A DNA stretch of 64,000 nucleotides. It comes from an uncultured delta proteobacterium. GTDB lineage: Bacteria; Desulfobacterota; Desulfobacteria; Desulfobacterales; SG8-13. Positions 1 through 64,000 of the stretch are shown here, in pieces. The number at the start of each line of letters is the position of its first letter. Within the stretch, counting starts at the first letter, position 1. The position numbers and the translations under genes were made by a program. The stretch is from NCBI GenBank assembly GCA_963848135.1, contig CAWKCK010000018.1, positions 448,938 through 512,937 of the forward strand, given 5' to 3'. Under the pieces are notes generated by a model. That model was given only the letters and a program-made list of their open reading frames with translations. It did not search any database and had not been told where the DNA came from.

Positions 1-352
1 ATTTGGTGTATCTGATTGGCAGCAAATTGATAAATCATGGAAAAATATTGAACTGTAATGGGAAGTGGATGACAATAAATATGTAAAGCACCTTGGCATG
101 ATCAAAGAAAGGTTCAATTTCAGATATGTTCAAAATACTTGCAAAAATTCACATCTATAAAAACCTGTGATATAAAAAAATATCAAAACTTTCCCCAAAG
201 TTGGGATATGTAAGATGAAATCACAAATATTATAGCGCTCCAAAATATTCAATTTTCTTACCAATAAAGTAACGGCGCCAAAGGTCAGAAAATATACCGA
301 TACGATTCGGCTATACTGATCAAATTAATCAATGTTAGCCGCCGAACCTCAA

Positions 353-1204
353 TCATCCGATTTCAAAGGACGTCACTCCATAAAGACGATTTAACGGCAT
401 ATCAGGCTTTTCCCCCTTATACATTCTGGCGGTCTCAAACGAAACATTCATATTATTGCGTTCTGCCAACTCTACAGCAGCCCGATTAACTTCTGGTGTA
501 TCCAGATAAAATAGTTCTGATGGTTTGGCCTTGGATTTCAATGCCCAAAGAAGCAATTCAGCCAATTCCGGGTTTTCTGCAAAAAGGGGCCCTATTTTAT
601 AACCAGAGCGGCACTGACGAATGACACCATAACCAGCAAGCTTGCCGTTTTTCTTAATTCCCAGAGCATCAGCGCCAGTTTGATTGATCCAAGATTTGAT
701 AAAACGAGATCGGTTTGCAGGGAAAAATGGCCGATCGTATGAATCGATCGTTTCAAAAGGCAACGTGTACAACTTTACAATTTCAGCATTTTCAGGTGGA
801 TTACTGCCGCCGACCCCTTCGTACCGAATGTTGCGATAGGCCAATTTGAAACCTGACTTTTTGTAGTTGGCCTGCTGTCCCACGACGCCATCAAGACCAA
901 TATTACGCCCTTTAAGATATTTAAGGCCAGCGTTCCAAATTTGAATACCATAGCCTTTGCCGCGATATTCTGGTTTGACAATGTAGAATCCCAGAAAACC
1001 AAAAGTCATACCGTATTTGATCACAGAAATTGTGGCAATGGGTTCATCGTCAAGAAACCCAATAAGAAAACCATTCGGATCGGCGGTGTAGTAGCAGTCG
1101 GCGTCATGGAACCCAGGATTCCAACCTTCCTTTGCTGCCCATTCAATAGCAATGTCAATTTCCTTTCGGCTCATTGTTTTGATTATGTAGTCTTTGCCTT
1201 GCAT
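353..1204 (-). CDS. GNAT family N-acetyltransferase (two-domain, YitH-like)
   Basis: 283-aa ORF with acetyl-CoA motif VKPEYRGKGYG, then GLDGV..QQANYKKSGF and a C-terminal KIGPLFA domain. Confidence 0.85.
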   Translation of the reverse strand: MQGKDYIIKTMSRKEIDIAIEWAAKEGWNPGFHDADCYYTADPNGFLIGFLDDEPIATISVIKYGMTFGFLGFYIVKPEYRGKGYGIQIWNAGLKYLKGRNIGLDGVVGQQANYKKSGFKLAYRNIRYEGVGGSNPPENAEIVKLYTLPFETIDSYDRPFFPANRSRFIKSWINQTGADALGIKKNGKLAGYGVIRQCRSGYKIGPLFAENPELAELLLWALKSKAKPSELFYLDTPEVNRAAVELAERNNMNVSFETARMYKGEKPDMPLNRLYGVTSFEIG

Positions 1205-1329
1205 AGGATCGTCCTGAAAATTTTATGATCATTTATGGGCTAAAAAATTTTATACGGATCTGAGCATTATCACTTTTGTAATGTTACCCAACCAAAATGC
1301 GAATCGTGGTGCGATAAAGATACATTAAA

Positions 1330-1380
1330 ACTATATGGAAATAATTCGGGAGGTCAATACTAAGGACAGCTTTCCAGTAT
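1330..1380 (-). promoter_or_regulatory. Conserved 51-bp element containing a sigma70-like promoter (copy 1)
   Basis: Minus strand TTGACC-16 bp-TATAGT; 44/51 identical by manual alignment to 11583..11633. Confidence 0.55.
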
Positions 1381-1588
1381 GACAACTGTCAAAAATTATA
1401 TCTTCGGTGAAGGTATGATGTGGCTATGAGGACCATTTGAAAAATACTTACAGATGCTCTATATAGCAACTATCTTTAGTTAGCAGGTCTTACAGGTAGG
1501 TCGAGTCTATCGCATGTGAAAGCTTTTTAATTCATCGGTGTTCGCATTGGCGTGTTGTGCATCACCGTAGACGGTTCATATAAATCAA

Positions 1589-2224
1589 TCACCGTCCCTC
1601 CCATCTTTTCCCCAAAGTGTGTTGGTGGCGCGGACTATTCCGTCTCACCATGGTAATTGGCTTACCGACCACGCTCACTTCGCTTTTTTCGGTGGTACAT
1701 AAGGATCCGGTGTGCCGAGAAGTATGGGTGGCTCCGCTTTCAAGGTTTTTTAGAAATTCCACGACCCGTGACATCACGACCGGCAGTATCCATGTCGAGT
1801 CAGGGGCGATATCCATATTCTCTTTCGGGTCTTTTGTAAGGTTGTAAACCAACGGAATGTTGCGTTTTTGCGGAATGCCGAACATACTGTTTAACTCGAT
1901 AAAATGGACCTTCCAGTTGCGCCACTTGTACGCAAAAAGATCATCGTGGTTATAAACGGGAAATCCTTTACGCTTGCTGTGCCCGTTCATAGTGAAGAAA
2001 AGATCGGACTGATCGATACCATCGATCAGTCGGTCGCTGGGCACTTGATAGCCGCCAACGCCGGAGAGTGTCGGCAATAGATCGGTGATGTGCAACATTT
2101 CATTGGTCACTTTTCCGGCCGGAACCTTTGATGGCCAGCGGATGATGAAAGGCGCCCGCAAGGAGCCTTCAAGTGCTGTGAATGAATTACCCCGCCGCAA
2201 GCGTACAGGGTAATTCATTGACAT
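1589..2224 (-). pseudogene. Arylsulfatase C-terminal fragment
   Basis: Motifs EGSLRAPFIIRWP, HITDLLPTL, IDGIDQ, YNLTKDPKE; the N-terminal CxPxR catalytic region is absent and the C-terminus appears frameshifted. Confidence 0.75.
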
Positions 2225-2614
2225 ACAACACGCAACTCCATATACTCCACTACTAAAAAAGGTAATTCGTTATCAATGATGATATCAAGCTCCTGGCGAC
2301 CACTTTGATTATATTCCCATGTTCTAATTTCTTTAGAAGATTATCCTTATATTGTTCTTTTCAGGGATTGATTTGGTGGGTCTAAATTGTTATAAAGGTA
2401 AAGAGGGCCAATTTGCTGATAATGGATTGGCCAATTTTGACTGTTAAATGTTATTCTTTCTTGGATCATATCTACCTTCTTTTTAATTTTATCTTAAATA
2501 TCAGGCAGAGATTGACCTCTTTCTCAAAACCTGTCAATTCTCATTTTGTTATGTAGAGTGGCAAGCAAATCTTACACTCATGTTATTACTGGATCTTACT
2601 TTTTTTGTTAGCAG

Positions 2615-3763
2615 GTGATGCGAATGTACAAAATAATAAGAATAGTCAGATCTGCTATATTTACCATTATTATCCTGTCCCCCTGTTTTTGTGCTATGGC
2701 AGGACCAGTCCCAGATACAGGCCAAACCAAATGTTACAATGACTCTGTTGAGATCACATGTCCTGAACCGGGAGAAGACTTTTATGGTCAAGATGCCCAG
2801 TACCAAATAAATCCACCCTATTTTACCAAACTTGATGCCCAAGGTAATGACTTGCCTGGTACAGCCACCTCCTGGGTAATGGTTCGAGACAATGTGACCG
2901 GGTTGATATGGGAAAATAAAAAAGACATGGATGGGATTATATACAGTTATTCTAATACCCATGATGCAGACAATTCGTACACCTGGTATGACAGTAATCC
3001 AGATACCAATGGTGGCGATGCCGGCAATCCTGGAGATGGAAGGGATACAGAGGATTTTATTTATGCTTTAAATTCTGACAATTTCGGAGGGTTTTCAGAC
3101 TGGCGCCTACCAACCACAGAGGAACTGCTTTCCATTGTTGATTATGGAAGATATGACCCCTCTATAGATACAACCTATTTCCCCAATACTAAGTTGTGGT
3201 ATTATTGGTCGTCCACTACCAAAGTGCGCTTTGTAGATAGGGCGTGGCGTGTCAGTTTCGAGGATGGCGAGGTTGATTGGGACTATAAAAGGATTAGCAG
3301 ATATGTTCGTGCTGTACGCGGAGAACAGTCTGAAAAAACCTATGTTGATAATGGTAACGGGACAGTTACGGATGTATCCACAGGACTGGTATGGCAGCAG
3401 GCAACGGCCGGACCAATGGACTTGAAATCAGCCCTCAAATATTGTGAAAGACTTACTCTTGGGGGTTGTTCCAATTGGAGGCTCCCGAATATCAAGGAAC
3501 TGGCATCGATTGCAGACTTCAGTAAGGTAAGTCCTACAATAGATACAACTTATTTTCCCATTACCCAGGCGTATTTCTACTTTTCGTCTACTACCAATGC
3601 TGCTATTACCGAGAATGTGTATCTCCTGGAATTCAATAGCGGATATATTTATAGTTACGCGAAGTCCTTTGACTACGTTTTTGTCCGTGCCGTGCGCGAA
3701 GGGCAGTGTGTGGAATCCAAAATAATGAACATGCCATGGCTTAATATTTTGCTGGATGATTAA
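2615..3763 (+). CDS. Secreted DUF1566 (Lcl C-terminal-like) domain protein
   Basis: Signal-peptide-like N-terminus, PDTGQTKCY, two repeats of D.VTGL.W...WRLP...EL.SI...YW/FSST...VRAVR. Confidence 0.85.
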   Translation: MMRMYKIIRIVRSAIFTIIILSPCFCAMAGPVPDTGQTKCYNDSVEITCPEPGEDFYGQDAQYQINPPYFTKLDAQGNDLPGTATSWVMVRDNVTGLIWENKKDMDGIIYSYSNTHDADNSYTWYDSNPDTNGGDAGNPGDGRDTEDFIYALNSDNFGGFSDWRLPTTEELLSIVDYGRYDPSIDTTYFPNTKLWYYWSSTTKVRFVDRAWRVSFEDGEVDWDYKRISRYVRAVRGEQSEKTYVDNGNGTVTDVSTGLVWQQATAGPMDLKSALKYCERLTLGGCSNWRLPNIKELASIADFSKVSPTIDTTYFPITQAYFYFSSTTNAAITENVYLLEFNSGYIYSYAKSFDYVFVRAVREGQCVESKIMNMPWLNILLDD

Positions 3764-3974
3764 TCTGATAGAACTAAAAAGCTCAAAAAAATAACTGGTA
3801 TTTATATCCTGGTAAATGTTTGTTCACAGATACGTAAGATGAAAGCTTAGTAATATCGTTCTTCCAAAATTTAAATGTTTCTTGCCAATAAACCAACTAT
3901 CGGAAATCACGCCATTCGAAACGATAGGGTCTGGCTATCACAAGCAAATCGACCAGATGATATGTCAGGGTTCA

Positions 3975-5401
3975 GGCAAGTAGCGCGGAGGAGTCTCACC
4001 CCTACGCCCTCCAAGAACCGTACGTGACAGTCTCCCGTCATACGGCTCCTACTGTCCAGCCGAAGGCCGGAAGCCAAATCCCCAGGATGCGAGCAGTCTG
4101 GGTTCCCGACGGGCTATACGTCCCAACCAATGGGCCGCCCTTCGCCAATGACCTCGCAGTCTTTTGTATTTCCGCATGGCCCAACGTACCAATGCATTTT
4201 GAATCTGACGTAAGATGGGATAAAGTGCTGTTTTGCGAAATTTGCCATAGTAATTCAACCAACCTCTAACCACGGGGTTGATTCGTTTGGCAATATCCTC
4301 CAAAGAAGCGGAACTCCACAATTGCAATTTCCACCCTCTTATTTTTGCACCCATCTCTTTGACGGCTGATTTGCTGACCGCTGGTGTAAAACCCACAAAG
4401 CAATTCCGCCCCTTACACAAACGAGCACGAAATTCATAGCCGAGAAAATCAAAACTCTCGTGCATGTAACTTCCCGGGCGTGTGGCGTTCTTACAATAGA
4501 CAATCTTCGTCTTCTGCGGACTCAATTTTAACTTACACCGCGCCAGCCGCAGTTCAATGGCTCTCAACATAAATTTTGCTTGAAATTCCGTACGGCAATG
4601 CACAATGATGTCATCCGCATACCTCGCAAATACAGCAATCGGATGGCTTACTCTCATCCATTCATCAAACACATGGTGAAGAAAAATATTGGCCAGCAAG
4701 GGGCTAATTACACCCCCTTGGGGTGTGCCCTTTTCTCTTTCGATTAGGCTGCCATCTGCCAGCTGTGCTGGAGCTTTTAGCCACCTCTCTATGTAGAGCA
4801 ATATCCACCTGCTATTCGTATGTTTCCTCACTGCATGTAACATCAGATTGTGGTCAATTTCATCGAAAAACCCTTGGATGTCTAAATCCAACACCCAGCC
4901 ATACCTCCAGCACCGCTTGCGAACCACGGCCACCGCATCAAGTGCCGATTTGCCGGTTATATAACCATAAGAGTCCGCATGAAATATCGGTGCCACTTGT
5001 GGCTCCGCCACTTGCGTTTCTCCCTTAACATCGAGACGACAGGTTCCCACGTTCCATACAAAAGCCTGAATCAAGGTCATGCCATCTTTATGCCGGACGC
5101 CGCCCAGACAGTAAGCAGGTGGCCTCTGGGCTTATCCTGGGATTCTGCTAGTACCCCAGTTTTGACGTCATCTCTGCCTTTTCGACACCTCAGCAATGGT
5201 TCGCTCGCGCTCATCTCCTTGATTCATACCTGATCCCGTCAAGCGAGACCTTTTCCTTAACGCTCACCACCCTGGCTCTTTACCAGCGCAGCTTAAGGTG
5301 GTTTGAAACCTGCTCCTGCAAGCCGGTTCCGAGGGGCCTACCCTCATCTTTTGTACAGTTACACACACTCTATTTATATTTAAAGTGCGCTCGTGGCACA
5401 C
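3975..5401 (-). mobile_element. Group II intron (IIB, RmInt1/class D-like), internally deleted
   Basis: 5' end GTGTGCCACG at 5401; domain V GAGCCGTATGACGGGAGACTGTCACGTACGGTTC (AGC triad) and domain VI ending ~3975; EBS1 TAGCAG (5145-5150) is complementary to exon end CTGCTA (5402-5407). Confidence 0.88.
4049..5080 (-). pseudogene. ltrA: Group II intron reverse transcriptase/maturase, N-terminally truncated
   Basis: FHADSYGY, DLDIQGFFD, GTPQGGVISPLLANIFLH, RYADD, FDFLG and domain X (INPVVRGWLNYY); RT0-RT2 start is missing, the first ~27 codons are intron RNA; no endonuclease domain. Confidence 0.85.
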
Positions 5402-5444
5402 TAGCAGCAAGCGTGAGCCGGTCAGACCTTATGCTTTGTTGTGG
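5402..5444 (-). other. Left half of an attC-like site, interrupted by the intron
   Basis: Minus strand CCACAAC-aaa-GCATAAG-gtctgaccggc just after the methyltransferase stop; same AACnnnGCATAAG start as the attC at 7557..7634. Confidence 0.5.
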
Positions 5445-5475
5445 GGGTATCTTGATTAACAATTAAGCTCATTTG

Positions 5476-6225
5476 CTAATTGATTCTTTGCATTATGAAG
5501 AACTCATAGCCATAAAAATCTGAAAATTTTTTATAGAGATCAATTTCATCTTCCATTTCTTTAAATATTCCTAATGCAATTTCATTACCTTGATATTTCT
5601 TATTCAACCGGGTTAATTCTTCTTCCATCGGAAGATAAAAACTATCAAGCCATGATGATTTAGGTAGGGTGAAATTAGAGATTAAATGGAATCTTTCATT
5701 CTGGATTAATTCAATCTTGTCTTTAGCAACCTTAATGTCTGGATATTCTTTATCAAAATATTGAATGAGAGGGGCAGGCGGATTATTCACAAGATATACA
5801 ATTTCCGTCACAGCTAAAATTCCATCATCTTTGAGTAATTGATGACACCTTCTTAAGCCATTCTGAAATCCCATGAAATACAAAGCCCCTTCTGACCAAA
5901 TGATGTCAAATGTATTATCCTCAAAATCCATATCAAACATTGATAAATTTTTAGGAACAATATGATCTAAAAGCTCTTCCTCCTTCGCATTTCTTATCAA
6001 TTTATCAAGAAATACTTGATGATTATCTAAAGCAATGATCCTGCCCTTTGACAGTTTTACTAATTCAATAGTTTGTACTCCAGGGCCACATCCAATATCT
6101 AAAATGAGGGGCTGCTCTGGTCGTTTTGGGATGTTATTAAAAGCCTTCCGAGTAGAACTATTATCGCCTGGGCCACCTCGTGGTAAGGCCTCAAACAATT
6201 CATAAAAATATTCCATTCCGTCCAT
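5476..6225 (-). CDS. Class I SAM-dependent methyltransferase
   Basis: LPRGGPG, ILDIGCGPG motif I, FDIIWSEGA. Confidence 0.9.
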   Translation of the reverse strand: MDGMEYFYELFEALPRGGPGDNSSTRKAFNNIPKRPEQPLILDIGCGPGVQTIELVKLSKGRIIALDNHQVFLDKLIRNAKEEELLDHIVPKNLSMFDMDFEDNTFDIIWSEGALYFMGFQNGLRRCHQLLKDDGILAVTEIVYLVNNPPAPLIQYFDKEYPDIKVAKDKIELIQNERFHLISNFTLPKSSWLDSFYLPMEEELTRLNKKYQGNEIALGIFKEMEDEIDLYKKFSDFYGYEFFIMQRIN

Positions 6226-6518
6226 TGCATATTTCCATCGCTGTGAAACTTATTAAATTCAAGATAACTTAGTTACTATGTCAAATCCAGATAAATTGAG
6301 AGTAACTCGTAAAAATCAGTTTCGTCAAGGCTCTTGCCTTCTTGCCAAAGGCAAAACTGTTCGTACTTACATCATTTATACAAATATGGTTTGGTAATCT
6401 CCAGGCAATCGGCGAATTGATAGATGCGGGGTCGTTGCAGATTGCAAAAGTTTCATTGTTAAACGCTTTGTAGACGAATATTCTGAAAGCCGCAAAATAA
6501 TGACACTGATAATTCCAA

Positions 6519-7250
6519 TCAGGCGTCGCCCCTTTTGTCTTTATTCTGCCTATTGATGTGTTCACGCATAATAAGATAAGCCCGTCGGTAGTTGAACACT
6601 CCGCCCGTAAAAAACAGTAAACTGCCGATCAAATATTGCCACGCAAGATATGCGTATAGGGTTGTGCGGTCCGATTCGGCCTGAACCTTCCAAAGGTATG
6701 GAACCGAAGCGACAGTGAAAAGAACCGACCCGACCACAAAAGATACCGCTGTCAAATTCATCAGCTGAAGTGTAGTAATCGAATCAGACTTGACGATTTG
6801 AAGGACGTTAATGCAAGCAGCGAGAACGAACAATAAGCTACCGAAGATAAAACACCAGGCTCCGGCTTTGATCCACCCGACGTAAGAGAGAAAAAAAACG
6901 CTGCCCAAGATAAACAAAATCGTGCCCCACATATAACCTACGGCTGCGGTAAACTCAAGGATTTGGTCACGGTCGTGGTGATGGTTTTTACTCCAATAGC
7001 GACGGACTTCAGCAAAATCATGCACTGTGACAATAAGATAAAGCAACGAACCAGTAAAAAAGGTCCACGCCCCGATGTTTGCGTAGGCTTCAAACTTAGG
7101 GAAGAAAAAAATACTGCCGATGATAAAAACGATTCCGCCAATTACATAAAGAACGGAATTTATCGCCTCCCATCGAAACTGCGCACGCAAGTCTGCCTTA
7201 TCTTTTGTCAGGCCGTGCAACCTACTCCGATTGACGAATAAATGGGGCAT
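6519..7250 (-). CDS. YrhK-like membrane protein (repeated YrhK domains)
   Basis: Repeated hydrophobic F.IGS.FF...GAW.F..GSLL units. Confidence 0.7.
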   Translation of the reverse strand: MPHLFVNRSRLHGLTKDKADLRAQFRWEAINSVLYVIGGIVFIIGSIFFFPKFEAYANIGAWTFFTGSLLYLIVTVHDFAEVRRYWSKNHHHDRDQILEFTAAVGYMWGTILFILGSVFFLSYVGWIKAGAWCFIFGSLLFVLAACINVLQIVKSDSITTLQLMNLTAVSFVVGSVLFTVASVPYLWKVQAESDRTTLYAYLAWQYLIGSLLFFTGGVFNYRRAYLIMREHINRQNKDKRGDA

Positions 7251-7452
7251 GCTACCTTCTCCTTAAGTAACGCTATGAGAATAGCCTCCTCATCTCATTG
7301 GTATAGAATTGAATCAACACACGAAAATTATTTATTAACAACTTTAAATTTCATGTCCTTAGTCCAACTTACGAAAATTGTATCATCTATAATGGTCCGC
7401 TGTGGCTATCTTAAGGATATCGGCAGATGTTAGTTCAATTGTCATAGCAGTA

Positions 7453-7515
7453 ATTTAACGTGGAGCTAACCTGCAGCGGAGCAGTTCCCGCTGTCAGAGT
7501 TTAGCGAGGTTATGT
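7453..7515 (-). other. attC-like integron recombination site
   Basis: Minus strand ACATAAC..GCTAAAC..CAGCGG/CCGCTG..GTTAGC..GTTAAAT; imperfect palindrome with an extra base in the left L box. Confidence 0.7.
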
Positions 7516-7556
7516 GATACGGTATAATACATTATTCACCCCACTCATTTTTTGAC

Positions 7557-7634
7557 ACATAACGCCAGTATTGAGACACTCTGTGCGGAATTCTCAGCGG
7601 CCTGCTCGGAATCGCCTCTTATGCATGGTTGGGT
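7557..7634 (-). other. attC-like integron recombination site
   Basis: Minus strand ACCCAAC-catGCATAAGAG...CTCAATACtggc-GTTATGT directly after the 78-aa gene; its R'' is complementary to GTTGGGT upstream of that gene (7934-7940). Confidence 0.6.
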
Positions 7635-7658
7635 TTTCCTCAGCTGCACGTCATTGGT

Positions 7659-7895
7659 TCATGATTTGGTCCATATGATGTCCATGTCGTCTTTGGTACC
7701 CAGCGCATCCCGCAACATCAGGATGAGCGTCTCGTCACCTCCATTCTTCTCTAATTGATCCAGTTGATCGCGGTTTATATAGTAATCTTGGTCTGTACTA
7801 CTTTCTTCCACGAGTTCATCTATTAAGAATTGGAGCTGTTTCTCATTAATCTCGCCTATCAATTCCTGAGTGTTCTTATTATGCAGCTTTATCAT
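7659..7895 (-). CDS. Small acidic conserved hypothetical protein (cassette gene)
   Basis: 78 aa, QLQFLIDELVEES..DQDYYIN pattern, purine-rich RBS, bounded by complementary core sites. Confidence 0.7.
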   Translation of the reverse strand: MIKLHNKNTQELIGEINEKQLQFLIDELVEESSTDQDYYINRDQLDQLEKNGGDETLILMLRDALGTKDDMDIIWTKS

Positions 7896-8796
7896 GTCTT
7901 TTTGCCCCTTTCGTTATCGACCATATTGTCGTAACCCAACATTATTTATTATGCGGCTATTCGCTTTTGACACCACAATCGTTAAATCTTTTAATTCCTG
8001 TAAAATTCAACCGTGAACTCACCTTTTCCCCGCAAACTACCCAACCATTATGAAATACATTGAATAACGGATTATTTAACACTATTATATAAAATAACAA
8101 ATATGACAATACAATCCAAATTAGCCGTTTTTTGTACGAATCATGACAATTATACGGAAAATACGCTTATTTTTTAAAAATAATTATTAGAGAGCCTGTC
8201 TTGTAACTGTTTTGCGATATTATTATTGGTGAGATCGATATTCAGCCATTTTTAAAGAGCGGAAAAATTACTTTGGTCCTTCCAACAAAAATACTTTCGG
8301 ACAGCGTTCGATATCTACTTCTCCACGGAAGGATCGGACTAACACCCGGGTGCAGGACACATTTCGGACAACGTTTTGTGTACCGACCGTTTGTCCAGCA
8401 CGGACGGGGCACTGCGCTACCGTTCTGGCAGGAAGGGTATTTTGTATCAGGTTGACGAACTTACTATCCGGTTATTCGGGGGGCAGACCAAGCTGGATGC
8501 CCAACTAACAAAGCTTTTGCAATGAATTGTGGCCGAGTTTAACGCTTGGAGCGATGTTTTCGGGGTTAAAAAAGGCGATGTAAGAAAGAACAACGGCTGC
8601 ATTTGTGAAGGCCTAACAATTAACGGTTAATAGTAATGAATAGTGGTATCAGTACTGCCAGGACCGGTACTGTTTTCCGGGATGAGCGCTCTAAGTATGC
8701 TTGGCAGAAAAAATGATCGCAGACATGTTCTGTACATTCTGTCATGAATGATCGGGCTGGCCCTTCTTTCTTCCTGTTTACACCAGAATTTTGGTG

Positions 8797-11037
8797 TCAC
8801 TCGTCGGAGAAACGCAAAAGCAGTTTTTTCATGGGATGTTCCACCCGGGCGATTGCCACACAACATTTCGAACGGGCCGCGATCTGGGCGGCGAAGTAGC
8901 CCACCAAGGTCCGCTTCAGAAGCCCCGCCTTATTTGCGCCCTTGACTGCGCCAATGATCAGGAGATCAAACTCGCCTGATCGGTCCACCAGGAAATCCAG
9001 GGGTGTGTCCGAGCACTGCATCTCAACGCGGAACATGGCCCGGCCCTTGTGTAATGAAATGGCTGTGGCCAAGACACTGCTGGAATAGTTCTTCTGTTCC
9101 CTGGTGTAGTTTTCTGGCAGGATGTTCAAGAAGGTAATCTCCCCTCCGAACCTGTCGGCCAAGCCCCCGGCCAGTGTCACCATGAGGCGAAGGTTCAGGT
9201 GACTGGTTAAAGACACGGCGATTTTTTTCGGGGCAAAATCTCCGTGGCTTTTCAAAAGCACTACATCGGCCCGGGCTCGGTTGAGAACGGACTGGACAAA
9301 GGCCACGGACTCGGGGCTCTGGTCTTGGGGATACCCCATAACAATGAGGCCGCAACCTTCCTCCTCAGCCGCGTGAACGATCCCCTTGGAGATACTGCGA
9401 GAAACCCGCACAACAGGCCGGACCGGGACCTTGTGTTCTTCGCCCGAGGAGGCTGAAGCCTCCAGGAGTTCCACTGAAGCCTCTGATAAGGACAGGGCGG
9501 TGTGGAAGTCCATCTGGGAAGAGGCAGCTACCACAGTAAGCACCACTACTTCGGTGCTGCCGGCTTCCGGAATGAAGGCCTGGGCCATCGTGAACAGAGC
9601 GGCCTGGTTCCGCGGATTGGCCACGGGCACCAGGATGCGGTTCGAAAAATCCAGGACAGGCGGCTGGGTCTCGCTGAGGATTAGGCTCATGCCGCTCCGA
9701 GAGCGGATTTCCCGTTTGCGGGAATAAAAAAAGTACAGGAGACAACCGATCCCGGCGAGCTGAAGCCCGATCATGATGGAATATATATCCAGCGTTAAGA
9801 GGAGAATGACATTGGCCACCATTGCCGCGTAAGGGATTATTCTTTTGATCTTGCTGGCGGGACCGGACTCCCGGGTGGCTTTGTGAAGCCGGATAAGGGC
9901 TACGGATAGGGGAAGCATGGACACCAAAAAACAGAAATTGGCGGCCTTGACGATGATGGAAAGCTCACCTGGCAAAATGGCCAGGACCGTGGCCAGACCG
10001 CAGGCCAAGAGGGCTGCCCGCGGGGTGAGGCTGGACTGGTGAATACGGCCCAGCATCGTGGGTAAAAACCGGTCCTTGCCCATGGCGAAAATCTGCCGGG
10101 CCTGGGAGATGATGGTGGAGTTCAAGGCCGCTGCCGATGCCAAAACGCCCCCTACCACGATGAATATCCACCCGGTCTGGCCCATGCCCGCCTTGGCCAC
10201 CACGGCCAGGGGGGCCCGGGATTCTGCCAGTTCCTTCCAGGGTACGACCAGGACCGCCACAACGGCAATAGCCACGTAAAAACACAGGCTCACCACCATG
10301 GCCAGGAACATAGCCCGGGGCACGGTCTTTTTAGGATCTACGATTTCCTCCGCGTTGTTGGCGATCAACTGGTACCCGAAAAAGGACACGTAAATGAGAG
10401 ACACGGCTCCGCCCACACCGGACCAACCATTGGGAAGCATCGGGGCCATATTGGCGGTGTCCGCCTTGAAAAGCCCGGCTGTGATAAGTACTCCGAGAAC
10501 CAGAAGATTGCCCCAGGTGAACACAAACTGGACCTTGTTCCCGCCCTTGGCGCCGACTGAGTTCAAGATCGTGAATCCAGTCACGGCCCCCACTGCGATC
10601 AGTCTCGTTCCGTATTCGGGGAACCCCGCAGGAAAAACGCTTGTCAGGTAAAAAGCGAGTCCCGTAGCGTACATGGCGCAGGCCAGGATGCTTCCAAGCG
10701 CCAAGAGCCATCCTGTCATGAACGCGTATAAGCTATCCAAGGTTTTGTAGGCATATGCGTATCCCCCTCCCGTAATGGGCACACGGCGAGAGAGTTCCGC
10801 GAACATGGCCACGGAAAGCATGGATAAAAGTCCGCACACCAGGTAAGCCAGCCAAGCCCCAGGTCCGGCCTTTTCAGAGGCAAGGCCAATGAGCACATAA
10901 ATTCCGGCGCCCATGAGTGCGCCCACGCCCAAAGTGGTGGCCCCGAAAAGTCCCATGGTACGTGCGAACGCTTCCGGGACCAGCTTGCGCCGGAAAATCT
11001 GGCGGAGGTTATTGTTTTGTGGCCCCTGCAGCATCAC
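8797..11037 (-). CDS. APC-family amino acid permease fused to C-terminal universal stress protein domains
   Basis: GALMGAGIY, GGGYAY, FFGYQ..ANNAEE, ~12 TM segments, then RILVPVANP...IVMG USP-like repeats. Confidence 0.85.
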   Translation of the reverse strand: MMLQGPQNNNLRQIFRRKLVPEAFARTMGLFGATTLGVGALMGAGIYVLIGLASEKAGPGAWLAYLVCGLLSMLSVAMFAELSRRVPITGGGYAYAYKTLDSLYAFMTGWLLALGSILACAMYATGLAFYLTSVFPAGFPEYGTRLIAVGAVTGFTILNSVGAKGGNKVQFVFTWGNLLVLGVLITAGLFKADTANMAPMLPNGWSGVGGAVSLIYVSFFGYQLIANNAEEIVDPKKTVPRAMFLAMVVSLCFYVAIAVVAVLVVPWKELAESRAPLAVVAKAGMGQTGWIFIVVGGVLASAAALNSTIISQARQIFAMGKDRFLPTMLGRIHQSSLTPRAALLACGLATVLAILPGELSIIVKAANFCFLVSMLPLSVALIRLHKATRESGPASKIKRIIPYAAMVANVILLLTLDIYSIMIGLQLAGIGCLLYFFYSRKREIRSRSGMSLILSETQPPVLDFSNRILVPVANPRNQAALFTMAQAFIPEAGSTEVVVLTVVAASSQMDFHTALSLSEASVELLEASASSGEEHKVPVRPVVRVSRSISKGIVHAAEEEGCGLIVMGYPQDQSPESVAFVQSVLNRARADVVLLKSHGDFAPKKIAVSLTSHLNLRLMVTLAGGLADRFGGEITFLNILPENYTREQKNYSSSVLATAISLHKGRAMFRVEMQCSDTPLDFLVDRSGEFDLLIIGAVKGANKAGLLKRTLVGYFAAQIAARSKCCVAIARVEHPMKKLLLRFSDE

Positions 11038-11097
11038 AATCCCCTAAGTCATAGGTAATACACCGGTTCTGCCGGTGAGAATTGAAAAGGCTCTGCT

Positions 11098-11322
11098 TTA
11101 AAAAACGAGAGAGTGATAGACGGTCCTCCCAGAGGAAGGTCCCGAATGGCAAGGAGGACAGTCATGAAGGATTGGCGTAGTCAACACTGTTGAATATTTG
11201 CGTTCGCCTTCTGTGGAAAGTTGAGAAAGTGAATTCTCTTTAGACTTTGATAGGTTATGGCCGCACCCGTTACAAAAATTGAAATCGTCAGGAATTTCGA
11301 GTTGGCATTTTGGGCATTTCAT
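11098..11322 (-). pseudogene. Zinc-ribbon N-terminal fragment of an adenylate/guanylate cyclase-like protein
   Basis: MKCPKCQ...FCNGCG followed by EGERK..TVL (start of a class III cyclase domain), then abrupt loss of similarity. Confidence 0.65.
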
Positions 11323-11582
11323 TTACGCCCCCTAGTTATGCGGCAGATACGGTTCGTTTGAAATAATAATGTGAAGGAGAGTTTGTATTTTTATATTACG
11401 AACGCGAATTTATGTCAATTTTGGGCAACTGGGGGAGATACAGACTACTTGCCAGTCATTGAAAATAAGGCTAATTCCAAGCACCGCTATATCTTGTGGT
11501 CAGACGAAATTTCAGGTGGGTGGTGATTACACGTCAGGCAATGAATATATCTGAAAAATCGGCTGGATAATGATTTATTGAG

Positions 11583-11633
11583 ACTATATGGATATTATTG
11601 GGGAGGTCAATAATCAGGACAGCTTGCCATTAT
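11583..11633 (-). promoter_or_regulatory. Conserved 51-bp element containing a sigma70-like promoter (copy 2)
   Basis: Minus strand TTGACC-16 bp-TATAGT; 44/51 identical to 1330..1380. Confidence 0.55.
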
Positions 11634-11794
11634 ATGGAATAGGGAAAAACTATATGTATGATATGGAGTTTAGGGAGTTTAGGGACATCCTGTATTCCCC
11701 CTGTCAAGCTTTTACTTTTTTATATTGATTACAACTTGTTATAATATTTGTAATCAAATGGACGCACTTATCTTCTACGTTTTTGGTTAAGGAA

Positions 11795-11977
11795 TTCGGC
11801 GGATAAACTCGCTTGTAAATGAGCCCTGACTTGATCGTTACTTTTATACGGCATATCCCTGACAGAGAGGGATCACCCATCATCCCTTGTCAAAGTTTGG
11901 GGCTCAGCGAGAGGCCCTTAATTGTCCCTCCAGAGGTCTCAAAGCCTCAACGTCCATTCTCGGGCTCTCTCGCCGAA
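11795..11977 (-). ncRNA. Putative IS110 bridge/seek RNA (copy 1)
   Basis: Mirror of 21341..21523. Confidence 0.7.
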
Positions 11978-11993
11978 GTCTGTTCGATTCAAG

Positions 11994-13277
11994 CTATATC
12001 TTCAGATATGACGGGCTGAACGGTTCCTTTTTCTTCATCAAGGTCCAGGCGATCACCAAAAATTTTGACGCCAACTTGACACGCATTTTGGTGCGAATAC
12101 CTTTTTCTTTTTCTCTGCCTTTCAGGATGCTGTGATAATAAGCTCTGAACTGCCTGGTCAAGCTCGAGGCCACCAAAGCTGCCTGGTAAAGAGCGTAACG
12201 CAAATCGCCTTTGCCTTTCTTGCTGATTACCGGCACGGCGCTGCGGCTTCTTTTACCGCTGCGCGAAGCATTCAGGTCAAAGCCTGCCAGTCGTTTGAGC
12301 TGCTGGATGTTTTCAAAACGGTGCGGGTTGCCGATCGCAGCCAGCACGACCGCCGACACATACGGCCCGAATCCTGGAATTGTCTGCAGGTGAGCATACT
12401 CCTCGCAGCTGCCGCTAATCTTTTCGATTTCCTTCTCGACTTTTTCGATCTGCTCTTTGGTGCTTTTGATATTCTCGGTAAGGACTTTTGCTTCAAGTTG
12501 CATCGCAGTGCCGGGGCGACAGCCGATCGACTCGCCGGCCATCTCCCAAACTGTGCGTAGACGACGACGTTGACGGATGCCTCGGCAGCGCTTTGTTACC
12601 CGATTAAAAAAGTCTTCAAATTCCAAAGATCTGATTTTCTCGGGAGACAAAAACCAGCGCACTATGGCCAGGTTCTCGTCTTCAGCCTGATTCCACGATT
12701 TGTCGAGCTCCGGAAAGTACTGTGCCACAAGATTGTTGCGGATGCGCACCCGGCAGCTGTGAAGCTGCTTCTTTAAACGCTTTCGCAACAACAGCAGACT
12801 GCGCAGTTCACGGATCGGCATGCCGGGCAGATCATAATAGTTGCATTTTCCCTGGCTGATAAGATCGGCCACATTGGCTGCATCTTTGGTGTCGTTTTTG
12901 TCCCAGCGCCCATCGAGCAATGTCCGGTTTTTCTTTATGGCCTCATTGGTGACATACACGACCATGTGACCGTGCTCGATGAGCTTCTCGGCCAGAGGTT
13001 TATGATATACACTGGTTGGTTCAACACCGAAAACGACCTCTCTGAAACCGTCGCGGTCCATGTAAAACTGCACACGGGTTAGAAGCTTCTCCAGCCCTTG
13101 CCGTGAATTTTCAAAGATCAAGCCTTTCAAAACGGTTTTACCGTTTGCGGTTCCCAGGAAAGCGTGATGCGTACTCTTGGCGATATCGATTCCTACGATC
13201 AAATGACGATCCGAACCCCGAATCTCCTGCTTGAGTTGACGGAACCCCTCGATCCTGCTAAGGTCAGAGTCGTTCAT
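11994..13277 (-). CDS. IS110 family recombinase/transposase
   Basis: DEDD RuvC-like motifs VGIDIAK, VEPTS, KNDTKDA; C-terminal IPGFGP and SRSGK...ISKKG...LRYALY. Confidence 0.95.
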   Translation of the reverse strand: MNDSDLSRIEGFRQLKQEIRGSDRHLIVGIDIAKSTHHAFLGTANGKTVLKGLIFENSRQGLEKLLTRVQFYMDRDGFREVVFGVEPTSVYHKPLAEKLIEHGHMVVYVTNEAIKKNRTLLDGRWDKNDTKDAANVADLISQGKCNYYDLPGMPIRELRSLLLLRKRLKKQLHSCRVRIRNNLVAQYFPELDKSWNQAEDENLAIVRWFLSPEKIRSLEFEDFFNRVTKRCRGIRQRRRLRTVWEMAGESIGCRPGTAMQLEAKVLTENIKSTKEQIEKVEKEIEKISGSCEEYAHLQTIPGFGPYVSAVVLAAIGNPHRFENIQQLKRLAGFDLNASRSGKRSRSAVPVISKKGKGDLRYALYQAALVASSLTRQFRAYYHSILKGREKEKGIRTKMRVKLASKFLVIAWTLMKKKEPFSPSYLKI

Positions 13278-13411
13278 GATAACCTCCTTTTAGCTGTGGG
13301 TTTAGGTTTTGGGTGCCCTTATGCTATCAGGAGGTTATTTTTTTACAAGGCGATAATTACTTTCTTTTTTACTACTCTTGGAAGTATATTCTATAGTTAT
13401 TTCAATATATA

Positions 13412-13579
13412 ACGCCCATAAAATTATAATTTTCTATTCCTTTCTAAGCTTTAATTGCTCACTACTGGCAATCTTATCACCACGCCTGACTGAAATACTG
13501 ACCGAGGGCTTTGAGATGCCAAGGCCGAGCAACTTTAGCTTGTAGAAAATTAGGAGGTTATTACGTTATTGGTGTCCCC
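13412..13579. mobile_element. Non-autonomous RAYT-derived mini element made of two opposed 3' ends
   Basis: Minus strand encodes LGISKPSVSISVRRGDKIASSEQLKLRKE* (cf. C-terminus of 18845..19852); plus strand from ~13518 reads AKAEQL*LVEN* then TATTGGTGTCCCC. Confidence 0.65.
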
Positions 13580-13650
13580 AATAACATTAATTTCGAACCA
13601 TTTTTTTTTTACTTTACCATCCACGACCATTCACTACTGAGGGATGAGTC

Positions 13651-16600
13651 TCATTGAAGAAGCAGAAACAAGATTCCAGGATTAATTTTAGACGCACTAT
13701 CAACGAATAATTCGACATTCTTTCCCGTCATACTAGCCGAAATACCGAATGCGCCGATGGCTGCCTCTGGCTCACCTTTATCCAATGCTCGGTCTGCGTC
13801 AATATCCATGAATGCCGCTACGTAGTAATGATTCCGGGCGGGAACATTGGCAATGCTGTATGCCCAGGGACCGGAGCCTAAGGGAGTGAGGATAGTGGTT
13901 TTAGCCAGAGCAGTAATCAGTCCTGAGCTATCATATACGGCAACGTAGATCTGCTGTCGTTCAGCTCCAGCGTAGGAGACATTGCCGGAAACCATATACC
14001 GCCTTGTATCAGTGGCATGATTATAGTTCGATCCGCCGGGATCATCTACTTCGGTCGGCCGCGTATCGAAACCATCCGCATAACCGTCATTGTCATCATC
14101 GGTGTCGGCATTGTTGCCAATCCCGTCGGAGTCGGTGTCAAACCACTCGGTTGCATCCCTCGGAAAGGCATCGTTCTCATCTAAAACCGTATCGTTGTCA
14201 TCATCGGTGTCGGCAATATCCCCAATGCCATCTGAATCTGTATCCAACCATTCATTGATGTCATTGGGGAAGGCGTCCTCGACATCGGCAACGCCATCAC
14301 CATCGCTGTCGGCTCTGATGGTGAAGTGGGGCATGCTGGAATAGAAGATTTGATGTATGGAGCAGTTATCGACATCTTGATCTGGGGCCTGCTCTCTGTA
14401 GGAATATATTCTGTAACTATAGGTATGGTTTACTTTAAGGACACCAGGGGCAAACGTGTAGGTACTGTCCGCCAGATAATCACTCCACTGTATCGGGTTG
14501 TTCCAGCCGTCGTTTAACCTGATGCGGTAGCGGGATGCCCCCGGCACATCATTCCAATCCACTGTTGGAGTGGTGCTTATGCGGATTGAATCTGCTGCGG
14601 GTGTGACATTGGCCGGCAGTGGCAGGTCACTTACTGAGAGATCGTCATGGACAAAGTGGGTATTGCTATCAAAATCGGTGACGATAAAGGTGTATATCCC
14701 TGCTTGAATGGCGGAAGAGTCACTGTAAACTTCAAAATCCTCATATATCGCTTCAGTCGAGCTTATATGCCGATCGTATCGCAGATAACGGTTTGTTGTA
14801 CCGTCCGGATAGACAACTTTTACGGACTGTATATTGGATGGCACACCGTCTGGATCCGAAACTTTAACCTCAAAGGCCAACCAGTAACTCGAACTTGAAG
14901 TATGCGGCATAACCGTATGAGCCACATAGGCACCCAAATTATCAAGATCGAGTGTGGGACTGGATGAACCGCCTGTAAGGGAAGTTGTTAAAAACTCAGG
15001 GCTTTGATCATGCGCCCAGGGGCTTGAGGACCCATGGTCCACATTCTGATCGAAAAACTCCCGGTGGGTTTTTACTCTATAACGGTAGAGGGTTTTCTCT
15101 TTCAGAAAGCCTTGGGCAAGCTGATAGGTGCTTTGAGTGGTGGGAAATGCATACAACCGGTTTCCGTCCGTATCGTATATTTCGAGGCGGTAGAAAGCAG
15201 CCCCGGAAACATCCTCCCAATCGAAATTCAAACCGGTGCTATTGACCAGCGTGTTGTGAACCGGTGTCAGCGTCGATGAATCCGGATATCCAATTGGGTT
15301 AAATGTCAATATTTCATCAACCGAATAACTGTTGCCAGACAGGTCCTCAACGACAAATGTGTAGGTTCCGTTTTGAATTGACACCGGATAACTTTCTCTC
15401 GAATACGCCCCTCCTGTTGGTGTATTTGAGGTGTATCCAGGATAGTAGTAGAGAAATTCTTCACCTCCGCCGGGATAGATCACTTTAACCGATTTGATGT
15501 CCCCCGGTACACCTTGAGCGTCATGAACTATAATCCAGAATGACAAACCGGTACCCATAAGTTCGCTATTCCAAACCTGTACACCGGCACTATCGAGTTC
15601 GATAAAGGGCGCCGCCGCCTCTGTCGATCCGGTGTAAAACCGATAGGATTGGCTGGTCGAGGCCGGCGATTTGGATCGATTGTCTATTTCTAAAGGATCA
15701 TGGGCATCCCGCGCTTCGACTCGAAACCGGTAATAAGTATTCGGCTCAAGAACCCCCGGAGGTACCCGGCAGGAAGTCACATTTCCGACATTGCCGTTCC
15801 AGATAGTCCTATTGTTGTCGTGACTAAATATTCTAACTTTATAGCGGTTCGCGCCGGGAATCGTATCCCAGGTAAAGGTAGGCGTAGTCGTGGTCACCAA
15901 ATTCATCCTGGCCACCAGCGACATGTAGGGCATTTTAGGTGGTGTAAAGGTGCCGGTAGGCGTATATTCGGCCGTATTCCCGTCGGCGTCAAAAGTCAGT
16001 TTTGTACCGTCCCATGTTATGGAAACCGTGACCGTTTGCCCCAGGCTCACAGACATTAGTTGTCCGCCGTCAAGGTGATCCCAGTGATAGGTTTCCTGTG
16101 CGTTGATGTTGTCTAGAGATACGCTGTAGGTGATCCTGTCATCTCTAACGTATATATTTGCGCTGATATCACCCGCACCGTTGTTGAGGAATGTGCCGGA
16201 AATTCTACCTCCGGCACTGCTATCCATGCTGATGCTCGGGACCGAAATATCCGCCCGCAGCGAATAAATACTGGCTGGATCCTTAAATGCTAGTCCACCG
16301 TTGCCGCGGCCGATTGTGTCGTTTATCGTAACCGACAGTTTTTGGCCCTGAATGGAGGCGTTTTCATACCACGGCTCCCACTTTTTAAGGTCGAGATCTG
16401 CAATGGAAGTATAGGAATTGAAGTCTTCATATAGGGATCCATTGACCCATACATTATCGAATGTGGCGGTGATGCTTTCAACTGTCGGATTTTTAAGGCT
16501 GGGGGTCAATGACTCCTCGTCCGGGACCGCCAGCGGATTTACGACAAGGGTGTCCACGTGTGTTCCGGTATTGCCTTCGGGATCGGTTACTGTGAAAGTG

Positions 16601-18786
16601 TAATCTCCCGCCTGAGGAGAGCCCGCCTGCCAAAAATCATATTCACCGGCAGTTGGGCTCACCGCATTACTATGCCCTAACTGTTTGGTGGTCGTCCCAT
16701 CCGGAAAGATCACTTCTACCTCATGACTGTTTCCGTTATAGGCGACACCATCGTGATCGACAACCCGGATGAACAATGACAAATTGCTCCCATCGGCATC
16801 CGAATCCGTTACGGCACCCCATTGCACGGAGTCAATGGCCGGTTTGGCACTGTGAGGCGCTAAACTCCCCGCCATCGTAAAGGTCAGCCAAGCGCTGTTT
16901 GAACGGTTGTCTTCGTCTACCCAATCGGCGTTATCACCCACTCTGACATACCACTCGTAGGTCTGTCCGGGTAGTAAAATTCCGGCGGGAACTGTGCAGG
17001 AAAGCAAATTTTGTTCCCTTGCTGTCCAAAAAACATTTTCCCCCAACGAGTTTTTGATCCACATTCTGTAAAATAAGGGCCCATCGGTGTAGTCTACCGC
17101 CGCCCAACTGAAAGTAGGCGTCTTAGAGGTCAGGATAGCTCCATTAGCGGGAGAAAAGGTGGCGGAATCCGGAATCGGAAGGGTGAGGTTGACATGCTGG
17201 ATATTTGTATCCGTGGCAATGGCCGAATCGCTGCTGACAACAGTGACAGAATAGGTACCGATTTCAGGAGAACCCGGTACTCTGAGAATGAACTCCCTGA
17301 AATCCGAAAGATAGTCGAAATCGACCTTAGTATAGGGCAGTACCCCACTGGGTCCCGTGATGGTGATTTGCGTTATATCATCGGGTAAGGTGCCGTAAAA
17401 ATCAGTGCCAATCTCCACTTCAAATTGGGTTTTTACACTCTGATCGAACTCTCGCCTGTTTTTTTCTACAAAGGTAATCGTAAAACTATGGTTTAAAACA
17501 AAGTCGGTTTCCGGTAAATTCTGGCCGGATAGAACCGTAAGTGGCATTGCATAATTACAGTCGCCTGTGCCGGCGCCTCCGTCCCACCATTGGTCCATAT
17601 AATTGCGCGGCACATTAACATTAGCATCGGCTTTAAGGAAAACCTTACCGGGCGTCAAACCTGATATTGTAAAATTTCCGCTTGCATCGGTGTTACCTGC
17701 GCCAATCCAGTTATTCCAACAACGATCAGAATAGGCGACCACCACCACACTTGCCAGGGATTGGCTATCGCTTCCGGTGACCGTGCCGGAGATAGAACCT
17801 GCCAGATCGAGCGAGAAATCAATATTGGCGGTCGTCTGACTCTGAACTATATCTACCTGGGCGGCTGACGACCAGTAAGTTGTATCGCTATAATACTCCT
17901 GCGCATAATTGCCCTGCGGGTCCGAAACCACAACCCTGTGACCTCCAGCCGGAACACCGGTTATGGAGTAAAATCCGTTAGCCAGAGTGTACTCCCGGCC
18001 AACCTGATAGTCCGTAGAATAATCTTTAACCTCAACACGTATACCCTCTATTGGATTACTTGAAACCGAATCAGTAACAAGGCCTGTTATGGTCCCACCA
18101 AGCTCCAGACTGAAATTTATGCCTGAGATTGTCTGACCCTCGGTCACATCGATTTTGGTGGCCAGGTTTGCGGCATAGGTGCCGTTGTAATATTCATCAA
18201 CATAGTTCGTTCCTGAGCAATCCACCCATATGCGGTAACTGCCCGGTGCCAAGCCGGTAACCGAATAATCGCCAACGGAATCCGTCTGATCCTCGCTTAC
18301 GCAAAATCCAGAAGTAAATTCACATGCATACACTCTAATATTTTCAACAGGATTATCAGTGGCTGTATCTTTAATATTCCCGGAAATTGATGCACCGGCG
18401 CCTATGCTAAAGTTAATATTGGAGGTGGTCTCGCCTTGAGTTACTGCAACAAGTGAAGCTGAATCGTAGCTGAATTCGTTATTATAATATTCGTATGCGT
18501 GGATGGTGCCACTGGTATAAACAAGAACTTTATAACTCCCGGTGGATAGCCCCGAATAACTGTAGTCGCCACTAGCATCCGTTGCCACAGAGCCGACCCA
18601 TGACCCCGAAACGTAATCACGAATTTGAACGCTTAATCCGCTAATCGGCATTGCCGTAACCGAACTGGTCACATTCCCGGAAATGGTGCCCGCAATGGCT
18701 GCCACCGGAACAACGAGGGCAAGAATTAGGAATACTGATAAAAAGTTAAATATTCGAGGCATTGGATGATATAAAGTCATTTTCAT
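13651..18786 (-). CDS. Large secreted/surface protein with carboxypeptidase-regulatory-like beta repeats, FN3-like repeats and thrombospondin type-3 repeats
   Basis: 1711 aa; signal peptide; repeated G.ISG.V...TD..G.Y...GL..G.Y units; PTF.W..V.GA..YR repeats; DSDGDG..D..DAFP.D..EW.DTDSDGIG repeats. Confidence 0.8.
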   Translation of the reverse strand: MKMTLYHPMPRIFNFLSVFLILALVVPVAAIAGTISGNVTSSVTAMPISGLSVQIRDYVSGSWVGSVATDASGDYSYSGLSTGSYKVLVYTSGTIHAYEYYNNEFSYDSASLVAVTQGETTSNINFSIGAGASISGNIKDTATDNPVENIRVYACEFTSGFCVSEDQTDSVGDYSVTGLAPGSYRIWVDCSGTNYVDEYYNGTYAANLATKIDVTEGQTISGINFSLELGGTITGLVTDSVSSNPIEGIRVEVKDYSTDYQVGREYTLANGFYSITGVPAGGHRVVVSDPQGNYAQEYYSDTTYWSSAAQVDIVQSQTTANIDFSLDLAGSISGTVTGSDSQSLASVVVVAYSDRCWNNWIGAGNTDASGNFTISGLTPGKVFLKADANVNVPRNYMDQWWDGGAGTGDCNYAMPLTVLSGQNLPETDFVLNHSFTITFVEKNRREFDQSVKTQFEVEIGTDFYGTLPDDITQITITGPSGVLPYTKVDFDYLSDFREFILRVPGSPEIGTYSVTVVSSDSAIATDTNIQHVNLTLPIPDSATFSPANGAILTSKTPTFSWAAVDYTDGPLFYRMWIKNSLGENVFWTAREQNLLSCTVPAGILLPGQTYEWYVRVGDNADWVDEDNRSNSAWLTFTMAGSLAPHSAKPAIDSVQWGAVTDSDADGSNLSLFIRVVDHDGVAYNGNSHEVEVIFPDGTTTKQLGHSNAVSPTAGEYDFWQAGSPQAGDYTFTVTDPEGNTGTHVDTLVVNPLAVPDEESLTPSLKNPTVESITATFDNVWVNGSLYEDFNSYTSIADLDLKKWEPWYENASIQGQKLSVTINDTIGRGNGGLAFKDPASIYSLRADISVPSISMDSSAGGRISGTFLNNGAGDISANIYVRDDRITYSVSLDNINAQETYHWDHLDGGQLMSVSLGQTVTVSITWDGTKLTFDADGNTAEYTPTGTFTPPKMPYMSLVARMNLVTTTTPTFTWDTIPGANRYKVRIFSHDNNRTIWNGNVGNVTSCRVPPGVLEPNTYYRFRVEARDAHDPLEIDNRSKSPASTSQSYRFYTGSTEAAAPFIELDSAGVQVWNSELMGTGLSFWIIVHDAQGVPGDIKSVKVIYPGGGEEFLYYYPGYTSNTPTGGAYSRESYPVSIQNGTYTFVVEDLSGNSYSVDEILTFNPIGYPDSSTLTPVHNTLVNSTGLNFDWEDVSGAAFYRLEIYDTDGNRLYAFPTTQSTYQLAQGFLKEKTLYRYRVKTHREFFDQNVDHGSSSPWAHDQSPEFLTTSLTGGSSSPTLDLDNLGAYVAHTVMPHTSSSSYWLAFEVKVSDPDGVPSNIQSVKVVYPDGTTNRYLRYDRHISSTEAIYEDFEVYSDSSAIQAGIYTFIVTDFDSNTHFVHDDLSVSDLPLPANVTPAADSIRISTTPTVDWNDVPGASRYRIRLNDGWNNPIQWSDYLADSTYTFAPGVLKVNHTYSYRIYSYREQAPDQDVDNCSIHQIFYSSMPHFTIRADSDGDGVADVEDAFPNDINEWLDTDSDGIGDIADTDDDNDTVLDENDAFPRDATEWFDTDSDGIGNNADTDDDNDGYADGFDTRPTEVDDPGGSNYNHATDTRRYMVSGNVSYAGAERQQIYVAVYDSSGLITALAKTTILTPLGSGPWAYSIANVPARNHYYVAAFMDIDADRALDKGEPEAAIGAFGISASMTGKNVELFVDSASKINPGILFLLLQ

Positions 18787-18822
18787 ATCCTCATTGCATA
18801 AATAGTTTAGGAGAGTTTCAGT

Positions 18823-19906
18823 ACGCCCATAAAATTATAAATTTCTATTCCTTTATAAGCTTTAATTGCTCGCTTCTGGCAATCATATCACCACGCTTAA
18901 CTGAAATACTGACCGAAGGCTGTGAGATACCAAGCTTTTTTGATAGTTCGGTGGCGCTGAAACCCAGCTTCCTTACCGCCCAATAACACAATAAACTGCG
19001 CGCTTTGACTGTGAGCGGATATTTGCCGGCCCTCCACACCTGTTCAGGATCTATACCCAACTCTGATGACACTCTCATGGTTACTTTTTCTAAATCATAT
19101 CCTTGGGCTTTAAGTCGATAGCGCTCCTCCAAACGCTCTTGCGCTTGATCTAATACGGCCTGTGCAAATTCACCGTCGCCCAAAATACGCTCATCACTTT
19201 TCATATGATCCTGTGCCCGGCGCATCGCTTTGACGGCCGACCAGCCGCCGGCACTTCGAACAAGACCGCCTCCAACCAACTCCGGCCGACGGCCCCGGGC
19301 TATGCCCTTATCGACATAGGCCCGGTAGGCTTTACGCGCAGCGGCAACTTTCCTTCCAAACAGCCGCAGTACATAGGCGGTGTCCTGAAAATCTCTTTTA
19401 ACTTTTCCCATCAGCACGCTATGGCCACTGTATGGATATTTATCGGATTCTGTCAGACTTTCAACGCTTTTGGCGCGTAATGGATTCAGATGAATATAAC
19501 GCACCAATTCCAGCAAGTAGGTGTCCTCTTGGCACAATATTGATTTGTAACGATTCTGGAATAGATGTCCATGCCGCCGGTGCCGGCGATTAAACGAAAC
19601 CGCATAGCCGGTTAATAGCCGTCTCATCACCGTGGCCAAAGGCGCTTGTCCGGTTCGCAGTAAAATATGCGCATGATTGGGGATAAGCGCCCAGGCGAAA
19701 CAGGCGGTTTGTGTTTCAGTGACGATATCGCCCAAACGTTTGACGAAATTATCCCGGTCCTGATCATCCGAGAATATCCGTTGACGCTTGATTCCCCGGA
19801 CGAAGATATGATGCAGCGCTCCAGGAGCATCGATGCGCGATTTGCGTGGCATAAAACCTTTATATCATCTATTGTTCATTCATAAAAGTTATAATTCTAT
19901 GGGCGT
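18823..19906 (-). mobile_element. RAYT-like (Y1 HUH) element bounded by 18-bp inverted repeats
   Basis: ACGCCCATAAAATTATAA (18823-18840) and TTATAATTCTATGGGCGT (19889-19906), 17/18 match. Confidence 0.7.
18845..19852 (-). CDS. REP-associated tyrosine transposase-like protein (Y1_Tnp) with C-terminal HTH
   Basis: MPRKSR...HHIFVRG, NHAH (HUH), GHLFQNRYKS, RYIHLNP, C-terminal HTH ATELSKKLGISQPSVS. Confidence 0.88.
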   Translation of the reverse strand: MPRKSRIDAPGALHHIFVRGIKRQRIFSDDQDRDNFVKRLGDIVTETQTACFAWALIPNHAHILLRTGQAPLATVMRRLLTGYAVSFNRRHRRHGHLFQNRYKSILCQEDTYLLELVRYIHLNPLRAKSVESLTESDKYPYSGHSVLMGKVKRDFQDTAYVLRLFGRKVAAARKAYRAYVDKGIARGRRPELVGGGLVRSAGGWSAVKAMRRAQDHMKSDERILGDGEFAQAVLDQAQERLEERYRLKAQGYDLEKVTMRVSSELGIDPEQVWRAGKYPLTVKARSLLCYWAVRKLGFSATELSKKLGISQPSVSISVKRGDMIARSEQLKLIKE

Positions 19907-20040
19907 TATATATTGAAATAACTATAGAATATACTTCCAAGAGTAGTAAAAAAGAAAGTAATTATCGCCTTGTAAAAAAATAACCTCCTGATAGCATAAG
20001 GGCACCCAAAACCTAAACCCACAGCTAAAAGGAGGTTATC

Positions 20041-21324
20041 ATGAACGACTCTGACCTTAGCAGGATCGAGGGGTTCCGTCAACTCAAGCAGGAGATTCGG
20101 GGTTCGGATCGTCATTTGATCGTAGGAATCGATATCGCCAAGAGTACGCATCACGCTTTCCTGGGAACCGCAAACGGTAAAACCGTTTTGAAAGGCTTGA
20201 TCTTTGAAAATTCACGGCAAGGGCTGGAGAAGCTTCTAACCCGTGTGCAGTTTTACATGGACCGCGACGGTTTCAGAGAGGTCGTTTTCGGTGTTGAACC
20301 AACCAGTGTATATCATAAACCTCTGGCCGAGAAGCTCATCGAGCACGGTCACATGGTCGTGTATGTCACCAATGAGGCCATAAAGAAAAACCGGACATTG
20401 CTCGATGGGCGCTGGGACAAAAACGACACCAAAGATGCAGCCAATGTGGCCGATCTTATCAGCCAGGGAAAATGCAACTATTATGATCTGCCCGGCATGC
20501 CGATCCGTGAACTGCGCAGTCTGCTGTTGTTGCGAAAGCGTTTAAAGAAGCAGCTTCACAGCTGCCGGGTGCGCATCCGCAACAATCTTGTGGCACAGTA
20601 CTTTCCGGAGCTCGACAAATCGTGGAATCAGGCTGAAGACGAGAACCTGGCCATAGTGCGCTGGTTTTTGTCTCCCGAGAAAATCAGATCTTTGGAATTT
20701 GAAGACTTTTTTAATCGGGTAACAAAGCGCTGCCGAGGCATCCGTCAACGTCGTCGTCTACGCACAGTTTGGGAGATGGCCGGCGAGTCGATCGGCTGTC
20801 GCCCCGGCACTGCGATGCAACTTGAAGCAAAAGTCCTTACCGAGAATATCAAAAGCACCAAAGAGCAGATCGAAAAAGTCGAGAAGGAAATCGAAAAGAT
20901 TAGCGGCAGCTGCGAGGAGTATGCTCACCTGCAGACAATTCCAGGATTCGGGCCGTATGTGTCGGCGGTCGTGCTGGCTGCGATCGGCAACCCGCACCGT
21001 TTTGAAAACATCCAGCAGCTCAAACGACTGGCAGGCTTTGACCTGAATGCTTCGCGCAGCGGTAAAAGAAGCCGCAGCGCCGTGCCGGTAATCAGCAAGA
21101 AAGGCAAAGGCGATTTGCGTTACGCTCTTTACCAGGCAGCTTTGGTGGCCTCGAGCTTGACCAGGCAGTTCAGAGCTTATTATCACAGCATCCTGAAAGG
21201 CAGAGAAAAAGAAAAAGGTATTCGCACCAAAATGCGTGTCAAGTTGGCGTCAAAATTTTTGGTGATCGCCTGGACCTTGATGAAGAAAAAGGAACCGTTC
21301 AGCCCGTCATATCTGAAGATATAG
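20041..21324 (+). CDS. IS110 family recombinase/transposase
   Basis: Protein identical to 11994..13277; AGGAGG RBS. Confidence 0.95.
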   Translation: MNDSDLSRIEGFRQLKQEIRGSDRHLIVGIDIAKSTHHAFLGTANGKTVLKGLIFENSRQGLEKLLTRVQFYMDRDGFREVVFGVEPTSVYHKPLAEKLIEHGHMVVYVTNEAIKKNRTLLDGRWDKNDTKDAANVADLISQGKCNYYDLPGMPIRELRSLLLLRKRLKKQLHSCRVRIRNNLVAQYFPELDKSWNQAEDENLAIVRWFLSPEKIRSLEFEDFFNRVTKRCRGIRQRRRLRTVWEMAGESIGCRPGTAMQLEAKVLTENIKSTKEQIEKVEKEIEKISGSCEEYAHLQTIPGFGPYVSAVVLAAIGNPHRFENIQQLKRLAGFDLNASRSGKRSRSAVPVISKKGKGDLRYALYQAALVASSLTRQFRAYYHSILKGREKEKGIRTKMRVKLASKFLVIAWTLMKKKEPFSPSYLKI

Positions 21325-21340
21325 CTTGAATCGAACAGAC

Positions 21341-21523
21341 TTCGGCGAGAGAGCCCGAGAATGGACGTTGAGGCTTTGAGACCTCTGGAGGGACAATTAA
21401 GGGCCTCTCGCTGAGCCCCAAACTTTGACAAGGGATGATGGGTGATCCCTCTCTGTCAGGGATATGCCGTATAAAAGTAACGATCAAGTCAGGGCTCATT
21501 TACAAGCGAGTTTATCCGCCGAA
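21341..21523 (+). ncRNA. Putative IS110 bridge/seek RNA (copy 2)
   Basis: Outer stem TTCGGCG/CGCCGAA encloses two stem-loops with large internal loops; loop 1 carries ATGGACGT and AGGGAC, which match the target. Confidence 0.72.
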
Positions 21524-21832
21524 TTCCTTAACCAAAAACGTAGAAGATAAGTGCGTCCATTTGATTACAAATATTATAACAAGTTGTAATCAATATAAAA
21601 AAGTAAAAGCTTGACAGGGGGAATACAGGATGTCCCTTATTTTTCTTATTTTTATCTTCGCCACTGGTCTTTCTATCACTAATTGCTTATAGCCTTGTTT
21701 GTGATGTGCTTTTTGTCTGGATGCCGACTTTTGGCAACGGGCGTAATATTGTGCACGCTTCCTCTTGACCTTCTGGTATCCTATCCTAATGTTTCGTTTT
21801 CATAATCTTCATTTGAGAGGCAGGAGAATTCT

Positions 21833-23314
21833 ATGATGCCCAGCAGCAGACAAAACCGCCCGGACGCCGGGTGGAAATTCGAGAACAGTTACGCACGGTT
21901 GCCGGAGGCTTTCTATGTCCGGCTGAATCCAGTACCGGTGCGCACGCCGAAACTCGTGATTTTCAACGTAGCGCTGGCGCAGTTTTTGGGGCTGAACCCC
22001 GATGCCCTAAATGGCGATGAGGGCGCCGCCGTTTTCTCGGGCAACAAGCTTCCCGAGGGGGCCGAGCCTCTCGCTCAGGCCTATGCGGGGCATCAATTCG
22101 GTTTTTTCACCATGCTGGGCGATGGGCGGGCAATATTGCTGGGCGAGCAACTGACACCGAAAGGTGAGCGCTTCGACATCCAGTACAAAGGGTCCGGCAG
22201 AACCCCGTTTTCGCGGCGGGGGGACGGGCGGGCGGCCCTGGGGCCGATGCTACGGGAGTACATCATCAGCGAGGCCCTGCACGCCCTGGAAATACCGACG
22301 ACCCGCAGCCTTGCGGTGGTGACCACTGGTGAACCGGTGTCCCGTGAAACCACCCTGCAGGGTGCGATTCTCACCCGCACGGCGGCCAGCCACATCCGCG
22401 TGGGCACTTTCGAGTATGCGGCGGCAAGGGCAAAACCCAACGAGTTCCGGACGCTGGCCGATTACACCATCCGTCGCCACTTTCCTGATCTGGCCGCGGA
22501 CGGGAATCCGTATCTTGCCCTACTTGGGGCCGTCATGGAGCGGCAGGCGTCCCTGGTGGCCCGCTGGCTCCAGGTCGGCTTCATCCACGGCGTTATGAAC
22601 ACGGACAACATGGCCCTTTGCGGTGAAACCATCGATTACGGCCCCTGCGCGTTCATGGACGCCTACGATCCGATTACCGTCTTCAGTTCCATCGATCAAA
22701 ACGGCCGATACGCCTACGGCCGGCAGCCGCAGATCGCCCAGTGGAATCTTGCCCGGTTTGCCGAGACACTGTTGCCGCTAATTCACGAGGATCCGCAAGA
22801 GGCCGTATCGATGGCAAAAGAGGCAATCTCTGGATTTTCAGACAGCTTCCGTCATTACTGGCTGGCGGGCATGCGGGCCAAACTGGGACTGTTGAACCAG
22901 GAAGCGGATGACGGCGCTCTGGTGGAGGACTTGCTCGATTGCATGCACCGACACGGAGCGGATTTTACCAACACCTTTCGCGAGCTGGCATCCGGTTCCT
23001 TGCCGGAGGCCTCCGTGTTCCGGGCCCTGGATTTTAAGCAGTGGTTTGAGCGCTGGCAGGCCCGGCTAAAACGGCAACCTGATTCCTGGGAGGCAGCCCG
23101 TCGGCTTATGAACACCCACAACCCGGCGGTCATCCCCCGCAACCACCGGGTGGAAGAGGCCTTGGAGGCAGCCGTGGAGCGGGCCGATTTTACGGTCATG
23201 GAAAAACTACTGGTTTTTCTGTCCCAACCCTACCAGAATCCACCGAAACAGGCCGGCTATCACCAGCCACCGCCCCCTTCGGCGCAGCCCTACCAAACCT
23301 TTTGCGGGACGTGA
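21833..23314 (+). CDS. selO: Protein adenylyltransferase SelO (YdiU family)
   Basis: [41 protein letters not shown], terminal TFCGT. Confidence 0.95.
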
Positions 23315-23341
23315 GCCCATCGACGGTTGCCACTCTCTGCA

Positions 23342-23378
23342 GGCCACCCTGCTGGTTGCCGGCAGGGTGGCCCTTTAT
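23342..23378 (+). terminator. Probable intrinsic terminator after selO
   Basis: GGCCACCCTGC/GCAGGGTGGCC stem followed by a short T-rich tail. Confidence 0.55.
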
Positions 23379-23984
23379 GCATTACCATCCGCGACGCCAA
23401 CCCGACAGGCCGACATTGATGTGAGGATTAGGTTTTGGCCTTTAATGACTATGAAAGGGACGCAGTTCTTCTGCACTTTGGGGATTTCGAGCACCTCAAA
23501 ACTTCTTACCTTGGTTTGGGCCTTTCTTGCCCTCTCGGACAACCATCGGGCTACCCAATATAAGAGCATTAAAACAGTTTCAATAAACGTGAAACAGTTA
23601 TGTATTTTGATTTAAAACGTTTTACCCCTAATAATTTCGACAAAAAATATCTCTCCAACTCATTGCCTATCACATAACTGGTTTCCCAAGATCACCAGCA
23701 ATATTTCAACTCATACCAATTGAAGTCATGGGAAAAAATGGAAATTATCAAACACCATATCCCAAATATTAGAAATATTGATTCAAACATTTTAATTGTC
23801 CTCAAAATGGGTTGATCAAATGAATTTTGGGCGAAGTAAATGCTTTCTGATTTATGTGCAATCGCAGTGCCAACACTTTAACCATTTGGAATTAAACAGC
23901 ATTGGCAACTCACTGCCCCGTGGCGAGTGGATCACTGTATGAAATACCCAACAAATCGGACTTCTGAGTTTATGAAATTAAACT

Positions 23985-24070
23985 CAAGGAAAGGTTATCA
24001 CGAGATAAAAATCTCAACTGGTGGCGTTTGTGGGGTACTTAAACGAACTGGCTTGAATCGGTTACCAAAA
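23985..24070 (+). pseudogene. Short IS481-like transposase remnant
   Basis: Translation YHEIKISTGGVCGVLKRTGLNRLP resembles the IS481 HTH segment; no catalytic domain nearby. Confidence 0.35.
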
Positions 24071-24253
24071 ATTGATGAATGTTTGGGGTCACGGCGAAAT
24101 GTCAATTCACGCGGTGCAATTATTTTTCTGAAAATTTTTCCCGCTATGTTTCTGGGCGTTTGTGGTATTTTTTTTCGATAGTTTTGTCCATTTTATAATG
24201 TTTTGTCATGTATAAGTTCAAAGGCATAAAACCTCCCAATACTCCTTTTGCGC

Positions 24254-25095
24254 TCATTTTCCCCCTGGTGGTTGGTCCCGAACCGGTGATGTCGTATGCT
24301 TTAACGCTTTGAGATCTCTACTCCATTTCCTTTCCATCACTTGCCCCCAGAGAGGCTCGCGCTCTAGTGCTTCCTCCATACGCTTTAGGGTTCTCTCTCG
24401 CTCCTCCAATGAAAGCGCAAAAAAGTAGGCTGAAAAAGGACCGAGTTCACGAGGTGTGTCAGCATAGCGCTGCATAAACTCTTCGTACTCTGTCAAGAAA
24501 TGATCCATCAAATCTTGTCTTACGGATACCGGGACCTGATAGCGGCCCTTTTCTTCTGCGTCATAATTGAGTTGCCTGATCATAGCATCCAGCTCATTTA
24601 TCGAGCGGGACCATTCATATGGATTATCGGAAAAATCAGAAAACACTGTGGCTTGCTTTATTTCGTTAAATGCCACCCGTCCCGGAAAGGATGTTTTGCC
24701 TGGGACAAGAGGACCAAAAGCATGATGTAGCTTAGGTATGTAGACGAACTCAATCCATGGAAAAAGCTTACGATCCAGCACATTGTGGAAATGCAACAAA
24801 CGCTCTATCTTGTATGATCCTGTGAAATCCGTTCGAATTATCAGCCTGGTCGCCAATATGTAATACTATCGACCAAATTAAATCTGTAACCTCTGTAATA
24901 ATAAACAATGTAAGCGCCTTCTATGGGATCGCCTTTGTCATCCAATAGCTTACCCCTTGTCTCTGGTGCTATCGATATAGAAGCTGCAGCAATCACCAGT
25001 GTGAGTAACGCGGATGAAACTAAGAAAATACGAATGAGGAGAGCAAAACGTTTTCGAGATCCCTTTGTTCTATTTTCTGATCTTTCACTTTCCAT
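24254..25095 (-). CDS. Hypothetical exported/membrane-anchored protein, split by a frameshift near 24850
   Basis: Overlapping ORFs 24841..25095 (N-terminal TM, GKLLDDKGDPIEGAYI) and 24254..24856. Confidence 0.5.
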
Positions 25096-25687
25096 ATTGT
25101 GGGCGCCTGTAAAATATTTTTATATCATGCCGCTTGAAAATTTCGACTTTCAGGGGCGCTTAAATCGAACTACCCAACGCGAGGGGGTAGTTGCCTAAAG
25201 CGTCGAATCTGACCGTGCGCTCTTCGTTCAATAGTCTGTGACCCAAACAACCTTCCCGGAGGCGAGAAGCCGACTTTCTAGTTGCATATCAGTAAGGTCA
25301 GCCACGAATTCCGCTATTGGTGTTGATAGCTCGGCAGCTACCTGTGGTAAATCGCGGAATTGTTCGGGCGCGAGTACGTCTCTCCACATAACGATGCGGT
25401 CATACACACTTCAATCTTTGCAATAATACTAATACATTATACATAACAAAAACCAATTAAACAAATATTGGTTTGCCTAAACCTTTGGGTTACGTACCTA
25501 AATTGTATCACCAAATACGCTTATAATTCTTGAGACTTAGCGGACGTGACATGCCGGCTGGGGAAATTGCAGATATGTGCCTGATTGGGCGAACTTTCAG
25601 GGTCGTACCAAACGTGTGGCAGCTTGTTAGTATCAAAAAATCCTGTAAGGTTATGATTTGCTGCATATACAGAAAATATAGCTTTCG

Positions 25688-26125
25688 TCAATCAAAAATG
25701 ATATTTATTACTCTTCTCAACTGCCGATGATTCTTTTCCAGAGTTTCCTGCATTCTTTTGCAATCGATACAGGATGTAGTAACGGGTCGCGCTTTGAGTC
25801 GCTTCAGGGCGATTTCTTCACCACATGATTCACAAATCCCAAATGTGCCTTGTTCCAATCTTTTGAGAGCTTTTTTTATCTTCCGAATTAGCTTGCTTTC
25901 GCGATCCCTGATGCGAAGAGACAGGTCGCGATCGGTTTGCAAAGATGCCCGGTCAAGAATGTCGGATGCGTGGACCGTTGAATCCAGTAGTCCGTTGATA
26001 GTGTGATCGGCGCGCTCCAGAAGCTGTTCCTGCCAATCGATCAGCAACTCCCTAAACTTTTTCAGCTCTGATTTTTTCATTATCCCCACCCCCCGAGATA
26101 GACTCTTCTTGTGGTTGTTATCCAA
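25688..26125 (-). CDS. dksA: RNA polymerase-binding protein DksA (C4 zinc finger); likely start at MKKSELKK (~26080)
   Basis: D.LDRAS, LRIRDRESKLIRKI, FGICESCGEEI...RL.ARPVTT.CIDCK. Confidence 0.85.
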   Translation of the reverse strand: MDNNHKKSLSRGVGIMKKSELKKFRELLIDWQEQLLERADHTINGLLDSTVHASDILDRASLQTDRDLSLRIRDRESKLIRKIKKALKRLEQGTFGICESCGEEIALKRLKARPVTTSCIDCKRMQETLEKNHRQLRRVINIIFD

Positions 26126-27508
26126 AGGCTTGGTGTGGCCCTAAAAGCCCTAATTTTCCTATAAAGACACTTTAGCAGCCTGTTAAATTAAGCTATGGTG
26201 TTACATCGCCCGCTTCTTGATCGAAATGGATGTGTATGTTTAATGGATTCGACCAACCGGCGTTTGCCCATGGCAGAAAGGATCGTGCGCTACGCATCGG
26301 CTGTTGAAATGGTTTTAGCCGGCGCAAGGCTATGTATGGAACTATGTGGTATATTCAGATACAATTGGGGAAATCACAAGACGAGTTGATTGCGGGTATA
26401 ATATGGGGTAAAAACCAATATTATTCGGTTTAGAAAAGGTCAGTGCAGGAATGCCGATTTTAATTTTCAGGCCCAGTTTTCTTTGGAAACTGGGCCGGTG
26501 AGAATCGAGCGAGCTGGTAACCGGGGCACATCAGTTCAGCGAATTCATTGGGTGTCTTTCCCTGGGGTAACTTGTTGGCTACTGGGAATTCAAATCTTTA
26601 CTCCCCTCCCTTAGTTGGATGTTGATGTTGCTAATCCTAAAAATACGGATAAACTTTAAACCAACCAGCGGACAAGAGAGACAATCAGTAACCAAAGAAG
26701 AATCGAGGGGGGTATTGAATAGCAAATCCCGCGGAGGCAGGTATTTTCCTCATCTACATTAATGGGATTTCTTGCGTGGTAGCTTTCAAGATCGCTGGTT
26801 GTGTGGTTCATCGATGCACCGCCTTATGTGATGCCAGACAACTACGAATATGTGCATTAAAAGTTATCAACTGTAATATTCCGTATGAATAGAAAATTTA
26901 CAAAATTCAAATAGGCATATCGCAAGCTGAAGAAAACGGGGCTGGTGCAGGCTGATCTCATTTTCGATTTGCGAAATCAAATATATCTCTAGTTATGTAT
27001 TTATTTTCTACCTGAAATCACCAATATAAATGGAATGTATAAAAGCCCTATACCAAATACCAGTAAGGTGGTTTCGAACAAGGTTGTTTCAAACATTTTG
27101 ATTTTACTCCTGGCTTATAATTGAGGATGATTTACTTCAAGAGGATTGAGGAAATTCACTGCAATTAAAATGCCGAAAATTATTATATATTTAACTCTCT
27201 GCAATTAAACAGTTTTATTTAAGATATTTTTTTAGTAGAAAGGATAGTGTATGAATTAACATACAAATTGAGGCTTTCTGGTGTAGGAAATGTAATACAC
27301 GATTGCTGGAGAGGAACTGCGCCGAATCAGCCGCAACTGGACAGCGACATCGAGTTACTTCAGTTGATGGCCGCTATCCTGTATGTAAGCACCGGCAAAA
27401 AACCGCGAGTATTCGGGGGTTTTCACTACGCAGTTCGGAAATGGAAAGATTCCATGCAATGACTGGGCTAACCGCGGTAGGATAACTTGTAACCGGAAGA
27501 TTTGACAT

Positions 27509-28949
27509 ATGAGTCAGACCATATTCTGGGCCCTGCATATTCTCATACAGATCGCACTTATAGTGAGGGTGCTGCTACGGCCCCATCGGGAACCGGCCTC
27601 GCGGATCGCCTGGATCGTGGTCATCATCGCCGTTCCGGTGGTGGGCATCCTGGCATACATCCTGTTGGGTGAGACAAACATCGGCCGGCACCGAGTGGAG
27701 CGGATGCGCGAGGTTCTCTCCCGGCTGCCGGATGTGGCTGCCGCGCCGGGATGGGACGCACGCAAATCTGCAAGGCCGACGTACCGCAGCGCTACGCGCA
27801 TCTGTTTCAAGTCGGAAAATCGGTCAACGGTTTCGACCCTGTCGGCGGCAACCGGGCGCAGTTGATGCAGGATTCGAACGCAACCATCGACTCCATGGTG
27901 GCCGACATCGATGCCGCCAAAGACCACGTTCACCTGCTGTTCTACATCTGGCTGCCGGACAACAACGGGCGCAAGGTGGTCGAAGCGCTGAAGCGGGCCG
28001 CGGCGCGCGGGGTCACTTGCCGGGCCATGGCGGACGGACTGGGCTCGCGCACCATGATCCACTCGGAGCACTGGCAGGCCATGCGGAAGGCCGGCGTTCA
28101 CGTGGCCGTGGCCCTGCCGATCGGCAACCCGCTGCTGCGGCCGCTGAAGGGGCGTATCGACCTGCGCAATCACCGCAAGATCGTCGTCATCGACGATCGC
28201 ATCACCTATTGCGGCAGCCAGAACTGTGCCGATCCGGAGTTTCTGGTCAAGGCCAAGTATGCGCCCTGGGTGGACGCCATGATGCGCTTCGAGGGACCGA
28301 TCGCCCGCCAGAACCAGCACCTGTTTGTCGGCGACTGGATGGCGAAACGGGCGAAGAGATCAGCGATCTGTTGAGGCAGCCGCTTCCGCCGGCCCAGCCC
28401 GGGTTTCCGGCGCAGGTGATCGGCACCGGACCGACCGTACGCTACTCGGCCATGCCCGAGATGTTCGAGTCGCTGATGTACGCCGCCCGCCGCGAGCTGG
28501 TTATCTCGACTCCCTACTACGTTCCCGACGAGGCCATGCAGACCGGGCTGTGCGCGAGCGCCCGCCGCGGGGTCGATACGACCATCATTTTCCCGGCGCG
28601 GAACGACTCGTGGATCGTCGGCGCGGCCAGCCGAAGCTATTACGACGATCTGCTCGCTGCCGGCGTCCGAATCTTCGAATACGAGGGCGGGCTGCTGCAC
28701 ACCAAGTCGCTGACCCTGGACGGGGAAGTCACGTTGATCGGTTCCGCCAACATGGACCGCCGCAGTTTCGAGCTGAACTACGAAAACAACATCCTGTTTT
28801 ACGACCCGGCGCTGACGGCCGACATGCGTCGGCGCCAGGACAGCTACATCGCCCAATCCAAACCGGTCACCGGTGACATGGTGGCGCACTGGAGTTGGCA
28901 GCGCCGGCTCTGGAACAACGCCATTGCGATGCTCGGGCCTGTGCTGTGA
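27509..28949 (+). pseudogene. cls: Cardiolipin synthase, frameshifted (possibly sequencing error)
   Basis: Three overlapping frames give the PLDc_N TM hairpin, HKD1 (RNHRKIVVIDD) and HKD2 (LHTKSLTLDG...GSANMD); shifts near 27760-27775 and 28343. Confidence 0.85.
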
Positions 28950-29187
28950 ATAATACGCTTGGCCAATTTGACCTCGGAAAACTTCCAGAGCATCAACAAG
29001 GCGCTAGCAATATTGACCTTGAAGGTTTTGATATGCGGGGTGAGGCACCAAAGACATGTAAAATGTATTGCTTTTTAATTAAACCGTCGTGGTTCGATGG
29101 ATTGGGAGAATGGTTACCCCCCCCTTAAAGGGCTTATACCTTTAATATTTCAATGAAAATATAAAAAAGGTTGATATTGTATTACAT

Positions 29188-29700
29188 ATGATGTACAATT
29201 TAACCATGAAAAAGGACATCGTTTACTCAATTCGGATGGCAAACTTGGTGCGCGATACGCTCAGGCGTGCAGCAACAAAAGAGCGGAGGACAGTCGCATC
29301 CCTCCTGGACAAAATCATTTTAAATTATCTTGAAGAGCAGCGCTACCTATTACCGCATGAAACTGGTAATGATCGACGTGTGCATCAGAGGAGCAAAATT
29401 ACTCTTCCCGCAATGACGATCATGGAAAATGGTTACAAAAATTCTTCATATCCCTGTGTGATTACAGATATCGCCATGGGAGGTGTAAATATTACCTATC
29501 CTAAGGGGTCACAGATAAGAAGGTTTTGCTGCGCGGGCAGGATGAGTTCAGGCTTTTATTTAGACTTCCCGAAAATACATTGGAAATCGAATTCAAGTGC
29601 GATGCCCGCCGTTTGGTGGAGGAAGACAGAGAAATTCACGTCGGTGCCATGATCAACAATCCTAATCCTGACGACCTTGACACCCTGCGAAAATACTTAA
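29188..29700 (+). CDS. Ribbon-helix-helix-like N-terminus plus PilZ domain protein, frameshifted near 29530
   Basis: YSIRM...RRTVASLLDKI; PilZ RxxxR (DRRVHQR) and DxxxGG (DIAMGG); the alternative frame continues ..IEFKCDARRL.. to a stop at 29700. Confidence 0.6.
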
Positions 29701-30110
29701 TATAGCATTGAGCTGAAATCTGAATTCTGTCGGTTATTTCCAAGGTGCAGTAGTTTAGACCCGATCTGACAGCGACCGATTTTAACTCAGTGTCTACCAG
29801 CTTAAAATCAGGCTACAAACTTTTCTCGTCATATATTTTTCCCATCCTTGAGTGTTTCCGTTGGCGTTCGCCCGCAACACATCTTACCTTGTATGTTCAT
29901 TAATGGTCGTATTTAAAGTGGTCATTAAAAAAACGATCTGAACCTAACATCACGTTTTATGGCTTTGCATCATAAATACTGCGTTTTTCTTGATTGTGAT
30001 ATGTTTTCATGATAAGGTGAAAATCGCTCTTGCGGAGCAGGTATCAAAAGGATACCGCCGTCTCATTCCGAGGCGAATGATCTTTTTATTGCTACAATTT
30101 CAAGAGGTTA

Positions 30111-31478
30111 TTGATGAGTGATTTAACTCCCCCCTGGGAAACGCTCAGTGAACTGATCGCTGCGGAAAACAGCGTTGAATTGACAAAATTTATTGATACT
30201 CTCAGCCCGTCGGAGACGGCCAGGGCCATCTCTCGACTGACAGAGGAAGAACAGCTTCGTCTGCTCAGCCTTCTCAGCCCCGAGGATGCCGCCGATGTGA
30301 TTGAGGACATCCCGGAAGCCCAGGCCGCGGATCTGGTGGAGGATATGCCATCGGAGCAGGCGGCGGCTATTATGGAGGAGTTGACCAGCGATCATCTTGT
30401 TGATGTGCTGGGCGAAATGGATGAGGATGCAAGTCAGGCAATTCTGGCGAAAATGGACCGGGAAGACGCCGAAGAAGCGAGAATGTTGTTGGAGTACGCA
30501 CCGGACTGCGCCGGCGGACTCATGATTTCCGAGTTCCTTGTCTATAAAACCGACAATACTATCCAGGACGTACTCGATGACCTGCAGGCCAATCGGAGTG
30601 AATACGTCGATTACCATGTTCAGTATTTTTATGTTGTTGACCGGGAAGAGAAGCTGGCCGGCGTGCTTCGCATGCACGACCTGCTTTTTCCTGCCCGGGA
30701 AACCCAGCTCACCCAGGTAATGCTCTCTTCGCCTCTCAGTGTGTCGGACAAGGCTTCGCTTAAAGAGCTTGAGGAGTTTTTCGAGGAACATCATCTGTTC
30801 GGCGTGCCGGTTGTGGACGATGGGCGGCGGCTGGTCGGTGTGGTGCTGCCGAATGCCATTGAGGAGGCGGTCAATAAGCGGAAAACAAAAACATTTCTGC
30901 GGCTGAGCGGTATCATCGGCGGCGAGGAGTTCCGGACCATGCCGCTGCTCTCCCGTTCCGGACGCCGTCTGTCCTGGCTGAGCATGAATATTGTCCTCAA
31001 TATCATCGCCGCAAGTGTCATTGCCCTGTATCAGGATACCCTTGCCGCAGTCATTACCCTGGCGGTTTTTCTGCCCATGGTCAGCGACATGAGCGGCTGT
31101 TCCGGCAACCAGGCCGTGGCGGTTTCCATGCGTGAACTCTCCCTTGGCCTGGTCCGGCCGGGCGAACTGCTCTGGGTGCTGGCAAAGGAGGCCAAGGTCG
31201 GCATCATCAACGGTCTGGTGCTTGGCTTGCTGCTTGGCGGGGTCGCCTTTTTCTGGAAGGGAAACCCGTGGCTCGGAGTTGTGGTCGGCGGTGCATTGGC
31301 GGCCAACACGCTGGTTTCCGTCACCCTCGGCGGTATGCTGCCCCTCGTGCTCAAGCGGTTGAAACTGGATCCGGCCCTGGTTTCCAGCCCGCTGCTGACA
31401 ACGGTCACCGACATGTGCGGCTTCTTTTTTGTTTTGAGTTTCGCCGCGGCGGTTCTGCCAAAACTCGGAGGCATGTAG
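30111..31478 (+). CDS. mgtE: Magnesium transporter MgtE
   Basis: Acidic N domain, AGGLM, CBS pair, RLSWL, GCSGNQA, DPALVSSPLLTTVTD. Confidence 0.93.
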   Translation: MMSDLTPPWETLSELIAAENSVELTKFIDTLSPSETARAISRLTEEEQLRLLSLLSPEDAADVIEDIPEAQAADLVEDMPSEQAAAIMEELTSDHLVDVLGEMDEDASQAILAKMDREDAEEARMLLEYAPDCAGGLMISEFLVYKTDNTIQDVLDDLQANRSEYVDYHVQYFYVVDREEKLAGVLRMHDLLFPARETQLTQVMLSSPLSVSDKASLKELEEFFEEHHLFGVPVVDDGRRLVGVVLPNAIEEAVNKRKTKTFLRLSGIIGGEEFRTMPLLSRSGRRLSWLSMNIVLNIIAASVIALYQDTLAAVITLAVFLPMVSDMSGCSGNQAVAVSMRELSLGLVRPGELLWVLAKEAKVGIINGLVLGLLLGGVAFFWKGNPWLGVVVGGALAANTLVSVTLGGMLPLVLKRLKLDPALVSSPLLTTVTDMCGFFFVLSFAAAVLPKLGGM

Positions 31479-31819
31479 AAGCTATCTCGAAAAAGTCTTT
31501 TCGCCCAATCCTCCGATGGCGGACAAATCACGACGTTGTGGCCCTTCTCGGTCAGCTTCAGGGACCCCTGCCCCTGGAACTGGCACTGAATGCATACGCC
31601 CGTGTATGCTGTGTTTTCTCGTCGTCCCGCGCCTTGTACTTGGGCATGATATGTAGTTTTTAAACCATTTATAGCCTTTCTATGCAGCCGGCCACTGGGC
31701 TACCAATCTTTCAGACTTTCAGCCCGGGCCAGCTGATGATACTTATCAACCCCATATTACTCCCTGAAATGGAAGGCGTTATCGCCTAAAAAAAGGGTCT
31801 TGGGTAATCGAACCCGCAA

Positions 31820-33492
31820 TCATTGCTTTTTAGTGCCGTCTGTTTTACTAACCTCAACCTTTGACCGAACGGACCAATGGTTTTCCGTTACGGACGTCTC
31901 CTTCAGTCGCATGTTTTGAAATTTCTGCGGTACAAAGTTGACTTCCTTGTTCACAGCATAGAGGTTCAAAGGTGAGTAAATAAAAACCGCATAAGCGTTA
32001 TCATATATGTACTTCTCCATCCGCCTCATTTTTTCATCCTGTGCTTTTTCATCTACCGTCCCGGCCATGTCTTTGAACATTTTCTCGTAAACCGAATCGT
32101 ACTCTATCCAGCGTATTCCAGAAGCGTCGATAAAAGGATAGATCAAATGTGCTGGACCAGAATGACCCCAAAAGTCGTTGTTATAGCAGACCGATACATC
32201 CCACTCTTGCTTTAAAGCAATTTCCTCGGTCGGGCACCACACTTTTCGTAGCCAAACTGGCCACGGGAACACTTCCACATTCACCTTCAGGCCGATCCGC
32301 TCATACATCCTCTTCATGACCTGGGCCTCCAACTTTTGCGCTTCCGGGGTAATAAGGGTCATCTCGAATCCATCGGGGTAGCCGGCCTCTGCAAGCAGTG
32401 ATCGAGCTTTTTCAATATCATAATTGTAAAGAGGTTTGTTGGGATTATAGCCCGGGGCCCCGGGCGGTATATGACCCCCCAGATTATACGCGTTCCCTTT
32501 GGTGCCATATTTTACAAGCTCCTCGCGGTTGAGCGCGTGACTGATAGCCTTCCTCAATCGTATGTCCTTCCACTTGCTATTTACCTTGCGCTGGTTTATG
32601 GCCGAGTGCGTTTGGGTAAAATCCTTGCTTTTCACCACCCTGGCGAAGGGGCTCTCGGCCACTTTAAGGGTGTCCAGCGGACGGATGAAGCTAACGATGT
32701 CCACCTCGCCTTCGGTCTCCCTGCAGAGCCGCATGACCTCTTCTCTGTCCTTTTGAAGCTTGTTGTCGAAGATCACACTTTTCACATTCGGATATTGCGC
32801 GTCCCAGTATTTATCATAGGCATTTAGGACCACGCGATCACTGAACTTCCCCGGGATTATGGTTCCCTCAACCAATACGAAGGGACCCGTCCCCCATGGT
32901 CCAGGCTCTGAGAGATACCCCCAGCGCCGTTGGCCGAACTCATGCCCGTTAAAAAAGGCGGGCGCAAACTAAAAAAACCACCGAAGTCTCGGCAATGCCA
33001 GGCCGTCAGCTCAGGAAATATGAATCGAACAATATTAATGTCAACGATTTCGAGTACAGTCCCATCATCAATGGATAGAACCGCAGGAAACATCGGAGGT
33101 TTCAGTTTATTATAGGCCTCCCAGTTGATCTTGACCACCTCTGCGCTGAACGACTCTCCGTTGTGAAAGGACACCCCCTTCCTCAATTTAAACTCGATCG
33201 TTCGCTCATCAATCCACTGCCAACTCTCGGCCAGGCAGGGAACAAAGTTGTTGTCCTTGTCCAACTCTACCAGGCCTTCGGCATAATTCAGCGCCACAGA
33301 GCGCCCCACATTCCACAAATCGACGACCTTCAAGGTCCCCCGCAAATTTCTATCGTTTTCGAATCCTGCGCCGAAAGGGTTGACGGCAACGCGACAATGA
33401 GAGCGCAGAAAAGCAGTGCCAGTCGTGCCAGAAACGGGTGCTTTAACCGTACCATGATATGACCTCCTTTCCAGCCAAGCCTTCCTCCGCAA
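31820..33492 (-). pseudogene. ABC transporter substrate-binding protein family 5, frameshifted
   Basis: N-part EGLV..D...VPCLAESW...FKLRKGVSFHNGE; C-part RLRKAISHALNR, YNYDIEKARSLLAEAGYPDG; frame break ~32870-33010. Confidence 0.8.
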
Positions 33493-33589
33493 AAGAGGAA
33501 GTAAGTGTTAATCAAATGCGGATGGCTAAGTTTACATCACCATGTCTGCAATCGAACCAATAGGAGTCGATCCAGGGTTTTGGTAACTT

Positions 33590-34729
33590 TCACACCATAA
33601 GCCGGTAAACAGTTACCGGCGCTGAAATGTTCTTGAGCCGGTGCTCACCAAAGGGTTGAATCATAAATCCCCCTTGCAATCGATTCACCGTCTCCGGGCC
33701 AAGCAGGATCTCGCCGTTCGTTGCAAGTCCGGCGATCCGCGCCGCGAGCACCGTGGTTAAACCGGAGGCGGTAAACGTCCAGCGTGAGGTTGACATCCCC
33801 TCAAACCTGGTTGCGCCAAGAAACACCTTACCTGAATTGATGCCTATATTAACAACAGTAGGTTCGAACTTTCCGCGAAGCTCCGCATTGACCTTCAATG
33901 TTTTGTAGTGAATGGCGAAGGCTGTCGACACGGCACTGCTGGCATGACCTTCCTTGTCTTTCCCATGAAAAATAATCATCAGCCCATCCCCCGCCGTCTC
34001 GTTGATCTCACCGTTACCCTTCCTGACGTCGTCGAGGAACTCGGAAAAATACTTCTCGATCAGGAAATTCACCCTTTCATCATCCAGAGATTCACACATG
34101 CTGCTGTAGCCGCCGATATCAAGGAAGAGAACCGTGGCATCTGATTCAACTTTCTGAAGCACGAAGGTCTCCGGATCCGCCTCTGCCACTTTGCTTACGG
34201 ACAGCGGCACGAACTTACTGAGCTGTTCCTTGGCGCGCTCCAGCAGCTCGATGCGCTCCTGCGCCCGTGCCAGTTCAAGGCGGGCTTGTTCCAAATCCCG
34301 TTTCGTGCTTTGAAGTTGCTCTTTGAGGGCCTTTTCCTGCTCGTCGCGATGCCGTTTCTGACGCAGCAGGAACCTTATCTTGGCCAGCAGTTCATCACGA
34401 TCAAAGGGCTTGGAGATAAAATCGTCAGCACCGGCTTCAATCCCCCGAACCCGGTCCTCATTGGCACGGAGGGAGGTGAGAAGAATGACCGGAATCAGTA
34501 TGGTTTTTCCACTTCCTTTCAATATGCGGCACACCGTAAACCCATCAACCTTGGGCATCATCACATCCAAAAGCACGAGGTCGGGCGGGTGCTCCTGCAC
34601 CTTGATGAGGGCTTCTTCGCCATCGCGAGCGGTCAACAGATTGTACCCCTCCTCATCCAGCTCCTGGATGAGCATATCCACGTTGATGGGTTCATCATCA
34701 ACGATCAAGATGGTCGCTTCAGATTCCAT
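33590..34729 (-). CDS. Response regulator receiver fused to class III adenylate/guanylate cyclase
   Basis: REC (ILIVDD, DVMMP, KPF), coiled coil, TVLFLDI.G, TAGDGLM, IGINSG, LAARI. Confidence 0.9.
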   Translation of the reverse strand: MESEATILIVDDEPINVDMLIQELDEEGYNLLTARDGEEALIKVQEHPPDLVLLDVMMPKVDGFTVCRILKGSGKTILIPVILLTSLRANEDRVRGIEAGADDFISKPFDRDELLAKIRFLLRQKRHRDEQEKALKEQLQSTKRDLEQARLELARAQERIELLERAKEQLSKFVPLSVSKVAEADPETFVLQKVESDATVLFLDIGGYSSMCESLDDERVNFLIEKYFSEFLDDVRKGNGEINETAGDGLMIIFHGKDKEGHASSAVSTAFAIHYKTLKVNAELRGKFEPTVVNIGINSGKVFLGATRFEGMSTSRWTFTASGLTTVLAARIAGLATNGEILLGPETVNRLQGGFMIQPFGEHRLKNISAPVTVYRLMV

Positions 34730-34779
34730 CCGTTTCCTCCAACCGGATTGGCATCATATTTCTCCCCTTATGGAGGGTC

Positions 34780-35153
34780 TCAGTCAGGTACATCTTGTTC
34801 GAGATACTTCCCTATTCTCTGCATCAGTTCGTCTTCGTCCAACGGCTTGACCAGGTACTCGTCGCAACCGGCGGCCAAGGCCTTCTCTTCATCGCCCACC
34901 ATCGCATGCGCAGTCAGGGCGATGACCGGGATTGAACGCAGCTCATCGATCGCTTTCAGACGTCGGGTGGCTTCCCAACCATCCATGACAGGAAGGGACA
35001 GGTCCATGAGGATCAGCTCCGGTCGCTCTCTTTCGCAACCTCGACGCCTTCCTCTCCGTTGACAGCCTCGATGACATGATACCTGTCCTCCAGGAGTTGA
35101 ACAACCAGATCTCTATTAAAGTCATTATCCTCGACAACCAGGATTTTCCTCAT
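34780..35153 (-). pseudogene. Single-domain response regulator (DivK-like), frameshifted near 35030
   Basis: MRKILVVEDN start at 35153; distal frame MDLSLPVMDGWEATR...ALTAHAM.GD. Confidence 0.75.
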
Positions 35154-37635
35154 GTGTGCCGTTCTCCTTTTTGGCAGCATCATGTTCATGAAATATTGAC
35201 CGAATTTCCTCTATCAGGTCTTCGCCGCCAAGACCTGACTTCCGGATGATTTTATCAACGCTGCGGTGAAGGAATTCCAGGTCAGCGTCGGTGAGGTCCT
35301 TTGCCGTCACAACAATGATGGGAATGTCCCTCAACTTCTTGTTCTTCTTGACTTGCTGAATGACTTCAAAGCCGTCCATATCGGGCATCAGGAGGTCAAG
35401 TAGAATGATGTCCTGAGGGGCGGCATCCAGAACACTCAGGGCCTCTTTGCCGTTGCAGGCCGTCTTGACTTGATACCCTTCATCCCTGAGGATTTGATTG
35501 AGCAGGTCCACCGCAGCCGGTTCATCGTCCACCACGAGCACGCGCTTATTCGAGTCAGCGGGGATGCGCCGCAGCACGTCCATGATGGCCTCGTTATCGA
35601 ATGGTTTCACCAGGTAATCAAACGCTCCGAGGCTGAATCCCAGCTCCTTGTTATCAATGATGGAGAGCACGATGATGGGTATTTCACGGGTTGCGGGATC
35701 CGCCTTCAGTTGGCTGAGAACCGCCCATCCATCCTTTTGTGGCAACATAATGTCCAGCGTAACGGCGAACGGATGAATTTCTTTTACTTTTCGGATCCCT
35801 TCATCTGCACTCAGAGCGCCAACGACATAGACGCCCTCATCCTCCAGGTTTTCCTTCAAAAGAATCAGCACATTCGGATCATCATCGATGGCCAGGAGGA
35901 CCTTTTTCCCCATGATTCCAGCATGAGCACGAATCTCCTCATCAGGTATTGCCGTCTCTGTCCGTAACTCTTTATTCCCCTCATTTATGGGAAAGGTAAC
36001 GGTAAACGTTGCACCCTTCCCTTCGGTGCTGCTCACCGCAATCGTGCCGCCCAATAGATGGGTCAACTTCTTGGTTATCGACAGGCCCAGGCCAGTACCA
36101 CCGTGCTTGCGCGTAGTGGAACCATCCACCTGCCGAAATTCGTCGAAGATGTATGCGAGAGCATCGGAAGGGATGCCCGTCCCCGTGTCGGCAACGGCAA
36201 TACTCAGCGACGCAGCCTCCCGTGCAGCGGAGAGCTTCACCTCTCCCTCTTCGGTAAACTTGAGCGCATTGCTGAGAAGGTTGATGAGGATTTGCTTCAA
36301 TTTGTCCGGATCACTCAACACCTCGGGAAAGTCGTCCGGCACATCCATGAAAAGTCGCACCTTATCCTTTCTCACCAATGGCTCAACTGTGGTAAGCAGG
36401 TATCGAGAAGGGCGGCCAGATTAACGGGCATGGTATTCACGATCATCTTTCCCGCTTCTATTTTCGATAGGTCGAGGATATCATTGATAAGGGTCAGAAG
36501 CTGCTTTGCGCTGATCTCCACCTTATTCAGGTTCTCCTGCTGCCGGAGGGGAAGAAGGTCCGCTGTCTTACGGCGAACCAGCCGTGTGAAACCAATGATG
36601 GCATTCATCGGCGTCCGCAGCTCATGGGACATATTGGCCAGAAACTCGGATTTCAGCCTGTCCGCCTCCTTTATCTTGACATTGGCAATCTGGAGGTCCT
36701 GATTCGTTTTCTCCAGTTCCATTGTGCGTGCTTTAACCTTGTCCTCAAGCGCCAGGTTCAGCTTCGCCAATTCTCCGGCATAGCGGTCCTTATCATCGAT
36801 GCTCACCTTCAGGTCTTGCGCCATCTGGTTGAAAGAAGCTGAAAGCAGCCCGACCTCGTCATCCGATTGCACGGCGATCTCGGTAGAAAGGTCCCCGGAG
36901 GAAATGGCCTTGGTCGCATCGACCAATTGGTGAAGGGGACGTGTCACTCGTCGCAGGAGCACGTTTACGGTAATGGCAGTAATGAGGATGGCCAGGATCG
37001 TAACCCCAATGGTCACAATGGCCACGAACAGTCGCTCACGTTGGAACTGTTTTAATGGATATAGAAAATCGACCGCAATAACTCCGCGTAATTCATTATC
37101 CGACAACACGCCGTTGCCATCCTCGTCCCAGTAAATAGGCGTGGATTTGGTCATGCGGGGCGCAATGAGTGACGTGTAAACTGTGCCGGAAGCCAATTCT
37201 ATTGTGCTCTGAAAAAACGCCGTATCATAGACGTTCTGGTATTCACCCCCGACTTTGTCCCCCCAATACTTGGCGATTTCGCGGCCTTTGTTATTTATGA
37301 AACGGATCCCGATGTAAACATGGTCAATGCTGTTGTAGCGATCCGAGAATCTTTTGAAATAGCGCTCCAACTCACCTTTGATACAGTGCCGCCTCTTCCG
37401 AGAGACCATAGGCAACGTTGTGAAAGTAGTTGGCCACCGATTGGTCCTCGGAGATGGTAAGGATTTCGTTGTGGCGATCCAGGAGAAAGCGTTCGCTTTG
37501 TTTCTCAGATAGTTCGCTTAAAAAATGAAAACTGATCAGGCTAATGGTGAGCATCGAGACGATGACGAGAGGCAGAATAAGTACGAGGACTTTCCGCTGG
37601 ATACCGGCTTTGGGGATGGTCGGACGATCGGCCAT
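35125..37635 (-). pseudogene. Hybrid sensor histidine kinase (periplasmic sensor-HAMP-HisKA-HATPase-REC-REC), split by two frameshifts
   Basis: ORFs 37372..37635, 36372..37415 and 35125..36378 join into one protein; FLANMSHELRTP, NLLSNALKFT, GGTGLGL, two REC domains. Confidence 0.85.
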
Positions 37636-38640
37636 GCTCTCCCTCCAATCATCGAAATTGCAACTACAGGATGCAGACGGAGATTTGGCGCGAAAGCAGG
37701 AAAGTTCTCAGAATCAGTATTGTCGGTTCAGGATGGATTAGATTATTTGTAATTTGGTGGCGTACTTTTTGTCAATGATTATCAGCCGAAATGGATCCTG
37801 TTTAACGTGAAATGAAACCGTTAACAGCGGATTATGAACCTTGTATTTTTATTTTTAAACCGCTCCCCCCTTCTATGAAAGGTTTTGAAGCCACTTCTAA
37901 AAGATTTTTTTTATTGCCCATTGCGCTAATTGTGCGACTTGATGTTCAAATGCCCTTCGAGCGGGCCTAATTATTATATGATTCAACCTTAGAGAGTATT
38001 TGAGCAATAAAAATACCAGAACTGGAAATGCGACAAATTCAAAATTTTTAAGTTATTATGTTTTATATTAATTAGTTAGTCTCACCGTTCATTTAAATCT
38101 CTTGTCAACAATCGGCATGACCGTTAACCTTGTTTACAGATTTCAATTCCGACCGCATACATGGTTGACGCATATTGTATGACGAAACGATTTAATCGTC
38201 GCTCTGGAGTCACCGCGACTACCTCTTGCCGATGGCTTTGGCGTTATCGGTTTTCAGCCAGTAAGAGTGGTACAATGTCTCGCAATAAGAAGTATTTGTC
38301 CAGATCGGATGAGTAGGATTGAGACGAAGGATGGAAATCATTAATTTCATTGCAACATATTTTTCATGCCTGGGGATTGACCTGATACCGCTGGTTGGGT
38401 AAACAATAGGGTAGCCTAAATTGAGCGATTTTCAAGTTTGCCGGGTACAAGGAAAATGTCGTTCCGCTATAGTGAACTATAAGGGACGTATTTGACGTCA
38501 GATGCAATTGGAATCCCGTAGGGTTTTATATTTTCGAAATCTGATGGGTAGAATTCCTTATTTTTATTGGTGATTTTCAAATTTCGAAAATATGAAACGC
38601 TCAACTTGGGTGTAAACAACTCAACGGAGGGAATAGCAAA

Positions 38641-39090
38641 ATGTTTCGCCACATCCTATGTCCGACCGACTTAAAAGAGCGCGCCTACATCGCAATTAAA
38701 AAAGCCACACAGATTGCCCACCAGTTCAATGCACGGGTGACGATGCTCAACGTCCATGCAGAATTCATGGATAAGCACGAGCGCGAAATGCTGCGGGTCA
38801 GCGTCGAAAAGATCAAAAAAAAATATCGACAGATTGCCATCGATTCAAAAGAAGAAATGAAAGCCGTCATTCATGAGCTACATGCGGACGACATTGAGGT
38901 AAACTATCTGCTTCACAAGGGCACACCGGCAGAAACCATTGTCGAGGTCTCCGCTCAAGAGGGGGTGGATCTCATCGTGATGTGTACGGACGGCAGAGAC
39001 AACGTAAAGGACTTTGTCACCGGCACCATAACCGAATATGTTATAAATAATGCCCCCTGTCCGGTACTCGTGATTCCCTATCGAAAGTAA
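38641..39090 (+). CDS. Universal stress protein (UspA family)
   Basis: HILCPTD, G.PAETIV, DLIVM, APCPVLVI. Confidence 0.9.
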   Translation: MFRHILCPTDLKERAYIAIKKATQIAHQFNARVTMLNVHAEFMDKHEREMLRVSVEKIKKKYRQIAIDSKEEMKAVIHELHADDIEVNYLLHKGTPAETIVEVSAQEGVDLIVMCTDGRDNVKDFVTGTITEYVINNAPCPVLVIPYRK

Positions 39091-39183
39091 CCCTCGAGGC
39101 TTCCGGCCCTCCTGCTTGATGACAGGTACGTTTCGAACAAAAAAGCAACCGCTTGTCAGATCCACTATCGAGAGTCCCTATAA

Positions 39184-39738
39184 ATGCCAACCGTTCTCTC
39201 GCACCCTGCTGTTCCCATAGCCATCGGCCTTGGTCTTGGCCGCAAGGTTATACCTGCGCGCTTGCTCATGGTCGGTATCGCCATATCGGTATTGCCGGAC
39301 CTGGATGTTCTCGCTTTTCGATTCGGCGTCTCCTATGCCTCCGATATCGGTCATCGTGGCTTCAGCCATTCGCTGGCCTTTGCGATGGTGGCAGCACTGC
39401 TGGGCGCAAGTTGCTTCCGCAGGCGATTTGCTATGGCTTTTTGGTTTCTGTTCGCTGCGGCAGCCTCCCATGGTTTATTTGATGCATTCACCAACGGTGG
39501 CCTTGGGATTGCCTTCCTCTGGCCGTTTTCGACGGAGCGCTTCTTTGCCCCGATCCAGGTCATAGAGGTCTCACCGCTTTCGATCCAAAGATTTTTGTCT
39601 CCGCGCGGCGCAACAGTATTGATGTCAGAGATCATATGGGTGTGGCTGCCCTGCATGATTATAGGGATCTTTATGGCAGTCATCCGATGGGGACCGGTCA
39701 AACTAAAACTGTGGAATATTAGACCGAAAATTTCATAA
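39184..39738 (+). CDS. Inner-membrane metal-dependent hydrolase (YdjM/YbcI family)
   Basis: SH, LPDLD, HRGFSHS, SHGLFDAFT.GG. Confidence 0.88.
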   Translation: MPTVLSHPAVPIAIGLGLGRKVIPARLLMVGIAISVLPDLDVLAFRFGVSYASDIGHRGFSHSLAFAMVAALLGASCFRRRFAMAFWFLFAAAASHGLFDAFTNGGLGIAFLWPFSTERFFAPIQVIEVSPLSIQRFLSPRGATVLMSEIIWVWLPCMIIGIFMAVIRWGPVKLKLWNIRPKIS

Positions 39739-39795
39739 AATATATTAACGTCATATAGAAATGATTTAAATAACAACGATGCGGCAGGGGGTAGG

Positions 39796-41757
39796 GTGTC
39801 TAAAGAAAAATTTTCAATCAAAACGAAATTTCGCATCGGCGCGGCGGTCATTTCCCTTCTGACCTGTATTTCTGTAGCGATTGTAGTCTATTACTATCTC
39901 AAAAATCTTGCCACTCGAGAGGTCTATAAGGAGACCGAAATATTTATCGGCACCGCGGACGCCACCCGGCGATACGTTAAAGACGTACTGCGGCCCACCA
40001 TGGGTGACCTGCTAACTCCGGACCGATTCATCCCCCACGCCATGTCTACCACTTATGTGGGGCGTGAAATCATGAGTCGTTTGGGCAAACGTTTTCCCGA
40101 TTTCAGCTACAAGCGCGCGGCTGGAAATCCGACGAATCCCATCAACAAAGCCGATGCCCTGGAGCTTGAAAAAATAAAGTGGTTCAACGACCACCCGGAT
40201 CGGTCCGAATGGCATGGACTGATTTTAAAAGGTGAGCGATCCTACTATGCGCGTTACCGCGCCATCCGCGCCGAGACCGAATGCCTGCGTTGCCATGGCG
40301 ATCCCATCGATGCGCCGCAGCAAATGAAAGACATTTACGGCGTAGAGGGTGGATACCATTACCGGGTCGGAGAAGTTGTCGCCGCCGATTCTATTTATAT
40401 TCCGGTCGACGTCACATTCCTGCGCGTCAAAGAGACGGCCTGGAATGTTTTCCTGATCGCCACCATCAGCCTATTTGCCCTATTGGGGCTTTTCTATTTG
40501 TTGTTCAATCGTACCGTTATCACGCAAATGAATGAGCTGCTGAAACGGTTTCGAGCGATCGACATTCGACAGGATGGCGTCCCCCCTCTCGAACCAACTG
40601 TTGAAACAAACGATGAATTCGAGCAACTCAGAAATACATTCGAAAATGTCGCCATAGACCTGAAACATACACATGATGAACTGTGGGCTTCTGAAAGCAA
40701 GTACCGCAAACTGTTTGAAAGCAGCCGGGATACCATCATCATTTGTGATCGTGAAAATCGCCTGATCGATATCAACCAGGCCGGTGAAGACCTGTTTAAC
40801 TTTAGGGACAAACCTGAGGCGCTTTCCATCGAAACGCATTATCAGCTATTCTGGGACACACGCGACGCTGTTAAGTTTACAAAAACATTACGGCAAAAAG
40901 GCTACGTGGAAGAGATGGAAGTGCCGATGGTAAACCGCCGCGGCCAAAAATTGGCGGTGATGATCTCGGCCACCAAGCGCGTTGATGAAACCGGGCGATT
41001 CGATGGTTTCGATGCGCGCCTGCAAGATGTTACCAACCGGCGCAAAATGGATATTCATTTGGCTCAAACTGAAAAACTGGCATCCATTGGCCAACTGGCT
41101 TCCGGCGTGGCCCATGAGATTAACAATCCACTTGGCGTGATCCAAGTTTATGCCAACCTCATTTCCAAAAATACGCCTCAAGATGCCCAGGTCGGTGCAG
41201 ACATTCGAATCATCCAGAAACACACCGAACATTGCAAGTCGATTGTCCAGGCCCTATTGAACTTTGCCCGGGTATCGGAACCCTTAAAAACAAAGTGTGA
41301 CATTCACGAATGCCTTATCGACGTCTTGAAAGTTCTCGAACCCCAGATGAACAAAAAGGCCGTTGAACTTAAAACCGAAGCCGATCGAGACCTGCCCCAT
41401 TTATTGTTGGATGAAACACAGATGAAGCAGGTCTTTATGAATCTGATCATAAACGCGCTCCAATCCATGGACAATCTGGGCACGATCACCATTTCACTGC
41501 GTCAAGACATAAAAGACAATCGCATCGATATCAAAATTACCGACACCGGGTCCGGTATTGCCAGCAAGTATCTCAATCGCATCTTCGATCCCTTTTTTAC
41601 GACCAAAAGCCCCGGTAAAGGCACTGGGCTTGGTTTGGCTGTCAGCTACGGCATCGTCAAGCAACACGGCGGTGATATCAGCGTCGATAGCATACCCGGC
41701 CAGGGTAGTTCGTTTACCATCCATCTGCCTATTGAAGAGGGAAAACAGGAGATTTGA
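39796..41757 (+). CDS. Sensor histidine kinase with periplasmic heme-c (DUF3365-like) domain and PAS
   Basis: TM, NPTNP.N.AD..E, CxxCH (CLRCH), TM, PAS, GVAHEINNP, GTGLGL. Confidence 0.9.
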   Translation: MSKEKFSIKTKFRIGAAVISLLTCISVAIVVYYYLKNLATREVYKETEIFIGTADATRRYVKDVLRPTMGDLLTPDRFIPHAMSTTYVGREIMSRLGKRFPDFSYKRAAGNPTNPINKADALELEKIKWFNDHPDRSEWHGLILKGERSYYARYRAIRAETECLRCHGDPIDAPQQMKDIYGVEGGYHYRVGEVVAADSIYIPVDVTFLRVKETAWNVFLIATISLFALLGLFYLLFNRTVITQMNELLKRFRAIDIRQDGVPPLEPTVETNDEFEQLRNTFENVAIDLKHTHDELWASESKYRKLFESSRDTIIICDRENRLIDINQAGEDLFNFRDKPEALSIETHYQLFWDTRDAVKFTKTLRQKGYVEEMEVPMVNRRGQKLAVMISATKRVDETGRFDGFDARLQDVTNRRKMDIHLAQTEKLASIGQLASGVAHEINNPLGVIQVYANLISKNTPQDAQVGADIRIIQKHTEHCKSIVQALLNFARVSEPLKTKCDIHECLIDVLKVLEPQMNKKAVELKTEADRDLPHLLLDETQMKQVFMNLIINALQSMDNLGTITISLRQDIKDNRIDIKITDTGSGIASKYLNRIFDPFFTTKSPGKGTGLGLAVSYGIVKQHGGDISVDSIPGQGSSFTIHLPIEEGKQEI

Positions 41758-41758
41758 A

Positions 41759-43150
41759 ATGGCCCACGACACGATTTTGCTGGTAGACGATGAAACCGAT
41801 CTCATTCACGGACTTCAGCGAACCATTGCCATGGAAATCGATTGCCACGTATTGGTGGCTGAAAACGGTATCGAAGCACTTGGTGTTATATCGGCCAACG
41901 CAGTGGATGTGGTTCTCGCCGATATCCGCATGCCGGAAATGGATGGACTGAACCTTTTAAAGGAAATTAAATCCCGCAACCCGGCAGTCACCGTGATCAT
42001 CATGACCGCTTACGGCTCCATCGAGAAAGCCGTTGAGGCGATTAAAATCGGTGCCTACGATTTTATCCAAAAGCCTTTGGATGAGGAACGACTGATCCAC
42101 CTGCTACGAAAAGGACTCGAGTTGAACCGGCTGGTTCGTGAAAATGAGCGCCTTATGGAGAAAATGCGCCTCCATGATAGTTTTGCTAACATGATTGGCC
42201 AAAGCAAACCCATGCGGGACACCTTCGAAAAAATCCGTATGCTGGCCCAATCCGACGCAACCGTATTCATTCGAGGAGATACCGGCACCGGAAAAGATTT
42301 GGCGGCACAGGCCATCCACAACCTCAGCCCACACGGTCACCGCAAAATGATCACGGTTAACTGCCCGGCCCTTCCGGAAACGATATTGGAGAGTGAATTA
42401 TTCGGATATCGAAAAGGCGCTTTCACAGGCGCCGTCGAAGATCGGAAGGGGTTGTTTGACCAGGCCCATGGAAGCTCAATCTTTCTCGACGAGATCGGGG
42501 ACCTGACGATCCCGGTTCAAACCAAGCTTCTGCGCGTCCTTCAGGAAAAGGAAATCAAGCCGTTGGGGTCCAATCGCAGTCATTCAGTCGATGTGCGTAT
42601 TTTGGCGGCCACCAATCAAGACCTTGCAACCAAAATTCGGAAGAGCCTTTTCCGAGAAGATTTGTTCTATCGCTTGAACGTGGCCCCGTTAACCATGCCG
42701 CGACTTGAAGACATGCGAAGCGATATTCCACTACTGGTGAATCACTTCCTTGAACTTGTTGCCGCTGAGCAAAACAAACCCCCAAAAACCATCGCCCCGG
42801 AAGCTCTCAACTACTTTCTCGGCCGCGAGTGGCCCGGCAATATTCGAGAGTTGGAAAATATGATCCGGGGTTTATATGCTTTCACATCAGATCAAGAAAT
42901 AACGCTTACGCATGTGGACACAAATCCTCAACCAGGGGTACCCGAAAATAGGGAAATGGATCTGGTAAAACCTTACCAGGAACTGAAGGAACGTGTTGTC
43001 GAAGCCTTTACGCGTGAATACCTGAATCATCTGCTGAAACAAACCAATGGGAACGTATCTGCTGCCGCCCAAATCGGAGGAATGAAACGCCAGTCCCTTC
43101 AAAAAATTATTAAGCGCTACAACCTCGCTGTTGATTCATTTCGCAGGTAG
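41759..43150 (+). CDS. Sigma-54-dependent response regulator (NtrC family)
   Basis: REC, GDTGTGKD Walker A, ESELFG, GAFTGA, FREDLFYRLNV, WPGNIREL, Fis-type HTH; ATG at 41759. Confidence 0.93.
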   Translation: MAHDTILLVDDETDLIHGLQRTIAMEIDCHVLVAENGIEALGVISANAVDVVLADIRMPEMDGLNLLKEIKSRNPAVTVIIMTAYGSIEKAVEAIKIGAYDFIQKPLDEERLIHLLRKGLELNRLVRENERLMEKMRLHDSFANMIGQSKPMRDTFEKIRMLAQSDATVFIRGDTGTGKDLAAQAIHNLSPHGHRKMITVNCPALPETILESELFGYRKGAFTGAVEDRKGLFDQAHGSSIFLDEIGDLTIPVQTKLLRVLQEKEIKPLGSNRSHSVDVRILAATNQDLATKIRKSLFREDLFYRLNVAPLTMPRLEDMRSDIPLLVNHFLELVAAEQNKPPKTIAPEALNYFLGREWPGNIRELENMIRGLYAFTSDQEITLTHVDTNPQPGVPENREMDLVKPYQELKERVVEAFTREYLNHLLKQTNGNVSAAAQIGGMKRQSLQKIIKRYNLAVDSFRR

Positions 43151-43457
43151 AATCACAGTTCTATTCAATGAATTCAAGCCGCAATCAAGACTGCCTGTGG
43201 GGTCGAATATTTGATCGCTTTTCATCACTTCGACCACTGCCCCCTTCCAGAGGCATCGCCAACTCAAGGCTGCACCCACCCCGGGCTTGACTTCTTGTGG
43301 TTAACAGCACAACCGCAGTAACTGTAACCATTCGTTATTTCTACAGTATTTATTATTTTTTTAATACCTTTCATTTGTCATTCCGCATTCCAGCCCGCAT
43401 CGATGCCATCTACAAGCGGCATATGCAAGCCCTGAGACGCCGACCATTACATCAAAT

Positions 43458-43496
43458 AAACATTTAATATCAATATGTTATTGATATTAAATGTTT
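43458..43496. repeat. Perfect 18-bp AT-rich inverted repeat abutting the sigma-54 promoter
   Basis: AAACATTTAATATCAATA-tgt-TATTGATATTAAATGTTT. Confidence 0.85.
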
Positions 43497-43512
43497 TGGC
43501 ATGTTCATTGCT
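43497..43512 (+). promoter_or_regulatory. Sigma-54 (-24/-12) promoter
   Basis: TGGCATGTTCATTGCT = GG-N10-GC, between an NtrC-type activator gene and the transporter gene. Confidence 0.8.
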
Positions 43513-43655
43513 CAAAAATGAAAATTGTATCATACATCGAGCGATTCTGCGCTTAGGCCATCATCTCCATGCAAAAACCCTGGGAGCGAAACAGGGGTTT
43601 TATGGATATACCCACACACACAATGATAACTTAAAGAGAAAGGAGTCTATTGGAA

Positions 43656-45413
43656 ATGGCAAGCAATCCAGATGTGGTTAAAGATGTCGGCAAATGGGAG
43701 TGGTCCGAATTACTAAAAAAGGAAGACTGGTGGGCGGTTTGGCTCGGTTTCGCACTCCTGATCGCCGGAATGCTCATCTATTTTCCCCAGTCCGGAGTTA
43801 TGAAAGGCAAGCTTGAAGAGGCTCAAGCCAAGTATGGAGAAGCCGCCAAGCGGACAGACAAATTTAAGACCATAGCATGGTTCCAGCTCTATGATGCGAA
43901 AAAGAAGGTCAAGGCGCTGGATATCCCAGCCGGTAAATGGCTGAAATCATTTTCCGGCAAGCCCAAGAAGTGGTCCAGCAATCCGGCGGAAGCATTTGTC
44001 TTGGATTCGGCAACGGCCGATGCGCGCAAAGCCAAAGCAGTTACCAAATACGAGGCGGCTCAGGCCAAGGAAAAGGAAGCTTTCGCTCTCGCTATGGCCG
44101 CTGAGCAGGCCGCTGAAGCTGCCGGGTTTAACGATGCGGCACTCAACGCCGAGGCTAAGAGTAAGATCGAGGCCTGGCGGGACACGCACCTGGCGGCCAG
44201 CAAAGCCAAAGGTAAAACCAAAGTCAAAGCGTACAATCAAATTTTTAAGCTGATCGGCTTGGGCATATGTTTTGCCATATTCTTTGGTATCGGCATCGCC
44301 GCCATGGGACAATCCTTTGGTAAATTCGCTGTCGGCTTTATCTTTGTATTCGGCGTGGCGGTACTCGCCTATATTGCCGCCAACCAGGCCACAATGAAAC
44401 ATTACGGTATTGGGTATGCGGCCTGGGCAATCTTTTTCGGTATGCTCATCAGCAACACCGTGGGTACGCCCAAATGGGCCATGCCGGCGGTTCAGACCGA
44501 GTACTATATCAAAACCGGTCTGGTGCTCTTGGGCGCCAAAATCCTTTTTGAAAAAATAATCGTCATCGGCACAGCCGGCATCTTCGTCGCCTGGGTGGTC
44601 ACGCCCACCGTCTGGTTTCTGACCTACTGGTTCGGGCAGAAAATAGTGAAAATGCCGTCCAAACGTCTCAATGCCACCATTTGTTCAGACATGTCGGTTT
44701 GCGGTGTGTCGGCAGCCATTGCAACCGCTGCAGCCTGTAAAGCCAAGAAAGAAGAGTTGACGCTCGCCGTCGGCCTATCGCTCGTTTTCACGTCGATTAT
44801 GATGATTGTCATGCCGATTATTATCAAGGGCTTTTTCCCCGTAGACAAGCAATTGATTCTTGGTGGTGCCTGGATGGGCGGCACAATCGATGCCACCGGT
44901 GCTGTTGCAGCTGCCGGTGCTTTTCTTGGCGAAAAAGCGCTTTATGTAGCGGCCACGATCAAAATGATCCAAAACGTATTGATCGGCGTCATCGCCTTCT
45001 TTGTGGCCCTATACTTCACCACCAAAGTCGAAGCCGCAGAAACCGGGCAAAAAGTCGGTGCCATGGAAATCTGGTACCGTTTCCCCAAGTTTGTCATCGG
45101 CTTCATCGCGGCCTCTATCATCTTTTCGCTGATCTATACCAGTTTTAACGGCCAAATCAGCGGATTGGGTTCGGCAATGATCGACCAGGGCGTTATCAAG
45201 GGAATGGGCGATCTTTTCCGGGGTTGGTTTTTCTGTCTTTCCTTTGTGAGCATCGGACTGGCCACCAATTTCAGAGAGCTCAGAGAGCACTTCGTCGGCG
45301 GCAAACCGCTGATCCTTTATGTATGCGGCCAGTCTTTCAACCTCATGCTGACCTTGATCGTCGCTTACATTATGTTCTATGTTGTATTCCCAGAACTGAC
45401 GGCTACCATTTGA
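43656..45413 (+). CDS. YeiH/UPF0324 putative sulfate exporter family membrane protein with periplasmic insertion
   Basis: EDWWAVWLG, EYYIKTGLVLLGA, SVCGVSAAIA, GAWMGGTIDATGAV, RFPKFV; AAGGAG RBS. Confidence 0.88.
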   Translation: MASNPDVVKDVGKWEWSELLKKEDWWAVWLGFALLIAGMLIYFPQSGVMKGKLEEAQAKYGEAAKRTDKFKTIAWFQLYDAKKKVKALDIPAGKWLKSFSGKPKKWSSNPAEAFVLDSATADARKAKAVTKYEAAQAKEKEAFALAMAAEQAAEAAGFNDAALNAEAKSKIEAWRDTHLAASKAKGKTKVKAYNQIFKLIGLGICFAIFFGIGIAAMGQSFGKFAVGFIFVFGVAVLAYIAANQATMKHYGIGYAAWAIFFGMLISNTVGTPKWAMPAVQTEYYIKTGLVLLGAKILFEKIIVIGTAGIFVAWVVTPTVWFLTYWFGQKIVKMPSKRLNATICSDMSVCGVSAAIATAAACKAKKEELTLAVGLSLVFTSIMMIVMPIIIKGFFPVDKQLILGGAWMGGTIDATGAVAAAGAFLGEKALYVAATIKMIQNVLIGVIAFFVALYFTTKVEAAETGQKVGAMEIWYRFPKFVIGFIAASIIFSLIYTSFNGQISGLGSAMIDQGVIKGMGDLFRGWFFCLSFVSIGLATNFRELREHFVGGKPLILYVCGQSFNLMLTLIVAYIMFYVVFPELTATI

Positions 45414-45519
45414 TCGGAATATGGGACATACCAAGCCAATGTAAACTCGCATAACACAGGCATCTCGGTGGCTTAATCCGCCATCGGGATGCCCAGACAA
45501 GTATTTAAAAGGCATCAGA

Positions 45520-45888
45520 ATGACTGCATTCTCAAAAGATAAAACGCCCGGGTTGAAGCAACGGCGCAAAAGCCGTCTTAAAGCTTGGGGACAATTGGTC
45601 AGCGTATTCTTGCTCCTATGGGTGTTCGCCACTGCGGTCGGCCCTTGGCTGGAGACCCGCATCCCGACATTCAATAAAATCGTCGAAACCATAGAAGAAC
45701 AGGATATAGATTCCGGCGCTTATTTTTATTCGGAAATAAAAGGTTCTTACGATGGTGAACGGTATTTGCGGGATGCTTTGGAGCTGGGTGCCCCGGATGA
45801 GATCGGATTAACGTTTTCCTTCGTTTCCGGAATTGTCATTTGCCTTTTAATGCTGTGGCTCGGCTTTCGCTATATGCCTGTGGAATGA
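45520..45888 (+). CDS. Hypothetical membrane protein
   Basis: Two TM segments, ID.GAYFYSE motif; co-oriented with neighbours. Confidence 0.65.
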   Translation: MTAFSKDKTPGLKQRRKSRLKAWGQLVSVFLLLWVFATAVGPWLETRIPTFNKIVETIEEQDIDSGAYFYSEIKGSYDGERYLRDALELGAPDEIGLTFSFVSGIVICLLMLWLGFRYMPVE

Positions 45889-46460
45889 TGGAAATGAAAA
45901 AAAACCTGATCATCGCTTACGAACAAATGCAAGCCCAGCGGCTGGCGAGCAAGGTTATCTTCAAACCGCCTTTGGCTATCTGGTACATTATCATACCGGT
46001 CATATTTGTACATTACTTCTACCGCCTCCAGATTTATTCCCAAAATCGGAAGGCGTTCGTTGCCCACTACATGCGTGCCCGAATACGGACCTTAGAAGCC
46101 GTAGCCAATGCCCTTGCGGAAGGCCGCAACATTACCGTCAACGAAGTCACTGCCCATACCCGCACACCGGCAGAGGCCATGGCCGAATACAATGCCTGGA
46201 TGCGTATACTGATCGACCACTACACTGTTATGCTTCAAGCGAAGGGGAAGGATTTCGATGAACTTTTGCGTTTGGCGTATCGCTCTCGTAGCAATTATCT
46301 GCAGTTCGCCAACCAGCTCGGCAACACCGAGAAACGACTGAATATAGCCCTTACCCCCAGCCTTGCCGCTGAAAATAGCGATGTGGCCAAAACCATCTCT
46401 CTGATCGAACAGCAGGTTCAGCGGATGAGACGTGAAGAAGCCGACCGTATTTTCCAATAG
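45885..46460 (+). CDS. Conserved hypothetical protein
   Basis: ATGA overlap with the upstream stop; KPPLAIWYIIIPVIF hydrophobic patch then helical region. Confidence 0.65.
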   Translation: MMEMKKNLIIAYEQMQAQRLASKVIFKPPLAIWYIIIPVIFVHYFYRLQIYSQNRKAFVAHYMRARIRTLEAVANALAEGRNITVNEVTAHTRTPAEAMAEYNAWMRILIDHYTVMLQAKGKDFDELLRLAYRSRSNYLQFANQLGNTEKRLNIALTPSLAAENSDVAKTISLIEQQVQRMRREEADRIFQ

Positions 46461-46605
46461 GTTGCAATTCGGACGCCGGCAGCAAGATCGTCAACTCATA
46501 TACAGTTTCAGTATCCTTCTTCACTCGTCAACGATAACCGCACGCCCCGAATTCCGCTTCTCCCTTAGCCCCTCTCGCTCCCTTCAATAATATCTTCATC
46601 AGATT

Positions 46606-46902
46606 TTACCAAAGTCCAATAGCAAAAACGTTGTACTCTGTTTTTGCACCCAGATGTATCTCCATATTTTTGTTCAGCTCCAACCGCCGTGGATCTTTTT
46701 CCCAAGCCTGCCAATGTTCTATGGTCGTCCATTTGCTGATGACGATGCACTCCTCTGGGCGCTCCAGGTTAAAAAATGTTTCACCCGAAATGTAACCCGG
46801 TTGCCGCACGGCAAGGGCTCTGATTTCAACAATATGCGGCAGAAAGACCTTTGCGTTCGTTCCATCTCTTGCAAGGCGCTTGATTAAAACTCCAATTGCC
46901 AT
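46606..46902 (-). CDS. Antibiotic biosynthesis monooxygenase (ABM) family protein
   Basis: A..QPGYISGET, VISKW.T.E.W.AW. Confidence 0.85.
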   Translation of the reverse strand: MAIGVLIKRLARDGTNAKVFLPHIVEIRALAVRQPGYISGETFFNLERPEECIVISKWTTIEHWQAWEKDPRRLELNKNMEIHLGAKTEYNVFAIGLW

Positions 46903-47071
46903 GTTGTGCTCCTATCTGTGACCCTTAACGATCGTAAACAAGATGGGATATGTTTTTATATAATTGAATTAACGAGCAATGTGTAATTAAACATGCATTC
47001 TATTAACTCTTCTCTTGGTAAGTTGTATTTGTTTTGTTTTAATCCCATTTTCTTTACCCAGCGGGAAAACC

Positions 47072-47155
47072 GATGCAGCCCCATCTCCTGCGTTATCAAA
47101 GGTTCGCAGTATACGCATACGGCTTCACCCTTGAATGTCTTGGACCCGGGGCATC
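47072..47155. repeat. Intergenic imperfect palindrome (REP-like)
   Basis: GATGC..CCC...GCGTT...GTAT-acgc-ATAC...CTTG...GGGGCATC nested complementarity. Confidence 0.4.
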
Positions 47156-47688
47156 CTCGACTTTCGCTCAATTAGGGTGTGACCTAAAGTTCTATTACAT
47201 TTGCCTGCTAAATATGAAGAAACTCATCAGGATAAGTGATGAGAGAAGAACCTATATACGGGAGAATCCAAATTGAAGAGAGGAACAGATTTGTATGAGA
47301 AGCGTGTCGCTGGCCGCAGCCCAAGCGAAATTTAAGTAACAGAAACAATTCAGGTTCTGCTGTACCCTAATGGGCCATTTCCCATAATATATATTTATAA
47401 CAATGTCCGGCTTGCTTTCAATGATTGTATTGTAGTGAGCGATGAACCCAATTCGTTACCCGTGCATACGGGAAATGTCGACCCGCAGCGTGACAAATGA
47501 ATTTCCGTGCGGCACGCCGCGGGAAATTAGACCCTAAAACTGATTAATAAAGATTCACCGGAATCTCGACCCACCGGCGGAGTTATACTGTTAAGCACAC
47601 CCATAACCATAAGACAGATGCGATCAGCTTCAAGAATTTCGTTGTAGATGATTGCGACCTGCAGTCGCTTAAGCGTTTCTTTCCAATA

Positions 47689-48120
47689 TCAGTTCGATCC
47701 GATGGATGTTTTCCAACTCTGTCCAAAGTCCGCAAAGGGCCTTATTTCCTGTATCTCAAAAGCGACATACGCATGAATCATCTTGTTGGCCGTTTCCGCG
47801 CCGACTTTTTTGGCGATCAGGGCTCTTATACCTTCCAATTTTTCGCCTGACTTCTGGCATTCGGTCATCGTCAAATAAACACGGACGCCCTTCCATTGCG
47901 GCGGCGTTTCACCAGGCTCCATTATCATGAAAACGGCGTTCGGGTTTTCGGCCAGGTTGGAAAGGGTGCGGTTGGTTCCCATTCCGATAACGACGGTTTT
48001 TTCATCTGCCATGTGAGCCGACCCGAAATAGGCCACATCGACCTGACCTTCTTTGCTCGCCGTACTCAGGGTACCTAACCGCGGTTGTTTGTTGAAATAG
48101 TCCATCAATTCTTTAGACAT
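47689..48120 (-). CDS. Pyridoxamine 5'-phosphate oxidase-like FMN-binding protein
   Basis: GTLSTAS.EG.VDVA, NRTL.NL.ENPNA, WKGVRVYL. Confidence 0.8.
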   Translation of the reverse strand: MSKELMDYFNKQPRLGTLSTASKEGQVDVAYFGSAHMADEKTVVIGMGTNRTLSNLAENPNAVFMIMEPGETPPQWKGVRVYLTMTECQKSGEKLEGIRALIAKKVGAETANKMIHAYVAFEIQEIRPFADFGQSWKTSIGSN

Positions 48121-48217
48121 GGGAGGGCCTCCTTAAGATTTTGAATGGTTCCAAAAGTGCAATGCATCTCATTTGAAAAATTCAGCCTGCCCTTTCAGCA
48201 AAGTTTAGACCCTGAGG

Positions 48218-48988
48218 TCAGGTTACCTGTCCACCAGCCGCCCGTTTCGCTGCTTGCCAGGCCTTTTCAAGCAGCGCCAGCGTTCCTGGGCGGATCTCGG
48301 TCTTAAGTCCATATTTTTCGGTAAATTCCTTTGTGTTTTTCCTTAATTCATCTTCAGCCAGAACGGTCGTGGGCAAAAGAAGGCTTCGTTCGTAGTTTCC
48401 CATAAGGCGTTGCAGGATCTCGTCCTTTTTTTGAATCAGTTTTTGGGGAACATCCGAAGACAAGATCTTTTCCCAATGCCTCGAGAACCCCGCGTTCATG
48501 AACATAGTCCCCGCGCACAGGCACTGTTCTTCATAATAGTTTTCTCTGCCACCGATGATCAGGCTCACACAATCGTCCACCGGTCCTTCCTTATCCATTG
48601 GAAGCATTACCGGTATGCGGATATCTTTGAAAAGTTCGTCGGTATTTATCAACGCGTTACCACAAAGTCCGTAGCCCAGAAGAACAGCATCGACAAACGG
48701 TGCAATTTCTTTGACTGCTGCCTTGATCTCCCGCGTTAAAGTCTTTATGCTGGAATGAAGTCCAACCTCCATGACCCGGATCATCACCGCAAGGCCGTCA
48801 GTTTCGAATTTTTCGACGTGCGTTACCCTGCTTACGCGTTGAGGAGTATCATATTCCAGAATCTCTATAAATTCCCGGGAGAATTGATCATCGACAATCA
48901 AGATTTCCGAAACGGAGGCATCATTAGAAAGCATGTGAGCGAACTCCATCTCCAATATCTGACAAGTCACCACACCCAGTTTAGTCAT
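48218..48988 (-). CDS. DUF1638 domain protein
   Basis: VVTCQILE, E.GLH, LLGYGLCGN, VDDCVSLIIGG. Confidence 0.8.
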   Translation of the reverse strand: MTKLGVVTCQILEMEFAHMLSNDASVSEILIVDDQFSREFIEILEYDTPQRVSRVTHVEKFETDGLAVMIRVMEVGLHSSIKTLTREIKAAVKEIAPFVDAVLLGYGLCGNALINTDELFKDIRIPVMLPMDKEGPVDDCVSLIIGGRENYYEEQCLCAGTMFMNAGFSRHWEKILSSDVPQKLIQKKDEILQRLMGNYERSLLLPTTVLAEDELRKNTKEFTEKYGLKTEIRPGTLALLEKAWQAAKRAAGGQVT

Positions 48989-49170
48989 TTGAGACTCCGA
49001 TGCGCATGAATCTTTTTGTCCGCAGGATCAAACCTTGACTGGCACGTGTCGAAGGTAGGCTGCCTGCATCAAAATTAAACAAGGGATATCGGTTTTCCGC
49101 AAAGGTTTATTCCTAATCTGCCAGAAACCATCTTCATTTGACAACTTTTTTTATGGGTTCAACCTAAAAA

Positions 49171-49205
49171 TAAAACGCGGATTCAAATTGAATTTCCGCG
49201 TTTTA
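49171..49205 (-). terminator. Intrinsic terminator downstream of the RRM gene
   Basis: TAAAACGCGG...CCGCGTTTTA stem with flanking A/T tracts. Confidence 0.6.
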
Positions 49206-49303
49206 TGGATGGGATTCTCACAGAGATAATGTTTCGGCTGATCTTCAGTGGTGCCTCAAACCAAGGCCTTGGAAAGGCTGGATGTCTGGAAAGAAAAGCG
49301 GGA

Positions 49304-49585
49304 TTAGTATCTTTTTCTGCGAAAGGATTGTTTGGAACGTTTTCCGCCAGGGTTGGCCGGATTAACCTTGATGTTTCGTCCGTCTATCAATTTTCCGTTT
49401 AAATCCTTGATTGCGAGATCCGCTTCCGAGTTATTCGGCATTTCAACAAAGCCGAATCCTTTGGGCCTGTTGGTAAACTTGTCCATGATAACTTTTGCAC
49501 TCTCAATTTCTCCGAAGGCGGCGAACATATCCCGCAGACTGTCCTCTGTGATGCTGTATGGTAAATTGCCGACATAGATATTCAT
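49304..49585 (-). CDS. RRM (RNP-1) RNA-binding protein
   Basis: MNIYVGNL (RNP2), KGFGFVEM (RNP1). Confidence 0.93.
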   Translation of the reverse strand: MNIYVGNLPYSITEDSLRDMFAAFGEIESAKVIMDKFTNRPKGFGFVEMPNNSEADLAIKDLNGKLIDGRNIKVNPANPGGKRSKQSFRRKRY

Positions 49586-49640
49586 AAGGTATCCTTTCAA
49601 CCCATTAACCAGAATATTGAATGATTTTTTTCACGGAAAT

Positions 49641-49680
49641 AAAAAAGGCATTTCCTCATTTTGAGAAGAAATGCCTTTTT
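49641..49680 (-). terminator. Intrinsic terminator downstream of the csp gene
   Basis: AAAAAAGGCATTTC...GAAATGCCTTTTT. Confidence 0.7.
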
Positions 49681-49698
49681 CGATTCAAAATTAGAGAA

Positions 49699-49899
49699 CT
49701 ACACGACTGTCACATTGACAGCGGCAGGACCTTTTTGTCCCTGCTCTATGTCGAATGTAACTTGGTCGCCTTCATTGAGGGATTTGAAACCGGAAGAATT
49801 AATTCCTGAATGATGAACAAAAACATCCGGACCGTCTTCCTGCTCGATGAAGCCGAAACCCTTGCGGTCATTGAACCACTTAACGATTCCACTAGCCAT
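49699..49899 (-). CDS. csp: Cold-shock protein
   Basis: [36 protein letters not shown]. Confidence 0.95.
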
Positions 49900-50249
49900 G
49901 ACAACTTCCTCCTTTCATAAATGTTCTCAACGTCTCTATCTGGAGGATGCCACAGTAACTAATGGATTGTTCCCTCAGACTGAACGGCCCTGCCAACCGA
50001 TGGTAGGGCTGAATTGATTAGATCAACGATAACCCCTATTTGAAACGAATGCAAGTGAATTATCGAACTTTTCCCCGGATTTTCATCAGTTGACTTATCA
50101 TTCGGATCGTGGTTATAGCTCAATGTCATCTTGTCCTTGTGCTCTGGCCCGGAGTCACCATGAAACCAATTGATAATTTTATTCATGGAATTAAAGGTTT
50201 AGATCGATATAACCATTTAAAATTTACTGTTCAGGAGGGAGGAAGTACG

Positions 50250-51011
50250 ATGATGAAAAAGCTTGCTATAATTTTAATTTTGGCCCTGGCCCTATCTGCA
50301 ATGTCAGTAGCCGGTCCGGCGGTTGCCGCCGATAAAGTGTACATTAATGGTTTCGATGCCGCCTATCCACCGTTCTCTTTCATTGACAAGGCCGGCAATC
50401 CGGCGGGATTCGATATCGATGCCGTTAACTGGATCGCCAAGGAAATGGGATTCAAGGTCAAGCACCAACCAACAGATTGGGCAGCGATCGTGCCTTCGTT
50501 GAAAGCCGGAAAAATCGATTTCATCGCCTCGGGCATGAGCATTACCCCGGAGCGTCAGGCGCAGGTCAATTTTACCGAACCATACTGGCAGGTTATCCAG
50601 TTGATGGTGGTCAAAAAAGACGCCGATGTTACCGTCGATCAATGTCTGGAAGCGGGCCGCAAGATCGGGCTGCTGCGCGGCAGTGCGGAATACAAATGGG
50701 TCACTGAAAATCTTTTAAAAAAAGGTTATAAATTCGAACTCAGGCCGTACGACACCACGCCATTAGCCATCGAAGATGTGGCCAATGGCCGCATCGACGG
50801 GGCGACGGTTTCCAACACCGCACTCAAAGAAGCCACCGACCAAGGTCTGCCGGTAAAAAGTATCGGCCGATACGGTCAACCGGATGTCAACTATGGTTAC
50901 GCCGTTCGCAAAGAAGACAAGGAATTTTTGGACACTTTGAACGAAGGGCTCAAACGCTTGAAAGCCTCCCCGGCCTGGCAGGAACTGGTCAAGAAGTATG
51001 ACATGAAGTAA
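50250..51011 (+). CDS. Polar amino acid ABC transporter substrate-binding protein
   Basis: Signal peptide, YPPF, GFDID, SGMSITPER, FTEPY; ATG after GGAGG. Confidence 0.9.
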   Translation: MMKKLAIILILALALSAMSVAGPAVAADKVYINGFDAAYPPFSFIDKAGNPAGFDIDAVNWIAKEMGFKVKHQPTDWAAIVPSLKAGKIDFIASGMSITPERQAQVNFTEPYWQVIQLMVVKKDADVTVDQCLEAGRKIGLLRGSAEYKWVTENLLKKGYKFELRPYDTTPLAIEDVANGRIDGATVSNTALKEATDQGLPVKSIGRYGQPDVNYGYAVRKEDKEFLDTLNEGLKRLKASPAWQELVKKYDMK

Positions 51012-51099
51012 TATATTTATGCCATGACCCGGAAGGCGGCGATGTCGTGCCTTCTGAAAATGTAAACTAATCAACACACCCGCGACAATTGAAGCATAT

Positions 51100-51140
51100 G
51101 GGAAGGCCGCGCCGAGGAACCAAGCGGCCTTCCCGTTTTT
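51100..51140 (+). terminator. Stem-loop/terminator after the substrate-binding gene
   Basis: GGGAAGGCCGC...GCGGCCTTCCC followed by GTTTTT. Confidence 0.7.
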
Positions 51141-51192
51141 ATCCGTTGAAACCTCTACCCCGAAGGGTTAAGAGCAAGATGGAATTCCAATC

Positions 51193-51864
51193 GTGACATC
51201 GGGCTGGCATGCGGCACTTGAAGGCCTGCCATACATTCTAAAGGGCATCTGGGTGACCCTTACCGTCGTGGCCGGGGCCCTGTCGATGGGCCTTGTTATC
51301 GGTCTGGTCCTTTCGGTGGTTCAGGTTTATGGAAACCGGGGGTTGCGGCGGTTGGTGGGGATATACGTCTGGTTTTTTCGAGGAATCCCCCTGCTTGTGC
51401 TTCTGTTTCTTTTTTACTTCGGTGTCCTGGGCTTCTTGCGGATCGAACTGTCACCTTTCGTGGTGGCCATTATCGTTTTGGGATTGATCAGTTCCGCATA
51501 CCAGTCTCAGATTCTGCGCGGGGCGATCCTTTCACTGTCCGAAGGCCAGTTTAAGGCCGCGCGTGCCATTGGTATGAGTGATGCTCAGGCCATCCTGTTT
51601 ATCATTCTGCCACAAGCGATGCGGCTTGCCCTGCCAGCCTGGTCCAACGAATACACGATTTTACTGAAAGACTCCGCCGTAACCTATGCCCTTGGCGTGA
51701 CCGAAATTATGAGCCGTGCCAACCATGTGGCTGCCAGAACCTACCAGCACTTTTGGCTTTATGTCCTGGCCGGTTTTATCTTCATGGCGTTGACCTATAT
51801 CGGAACAAAAGGACTGCAGATGTTGGAGAAAAAAGTCGCTATCGCAGGATATACAGCGCAATGA
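51193..51864 (+). CDS. Amino acid ABC transporter permease
   Basis: FRGIPLLV, SAYQSQILRGAI, GQFKAARAIGM, ILPQA. Confidence 0.92.
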   Translation: MTSGWHAALEGLPYILKGIWVTLTVVAGALSMGLVIGLVLSVVQVYGNRGLRRLVGIYVWFFRGIPLLVLLFLFYFGVLGFLRIELSPFVVAIIVLGLISSAYQSQILRGAILSLSEGQFKAARAIGMSDAQAILFIILPQAMRLALPAWSNEYTILLKDSAVTYALGVTEIMSRANHVAARTYQHFWLYVLAGFIFMALTYIGTKGLQMLEKKVAIAGYTAQ

Positions 51865-52002
51865 CCCAAATATTTCATCCTGAAGTGAGCGTTTCAAATT
51901 TTAAATGAAGGGGGAACTGCTTTATTTATAAGGAATTCTATCAAAGTTCGATTTTAAAATTTGAACCCCGTCGGGATTGCCGATCTTTATCCGCCTCTGG
52001 AG

Positions 52003-52084
52003 GGTTGCCGCATCTACGGCGTCATATGCCATCCCGCATAGCTGACTATAGCGAAATGGCATCTTCCTTGTAGCTGCGGCAACC
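52003..52084. repeat. Long intergenic palindrome (REP-like) inside the ABC operon
   Basis: GGTTGCCGCA.CTAC..ATGCCAT..ATAG-ctga-CTAT..ATGGCAT..GTAG.TGCGGCAACC. Confidence 0.6.
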
Positions 52085-52224
52085 TCGACAATCGATCAAA
52101 TTAGGTTCATGTAAAAAACCGAAAAGGCCAGCAATCGATCGGTACGCTACCGTTTTCAGCCTTATCATGGCTGTGCAAATGGGAGAATACCGCTCGTGAC
52201 TTAAGCAAGTTGGGAATCAACGGT

Positions 52225-52992
52225 ATGGTCGAAACCGGTATCATCCTCGAACTCGAAAACATCACCAAACACTACGGTGACCAGATGGTCCTCAAGCGGG
52301 TATCCTTGTCTCTGCGCAAGGGCGACATCAAAGTGATCATCGGCCCTTCCGGTGCCGGGAAGAGCACTTTGCTGCACTGCATAAATTTTCTGACCAGGGT
52401 GGATGGCGGCCTTATCAGACTGCGGGATCAGGAAATCAACTTCCACCGCAAGCGCGAACTCTACGCTTACCGCCAGAAAATCGGTATGATATTTCAGGAT
52501 TTCAACCTGTTTGACCACCTGACGGCTTTGGAAAATGTACAGATCGGCCTGGTTCGGGTGAAAAAACTCCCCAAACCCAAAGCCCGCATGATTGCTACCA
52601 GGGAGCTGGAACGGGTGGGATTAAAGGACCACGTGCAGAAATATCCGGCAGAGCTCTCGGGTGGTCAGAAACAACGGGTGTCCATTGCCAGGGCATTGGC
52701 CATGGAACCGGAAATCATGCTGCTGGATGAGCCAACCTCCTCACTTGATCCGGAACTTACCGGTGAGGTACTGGCCGTTATTCGCGACCTGGCCGCCGGT
52801 GGCATGACCATGTTGATGGCCACGCACCAAATCGAGTTTGCTGCCTCTCTGGCTGACGATATCATATTCATGGAGAACGGTGTCATCGTGGAGGAAGGGC
52901 CGGCCAGAAAAGTTCTTTTTGATGCCGACTGTGATAGGACGCGTGAATTTTGCGCCCGAATCCGCGGTTTGGAACAGGGAAGGTCATCGTGA
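52225..52992 (+). CDS. Amino acid ABC transporter ATP-binding protein
   Basis: GPSGAGKS, LSGGQKQR, LLDEPTS. Confidence 0.93.
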   Translation: MVETGIILELENITKHYGDQMVLKRVSLSLRKGDIKVIIGPSGAGKSTLLHCINFLTRVDGGLIRLRDQEINFHRKRELYAYRQKIGMIFQDFNLFDHLTALENVQIGLVRVKKLPKPKARMIATRELERVGLKDHVQKYPAELSGGQKQRVSIARALAMEPEIMLLDEPTSSLDPELTGEVLAVIRDLAAGGMTMLMATHQIEFAASLADDIIFMENGVIVEEGPARKVLFDADCDRTREFCARIRGLEQGRSS

Positions 52993-53666
52993 TCGAAGAA
53001 TTGCTTTTCATCCAACAGGAAGTCGCACCGGCGATGCTGCGGGGACTCTGGATGAGCATACTTCTCATTCTTCCCTCGGCAGTCATCGGCCTGACGATCG
53101 GTGTCGCCACGGGACTTATACGCGTATACGGCCACCGTTTCTTCAGAACAATCGCCGATGGATATGTGCTGTTCTTTCGCGGGTTCCCGCTGCTGGTGCA
53201 ACTCTACCTCTGGTATTTCGGCTTACCTCACATCGGCATCTACCTCAGTCCTTATACCGCGGCTGTCATCGGGTTTTCCCTTTGCAGCGGCGCGTACCAT
53301 TCAGAGTACGTACGCGGCGCGCTCCTCTCTATAAAAAACGGTCAAATGCTGGCGGCCAAATCCATCGGTTTCAGCCGCATAGGGGCCATTTTCACCATCA
53401 TCCTGCCCCAGGCTTTCCGCAGGGCACTACCCGGCAGCGGCAACGAACTGATTTATCTGATCAAGTATTCTTCTCTGGCGTACATGGTCACCTGCATCGA
53501 ATTGACCGGTGAAGCCAAGATCCTGGCATCGTCCTATTTCAAGTATATGGAAATATTTATGATTGCCGGCGCAGTCTACCTGCTGCTGGTATCCCTGGCA
53601 ACCTGGGCCTTAAACTGTCTGGAGGACGCCATCGCCGTACCGGGATTCGCGCGCATCCGCAGCTGA
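52989..53666 (+). CDS. Amino acid ABC transporter permease
   Basis: GTGA overlap; FRGFPLLVQL, AYHSEYVRGAL, ILPQAFR. Confidence 0.92.
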   Translation: MIEELLFIQQEVAPAMLRGLWMSILLILPSAVIGLTIGVATGLIRVYGHRFFRTIADGYVLFFRGFPLLVQLYLWYFGLPHIGIYLSPYTAAVIGFSLCSGAYHSEYVRGALLSIKNGQMLAAKSIGFSRIGAIFTIILPQAFRRALPGSGNELIYLIKYSSLAYMVTCIELTGEAKILASSYFKYMEIFMIAGAVYLLLVSLATWALNCLEDAIAVPGFARIRS

Positions 53667-53683
53667 AAAGAAGCATATAAAAG

Positions 53684-54415
53684 ATGCTGCCTGAATACAA
53701 ACCCATCAGCGACACCGTGGCTGCAGAAATCCGCTCGGCAGTGGGCGCCGACGGTGTCCTCTTCGATGCGGAAACCCTGCGTATCTGTGCCAAAGATACC
53801 TCAGAGTTAGTGCACGTGCCTGAAATGGTCGTACAGCCTGACACCCCCGAAAAAGTTGTCCGCCTACTGCTGCTGGCCAATCGATATCATTTTCCGGTCA
53901 CCCCCCGCGGCGCCGGCACTGGCTTGGTGGGTGGTGCCCTGGCGGCCCATGGCGGCGTCGTTTGCTCCCTGGCGGCTATGAACCGGATACGAAAGGTGGA
54001 CACCCGAAACCTTGTTGCCGAGGTAGAGCCGGGAGTAATCACCCACGATCTGCGTCAAGTACGGCACAACCCGCGATTACATCCTTGGACTGGAGGCGGT
54101 GCTACCCAACGGGAACCTCATTCATACCGGTGTGAAAACCCGCAAAGGCGTCGTCGGCTACGACATGACCCATCTGATCGTCGGCTCGGAAGGCACCCTG
54201 GGGGTGATTACCGGTCTGATCCTCAAGCTTATTCCGCTTCGGGGGAACACGGTATCGGCATGGCCATAATGCCGTTTATCGACATGGAGCTGTCACTGGA
54301 ATCCATCCGCCTTCAGATGGAAATCAAGCGGCTCTTCGACCCGAATTTAATTCTTAACCCCGGAAAAATTTTCGATTGGTCCGGGGGTCCAAAAACCAAA
54401 CGAACTCACCGGTAG
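53684..54415 (+). pseudogene. FAD-linked oxidase (GlcD/D-lactate dehydrogenase-like) with two internal deletions
   Basis: PRGAGTGLVGGA; out-of-frame middle KYGTTRDY...GSEGTLGVIT; jumps to SGEHGIG...FDPNLILNPGKIF. Confidence 0.85.
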
Positions 54416-54439
54416 TGCCCGGACGAAACAGGTAAAAAC

Positions 54440-55657
54440 ATGAAGCATTCCAAGCCAACAAACCGGCAACCAAAACAGAAACCGATTACCCGTCGGGTCG
54501 AACGGATCCCGGCCTCGGATACCAAACAGATGCCGATGCTGGCTGCCCGTATCGGCGGCTGTGTTTCGCTGGGCCAGGGCGTGCCTTCATTTGAAACCCC
54601 GGCCCACATCACAGAAGCCGTCTGCAAAGCCCTGCGGGACGAGCCTGCCAGCGGAAAGTATTCCCTTCAGCCCGGCATGCGGCCACTGCGCATGGCCATC
54701 GCCGAAACCCTGGAAAAAGAAAAAGGCATCCTTGCCGATCCGGATAGCGAAATTGCGGTCACCGTAGGTGCCATGGAAGGCCTGCTAACAGCCATTCTCG
54801 CCTTGGTCGAGCGCGGAGACGAAGTCATCCTACCGGCACCGACCTACGCCTCTTATATCGAGCAGGTGCTGCTGGCCGAAGGCAAACCGGTGTTCGTTCC
54901 CTTGCGGACCGCAGACTGGAGCCTGGACGTAGACGCGATCGAAAAAGCAATCACAAACAAAACCCGACTGATTATCGTGTGTAACCCTTCAAATCCCACC
55001 GGGGCTGTTTTTGCCGACGATGACGTCCGCCACTTGGCAGAATGTGTAAGCAAACACGGCATCTATCTCCTATCAGACGAAACATATGACTATTTGACCT
55101 ATGAGAGTCCTGTACCGATCAGCCCGGCCGCGCTGCCGGGCATGTCCGAGAAGGTCATATCGGTTTTCTCTTTTTCAAAAAAGTACGCTATGACCGGCTG
55201 GCGTGTGGGATATATCACTGCGCCCCGATCGCTGATGGCTGGCATGATGAAAGTGCACGATGTCGCGGCCATCTGCGCACCGGTACCATCCCAGCATGCC
55301 GCTCTGGCCGCCCTAACCGGACCGGTGGATCCGATCCGGCAGATGCGGGAGGCACTCAACGCTCGCCGCAAGCTTTGCTGCCGGCGACTCGATGCACTGA
55401 CAGATTTCTTTGACTATGTCGCTCCCCGAGGTGCTTTCTACATCATGGCCCGTTACCACTTTACCGACACCCCTAGCCGGGAAACGGCCGTTCACCTCCT
55501 TAATGAGGCCCGGGTAATCACGATTCCCGGAGGCTCATTTGGTCCGGGTGGAGAGGGACACCTGCGCCTGTCCTACGGGGGAACAGTAGAAGAAATCGAA
55601 ACGGCCTTCGATCGCATCGACGCCTGGCTCAATCATAAGGGACAGCGCATTACTTAA
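54440..55657 (+). CDS. PLP-dependent aminotransferase class I/II
   Basis: CNPSNPTG, SDETY, SFSKKYAMTGWRVG. Confidence 0.93.
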   Translation: MKHSKPTNRQPKQKPITRRVERIPASDTKQMPMLAARIGGCVSLGQGVPSFETPAHITEAVCKALRDEPASGKYSLQPGMRPLRMAIAETLEKEKGILADPDSEIAVTVGAMEGLLTAILALVERGDEVILPAPTYASYIEQVLLAEGKPVFVPLRTADWSLDVDAIEKAITNKTRLIIVCNPSNPTGAVFADDDVRHLAECVSKHGIYLLSDETYDYLTYESPVPISPAALPGMSEKVISVFSFSKKYAMTGWRVGYITAPRSLMAGMMKVHDVAAICAPVPSQHAALAALTGPVDPIRQMREALNARRKLCCRRLDALTDFFDYVAPRGAFYIMARYHFTDTPSRETAVHLLNEARVITIPGGSFGPGGEGHLRLSYGGTVEEIETAFDRIDAWLNHKGQRIT

Positions 55658-55830
55658 ACACGAATTCCTTTTTGAACTGGGCGGAATTCTACAAACCGGC
55701 CATTTCCCGGTTCCTGCGGGGCATGATTGAAATCCCCAGTGAAAGTTGTCAGGAAAAAGAAATCGTTCTGTATCCGCCGGTAATCAGTGGGCAGGATATA
55801 AAAATGCGGTGCTAAGAAAAGGAAAAAACA

Positions 55831-57291
55831 GTGATCGATCTCAACATAAATTCCCCAATTCGCGATAAAAACATCGACTACTGCCGATCAAAAAATATCA
55901 CCCTACCCACCTTTGATATGATGATTCATCCGCACAAAGTGCCGCGAAAAGTTAAGGACCAACTGAAGCACATCGGTTTGTGGGATATCCATCCGGCCAA
56001 CCTGTATCGCATCTGCTGGAAAAACGAACCACAGGATTCCGGAGGCCTGTTCAGCGAAGTCAACCACAGGGTGTTGCCGTCGGAACTCACCGGCTGCCGA
56101 GCAACGATCGTTGTCCTTGTCGGTCGCTGGTTTCCTACCGGTGCACACAAAGTGGGGGCGACATTCGGCTGCCTGGTGCCTCGGCTGGTAACCGGTCAAT
56201 TCGACCCGCAGGAAACTAAGGCCGTCTGGCCCTCCACCGGTAATTACTGCCGCGGCGGCGCCTATCTGTCGGCCCTATTGGCCTGCCGCGCCATTGCCAT
56301 CCTGCCTGAAGGAATGTCAAAGGAGCGTTTCGATTGGCTGCAGCATATCGCTGGAGAAGTCATTGCCACTCCGGGTAGCGAGTCAAACGTGAAGGAAATC
56401 TTCGACAAGTGTTGGGAGCTGCGCGCATCCGGAGAAAATCTGCAGATCTTCAACCAGTTTGACGAACTCGGCAATCCCATCTGGCACTTCGCCGTGACCG
56501 GTCGGGCCATTGAAGAGATCCTTCAGCCTCACCTCGGGCGGGGAAAGCGTCTGGCAGGTTACGTTGCGTCCTCCGGTTCCGGGGGCACCCTCGGCGCCGG
56601 TTACTACCTCAAGAAACAATTTCCACGAACCAAGCTGGTGGTCGGTGAAGCCCTTCAATGTCCGACATTGCTGCAAAACGGCTTCGGAGACCACCGTATC
56701 GAAGGCATCGGAGACAAGCACGTTCCCTGGGTCCATGACTGTAAGGAAACCGATTTCGTCGTCGCCATAGACGACGAAGTCCCCATGCGGCTACTGCGCC
56801 TGTTCAATGAAGAAAAGGGGCGCACGGCCTTGGTCGCCGAAGCTGTTCCTGGGGAGCTGGTTTCCGAGCTCGACCTACTGGGTATTTCCGGAATCGGCAA
56901 TTTGATCGGCGCAATCAAATTTGCCAAATACAGTGAACTGACGGAAGAGGACATCGTCGTCACCATTGCCACGGATTCCATGGCGCTCTATGGATCTCGG
57001 CTGCAAGAGCTCTCTGAGGAACGTGGACCGTACACGAATGCGGATGCCCAGCGAGATATCGAACTTGCAAAATCGATCACCTTAGACCATGTCAAGGAGC
57101 TTTCCTATTACGATCGCAAAGCCATCCACAACCTCAAATACTTCACCTGGATCGAACAGCAGGGCCGCGACATTAATGAACTCAATGAACAGTGGTACGG
57201 GCATGATCCTTACTGGAACGGCACGTTCAATCAGGTCGAACGGATCGACGCGTTGATCGATGAATTCAACGGCAAGGTGGGGCTGCTTTAA
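55831..57291 (+). CDS. Fold-type II PLP-dependent enzyme (cysteine/threonine synthase-like)
   Basis: TGAHKVGA (PLP lysine), PSTGNY, SGSGGT, HRIEGIG. Confidence 0.8.
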   Translation: MIDLNINSPIRDKNIDYCRSKNITLPTFDMMIHPHKVPRKVKDQLKHIGLWDIHPANLYRICWKNEPQDSGGLFSEVNHRVLPSELTGCRATIVVLVGRWFPTGAHKVGATFGCLVPRLVTGQFDPQETKAVWPSTGNYCRGGAYLSALLACRAIAILPEGMSKERFDWLQHIAGEVIATPGSESNVKEIFDKCWELRASGENLQIFNQFDELGNPIWHFAVTGRAIEEILQPHLGRGKRLAGYVASSGSGGTLGAGYYLKKQFPRTKLVVGEALQCPTLLQNGFGDHRIEGIGDKHVPWVHDCKETDFVVAIDDEVPMRLLRLFNEEKGRTALVAEAVPGELVSELDLLGISGIGNLIGAIKFAKYSELTEEDIVVTIATDSMALYGSRLQELSEERGPYTNADAQRDIELAKSITLDHVKELSYYDRKAIHNLKYFTWIEQQGRDINELNEQWYGHDPYWNGTFNQVERIDALIDEFNGKVGLL

Positions 57292-57319
57292 TATCACAAG
57301 CCATTCACCCCGGGCCGTC

Positions 57320-57713
57320 GAGATGCCGTTTGGTAACATGTGCGGGTTAAGACCCTGAAAAAACGGACCGCTTTGTACGGTGAGGGCGATATGGCGGGAA
57401 TCAAGGCCCTGGAAAAAGAACTGCTGGCCCAGAACGCCGAATTCAAAGAGTGGGAGTACACCGAAAAAATAAAAAAGTCGACCCAGACGGCAAATCCCTT
57501 TACATGCACTGCCTGCCGGCAGACATCACCGGCGTGAGTTGCCGCGCAGGCGAAGTCGCCGCCTCCGTCTTCGATCGCTACCGGGATCCGCTGTATGCCC
57601 AGGCCGGCTGCAAGCCATATATCATTGCCGCAATGATACTCTTGGCCCGGTTCGACGGCCTGGCGGCAAAACTCTTCCACCGATTGCAAGAAGGACGAAT
57701 GCGTGTCTGGTAA
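57320..57713 (+). pseudogene. ygeW: C-terminal remnant of YgeW-type carbamoyltransferase
   Basis: LEKELLAQNA.FKEWE then, after a frameshift, YMHCLPADITGVSC..GEVAASVFDRYR. Confidence 0.7.
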
Positions 57714-57966
57714 GCTTCCTATTTGCAGTTTAACGATACATATCAATCTATTAGATTTATATGACGCCGGTTTCGAATTGGCTCTCATTGTAATTCCAGT
57801 GTATATGTTATCCTCGGCTGCCCCTTGACAGGTTGGGTTTCTTGCTAGTATTGCTAGGCTGGTACTGTATCGATTCTCAAGTGCCGAAATCATAAATTAC
57901 CTGCCGCTGGTGATTAACGGAATACGTCTGTGCTCTCAGGGCGGCATTGGGTTGTGGAAACATGCC

Positions 57967-58482
57967 ATGCGAGGATTCGTCCAAGTATATACCGGAAACG
58001 GCAAAGGGAAGACGACCGCGGCCCTGGGCCTGGCCATTCGAGCGGCCGGTGCCGGATTGAAGACCTTCATCGGACAGTTCATCAAGATGGGAGAGTACAG
58101 CGAGATTAAGGCGCTCTCCCGATTTTCCGATTTGATCACCGTTGAGCAGTTCGGGAAGGGACGGTTCGTGAACAACAAGCCATCTCCCGAGGACATATTG
58201 CTCTGCCGCCAGGGTCTAGCAAAGGTACGAGAGGTCATCTCATCTGGAGACTACAGTATCATTATACTCGAGGAGGCCAATGTGGCCGTAAAGTATGGCC
58301 TGATTCAGGTCAGTGAACTCGTCGAACTGATCATCCATAAACCCGAACCGATAGAGCTCGTCATAACAGGCCGTGGTGCCAGCGATCGCGTCATCGCGTT
58401 GGCTGACCTGGTGACGGAAATGAAGGCCATCAAGCACTACTACCAGAAAGGCGTAAAATCGCGCGTCGGAATCGAAAAGTGA
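57967..58482 (+). CDS. cobO: Cob(I)alamin adenosyltransferase (CobO/BtuR family)
   Basis: VQVYTGNGKGKTTAALG, QFIK, ELVITGR, ADLVTEM..IKHYY. Confidence 0.9.
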   Translation: MRGFVQVYTGNGKGKTTAALGLAIRAAGAGLKTFIGQFIKMGEYSEIKALSRFSDLITVEQFGKGRFVNNKPSPEDILLCRQGLAKVREVISSGDYSIIILEEANVAVKYGLIQVSELVELIIHKPEPIELVITGRGASDRVIALADLVTEMKAIKHYYQKGVKSRVGIEK

Positions 58483-58522
58483 CCGGGTCACTGCTGGTCC
58501 ACCGTCTAACGAATGATGATAC

Positions 58523-59194
58523 ATGCCGATGAACACTTGTCAGTTAAATCAGCGTAAATGGCTGTCCGATATCACTTTCGAGGTTGAATTGAACCGCCCG
58601 TCCGGTTTCGAATTTTTAGCGGGTCAGAATATCTGTTTTCATTTCCAGAGTGTAGAGAGATATTACGCCCCGTTATCTTCGCCTGCTGACCCCTATTTAA
58701 AGCTATGCGTTTATCTTATTGAGAGCGGCATCTTCACTCCGGTCCTGGCAACGGCCGACATCGGAAGCCCGTTTACTTTCACCGGGCCGCATGGCCATTT
58801 TGTCTTCAGGCCTTCCGACCGCAAGCCGATATTCGTGGCGACCGGTACCGGAATCGCTCCCTTCCTGTCAATGGCGCAATCGGGGATCAGAGGCTTCTCG
58901 CTGCTTCACATCGTGCCCCGGGATGAAGATTTATACTACCGGGAATACCTCGAAGATACGGCAGATGAGTATGTACCCTGTATTCCGGACGCAGGTCGTC
59001 AGGCAGAAGATATGCTGACGCTACCCGCCGATAAAGCCCTTGATTACCTGACGCAACACCTTCCGGTCGATGCGTACGATTTCTACCTGTGCGGCAATCA
59101 GACCATGATCCGTGATGTGACCCTTTTTGTCGACAACCGATACCCGGACTCTATGGTGTATACTGAAGTTTTCTATCGTTCCAGTAGGTCCTGA
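58523..59194 (+). CDS. Ferredoxin-NADP reductase-like FAD/NAD(P)-binding oxidoreductase
   Basis: F.AGQ, RYY, GPHG.F, ATGTGIAPF, YLCGN, terminal EVF. Confidence 0.85.
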   Translation: MPMNTCQLNQRKWLSDITFEVELNRPSGFEFLAGQNICFHFQSVERYYAPLSSPADPYLKLCVYLIESGIFTPVLATADIGSPFTFTGPHGHFVFRPSDRKPIFVATGTGIAPFLSMAQSGIRGFSLLHIVPRDEDLYYREYLEDTADEYVPCIPDAGRQAEDMLTLPADKALDYLTQHLPVDAYDFYLCGNQTMIRDVTLFVDNRYPDSMVYTEVFYRSSRS

Positions 59195-59207
59195 CAGGAC
59201 GCCGTCT

Positions 59208-60722
59208 TCAAGAACCGCTGCACAGAATGGCATCGAGTTTTTTATTGAGTAAATCGGGATCGAGGGGTTTAAGCATGTAACCGTCGAACCCGGATGCTCG
59301 GGCCTTTTCCTCGGTCAGGTCAAATTCACTCGCCGTCACTGCCAGCAACGGTGGCGCCTTACGCCCCGATTCTTCCAAACGCCGTATTTCTTCCGCCAAA
59401 CCGAACCCGTCCATAACCGGCATTTCGATGTCGGTGAGAACAAGATCGTAATCGGTGGTTTGGTATTTTGCCAATGCGTCACGCCCGTTCACCGCCGAAT
59501 CGGTTGTGAAACCCAGGGCGGTGAGTTGATTGCGCATGATTTCAAGGTTGATCTCATTGTCATCGACCACGAGAACGTGTGTGATCTTTTTCCGCTGATC
59601 ATCGGTACATGTCATACCGGCGAGCAGCGCCTGGCGCTCCTCCTCATGATCCGCGTAGGTCAGAGCGATGTTGCGAAACACCGCATTTATTTTTAGGAAA
59701 GCATCCACGATATCCGGGTCGAAGTGTTTGCCTTTGCCGTCTGAAATTATGCGAACGGCCTCCTCGTGAGGCATCGGTGGTTTGTAAACCCGTTTGCTGA
59801 TCAGCGCATCATAGACGTCGGCCACGGCCATCAGGCGACCGGATATGGGTATCTTGTCGCCTTTCAATCCTCGGGGGTATCCGGATCCGTCCCACTTCTC
59901 CTGGTGGGTGTAGGCTATCTGGCGTGCATGTCGCAAAAACGTGCTTTTACCGAGTTTCTGTTCGGTAATGTGCAGGGCGTCATGCCCATATTTGGTGTGA
60001 TTCTTCATCTCCCCGAATTCATCCTCATCCAGTTTGCCGGCTTTGAGCAGGATGTTGTCACGGACCCCAACTTTGCCAATGTCGTGCAGCGGGGCCGAGA
60101 GGTAGAGCAGGTCGATGGTTTCGTCATCCAGCTCCTCCCGAAATCGCGGGTGGTTTTTCAGGGCGGAGGCGAGCGCTTTCACGTAGTTTTGCGTCCGCTT
60201 GATGTGGCCCCCGGTCTCGGGGTCGCGATACTCGGCCAAAGTGCCCAGACTTTCGATCATTACCGCCTGGGTCAATTGCAGTTCCCGGGTTTTTTCCCGG
60301 ACCATATCCTCGAGACTGTCCCGGTAGCGCTTCAACTCCAAATGGTTGCCAACGCGTGCCCTTACCAAATCCGGATTAATCGGCTTTGTGATATAGTCCA
60401 CCGCCCCGAGGGCCAGTCCCCTGGCCTCGTCCTCGGCATCGGCCAGTGCAGTAAGGAAAATCACCGGGAGGTGCCGGGTAGATTCACTCCCTTTGAGACG
60501 GCGGCACACTTCGTAACCGTCCATCCCCGGCATCATGATGTCGAGAAGGACCAGATCCGGTAAAGTCTTCTCCACGATCGACAAAGCTGTGTTGCCATCC
60601 TTGGCGATAAGCAGCCGGTAACCGCACCCATCCAAGGTTTGCCGCAGCACCTGAAGATTGGCGCTCGTATCGTCCACCAACAAAATCTTGGGCTCTTGTA
60701 CCCGGTTCGTGTCATCGGTCAT
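59208..60722 (-). CDS. REC-HD-GYP-REC cyclic dinucleotide phosphodiesterase response regulator
   Basis: ETGGHIKR, LHDIGK, HQEKWDGSGYP, ADVYDAL; REC domains at both ends. Confidence 0.92.
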   Translation of the reverse strand: MTDDTNRVQEPKILLVDDTSANLQVLRQTLDGCGYRLLIAKDGNTALSIVEKTLPDLVLLDIMMPGMDGYEVCRRLKGSESTRHLPVIFLTALADAEDEARGLALGAVDYITKPINPDLVRARVGNHLELKRYRDSLEDMVREKTRELQLTQAVMIESLGTLAEYRDPETGGHIKRTQNYVKALASALKNHPRFREELDDETIDLLYLSAPLHDIGKVGVRDNILLKAGKLDEDEFGEMKNHTKYGHDALHITEQKLGKSTFLRHARQIAYTHQEKWDGSGYPRGLKGDKIPISGRLMAVADVYDALISKRVYKPPMPHEEAVRIISDGKGKHFDPDIVDAFLKINAVFRNIALTYADHEEERQALLAGMTCTDDQRKKITHVLVVDDNEINLEIMRNQLTALGFTTDSAVNGRDALAKYQTTDYDLVLTDIEMPVMDGFGLAEEIRRLEESGRKAPPLLAVTASEFDLTEEKARASGFDGYMLKPLDPDLLNKKLDAILCSGS

Positions 60723-60779
60723 CTTGAAACATCTCCCCCTGTTATCCTTCGGATTCGGCCCGAATATTTCGCCACAATT

Positions 60780-61967
60780 TCATTCGACAGTGGCAAGCAG
60801 CATCGCCACGTCGTCTTCGGGTGGACGTCCAGCTGAAAAAGTGCCTAAGTCTTCGACAATACGGGAGAGAATCCTGCGGGGATCGTTTATCTCCGGTGGC
60901 TCCAATTGCCGGCAGAGTCTTTCTTCACCATAGGGACGATTCCGTATGTCGAATCGTTCGGTGACACCATCGGTGTAAAGCAGGAACCGATCGCCCTTCT
61001 CCAATGCAATCGTTGAAACCGGGACGTTTTTGTAAACATCGACCCCCATTAAGAATACACCGTCACAAGCCAATTCTCGTGCTTTCCCCTCTGACGGGCG
61101 AAACAGGATCGGCAGGGGATGTCCGGCACGGGCGATCTGAAGCGTGCGGTCTGCATCGTCGTACAGGCCGTAAATGGCCGTCACGAAACTCTCCTTGTTC
61201 ACGTTGCAGAGATTGTGGTTGATGTAGTCGATGACCTTTCCCGGTTGGCCGTGTAATTCCGGGCAGGAACGAAACAGAGCGCAGGTCATGGCCATCATCA
61301 CCGCCGCCGGAGCGCTGTGGCCTTCGGCATCGGCGACAAGCAAACCACAACGACCATCGTTGAGTTTGACGACATCGAAATAGTCACCCCCGGCGTAAAG
61401 ACTGGTGTCATAGTATACCGCAAGATTCATTCCCGGAACATCAGGCAGTGTCTTCGGCAACAACTCCCGCTGAAGGTTGGAAACGACTTTGAGTTCGTGC
61501 ACCAGTCGATCCCGCTGGGTTTGAACCTCCCGCGCCAGGCGGTGAAGGGTCAAATGGGTATTAACCCTGGCAATGACTTCTTCAGGTTGAAAAGGTTTCG
61601 ATACGAAATCTACGGCACCAAGCTGGAGGCCCTTTACCTTGTCGGCTGTGTCATCCAGGGCCGAAAGAAAGATGACCGGAATCGGACGGGTTACCGGATC
61701 CGTTTTCAACCGCCGGCAAACCTCAAAACCGTCAATGCCGGGCATCATGATGTCCAACAGAATCAGGTCTGGCAGGGTTTTCTTGGTAATCTCCAGGGCC
61801 GCTTTGCCGGTTTTTGCCACCAAGAGTCTGAGCCCCGGCTTGTCGAGCAGCTGATAGAGCATTTGGAGGTTGACCGGATTGTCGTCCACCAGCAGGAGCT
61901 TTCCTCCGATGTTATTGTCATCCGTGACCGTTTTCGTTTCAATCGACATCTGCAGCCCTGTGAACAA
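60780..61967 (-). CDS. REC-SpoIIE/PP2C serine phosphatase
   Basis: REC, GGDYFD, ADAEGH, RAGHP, YTDGVTE, DDVA. Confidence 0.92.
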   Translation of the reverse strand: MFTGLQMSIETKTVTDDNNIGGKLLLVDDNPVNLQMLYQLLDKPGLRLLVAKTGKAALEITKKTLPDLILLDIMMPGIDGFEVCRRLKTDPVTRPIPVIFLSALDDTADKVKGLQLGAVDFVSKPFQPEEVIARVNTHLTLHRLAREVQTQRDRLVHELKVVSNLQRELLPKTLPDVPGMNLAVYYDTSLYAGGDYFDVVKLNDGRCGLLVADAEGHSAPAAVMMAMTCALFRSCPELHGQPGKVIDYINHNLCNVNKESFVTAIYGLYDDADRTLQIARAGHPLPILFRPSEGKARELACDGVFLMGVDVYKNVPVSTIALEKGDRFLLYTDGVTERFDIRNRPYGEERLCRQLEPPEINDPRRILSRIVEDLGTFSAGRPPEDDVAMLLATVE

Positions 61968-62025
61968 GCGTTATCTTTGACCTGAATATATAATGAATAT
62001 TTTTAGAGCACGCCTGCGTTGGAGT

Positions 62026-64000
62026 TTAACCCGTATTGCCTGGTGTCGTATCGAGAGTGTCCGGTTGGTTGCCACTGGATTCATCCTCCGATCCGGCAAC
62101 CGGCCAAAAGACACTAAAGGCGGATCCCTTTCCCACCCGGCTTGTCACCGCTATTTCTCCGCCATATCCCTTGACAATACCGTGGATGATGGCCAATCCC
62201 ATCCCGGTGCCGCCATCGTGTTTGCGGGTGGTGAAAAAGGGCTCGAATATGCGCTCCAGATGTTCGGCGGGTATACCGTGACCGGTATCGGCCACGGTCA
62301 ATTTTACAAAGCCATTGGGGGCCACCAAATCGTCCCTCTCGACAGCTTTAGGTCCCTCCGTGGTGTTAGCCAATTTGACGGTCAGCGTTCCATTGCCGGA
62401 AGGCATGGCACTGATGGCGTTCATGCATAGATTCGAAACCACCTGACTGACCGGTATTTCATCCGCCATGATCCGGGCGTCCGAGTCTACCGAAAGATGA
62501 ATCTCAATGTTTTCCGGAGCCGTTGCGACGATTGTTTCCACGGCTTTCAAGACAACTTCCTTCAATTCTATCGGCTTCGGTTCCAACAGCTTCTGGCGGC
62601 TGAAGACTTTTATCTGCACAACCAAATCTCTGGCCCGTTTGACTGTTTCACGGATTCCCACCAAGCAGGGCCTAATAGGCGATTCGACCGAGATCTCGTC
62701 AAGGGCGGTATCGCTGTAAATCATTATCGCCTGAAGAAAATTGGTGAAGTCATGGGCGATAGCTCCGGACAGCCGACCCATAGCCTCCATTCTTTGGGCC
62801 TGGACGAGTTGTTTTTCCAGACCCTTTCGCTCGGAAAGGTCCTGCCAGGTCTCAAGCGTTCCGAGGGAACGGCCGTTTTCGTCCCTGAACTGAACGATAG
62901 CCGCCAGCAACCAACACCCATTATCTCCCAGTTGGGGGACAAATACTTCTACTTCCGAGGTCCCCGAAGAAATAACGCGGCGATGCGATCGAAGGTGAGT
63001 CGCCCCCTCCGCAGAATCATCTATGGAACAATCGCCGATCAATTTTAGAAGATAAGGGGTATCTTTATCTGCCGGGCTTGCGCTGTTCACCTCACGGCCG
63101 ACGGCATCGTTCGACAAGATGCCAGTCAGTTCTTCACAGGCCCGATTCCAAAAGAGTATTTTTCCGTTTCGATCCGCTACCAGAGTCGGGAAAGGCGTTC
63201 CCTGAACAATACGATTCAGAAGCACTTGGTTTTCCCGGAGGGCTTTGGTCCGGTGTATAACCAACCGATTCAAAGACCATATCCATACGCCCCCGAGAGC
63301 GAGAAGAAGGACCAGGGGCAAACCGAGCCATTTGGCGAGACTTACCAGCCTGTCCCTGAACTTGTTTTGTTCATAAACAGAAAACCATTTAAGGTATATG
63401 CGGTCGTACTCCCCACTATTCTGGACTAGGTAGAGGCCTTCATTGAGCAGAGCCAAAAGATCCGAATCCCCGGCCTTGACGGCAAATCCCATCTTCTGGG
63501 TTAACACCGGTGGTCCGATGGTTTTAAGGTTGCCGATCTTCTGGGACCGCATCAAGTCAAGTCCGTTCAGCCTGATGAGAACAGCACAGTCGTATTCTCC
63601 CTGGGATAACTTTCTCAATGCCTCTTCGGGGCGATCAACGGTTACAATTTTGGGTGTAAATTCATTCTGAAGCAGCCAATCGTGGGCATAAACACTTTTG
63701 ACCACAAGGATTTCCTTTCCTTTGAGATCCATGGGTGTTTTGATTGCAGAATCCTTGCGAACGAAAACAGCATAGGAAATAACAATGTGAGGGATCGAGA
63801 AGTCGTAAACTCTGTCCCGTTCCTGCGAATAGAGAACACCGGTCAATCCCTGGATTCGGCCGGTTTCGAGTTCATGCCTTATCGTGGCGAACGGGCCGAG
63901 ATCGATTTGTATTTTCAACCCCACTTGGCGGGCCACGGCTTTAATCAGGTCGATGTTGTAACCGTCCGGTTCATTCTCTTCATTGATAAACTCATAGGGG
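62026..64000 (-). CDS. Sensor histidine kinase with periplasmic amino-acid-binding (SBP_bac_3) and PAS domains; 5' end beyond the window
   Basis: Frame stays open to the edge (PYEFINE..DGYNIDLIKAVARQ); AIAHDFTN, DTGHG, GTGMGL. Confidence 0.9.
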   Translation of the reverse strand, partial: PYEFINEENEPDGYNIDLIKAVARQVGLKIQIDLGPFATIRHELETGRIQGLTGVLYSQERDRVYDFSIPHIVISYAVFVRKDSAIKTPMDLKGKEILVVKSVYAHDWLLQNEFTPKIVTVDRPEEALRKLSQGEYDCAVLIRLNGLDLMRSQKIGNLKTIGPPVLTQKMGFAVKAGDSDLLALLNEGLYLVQNSGEYDRIYLKWFSVYEQNKFRDRLVSLAKWLGLPLVLLLALGGVWIWSLNRLVIHRTKALRENQVLLNRIVQGTPFPTLVADRNGKILFWNRACEELTGILSNDAVGREVNSASPADKDTPYLLKLIGDCSIDDSAEGATHLRSHRRVISSGTSEVEVFVPQLGDNGCWLLAAIVQFRDENGRSLGTLETWQDLSERKGLEKQLVQAQRMEAMGRLSGAIAHDFTNFLQAIMIYSDTALDEISVESPIRPCLVGIRETVKRARDLVVQIKVFSRQKLLEPKPIELKEVVLKAVETIVATAPENIEIHLSVDSDARIMADEIPVSQVVSNLCMNAISAMPSGNGTLTVKLANTTEGPKAVERDDLVAPNGFVKLTVADTGHGIPAEHLERIFEPFFTTRKHDGGTGMGLAIIHGIVKGYGGEIAVTSRVGKGSAFSVFWPVAGSEDESSGNQPDTLDTTPGNTG

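Follow-up and report, generated by a model that had tools for sequence, protein, structure and literature searches.

IS621, an IS110-group element of Escherichia coli, recombines at a CT core, and the repeat that it targets reportedly belongs to a Y1-transposase system, as Choi is said to have found in 2003. Partridge and Hall, likewise in 2003, reportedly described an IS110/IS1111-type element whose insertion into the terminal inverted repeat of another transposon has a single defined position and orientation. The target-binding loop of the IS621 RNA is described in PMC11208160: on its 5' side is the left target guide, identical in sense to the left target and core, while the right target guide lies on the 3' side and complements the core plus the right target. 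In the IS1111 group, the longer non-coding region and its RNA are located downstream of the recombinase gene, according to PMC11187229 and PMC11208160. ISPa11, a member of this group, has its seekRNA downstream of tnp and targets REPs, as stated in PMC11187229. In PMC1525189, all the copies listed for ISPpu9 (7/7), ISPpu10 (7/7), and ISRm19 (4/4) lie in one host repeat family. Besides base pairing, the context of the target is reported to play a part for ISPpu10 (10.64898/2026.03.19.712850).

The window analysed here is a 64,000-nucleotide stretch of the 6.03-Mb genome of an uncultured delta proteobacterium. This genome contains three full-length, mutually 100% identical copies (1726 nt) of a 1727-bp IS110-family element, two of them within the window, and a fourth, chimeric relative lies on another contig. 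Counted with both GT cores, copy B occupies 19905..21633 on the plus strand (body 19907-21631; 1727 bp with one core) and copy A occupies 11685..13413 on the minus strand (body 13411-11687; recombinase gene 11994-13277). At the left junction of copy B the flank TTATAATTCTATGGGC (19889-19904) is followed by the GT core (19905-06), and at its right junction GT (21632-33) is followed by CCCT (21634-37). Copy A has the left flank TTATAATTTTATGGGC-GT, found at 13412-13429 as the reverse complement, and a right junction of GT plus CCCT at 11686-11681 (CCCT being 11681-11684, reverse complement). Both window copies are inserted at GT between ...TTATAATTYTATGGGC and CCCT, which is the outer end of the inverted repeats of a RAYT-like unit; as the original prediction had it, removing either copy restores the end motif of that unit with GT-CCCT, and the sequences agree at both junctions. 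All four copies, the chimeric one included, share the boundaries ...GRCGT / TATATATTG...CAGGAT GT / CCC, with GT at both junctions. Copies A and B form the arms of a 1753-nt inverted repeat, with 100% identity within the IS and 2 mismatches across the 22-nt left flank, and their identity ends after CCCT.

The element belongs to the IS110 family sensu lato, having DEDD_Tnp_IS110 and Transposase_20 domains, a short core at both junctions, and a target loop. The recombinase gene of copy B (20041..21324, plus strand), recognised by domain and profile matches, encodes a DEDD/Ser recombinase of 427 aa that matches PF01548 at 2.1e-26 (93 bits) and PF02371 at 9.4e-20 (71 bits). It scores 183.7 bits against NF033542, 'IS110 family RNA-guided transposase', above the cut-off of 140, and among solved structures it matches the IS621 transposase (8wt6, E 8.3e-20) as well as ISCro4. 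Is it also a member of the IS1111 group? The longer 3' non-coding region with an RNA that characterises this group is present, the right end of copy B having 307 non-coding nucleotides (21325-21631), in which the guide loop lies, and the left end 134 (19907-20040). Subterminal inverted repeats of the IS1111 type (about 11-13 bp, range 7-17, separated from the left tip by 6-7 bp and from the right one by 3 bp) were not found, nor were terminal inverted repeats when these were sought. When the first 80 nt were compared with the last 80 as reverse complement, the best local match was one of 8 bp (TATATTGA), and it is asymmetric, with offsets of 3 and 36.

The right end also carries a TTGACA -35 box (21611..21616, plus strand), which in a circle would be 17 nt from the TATATA of the left end (19907-19912). 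A TTGACA-like box, N17, and TATATA are found across the joined ends of 45 of the 51 elements in which both ends were called. Relatives of the IS are present in four public metagenome/metatranscriptome runs, seen there as contigs, which cannot show expression. The break points of contigs from these runs, 19904 and 21637-21641, coincide with the limits of the IS when CGT and CCCT are counted in, and neither a circle junction nor an empty site was seen in the contigs of the four runs.

The gene beside copy B (18845..19852, minus strand; 335 aa) encodes a Y1 HUH transposase domain and a helix-turn-helix C-terminus resembling DnaA domain IV. The protein matches PF01797 at 1.3e-08, and it has an HUH motif and a catalytic Tyr, with H60, H62, and Y119 invariant across 28 homologues. 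A single-sequence PDB search gave nothing useful, and no solved Y1 transposase was matched by the protein sequence; the DnaA-like C-terminus emerged only with the profile, which matches the DnaA C-terminal domain 2z4r at E 2.8e-5. Is this gene a RAYT? Against the curated RAYT model NF047646 the protein reaches 71 bits, below the cut-off of 80. A gene flanked by two inversely oriented repeats is given as a RAYT criterion in PMC2817692, and this gene is flanked by 18-bp inverted repeats at 18823-18840 and 19889-19906; repeats of 18-30 bp likewise surround most of 29 RAYT-like homologues. The repeats differ from REPs, which are palindromic, hairpin-forming, and present in more than 100 copies per genome: there are about seven sites here and seven exact ones in genome G061, and single-stranded DNA folding of eight unit ends gave 0 to -3.7 kcal/mol (z -2.2 to +0.9), with no stable stem-loop. 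RAYTs are typically domesticated and present once per genome. This genome has one intact RAYT-like copy and one remnant, and among its relatives the matches number as many as 16 in a genome, with many broken copies, a pattern that is more insertion-sequence-like. The gene is RAYT-like and not part of a classical RAYT/REP system.

Copy A lies at the end of a second RAYT-like unit, of which a gene-less remnant is left (13412..13578, minus strand; occupied end repeat 13412-13429). The remnant is 91% identical over 112 nt to 18823-18934, the 3' end of the intact gene (direct repeat D1), and retains a 50-aa RAYT C-terminal fragment (13437-13559, minus strand; tblastn, 56% amino acid identity). Its diverged, empty partner end (...ATTGGTGT-CCC; 13558-13578) was recognised by a 21-mer match with 5 mismatches. 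With that many mismatches allowed, the genome holds 12 other, apparently chance, matches, and the status of this stretch as an end therefore rests on position: it is inverted, about 165 bp from the occupied end, and beyond the 50-aa fragment.

Could the order of events have been the reverse, with the RAYT-like unit inserting beside an existing IS, for example through a Y1 transposase that prefers the IS left boundary? Y1 transposases of the IS200/IS605 family insert adjacent to short specific sequences, and a preference of this kind would be in keeping with that habit. However, the occupied ends are split repeats (...CGT / IS / CCC...) which, when joined, give the intact repeat of the empty ends and paralogues. 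At locus L099 the occupied site reads ATAACAGCGT / IS / CCCTCAGGAAT and an unoccupied paralogue reads ATAACAGCGTCCCTCAGGAAT. Moreover, the IS copies are identical while the repeats around them have diverged, and the IS is thus younger than the repeats. Insertion of the unit beside the IS is hardly credible on these grounds; insertion of the IS into unit ends is the reading followed below.

How closely does occupancy follow the sequence of a site? In the intact unit the 5' inverted repeat (19889..19906, plus strand; TTATAATTCTATGGGCGT) is occupied, and its outer tip CCCT, the right half of the target, is displaced beyond the IS to 21634..21637 (plus strand), where the identity of copies A and B ends. 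The 3' inverted repeat, TTATAATTTTATGGGCGT followed by ACTG with no CCC (18819..18840, minus strand), lies 4 nt beyond the Y1 stop codon and is empty. Two unoccupied variant ends had been singled out in the original prediction, and both read as claimed: 18819-18830 (minus strand) is ATGGGCGT-ACTG and 13568-13579 is ATTGGTGT-CCCC, the latter being an end by position. The strict 18-mer TTATAATTNNATGGNCGT occurs just four times in the 6.03-Mb genome and is occupied three times; with up to 2 mismatches allowed, there are six sites. Within the repeat family, the sites with ATGGGCGT+CCC are all occupied (3/3) and the deviating ones are all empty (0/4 occupied; GT-ACT, ATTGGGCGT-CCC, ATGGGCGT-CCA, and ATTGGTGT-CCC), giving p = 1/35 in Fisher's exact test, calculated by hand on tiny counts from sites that may share ancestry. 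The multicopy safe harbour that the original prediction saw in these ends comes to only about seven sites in this genome.

Sites outside the family also bear on the matter. The C5 copy lies at an unrelated intergenic site that has no RAYT-like end, a kind of location that had been named in advance as telling against end targeting. This site matches the guides at 11 of 12 left positions plus CCC and is the best guide match in the genome, and so it fits RNA guidance rather than refuting targeting. Three exact ATGGRCGTCCC sites are empty, but each of them falls within an open frame (138-332 aa).

Where is the guide RNA encoded? An Rfam scan of 11000-22500 at E<=1 matched no family, and the RNA was therefore defined from the family alignment. 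The predicted bridge/seek RNA target-binding loop (21345..21411, plus strand) has an outer stem in which 21345-21356 pairs with 21401-21411. Inside it lie, all on the plus strand, the left target guide AATGGACGT (21360-21368), in the same sense as the left target plus core, a cap hairpin (21370-21385), and the right target guide GGGAC (21390-21394), the complement of GT+CCC. Across 59 homologous loops 91.8% of cells are paired, as against 32-56% when the structure is slid, and compensatory (double) changes occur in 12 of the 15 loop pairs; none of 500 shuffles reaches the observed values.

About 255 relatives of the IS were found, and the comparison of guides and flanks covers 79 related loci. 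Loci that share an assembly are not independent of each other, contig ends truncate many of the flanks, and failed automatic calls of the IS ends (L022, L038, L076, L079, L088, and others) are kept in the denominators as non-CGT/non-CCC flanks. Among these loci the left guide covaries with the left flank: in the 8 nt preceding CGT the mean guide-flank identity is 5.15/8, compared with 3.84 +/- 0.16 for shuffled flanks (55 distinct pairs; 0/5000 shuffles reach the observed identity), and it is mainly positions -9 to -4 that account for the excess. Of 88 loops, 87 have GGGAC as the right guide; CCC forms the right flank in 52 of 58 cases, and CGT closes the left flank in 66 of 74. At L047 the guide AAGAGCGT equals the unit end AAGAGCGT, and at L034 the guide TGCACGAACGT matches its own flank at 11 of 11 positions. 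A relative's RAYT-like unit, L101, has ATGGACGTCCCT at both ends, a perfect match to the guides of the window IS. In the window IS itself, the guide carries A where the three occupied repeat sites of this genome (RAYT ends) have G, a one-base mismatch; the only site whose left half fits the guide perfectly is the C5 one, away from any RAYT.

A candidate left donor guide, ACA[AG]GGATG (21428..21437, plus strand), is identical in sense to the final 8 nt of the right end of the IS together with the core G (ACAGGATG). Among 49 distinct elements, 40 have a motif NNN-AG-NNATG that equals their own right end, and at the variable G/A position donor guide and right end are concordant in 44 of 44 (counted by hand). 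The right donor guide is a candidate by eye only (...TATA-AAAG-TAAC), because the family shows hardly any variation in the left end.

A RAYT-like gene or remnant adjoins the IS left end at 18 of 63 assessable junctions from 17 assemblies, at a distance of 23-66 nt, and the IS right end at 1 of 48 junctions; rows whose left flank does not end in GT are excluded from this count. Nine of the 18 adjacencies are at the 5' end of the RAYT-like gene and nine at the 3' end. The remaining 45 left junctions lack RAYT-like coding sequence within 150 nt; nine of them are part of short inverted doublets without a gene, and others only resemble end motifs. Among 29 loci of relatives sampled around RAYT-like genes, GTCCC points outward at 25/29 5' ends (most often 52 nt ahead of the start codon) and 17/28 3' ends, against 4/58 windows on the control (opposite) strand, a result that supports targeting of the end motif across the family. 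Empty RAYT-like ends in relatives read ...CGT-CCC, with repeats that include CGTCCCC at both ends, and just 2 of the 57 ends in this sample carry an IS. A hand tally over 60 relatives found a RAYT-like match in 12/15 IS-positive and 29/45 IS-negative genomes, a comparison that is uninformative, given the low sensitivity of the DNA search for the IS and the dependence between related genomes.

Do these adjacencies reflect targeting, or are the IS110-type and RAYT-like genes co-inherited as parts of one larger mobile element or duplicated segment? The two genes are neighbours in several genomes, and the window copies bracket one 6.45-kb segment as a perfect inverted repeat, as linkage would have it. 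By contrast, identity between the copies stops exactly at GT and CCC(T). The left-flank repeats differ at 2/22 nt and the RAYT remnant is 91% identical over 112 nt, yet identity between the IS copies is 100%. The IS occurs at one or the other end of units, within gene-less doublets, and also at a site without a RAYT; most RAYT-like units in relatives are without an IS. Co-inheritance is thus a very improbable explanation.

It could also be that the IS enters any 11-12-nt match to its guides, with no specialisation of the lineage on RAYT-like elements. The location of the genome's best guide match at a non-RAYT site is what incidental matching would predict, as is the one-base difference between the guide and the RAYT ends of this genome. 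Incidental matching does not, however, explain adjacency that is one-sided over 17 assemblies, nor the coincidence of an invariant right guide, GGGAC, with the invariant CGT-CCC tip of the RAYT-like family. It is further contradicted by left guides that vary between ISs in step with the local unit ends, as at L047 and L034, and by the unit at L101, both ends of which fit the window guides perfectly. We regard it as unlikely.

It is very likely that the element is an active, RNA-guided member of the IS110 family that targets the ends of RAYT-like units, and that the whole IS clade is specialised on such units. The central claim of the original prediction, that the IS110 element targets the RAYT-like end motif, is thereby sustained by the occupancy pattern, the guide covariation, and the one-sided adjacency. 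A bridge/seek-type RNA from the 3' non-coding end would direct insertion at GT in a 12-nt target, A-T-G-G-R-C-G-T/C-C-C. This sequence forms the outer portion of the terminal inverted repeats that bound a RAYT-like transposable unit (Y1 HUH plus HTH), and the segment ACA-AG-GGATG, matching the element's own right end, would act as donor guide. The element would excise as a circle, whose junction would build a TTGACA-N17-TATATA promoter, and the circle would recombine at GT with nothing else altered. Since the target is asymmetric, the IS left end would always face the inside of the RAYT-like unit. Across the clade, the right guide would stay with the invariant tip GT/CCC, and the left guide would vary with the subterminal sequence of the unit subfamily. 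That the RNA is made and bound and that circles form is inferred, and the IS may affect the mobility of the RAYT-like unit, perhaps by immobilising it.

It is tempting to see here a long-standing relationship of parasite and hyperparasite between the IS clade and the Y1-plus-HTH units, with left-guide re-programming, double loops, and cargo spread, but this broader history is speculative and, on balance, doubtful. The right guide would then be frozen on the invariant tip of the units and the left guide re-programmed for each subfamily, and some ISs with two complete target loops might serve two unit subfamilies together. The insertion point would lie 3-7 bp inside the unit tip; the IS would therefore become internal cargo, able to spread between genomes with the unit.

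The locus offers a clean natural data set on target choice and target change by RNA-guided IS110-type recombinases. One target half appears fixed and the other re-programmed, the target is a second mobile element, and the empty variant sites are controls from the same genome. Attention is also drawn to uncharacterised, widespread Y1 HUH transposases that are fused to a DnaA-like DNA-binding domain and have inverted repeats ending in CGTCCC.

How does this locus compare with the systems described so far? The window IS and IS621 both have a DEDD plus Ser-domain recombinase and a 2-nt core at both junctions, and the window IS, like IS621, targets the repeat of a Y1-transposase system. They differ in the position of the RNA (right, 3' non-coding end in the window IS; left end in IS621), in the core (GT versus CT), in the length of the recombinase (427 aa, as against 328 in the solved IS621 chain), and in the target, which is an AT-rich, non-hairpin terminal repeat for the window IS and a GC-rich REP for IS621. 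The case ascribed to Partridge and Hall has a Tn3-family DDE transposon as host element, whereas the host here is a Y1 (HUH) plus HTH unit, and the window IS clade, unlike that element, also enters gene-less repeat doublets. The REPs entered by ISPpu9, ISPpu10, and ISRm19 differ from the window repeat family, which has about seven members and no stable stem-loop. The order of the guides in the target loop is as in the description of IS621 given in PMC11208160. With ISPa11 and the IS1111 group, as they are presented in PMC11187229, the window IS shares a long target-determining non-coding region downstream of the recombinase gene; unlike them, it has yielded no 11-13-bp subterminal inverted repeats, the best match being 8 bp and asymmetric. 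Targeting of REPs and of transposon ends by IS110/IS1111 elements was already known, and the window IS, without introducing a new principle, extends it.

Sequence comparisons confirm that the IS110-family element of the window sits in the end motif of a RAYT-like unit (a Y1 HUH transposase gene between inverted repeats), and they support the reading that such ends are its target. The arms at 11681-13433 and 19885-21637 are one IS present twice, inverted relative to each other as copy A (- strand, body 13411-11687) and copy B (+ strand, body 19907-21631). Its 427-aa recombinase has the PF01548 and PF02371 domains, lies above the cut-off of NCBIfam NF033542 ('IS110 family RNA-guided transposase') and also matches the solved IS621 transposase. 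A blastn search with the 1726-nt body found three full-length, 100% identical copies in the 6.03-Mb assembly, two in the window and one on contig C5. A composite element on contig C4 is 86% identical to the window IS over its first 139 nt and 100% identical over its last 156 nt; its recombinase, with ~60% aa identity to that of the window IS, is frameshifted, and another transposase gene splits the element. At C4:193817-197333 of the source genome, this chimera occupies a third repeat site. It is an IS110-type relative that carries a separate guide loop, TGAATAGGCGT / GGGAC. The transposase gene that splits it lies on the opposite strand and is itself interrupted by a small ORF (196489-196746).

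These four elements share a boundary pattern, with GT at both junctions: TTATAATTCTATGGGCGT / TATATATTG…CAGGAT GT / CCCT for copy B, TTATAATTTTATGGGCGT / … / CCCT for copy A, TTATAATTTAATGGGCGT / … / CCCC for the C4 element and GGGAACAGAATGGACGT / … / CCCG for the C5 copy. GT is the short repeated core expected for the IS110 family, so the original prediction restored the target of copies A and B correctly as TTATAATTYTATGGGC-GT-CCCT. An IS1111-type subterminal inverted repeat was not found at the IS ends. Copies A and B form a perfect 1.7-kb inverted repeat (window 11681-21637) around a 6.45-kb segment, which holds a repeat remnant, the RAYT-like gene and a gene for a 1711-aa repeat-rich surface-type protein (13651-18786; CarboxypepD_reg, SdrD_B, fn3 and TSP_3 matches). 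Homologous recombination could flip this segment. The gene beyond copy A (8797-11037) encodes an amino-acid permease-Usp fusion, and a SelO protein adenylyltransferase gene (21833-23314) begins 200 nt past the right end of copy B.

What kind of unit does the IS enter? The RAYT-like gene (18845-19852, - strand) encodes a 335-aa Y1 HUH transposase (PF01797), in which H60, H62 and Y119 are invariant among 28 homologues. A profile search of the PDB (E 2.8e-5) showed that the C-terminus is similar to DnaA domain IV, and the family of the window gene and 28 homologues fuses the Y1 HUH domain with a DnaA-domain-IV-like DNA-binding domain. The gene is bounded by an 18-bp inverted repeat at 18823-18840, 4 nt past the stop codon, and at 19889-19906, 36 nt ahead of the start codon; the insertion point is 3-7 bp inside the tip of the unit, where the IS may disable that end or be carried along as cargo of the unit. 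The protein scores 71 bits against the curated RAYT model NF047646, under the cut-off of 80. The unit ends, when tested, do not fold as hairpins, the source genome has only ~7 repeat sites of the family, and the family is present in related genomes in multiple, often broken copies (as many as 16 matches in one of them); hence the label RAYT-like. The family's behaviour is closer to that of an uncharacterised insertion-sequence family whose terminal repeats end in CGTCCCC than to that of a domesticated RAYT. A second unit, beside copy A, is a gene-less remnant consisting of an end repeat, a 50-aa C-terminal remnant and the diverged end noted in the original prediction, ATTGGTGT-CCCC, which is inverted and ~165 bp from the occupied end repeat. 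At locus L003 of a related genome (G008:C22, 1440-1500), a truncated IS relative has a complete RAYT-like gene on one side and a 46-aa N-terminal fragment of such a protein on the other, with short tandem copies of ACGTCCCACCCGCGTC at the break. Recombination at the ends may have left this arrangement as a scar.

The ends of RAYT-like units were also examined in a sample picked INDEPENDENTLY of the IS, which comprised the 29 top-ranking RAYT-like loci of 60 relatives. Of these, 25 of 29 have an outward GTCCC 44-70 nt ahead of the start codon (mode 52), and 17 of 28 have one no more than 60 nt past the stop codon; the opposite strand has GTCCC in 4 of 58 of the same windows. Only one 5' and one 3' end in this sample are occupied by an IS. 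The inverted repeats of the units extend through CGTCCCC, often with TA next, and the CCC is thus part of the unit's repeat and not of the IS. At locus L099 the occupied end reads ATAACAGCGT / IS / CCCTCAGGAAT and a paralogous empty end ATAACAGCGTCCCTCAGGAAT. In one relative, the unit at L101, of the same repeat subfamily as the window, has GAAAGTTATAATTTCATGGACGTCCCT at both ends, and its repeat with ATGGACGT is a perfect match to the guide of the window IS.

That guide is predicted to lie in the right non-coding end of the IS, which is longer (307 nt) than the left (134 nt). The putative target loop begins just downstream of the recombinase stop codon, with an outer stem in which 21345-21356 pairs with 21401-21411 (+ strand) and a cap hairpin at 21370-21385. 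The 5' strand of the internal loop is GAGAATGGACGT, of which AATGGACGT (21360-21368) has the same sense as the left target plus core; on the 3' strand, GGGAC at 21390-21394 is the complement of GT+CCC. The target-binding loop described for IS621 has the same architecture. When 59 homologous loops were aligned and scored on the structure, which had been derived from the window sequence, 91.8% of cells paired versus 32-56% with the structure slid, 12 of 15 loop pairs had both-sided changes, and 0 of 500 shuffles attained the observed values. No Rfam family matches the guide-RNA region. The segment ACA-AG-GGATG (21428-21437) duplicates the final 8 nt of the IS right end together with the core G, which makes it a candidate left donor guide; of 49 distinct family members, 40 have a corresponding segment that equals their own right end exactly, and the G/A base that varies is concordant in 44 of 44. 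In a circularised IS, the joined right and left ends would create a TTGACA-N17-TATATA promoter, an arrangement found in 45 of the 51 family members for which both ends were called.

Does occupancy in the source genome follow the guide? As the original prediction had it, the IS targets the RAYT end motif and variant ends stay empty. Sites with ATGGGCGT+CCC are filled at window 19889, window 13412 and C4:193799, and the deviating repeat sites are empty: window 18823 (GT-ACT), C4:193018 (ATTGGGCGT-CCC), C4:183844 (ATGGGCGT-CCA) and window 13558 (ATTGGTGT-CCC). Within the repeat family, occupancy is thus 3/3 versus 0/4 (Fisher's exact p = 1/35, from few and possibly related sites). Against the targeting reading, one of the four elements, the C5 copy, is not at a RAYT-like end but occupies an intergenic site outside the repeat family (CAGAATGGACGT-CCC; 11 of 12 left guide positions match). 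The other exact matches to ATGGRCGTCCC, three sites, carry no insertion; each falls within an open frame of 138-332 aa, where an insertion would probably be lost. For ISPpu10, target context beyond base pairing matters, according to the accessible text of a preprint (10.64898/2026.03.19.712850); such context could contribute here as well. At position -4 the guide has A and the three occupied repeat sites have G, a position that differs in 19% of natural guide/flank pairs among the best 80 of 255 stretches.

These stretches, each coding for a recombinase relative, came from a scan of one genome per species; the best 80 represent 79 distinct loci with 80 IS copies. Among them, 66 of the 74 copies whose left end was called have a left flank terminating in CGT, 52 of 58 right flanks read CCC, and 87 of 88 loops carry GGGAC as the right guide. 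The left guide agrees with 5.15 of the eight positions upstream of CGT, versus 3.84 +/- 0.16 for shuffled flanks, and none of 5000 permutations of flanks among 55 distinct pairs reached 5.15; the excess is located at positions -9 to -4. The target is thus ~9+3 nt, with the right half fixed in the clade and the left half variable. Some family members (L025, L026, L028, L040-L042 on a complete chromosome, L045, L051, L072 and L083) have two complete target-loop modules per IS, with different left guides and a compensating outer stem for each module. In one genome, insertion L040 fits loop 2 (CATAGACGT) and L041 fits loop 1 (CATCCCCGT, site CATCACCGT), which suggests a single IS with two programmed targets. 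Most worth following up are these natural two-loop elements and the clade-wide combination of a constant right guide with a left guide that is re-programmed.

To assess adjacency, the IS flanks were translated in six frames and searched with a profile built from 11 RAYT-like proteins. Among the best 80 of 255 stretches, 18 of 63 assessable left junctions, from 17 assemblies, have a RAYT-like gene or gene fragment at 23-66 nt from the IS end, nine at the gene's 5' end (genes divergent) and nine at its 3' end (co-directional); the right end adjoins RAYT-like sequence at 1 of 48 (an internal fragment, L036). Against the targeting reading stands the majority of family junctions, 45 of 63, where no RAYT-like gene was detectable. 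Nine of these 45 fall within short doublets in which the same motif recurs in inverted orientation at a distance of 52-179 bp, and many others belong to the same motif families. Including four with a partner across a RAYT-like gene, 13 occupied sites have an inverted partner, and the partner repeat has GGG just before it, on the outer side, in 11.

REP targeting by IS110-family elements is established, with experimental support for IS621, and IS4321 and IS5075 reportedly target the terminal repeats of Tn21-family transposons. REP-associated copies make up 6/6 for ISPa11, 7/7 for ISPpu9, 7/7 for ISPpu10 and 4/4 for ISRm19 in the available part of PMC1525189, and RNA guidance is established in the IS110 and IS1111 groups, as the portions available of PMC11208160 and PMC11187229 state. 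In a RAYT context, IS110 appears as a comparison family in the accessible text of 10.1101/119735, and that of PMC2817692 names IS110 once, in a reference. The window IS is therefore a well-supported further example of known REP and transposon-end targeting, of modest novelty. It is set apart by a putative right-end RNA that has the IS621-type loop order, by the GT core and by the absence of long subterminal repeats. A further distinction is its target, terminal repeats that form no hairpins and bound the units of a Y1-plus-HTH family.

Follow-up and report, generated by a model that had tools for sequence, protein, structure and literature searches.

Our analysis indicates that positions 21341-21523 of the window (the whole stretch of 64,000 nucleotides that was analysed) very probably encode a bispecific guide RNA, i.e. 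a bridge RNA or seekRNA, of an IS110-family element; the transposase gene lies on the same strand. An earlier note on this DNA had read the segment as a bridge-RNA-like molecule. This reading is supported by covariation between the left target guide and the DNA flanking the insertions, by covariation of the RNA type in the helices and by the IS110 recombinase encoded upstream. The features are listed in Table 1.

Table 1. Features of the insertion sequence, its predicted guide RNA and the surrounding DNA (positions of the window)
Feature	Position	Strand	Remarks
Insertion sequence, copy 2	11687-13411	-	100% identity (contig C18, 460618-462370); 0 differences across 1711 nt
RNA of copy 2	11794-11979	-	Covariance-model match, 168.4 bits
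RAYT-like (REP-associated tyrosine transposase) gene	18845-19852	-	Pfam Y1_Tnp E = 1.3e-08; NF047646 71 bits, below cut-off 80
Left target half + core, occupied site of copy 1	19899-19906	+	ATGGGC-GT
Insertion sequence, copy 1	19907-21631	+	Core dinucleotide GT on both sides, 19905-19906 and 21632-21633
Left end, 134 nt	19907-20040	+	Begins TATATA (19907-19912), -10 half of the putative junction promoter
Leader hairpin	19980-19995/20024-20039	+	16-nt repeat, 88% complementary; covers ribosome-binding site
IS110-family DEDD transposase (predicted bridge recombinase), 427 aa	20041-21324	+	
Predicted bridge/seek RNA gene, Y-shaped	21341-21523	+	Outer stem closes target arm and donor arm
Outer stem	21341-21347 / 21517-21523		TTCGGCG / CGCCGAA
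Target-arm stem	21348-21356 / 21401-21408		AGAG(A)GCCC / GGGCCTCT
Left target guide	21361-21368	+	ATGGACGT; sense of left target + core
Target-arm hairpin	21370-21373 / 21382-21385		GAGG / CCTC
Putative right target guide	21390-21394	+	GGGAC; complementary to top-strand GT-CCC
Connector helix	21409-21412 / 21505-21508		
Donor-arm stem	21413-21418 / 21492-21497		GAGCCC / GGGCTC
Putative left donor guide, two pieces	21428-21437	+	ACA 21428-21430, bulge 21431-21432, GGATG 21433-21437
Donor-arm hairpin	21441-21448 / 21460-21468		
Candidate right donor guide	21477-21481	+	GUAAC; pairs top-strand GT-TAT, one G-T wobble
-35 hexamer	21611-21616	+	TTGACA; 17 nt from left-end TATATA on circle junction
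Core + right target half	21632-21636	+	GT-CCC; from flank comparison

The protein encoded before the RNA has the two domains of IS110-family transposases, PF01548 DEDD_Tnp_IS110 (93 bits) and PF02371 Transposase_20 (71.2 bits), and scores 183.7 bits against a cut-off of 140 in NCBIfam NF033542, 'IS110 family RNA-guided transposase'. Its best solved relative is the IS621 transposase (8wt6_A, E = 8.3e-20), followed by the ISCro4 transposase (E = 1.8e-16). The motifs GIDIAK, GVEPT, DKNDTKDA and SRSG align with D11, E60, D102/D105 and S241 of IS621, and this alignment gives D31, E86, D129, D132 and S340 as catalytic candidates. IS650, compared by motif alone, has TKNDTKDA in common with the window protein. 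In one genome per GTDB species, 327 stretches have the peptide pattern, and 237 of them encode a relative of the protein. The arrangement described in the earlier note, an RNA downstream of a long 427-aa protein, holds, as the RNA follows the gene of a 427-aa DEDD transposase and begins 17 nt past its stop codon, in a right end of 307 nt.

Both genes lie in an insertion sequence that is present in the genome in three copies with 100% identity, two in the window and one on contig C5. A 160-nt piece of the right end is also present in the genome, as is a sister element on contig C4 that is 66-68% identical. Copies 1 and 2 are flanked as ...ATGGGC-GT / IS / GT-CCCT and copy 3 as ATGGAC-GT / IS / GT-CCCg. 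The surrounding DNA differs among the three copies, apart from ATGG(G/A)C-GT as the left flank and GT-CCC as the right flank of each. Equally regular junctions were found in 80 related loci of other genomes, reading NNNNNC-GT/TATATA on the left and TATAG(G/A)AT/GT-CCC on the right. Among 44 insertions tested, an intact paralogous repeat consisting of left flank, GT and right flank was found in two genuine cases, L054 and L032, which fixes the element's ends and its two-base core. The repeat of L032 has more than 30 matching bases; a third candidate, L068, was trivial and was not counted. The identical copies and these two repeats show that the element inserts at a GT core without target duplication beyond the core, and thus confirm the GT core named in the earlier note. 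The absence of obvious subterminal inverted repeats, also noted there, agrees with our search: no long or conserved subterminal inverted repeat of the IS1111 type (7-17 bp) was found in the element from end to end. The best pairing between the two ends is AT-rich and 11 nt long; it lies 31 nt within the right end and was not seen in homologues. Around the junction the sole repeat is the 6-bp AATATA/TATATT, and the reconstructed junction reads ATA-GGAT-GT-TA-TAT, so that a short ATA...TAT pattern flanks the donor site.

The RNA is conserved together with the element. Covariance model R1, built from 40 sequences, matches the window at 21339-21524 with 168.4 bits; in the 83 sources, which are mostly Desulfobacterota MAG loci, it has 91 matches at E <= 0.001. 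Seventy-two of the matches are full-length (~185 nt, E <= 1e-25), and every one of these lies downstream of a transposase gene. In 64 distinct sequences, whose alignment was fitted to the model structure and hence leans towards it, 94.0% of cells are paired as compared to 28-47% when the partners are slid by 1-3 columns. Even the weakest helix of this alignment is at least 89.9% paired, and compensatory changes occur in 30 of 37 pairs; none of 500 shuffles, which retain the relatedness among sequences, reaches the observed values. A MAFFT alignment that was not fitted to the structure gave 89.5% paired and 25/37 compensatory pairs for a six-helix model including the arm-2 stem of the earlier note, and RNAalifold on 45 MAFFT-aligned sequences recovered most helices. 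The abundance of G-U pairs places the RNA on the + strand. Between 19000 and 22500 a search of Rfam 15 at E <= 10 returned eight chance-level matches, none of them near its gathering score. Decayed tandem copies of the RNA are present in some relatives.

Folding and covariation analysis across homologous right ends was the check proposed in the earlier note; run on these sequences, it supports the helices and finds the left guide following its target. The outer stem, the inner hairpin of arm 1 and both the stem and the hairpin of arm 2 lie where they had been drawn. The closing stem of arm 1 stands in its part 21348-56/21401-08. Its proposed GCG/CGC extension does not, since these bases pair instead in the helices 21341-47/21517-23 and 21409-12/21505-08. 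One pair of the latter helix is AU in 32 sequences, UA in 15 and GC in 14.

Evidence for a guide function comes from the internal loop of the target arm, where ATGGACGT and AGGGAC (21389-21394) sit on opposite sides. ATGGACGT matches the ATGGGC-GT of copies 1 and 2 at 7/8 positions, with an A-C mismatch at -2, and the site of copy 3 exactly (8/8). Across 54 insertions the left guide matches its flank at 5.07 of 6 positions versus 3.84±0.14 after shuffling, which leaves relatedness among the insertions in place (0/20000 as high). Individually, 21 of the insertions match at 6/6 and 23 at 5/6, and 10 have at least two mismatches. When one insertion per distinct guide is taken (n=20), the match is 5.1-5.3 versus 3.6±0.22 (0/5000 shuffles as high), and an earlier regex-based test of guides against flanks gave the same answer. 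A blind scan in which all RNA columns were compared with all DNA positions ranked 21362 with flank position -5 first (mutual information 0.99; the bases agree in 83% of 54). The pair 21363 with -4 was also among the strongest (0.51), with one gap-rich insert column higher. ATGGACGT, which the earlier note had picked as the left target guide, thus covaries with the DNA to the left of independent insertions.

Opposite the left guide, GGGAC faces DNA that hardly varies. Its three G residues are found in 62-63 and its A and C in all 64 of the 64 distinct sequences, and the right flank opens with CCC in 60 of 63 homologous insertions. The earlier note had begun the right guide one base further upstream, as AGGGAC. 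A21389 is complementary to flank position +4 in just 16/57 and does not covary with the flank; we therefore limit the right guide to GGGAC, which stands opposite the constant GT-CCC. Its role as right target guide is suggested by complementarity and by analogy with IS621, guide and DNA being both invariant. With both this guide and the CCC that it faces constant, variation in nature is restricted to about four positions of the left guide, appreciable variation being limited to positions -5 to -2.

The donor arm has the same layout of stem, internal loop and hairpin. On the 5' strand of its loop, ACA..GGATG corresponds to the right-end tip ACA-GGAT plus the G of the core, and in homologues AUA..G(G/A)AUG corresponds in the same way to ATA-G(G/A)AT plus core G, with the two-base bulge. 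In the blind scan the strongest donor signal is 21434 with donor position -3 (mutual information 0.74; the bases agree in 95% of 56), the one well-sampled covarying position of this arm. In the lineage of the window the RNA reads ACA and the right-end tip TACAGGAT, C21429 occurring together with TACAGGAT in this lineage only (3/64), and three related loci (L020, L027 and L028) have T in both RNA and tip. C/T and G/T variants of RNA and tip occur together; the remaining donor positions are invariant in RNA and DNA alike. The second core base is left unmatched by this guide, the RNA having A or C and the DNA T. A shift of register is suggested by elements whose tip reads GGATT-GT. On the 3' strand UAAC is present in 64/64 distinct sequences, preceded by G in 56, A in 7 and T in 1, and the donor opens with TATAT in 59/59. 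As both this strand and the left-end DNA are invariant, the assignment is made on complementarity alone, by which GTAAC is the likely right donor guide. Both strands of the donor loop contain GGATAA-like motifs, for which no DNA match was found. The earlier note had proposed GGGATGA and TATAAA as donor guides and had rightly graded this assignment as the weaker one. GGGATGA overlaps the covarying GGATG at 21433-21437; TATAAA is unconserved, homologues reading GGATAAAC there.

In IS621 the base after each 3' guide complements the other DNA and is known as a handshake guide (PMC11208158). By the same rule, A21395 and G21482 may be handshake-like bases. A21395, directly after the right target guide, is found in 64/64 and is complementary to donor T(-1); G21482, directly after the candidate right donor guide, is found in 62/64 and is complementary to target C(-1). 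The DNA bases that they face are invariant as well, and their role is proposed from complementarity and by analogy with IS621.

It might be argued that the RNA guides the target only, as a seekRNA in the narrow sense, while the second arm serves as a protein scaffold and the ends are recognised by the recombinase or through the flanking target halves. The donor matches do consist of two short pieces (3 + 5 nt) separated by a bulge and leave the second core base unmatched, the lack of variation in the right donor guide and in the element ends makes covariation between them impossible, and no DNA was found to match the GGATAA-like motifs. In addition, short target-matching RNAs sufficed and flanking target bases were needed for excision in the experiments described by Siddiquee 2024 (PMC11187229). 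We nevertheless consider a target-only RNA unlikely. The top donor signal of the blind scan ties 21434 to the element's own tip, the C of the window type and the T of L020, L027 and L028 appear in both RNA and tip, and in the 3' strand (G/A)UAAC either first base, G or A, is able to pair with the T in GT-TAT. A donor arm built like the target arm also points to a second guide. Much less probable still is that the right-end structure is no guide at all, being a 3'-UTR stabiliser, an attenuator or a set of DNA-level recombinase sites whose resemblance to the target is incidental. This would agree with the fold of the lone sequence, which is only mildly unusual (z = -2.07; 6/200 shuffles fold equally well), and with the RNA-library data, contigs that cannot show transcription. 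Against it, compensation in 30/37 pairs together with the many G-U pairs argues for an RNA made from the + strand, and it is the loop, rather than the stems, that tracks the host flanks of independent insertions. A stabiliser or a binding site would not track flanking host DNA and is disfavoured for this reason.

The RNA could also belong to an ordinary member of the IS1111 group with a right-end seekRNA as in ISEc11, ISPa11 and ISKpn4. In the descriptions of Durrant 2024 (PMC11208160) and Siddiquee 2024 (PMC11187229) the RNA lies upstream in IS110-type and downstream in IS1111-type elements, and both sources also report a downstream non-coding region or RNA in a minority of IS110-group elements. 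The long downstream non-coding region with its RNA is what our element has in common with the IS1111 group, and only this position is shared. The tested IS1111 members ISEc11, ISPa11, ISKpn4 and ISPst6 have subterminal repeats of 7-17 bp, proteins of 330-350 aa and the reverse guide order (PMC11187229). Our element is without such a repeat. Its 427-aa protein lies outside the IS1111 range and within the 395-455 aa of the IS110 subgroup (lengths from PMC11187229). Its 5' guide reads like the top strand, taken as the strand of the transposase gene, to which its 3' guide is complementary; this is the order of ISEc21 and IS621 and the opposite of the tested IS1111 members. Many elements of that group have a multi-loop donor site according to Durrant 2024 (PMC11208160). 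Among plasmid-borne genes, the nearest relatives belong to IS650-like elements of the IS110 family in Bacillota; they encode ~400 aa and are 26-29% identical across 92-98% of the protein. The order of the guides, the length of the protein and the missing long subterminal repeats are features of the IS110 group, and membership in IS1111 is accordingly very improbable. One of the plasmid-borne relatives, on the Peribacillus plasmid NZ_CP133764, has a left end of 106 nt and a right end of 458 nt, the latter conserved across genera. With so long a right end, the downstream arrangement seems to be a property of the wider clade; R1 gave no significant match on this relative, the best one (6.5 bits, E = 0.13) lying inside the right end.

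IS621 is one of the closest parallels of the RNA described here. The recombinases have the DEDD and Tnp domains in common, IS621 being the best PDB match, and both RNAs have two arms, each with a stem, an internal loop and a hairpin. In IS621 the 5' strand of the loop pairs with the DNA's bottom strand and the 3' strand with the top strand, the core being included in both (PMC11208160); the loop strands of the window RNA are laid out in the same way. The A opposite donor T and the G opposite target C have the letters of A81 and G166 of IS621 (PMC11208158), and REP-like targets and a junction promoter are further likenesses. Unlike in IS621, where the RNA lies in the left end, the window RNA follows the gene in the right end, and its outer stem joins its own 5' and 3' ends. 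The core is GT instead of CT, the protein has 427 aa instead of 326-328 with sequence likeness confined to the two catalytic domains, and the left donor guide is bulged by two bases with the second core base unmatched. ISEc21 as described in PMC11187229 is similar in that the match to the bottom strand lies 5' of that to the top strand, long subterminal repeats are missing and the circle carries a junction promoter. It differs in its upstream non-coding region, its protein of 358 aa and its seekRNA of 58-74 nt, for which that description gives target matches only.

Regarding the expression of the RNA, the right end carries a -35 hexamer that would be brought to the left-end TATATA on the circle junction. 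TTGACA is found in 51/60 homologues, and the spacing is 17 nt in 54/60 and 18 nt in 6/60. In the linear copy no sigma-70-like promoter or terminator is adjacent to the RNA; a scan of 19850-21700 gave two promoter-like and three terminator-like sites, which is about the level of shuffled sequence. It is likely that the RNA is produced by read-through from the junction promoter, as judged by analogy. In four metatranscriptome runs searched with a 90% likeness threshold, all matches were contigs of relatives. A 643-nt contig in run X2 spans 20995-21636 with 44 differences, and as a contig it cannot show transcription, ends or strand.

Copy 1 has its target ~50 bp upstream of the RAYT-like gene, and copy 2 lies directly after a C-terminal remnant of RAYT in inverted orientation. 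In other genomes the target is often repeated in the right flank. REP sequences are favoured by IS110-family elements (PMC12288879), and the RAYT neighbours and repeated targets fit this known preference. ATGG[AG]CGTCCC has three free perfect sites in the 6.03 Mb genome, about as many as estimated by chance, so that the target is not an abundant repeat in this genome. ISPpu9 with its downstream RNA Ssr9 was considered as a parallel and set aside, Ssr9 not being a bridge RNA (PMC12288879).

These observations suggest the following model. The circularised element would create at its junction a TTGACA-17-TATATA promoter reading through the leader, the transposase gene and the RNA. The transcript would be processed to the Y-shaped RNA, closed by its outer stem, and bound by the recombinase. 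In its donor arm ACA..GGATG would read the right-end tip and the first core base, and GUAAC would pair with the core and the first bases of the left end. A DEDD/Ser recombinase, presumably a tetramer, would then exchange strands at the GT core, with A21395 and G21482 possibly taking part in a handshake between donor and target. In this way the circle would insert into REP-like ATGG(A/G)C-GT-CCC without target duplication.

The finding does not make a new class. The principle was published in 2024, exceptions in the position of the RNA are on record and large-scale mining has been reported, including guide predictions for 32,190 bridge RNAs from 86 covariance models in a 2026 preprint (10.64898/2026.10.21.760802). 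The earlier note had spoken of a new programmable recombinase: an IS110 bridge-type element it very probably is, and its novelty was overstated in view of the naming of NF033542, the 237 relatives and the published downstream exceptions. Our literature search found nothing specific to this Desulfobacterota IS110 clade. We tentatively raise the possibility, which we hold to be doubtful, that the elements form a separate lineage of the IS110 group (~400-430 aa, Desulfobacterota with distant Bacillota kin). In such a lineage the 3' location of the RNA would have arisen separately from that in IS1111, the guide order and handshake of IS621 would have been kept, and a stem tying the arms together and a split left donor guide would have been gained; the guides would form a natural panel and the tandem copies a record. 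If this is true, the 20 natural left guides, all combined with the one constant right guide, would supply a ready panel of near-orthogonal recombinases, from which it could be learned what share of a bridge RNA is free to evolve, and the decayed tandem RNA copies could record guide duplication and replacement.

Bridge recombinases are under development as tools for programmable insertion, excision and inversion of DNA. In the family described here the core is GT and the RNA, encoded after the gene, is Y-shaped and compact; the family also provides a well-sampled natural series of 72 RNAs with 20 distinct left guides whose flanks are known. Within the IS110 family, RNA position and guide order appear as separable traits. 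For annotation, the finding accounts for an insertion sequence that recurs in Desulfobacterota and for its preference for REP-like repeats beside a RAYT-like gene.

The targets of both window copies of the IS110-family element are inverted in orientation relative to the neighbouring RAYT-like gene and gene remnant (see the table), an arrangement that resembles the placement of REP units around a RAYT. Note that an ORF of 1711 aa at 13651-18786 (minus strand), with a signal-peptide-like start, many repeated modules and aspartate-rich repeats at its C-terminal end, is unrelated to the bridge RNA finding.

Upstream of the transposase, segments 19980-19995 and 20024-20039 form a leader hairpin, in which CCTCC is paired with GGAGG, the ribosome-binding site of the transposase gene. 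Since this arrangement is retained in homologues despite altered stem sequences, the hairpin probably acts to hold back translation when the element is in its linear form. A motif, AGGAGAAGT(A/G)(C/T)GC, is conserved 20-45 nt 3' of the RNA, with most homologues having it in the corresponding position. A longer form of the RNA could include this motif.

In relatives whose RNA lies 140-320 nt from the stop codon, the RNA model matches at a second place, weakly and over part of its length (23-56 bits). This second match has the look of a bridge RNA copy that arose in tandem and has since decayed.

Features adjoining the element and its RNA, in the window and in related loci (L-numbers)
Feature	Location	Strand	Remark
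RAYT-like tyrosine transposase gene	window 18845-19852	-	adjoins copy 1
Remnant of second RAYT-like gene	window 13434-13520		adjoins copy 2; last 50 codons, 56% identity
Conserved motif after RNA	window 21540-21556		window version GTAGAAGATAAGTGCGT
Second partial RNA-model match	L049-L051 2761-2887		
Second partial RNA-model match	L032/L034 2761-2859		
Second partial RNA-model match	L052, L012, L035, L039, L040, L064		directly 3' of stop codon

The genome of the window has on contig C4 (locus L007, G000:C4:192500-198500, positions 1315-4834) a sister element followed by further mobile-element pieces. The sister's transposase gene is frameshifted; its own RNA is present with the guide ATAGGCGT, and its left flank is ATGGGC-GT. 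On its 3' side lies an IS5-like gene interrupted by a GIY-YIG ORF, and beyond this split gene a solo right-end piece of the window's element (160 nt) begins precisely at GTAAC (window 21477), the candidate right donor guide.

A distant relative (28% identity) occupies 753-2591 of locus L088 on the Peribacillus plasmid NZ_CP133764, with a left end of 106 nt and a right end of 458 nt. Its right end probably encodes its own guide RNA within 2220-2591, because this segment is 77-85% conserved in other Bacillaceae plasmids, including those where the gene is unmatched.

In locus L068 (about 1350-1362), the left flank of one insertion, ATATAGAAT-GT, resembles the tip of the right end of the element itself. 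Possible origins are an insertion into a donor-like site and the trace of a tandem copy. Right ends of three other relatives (L020, L027 and L028) terminate in GGATT-GT, i.e. with one T more, and their RNA has GGGATTAT in place of GGGATGAT. The extra T at the tip together with the changed RNA suggests that the reading of the donor guide is shifted by one base in these elements.
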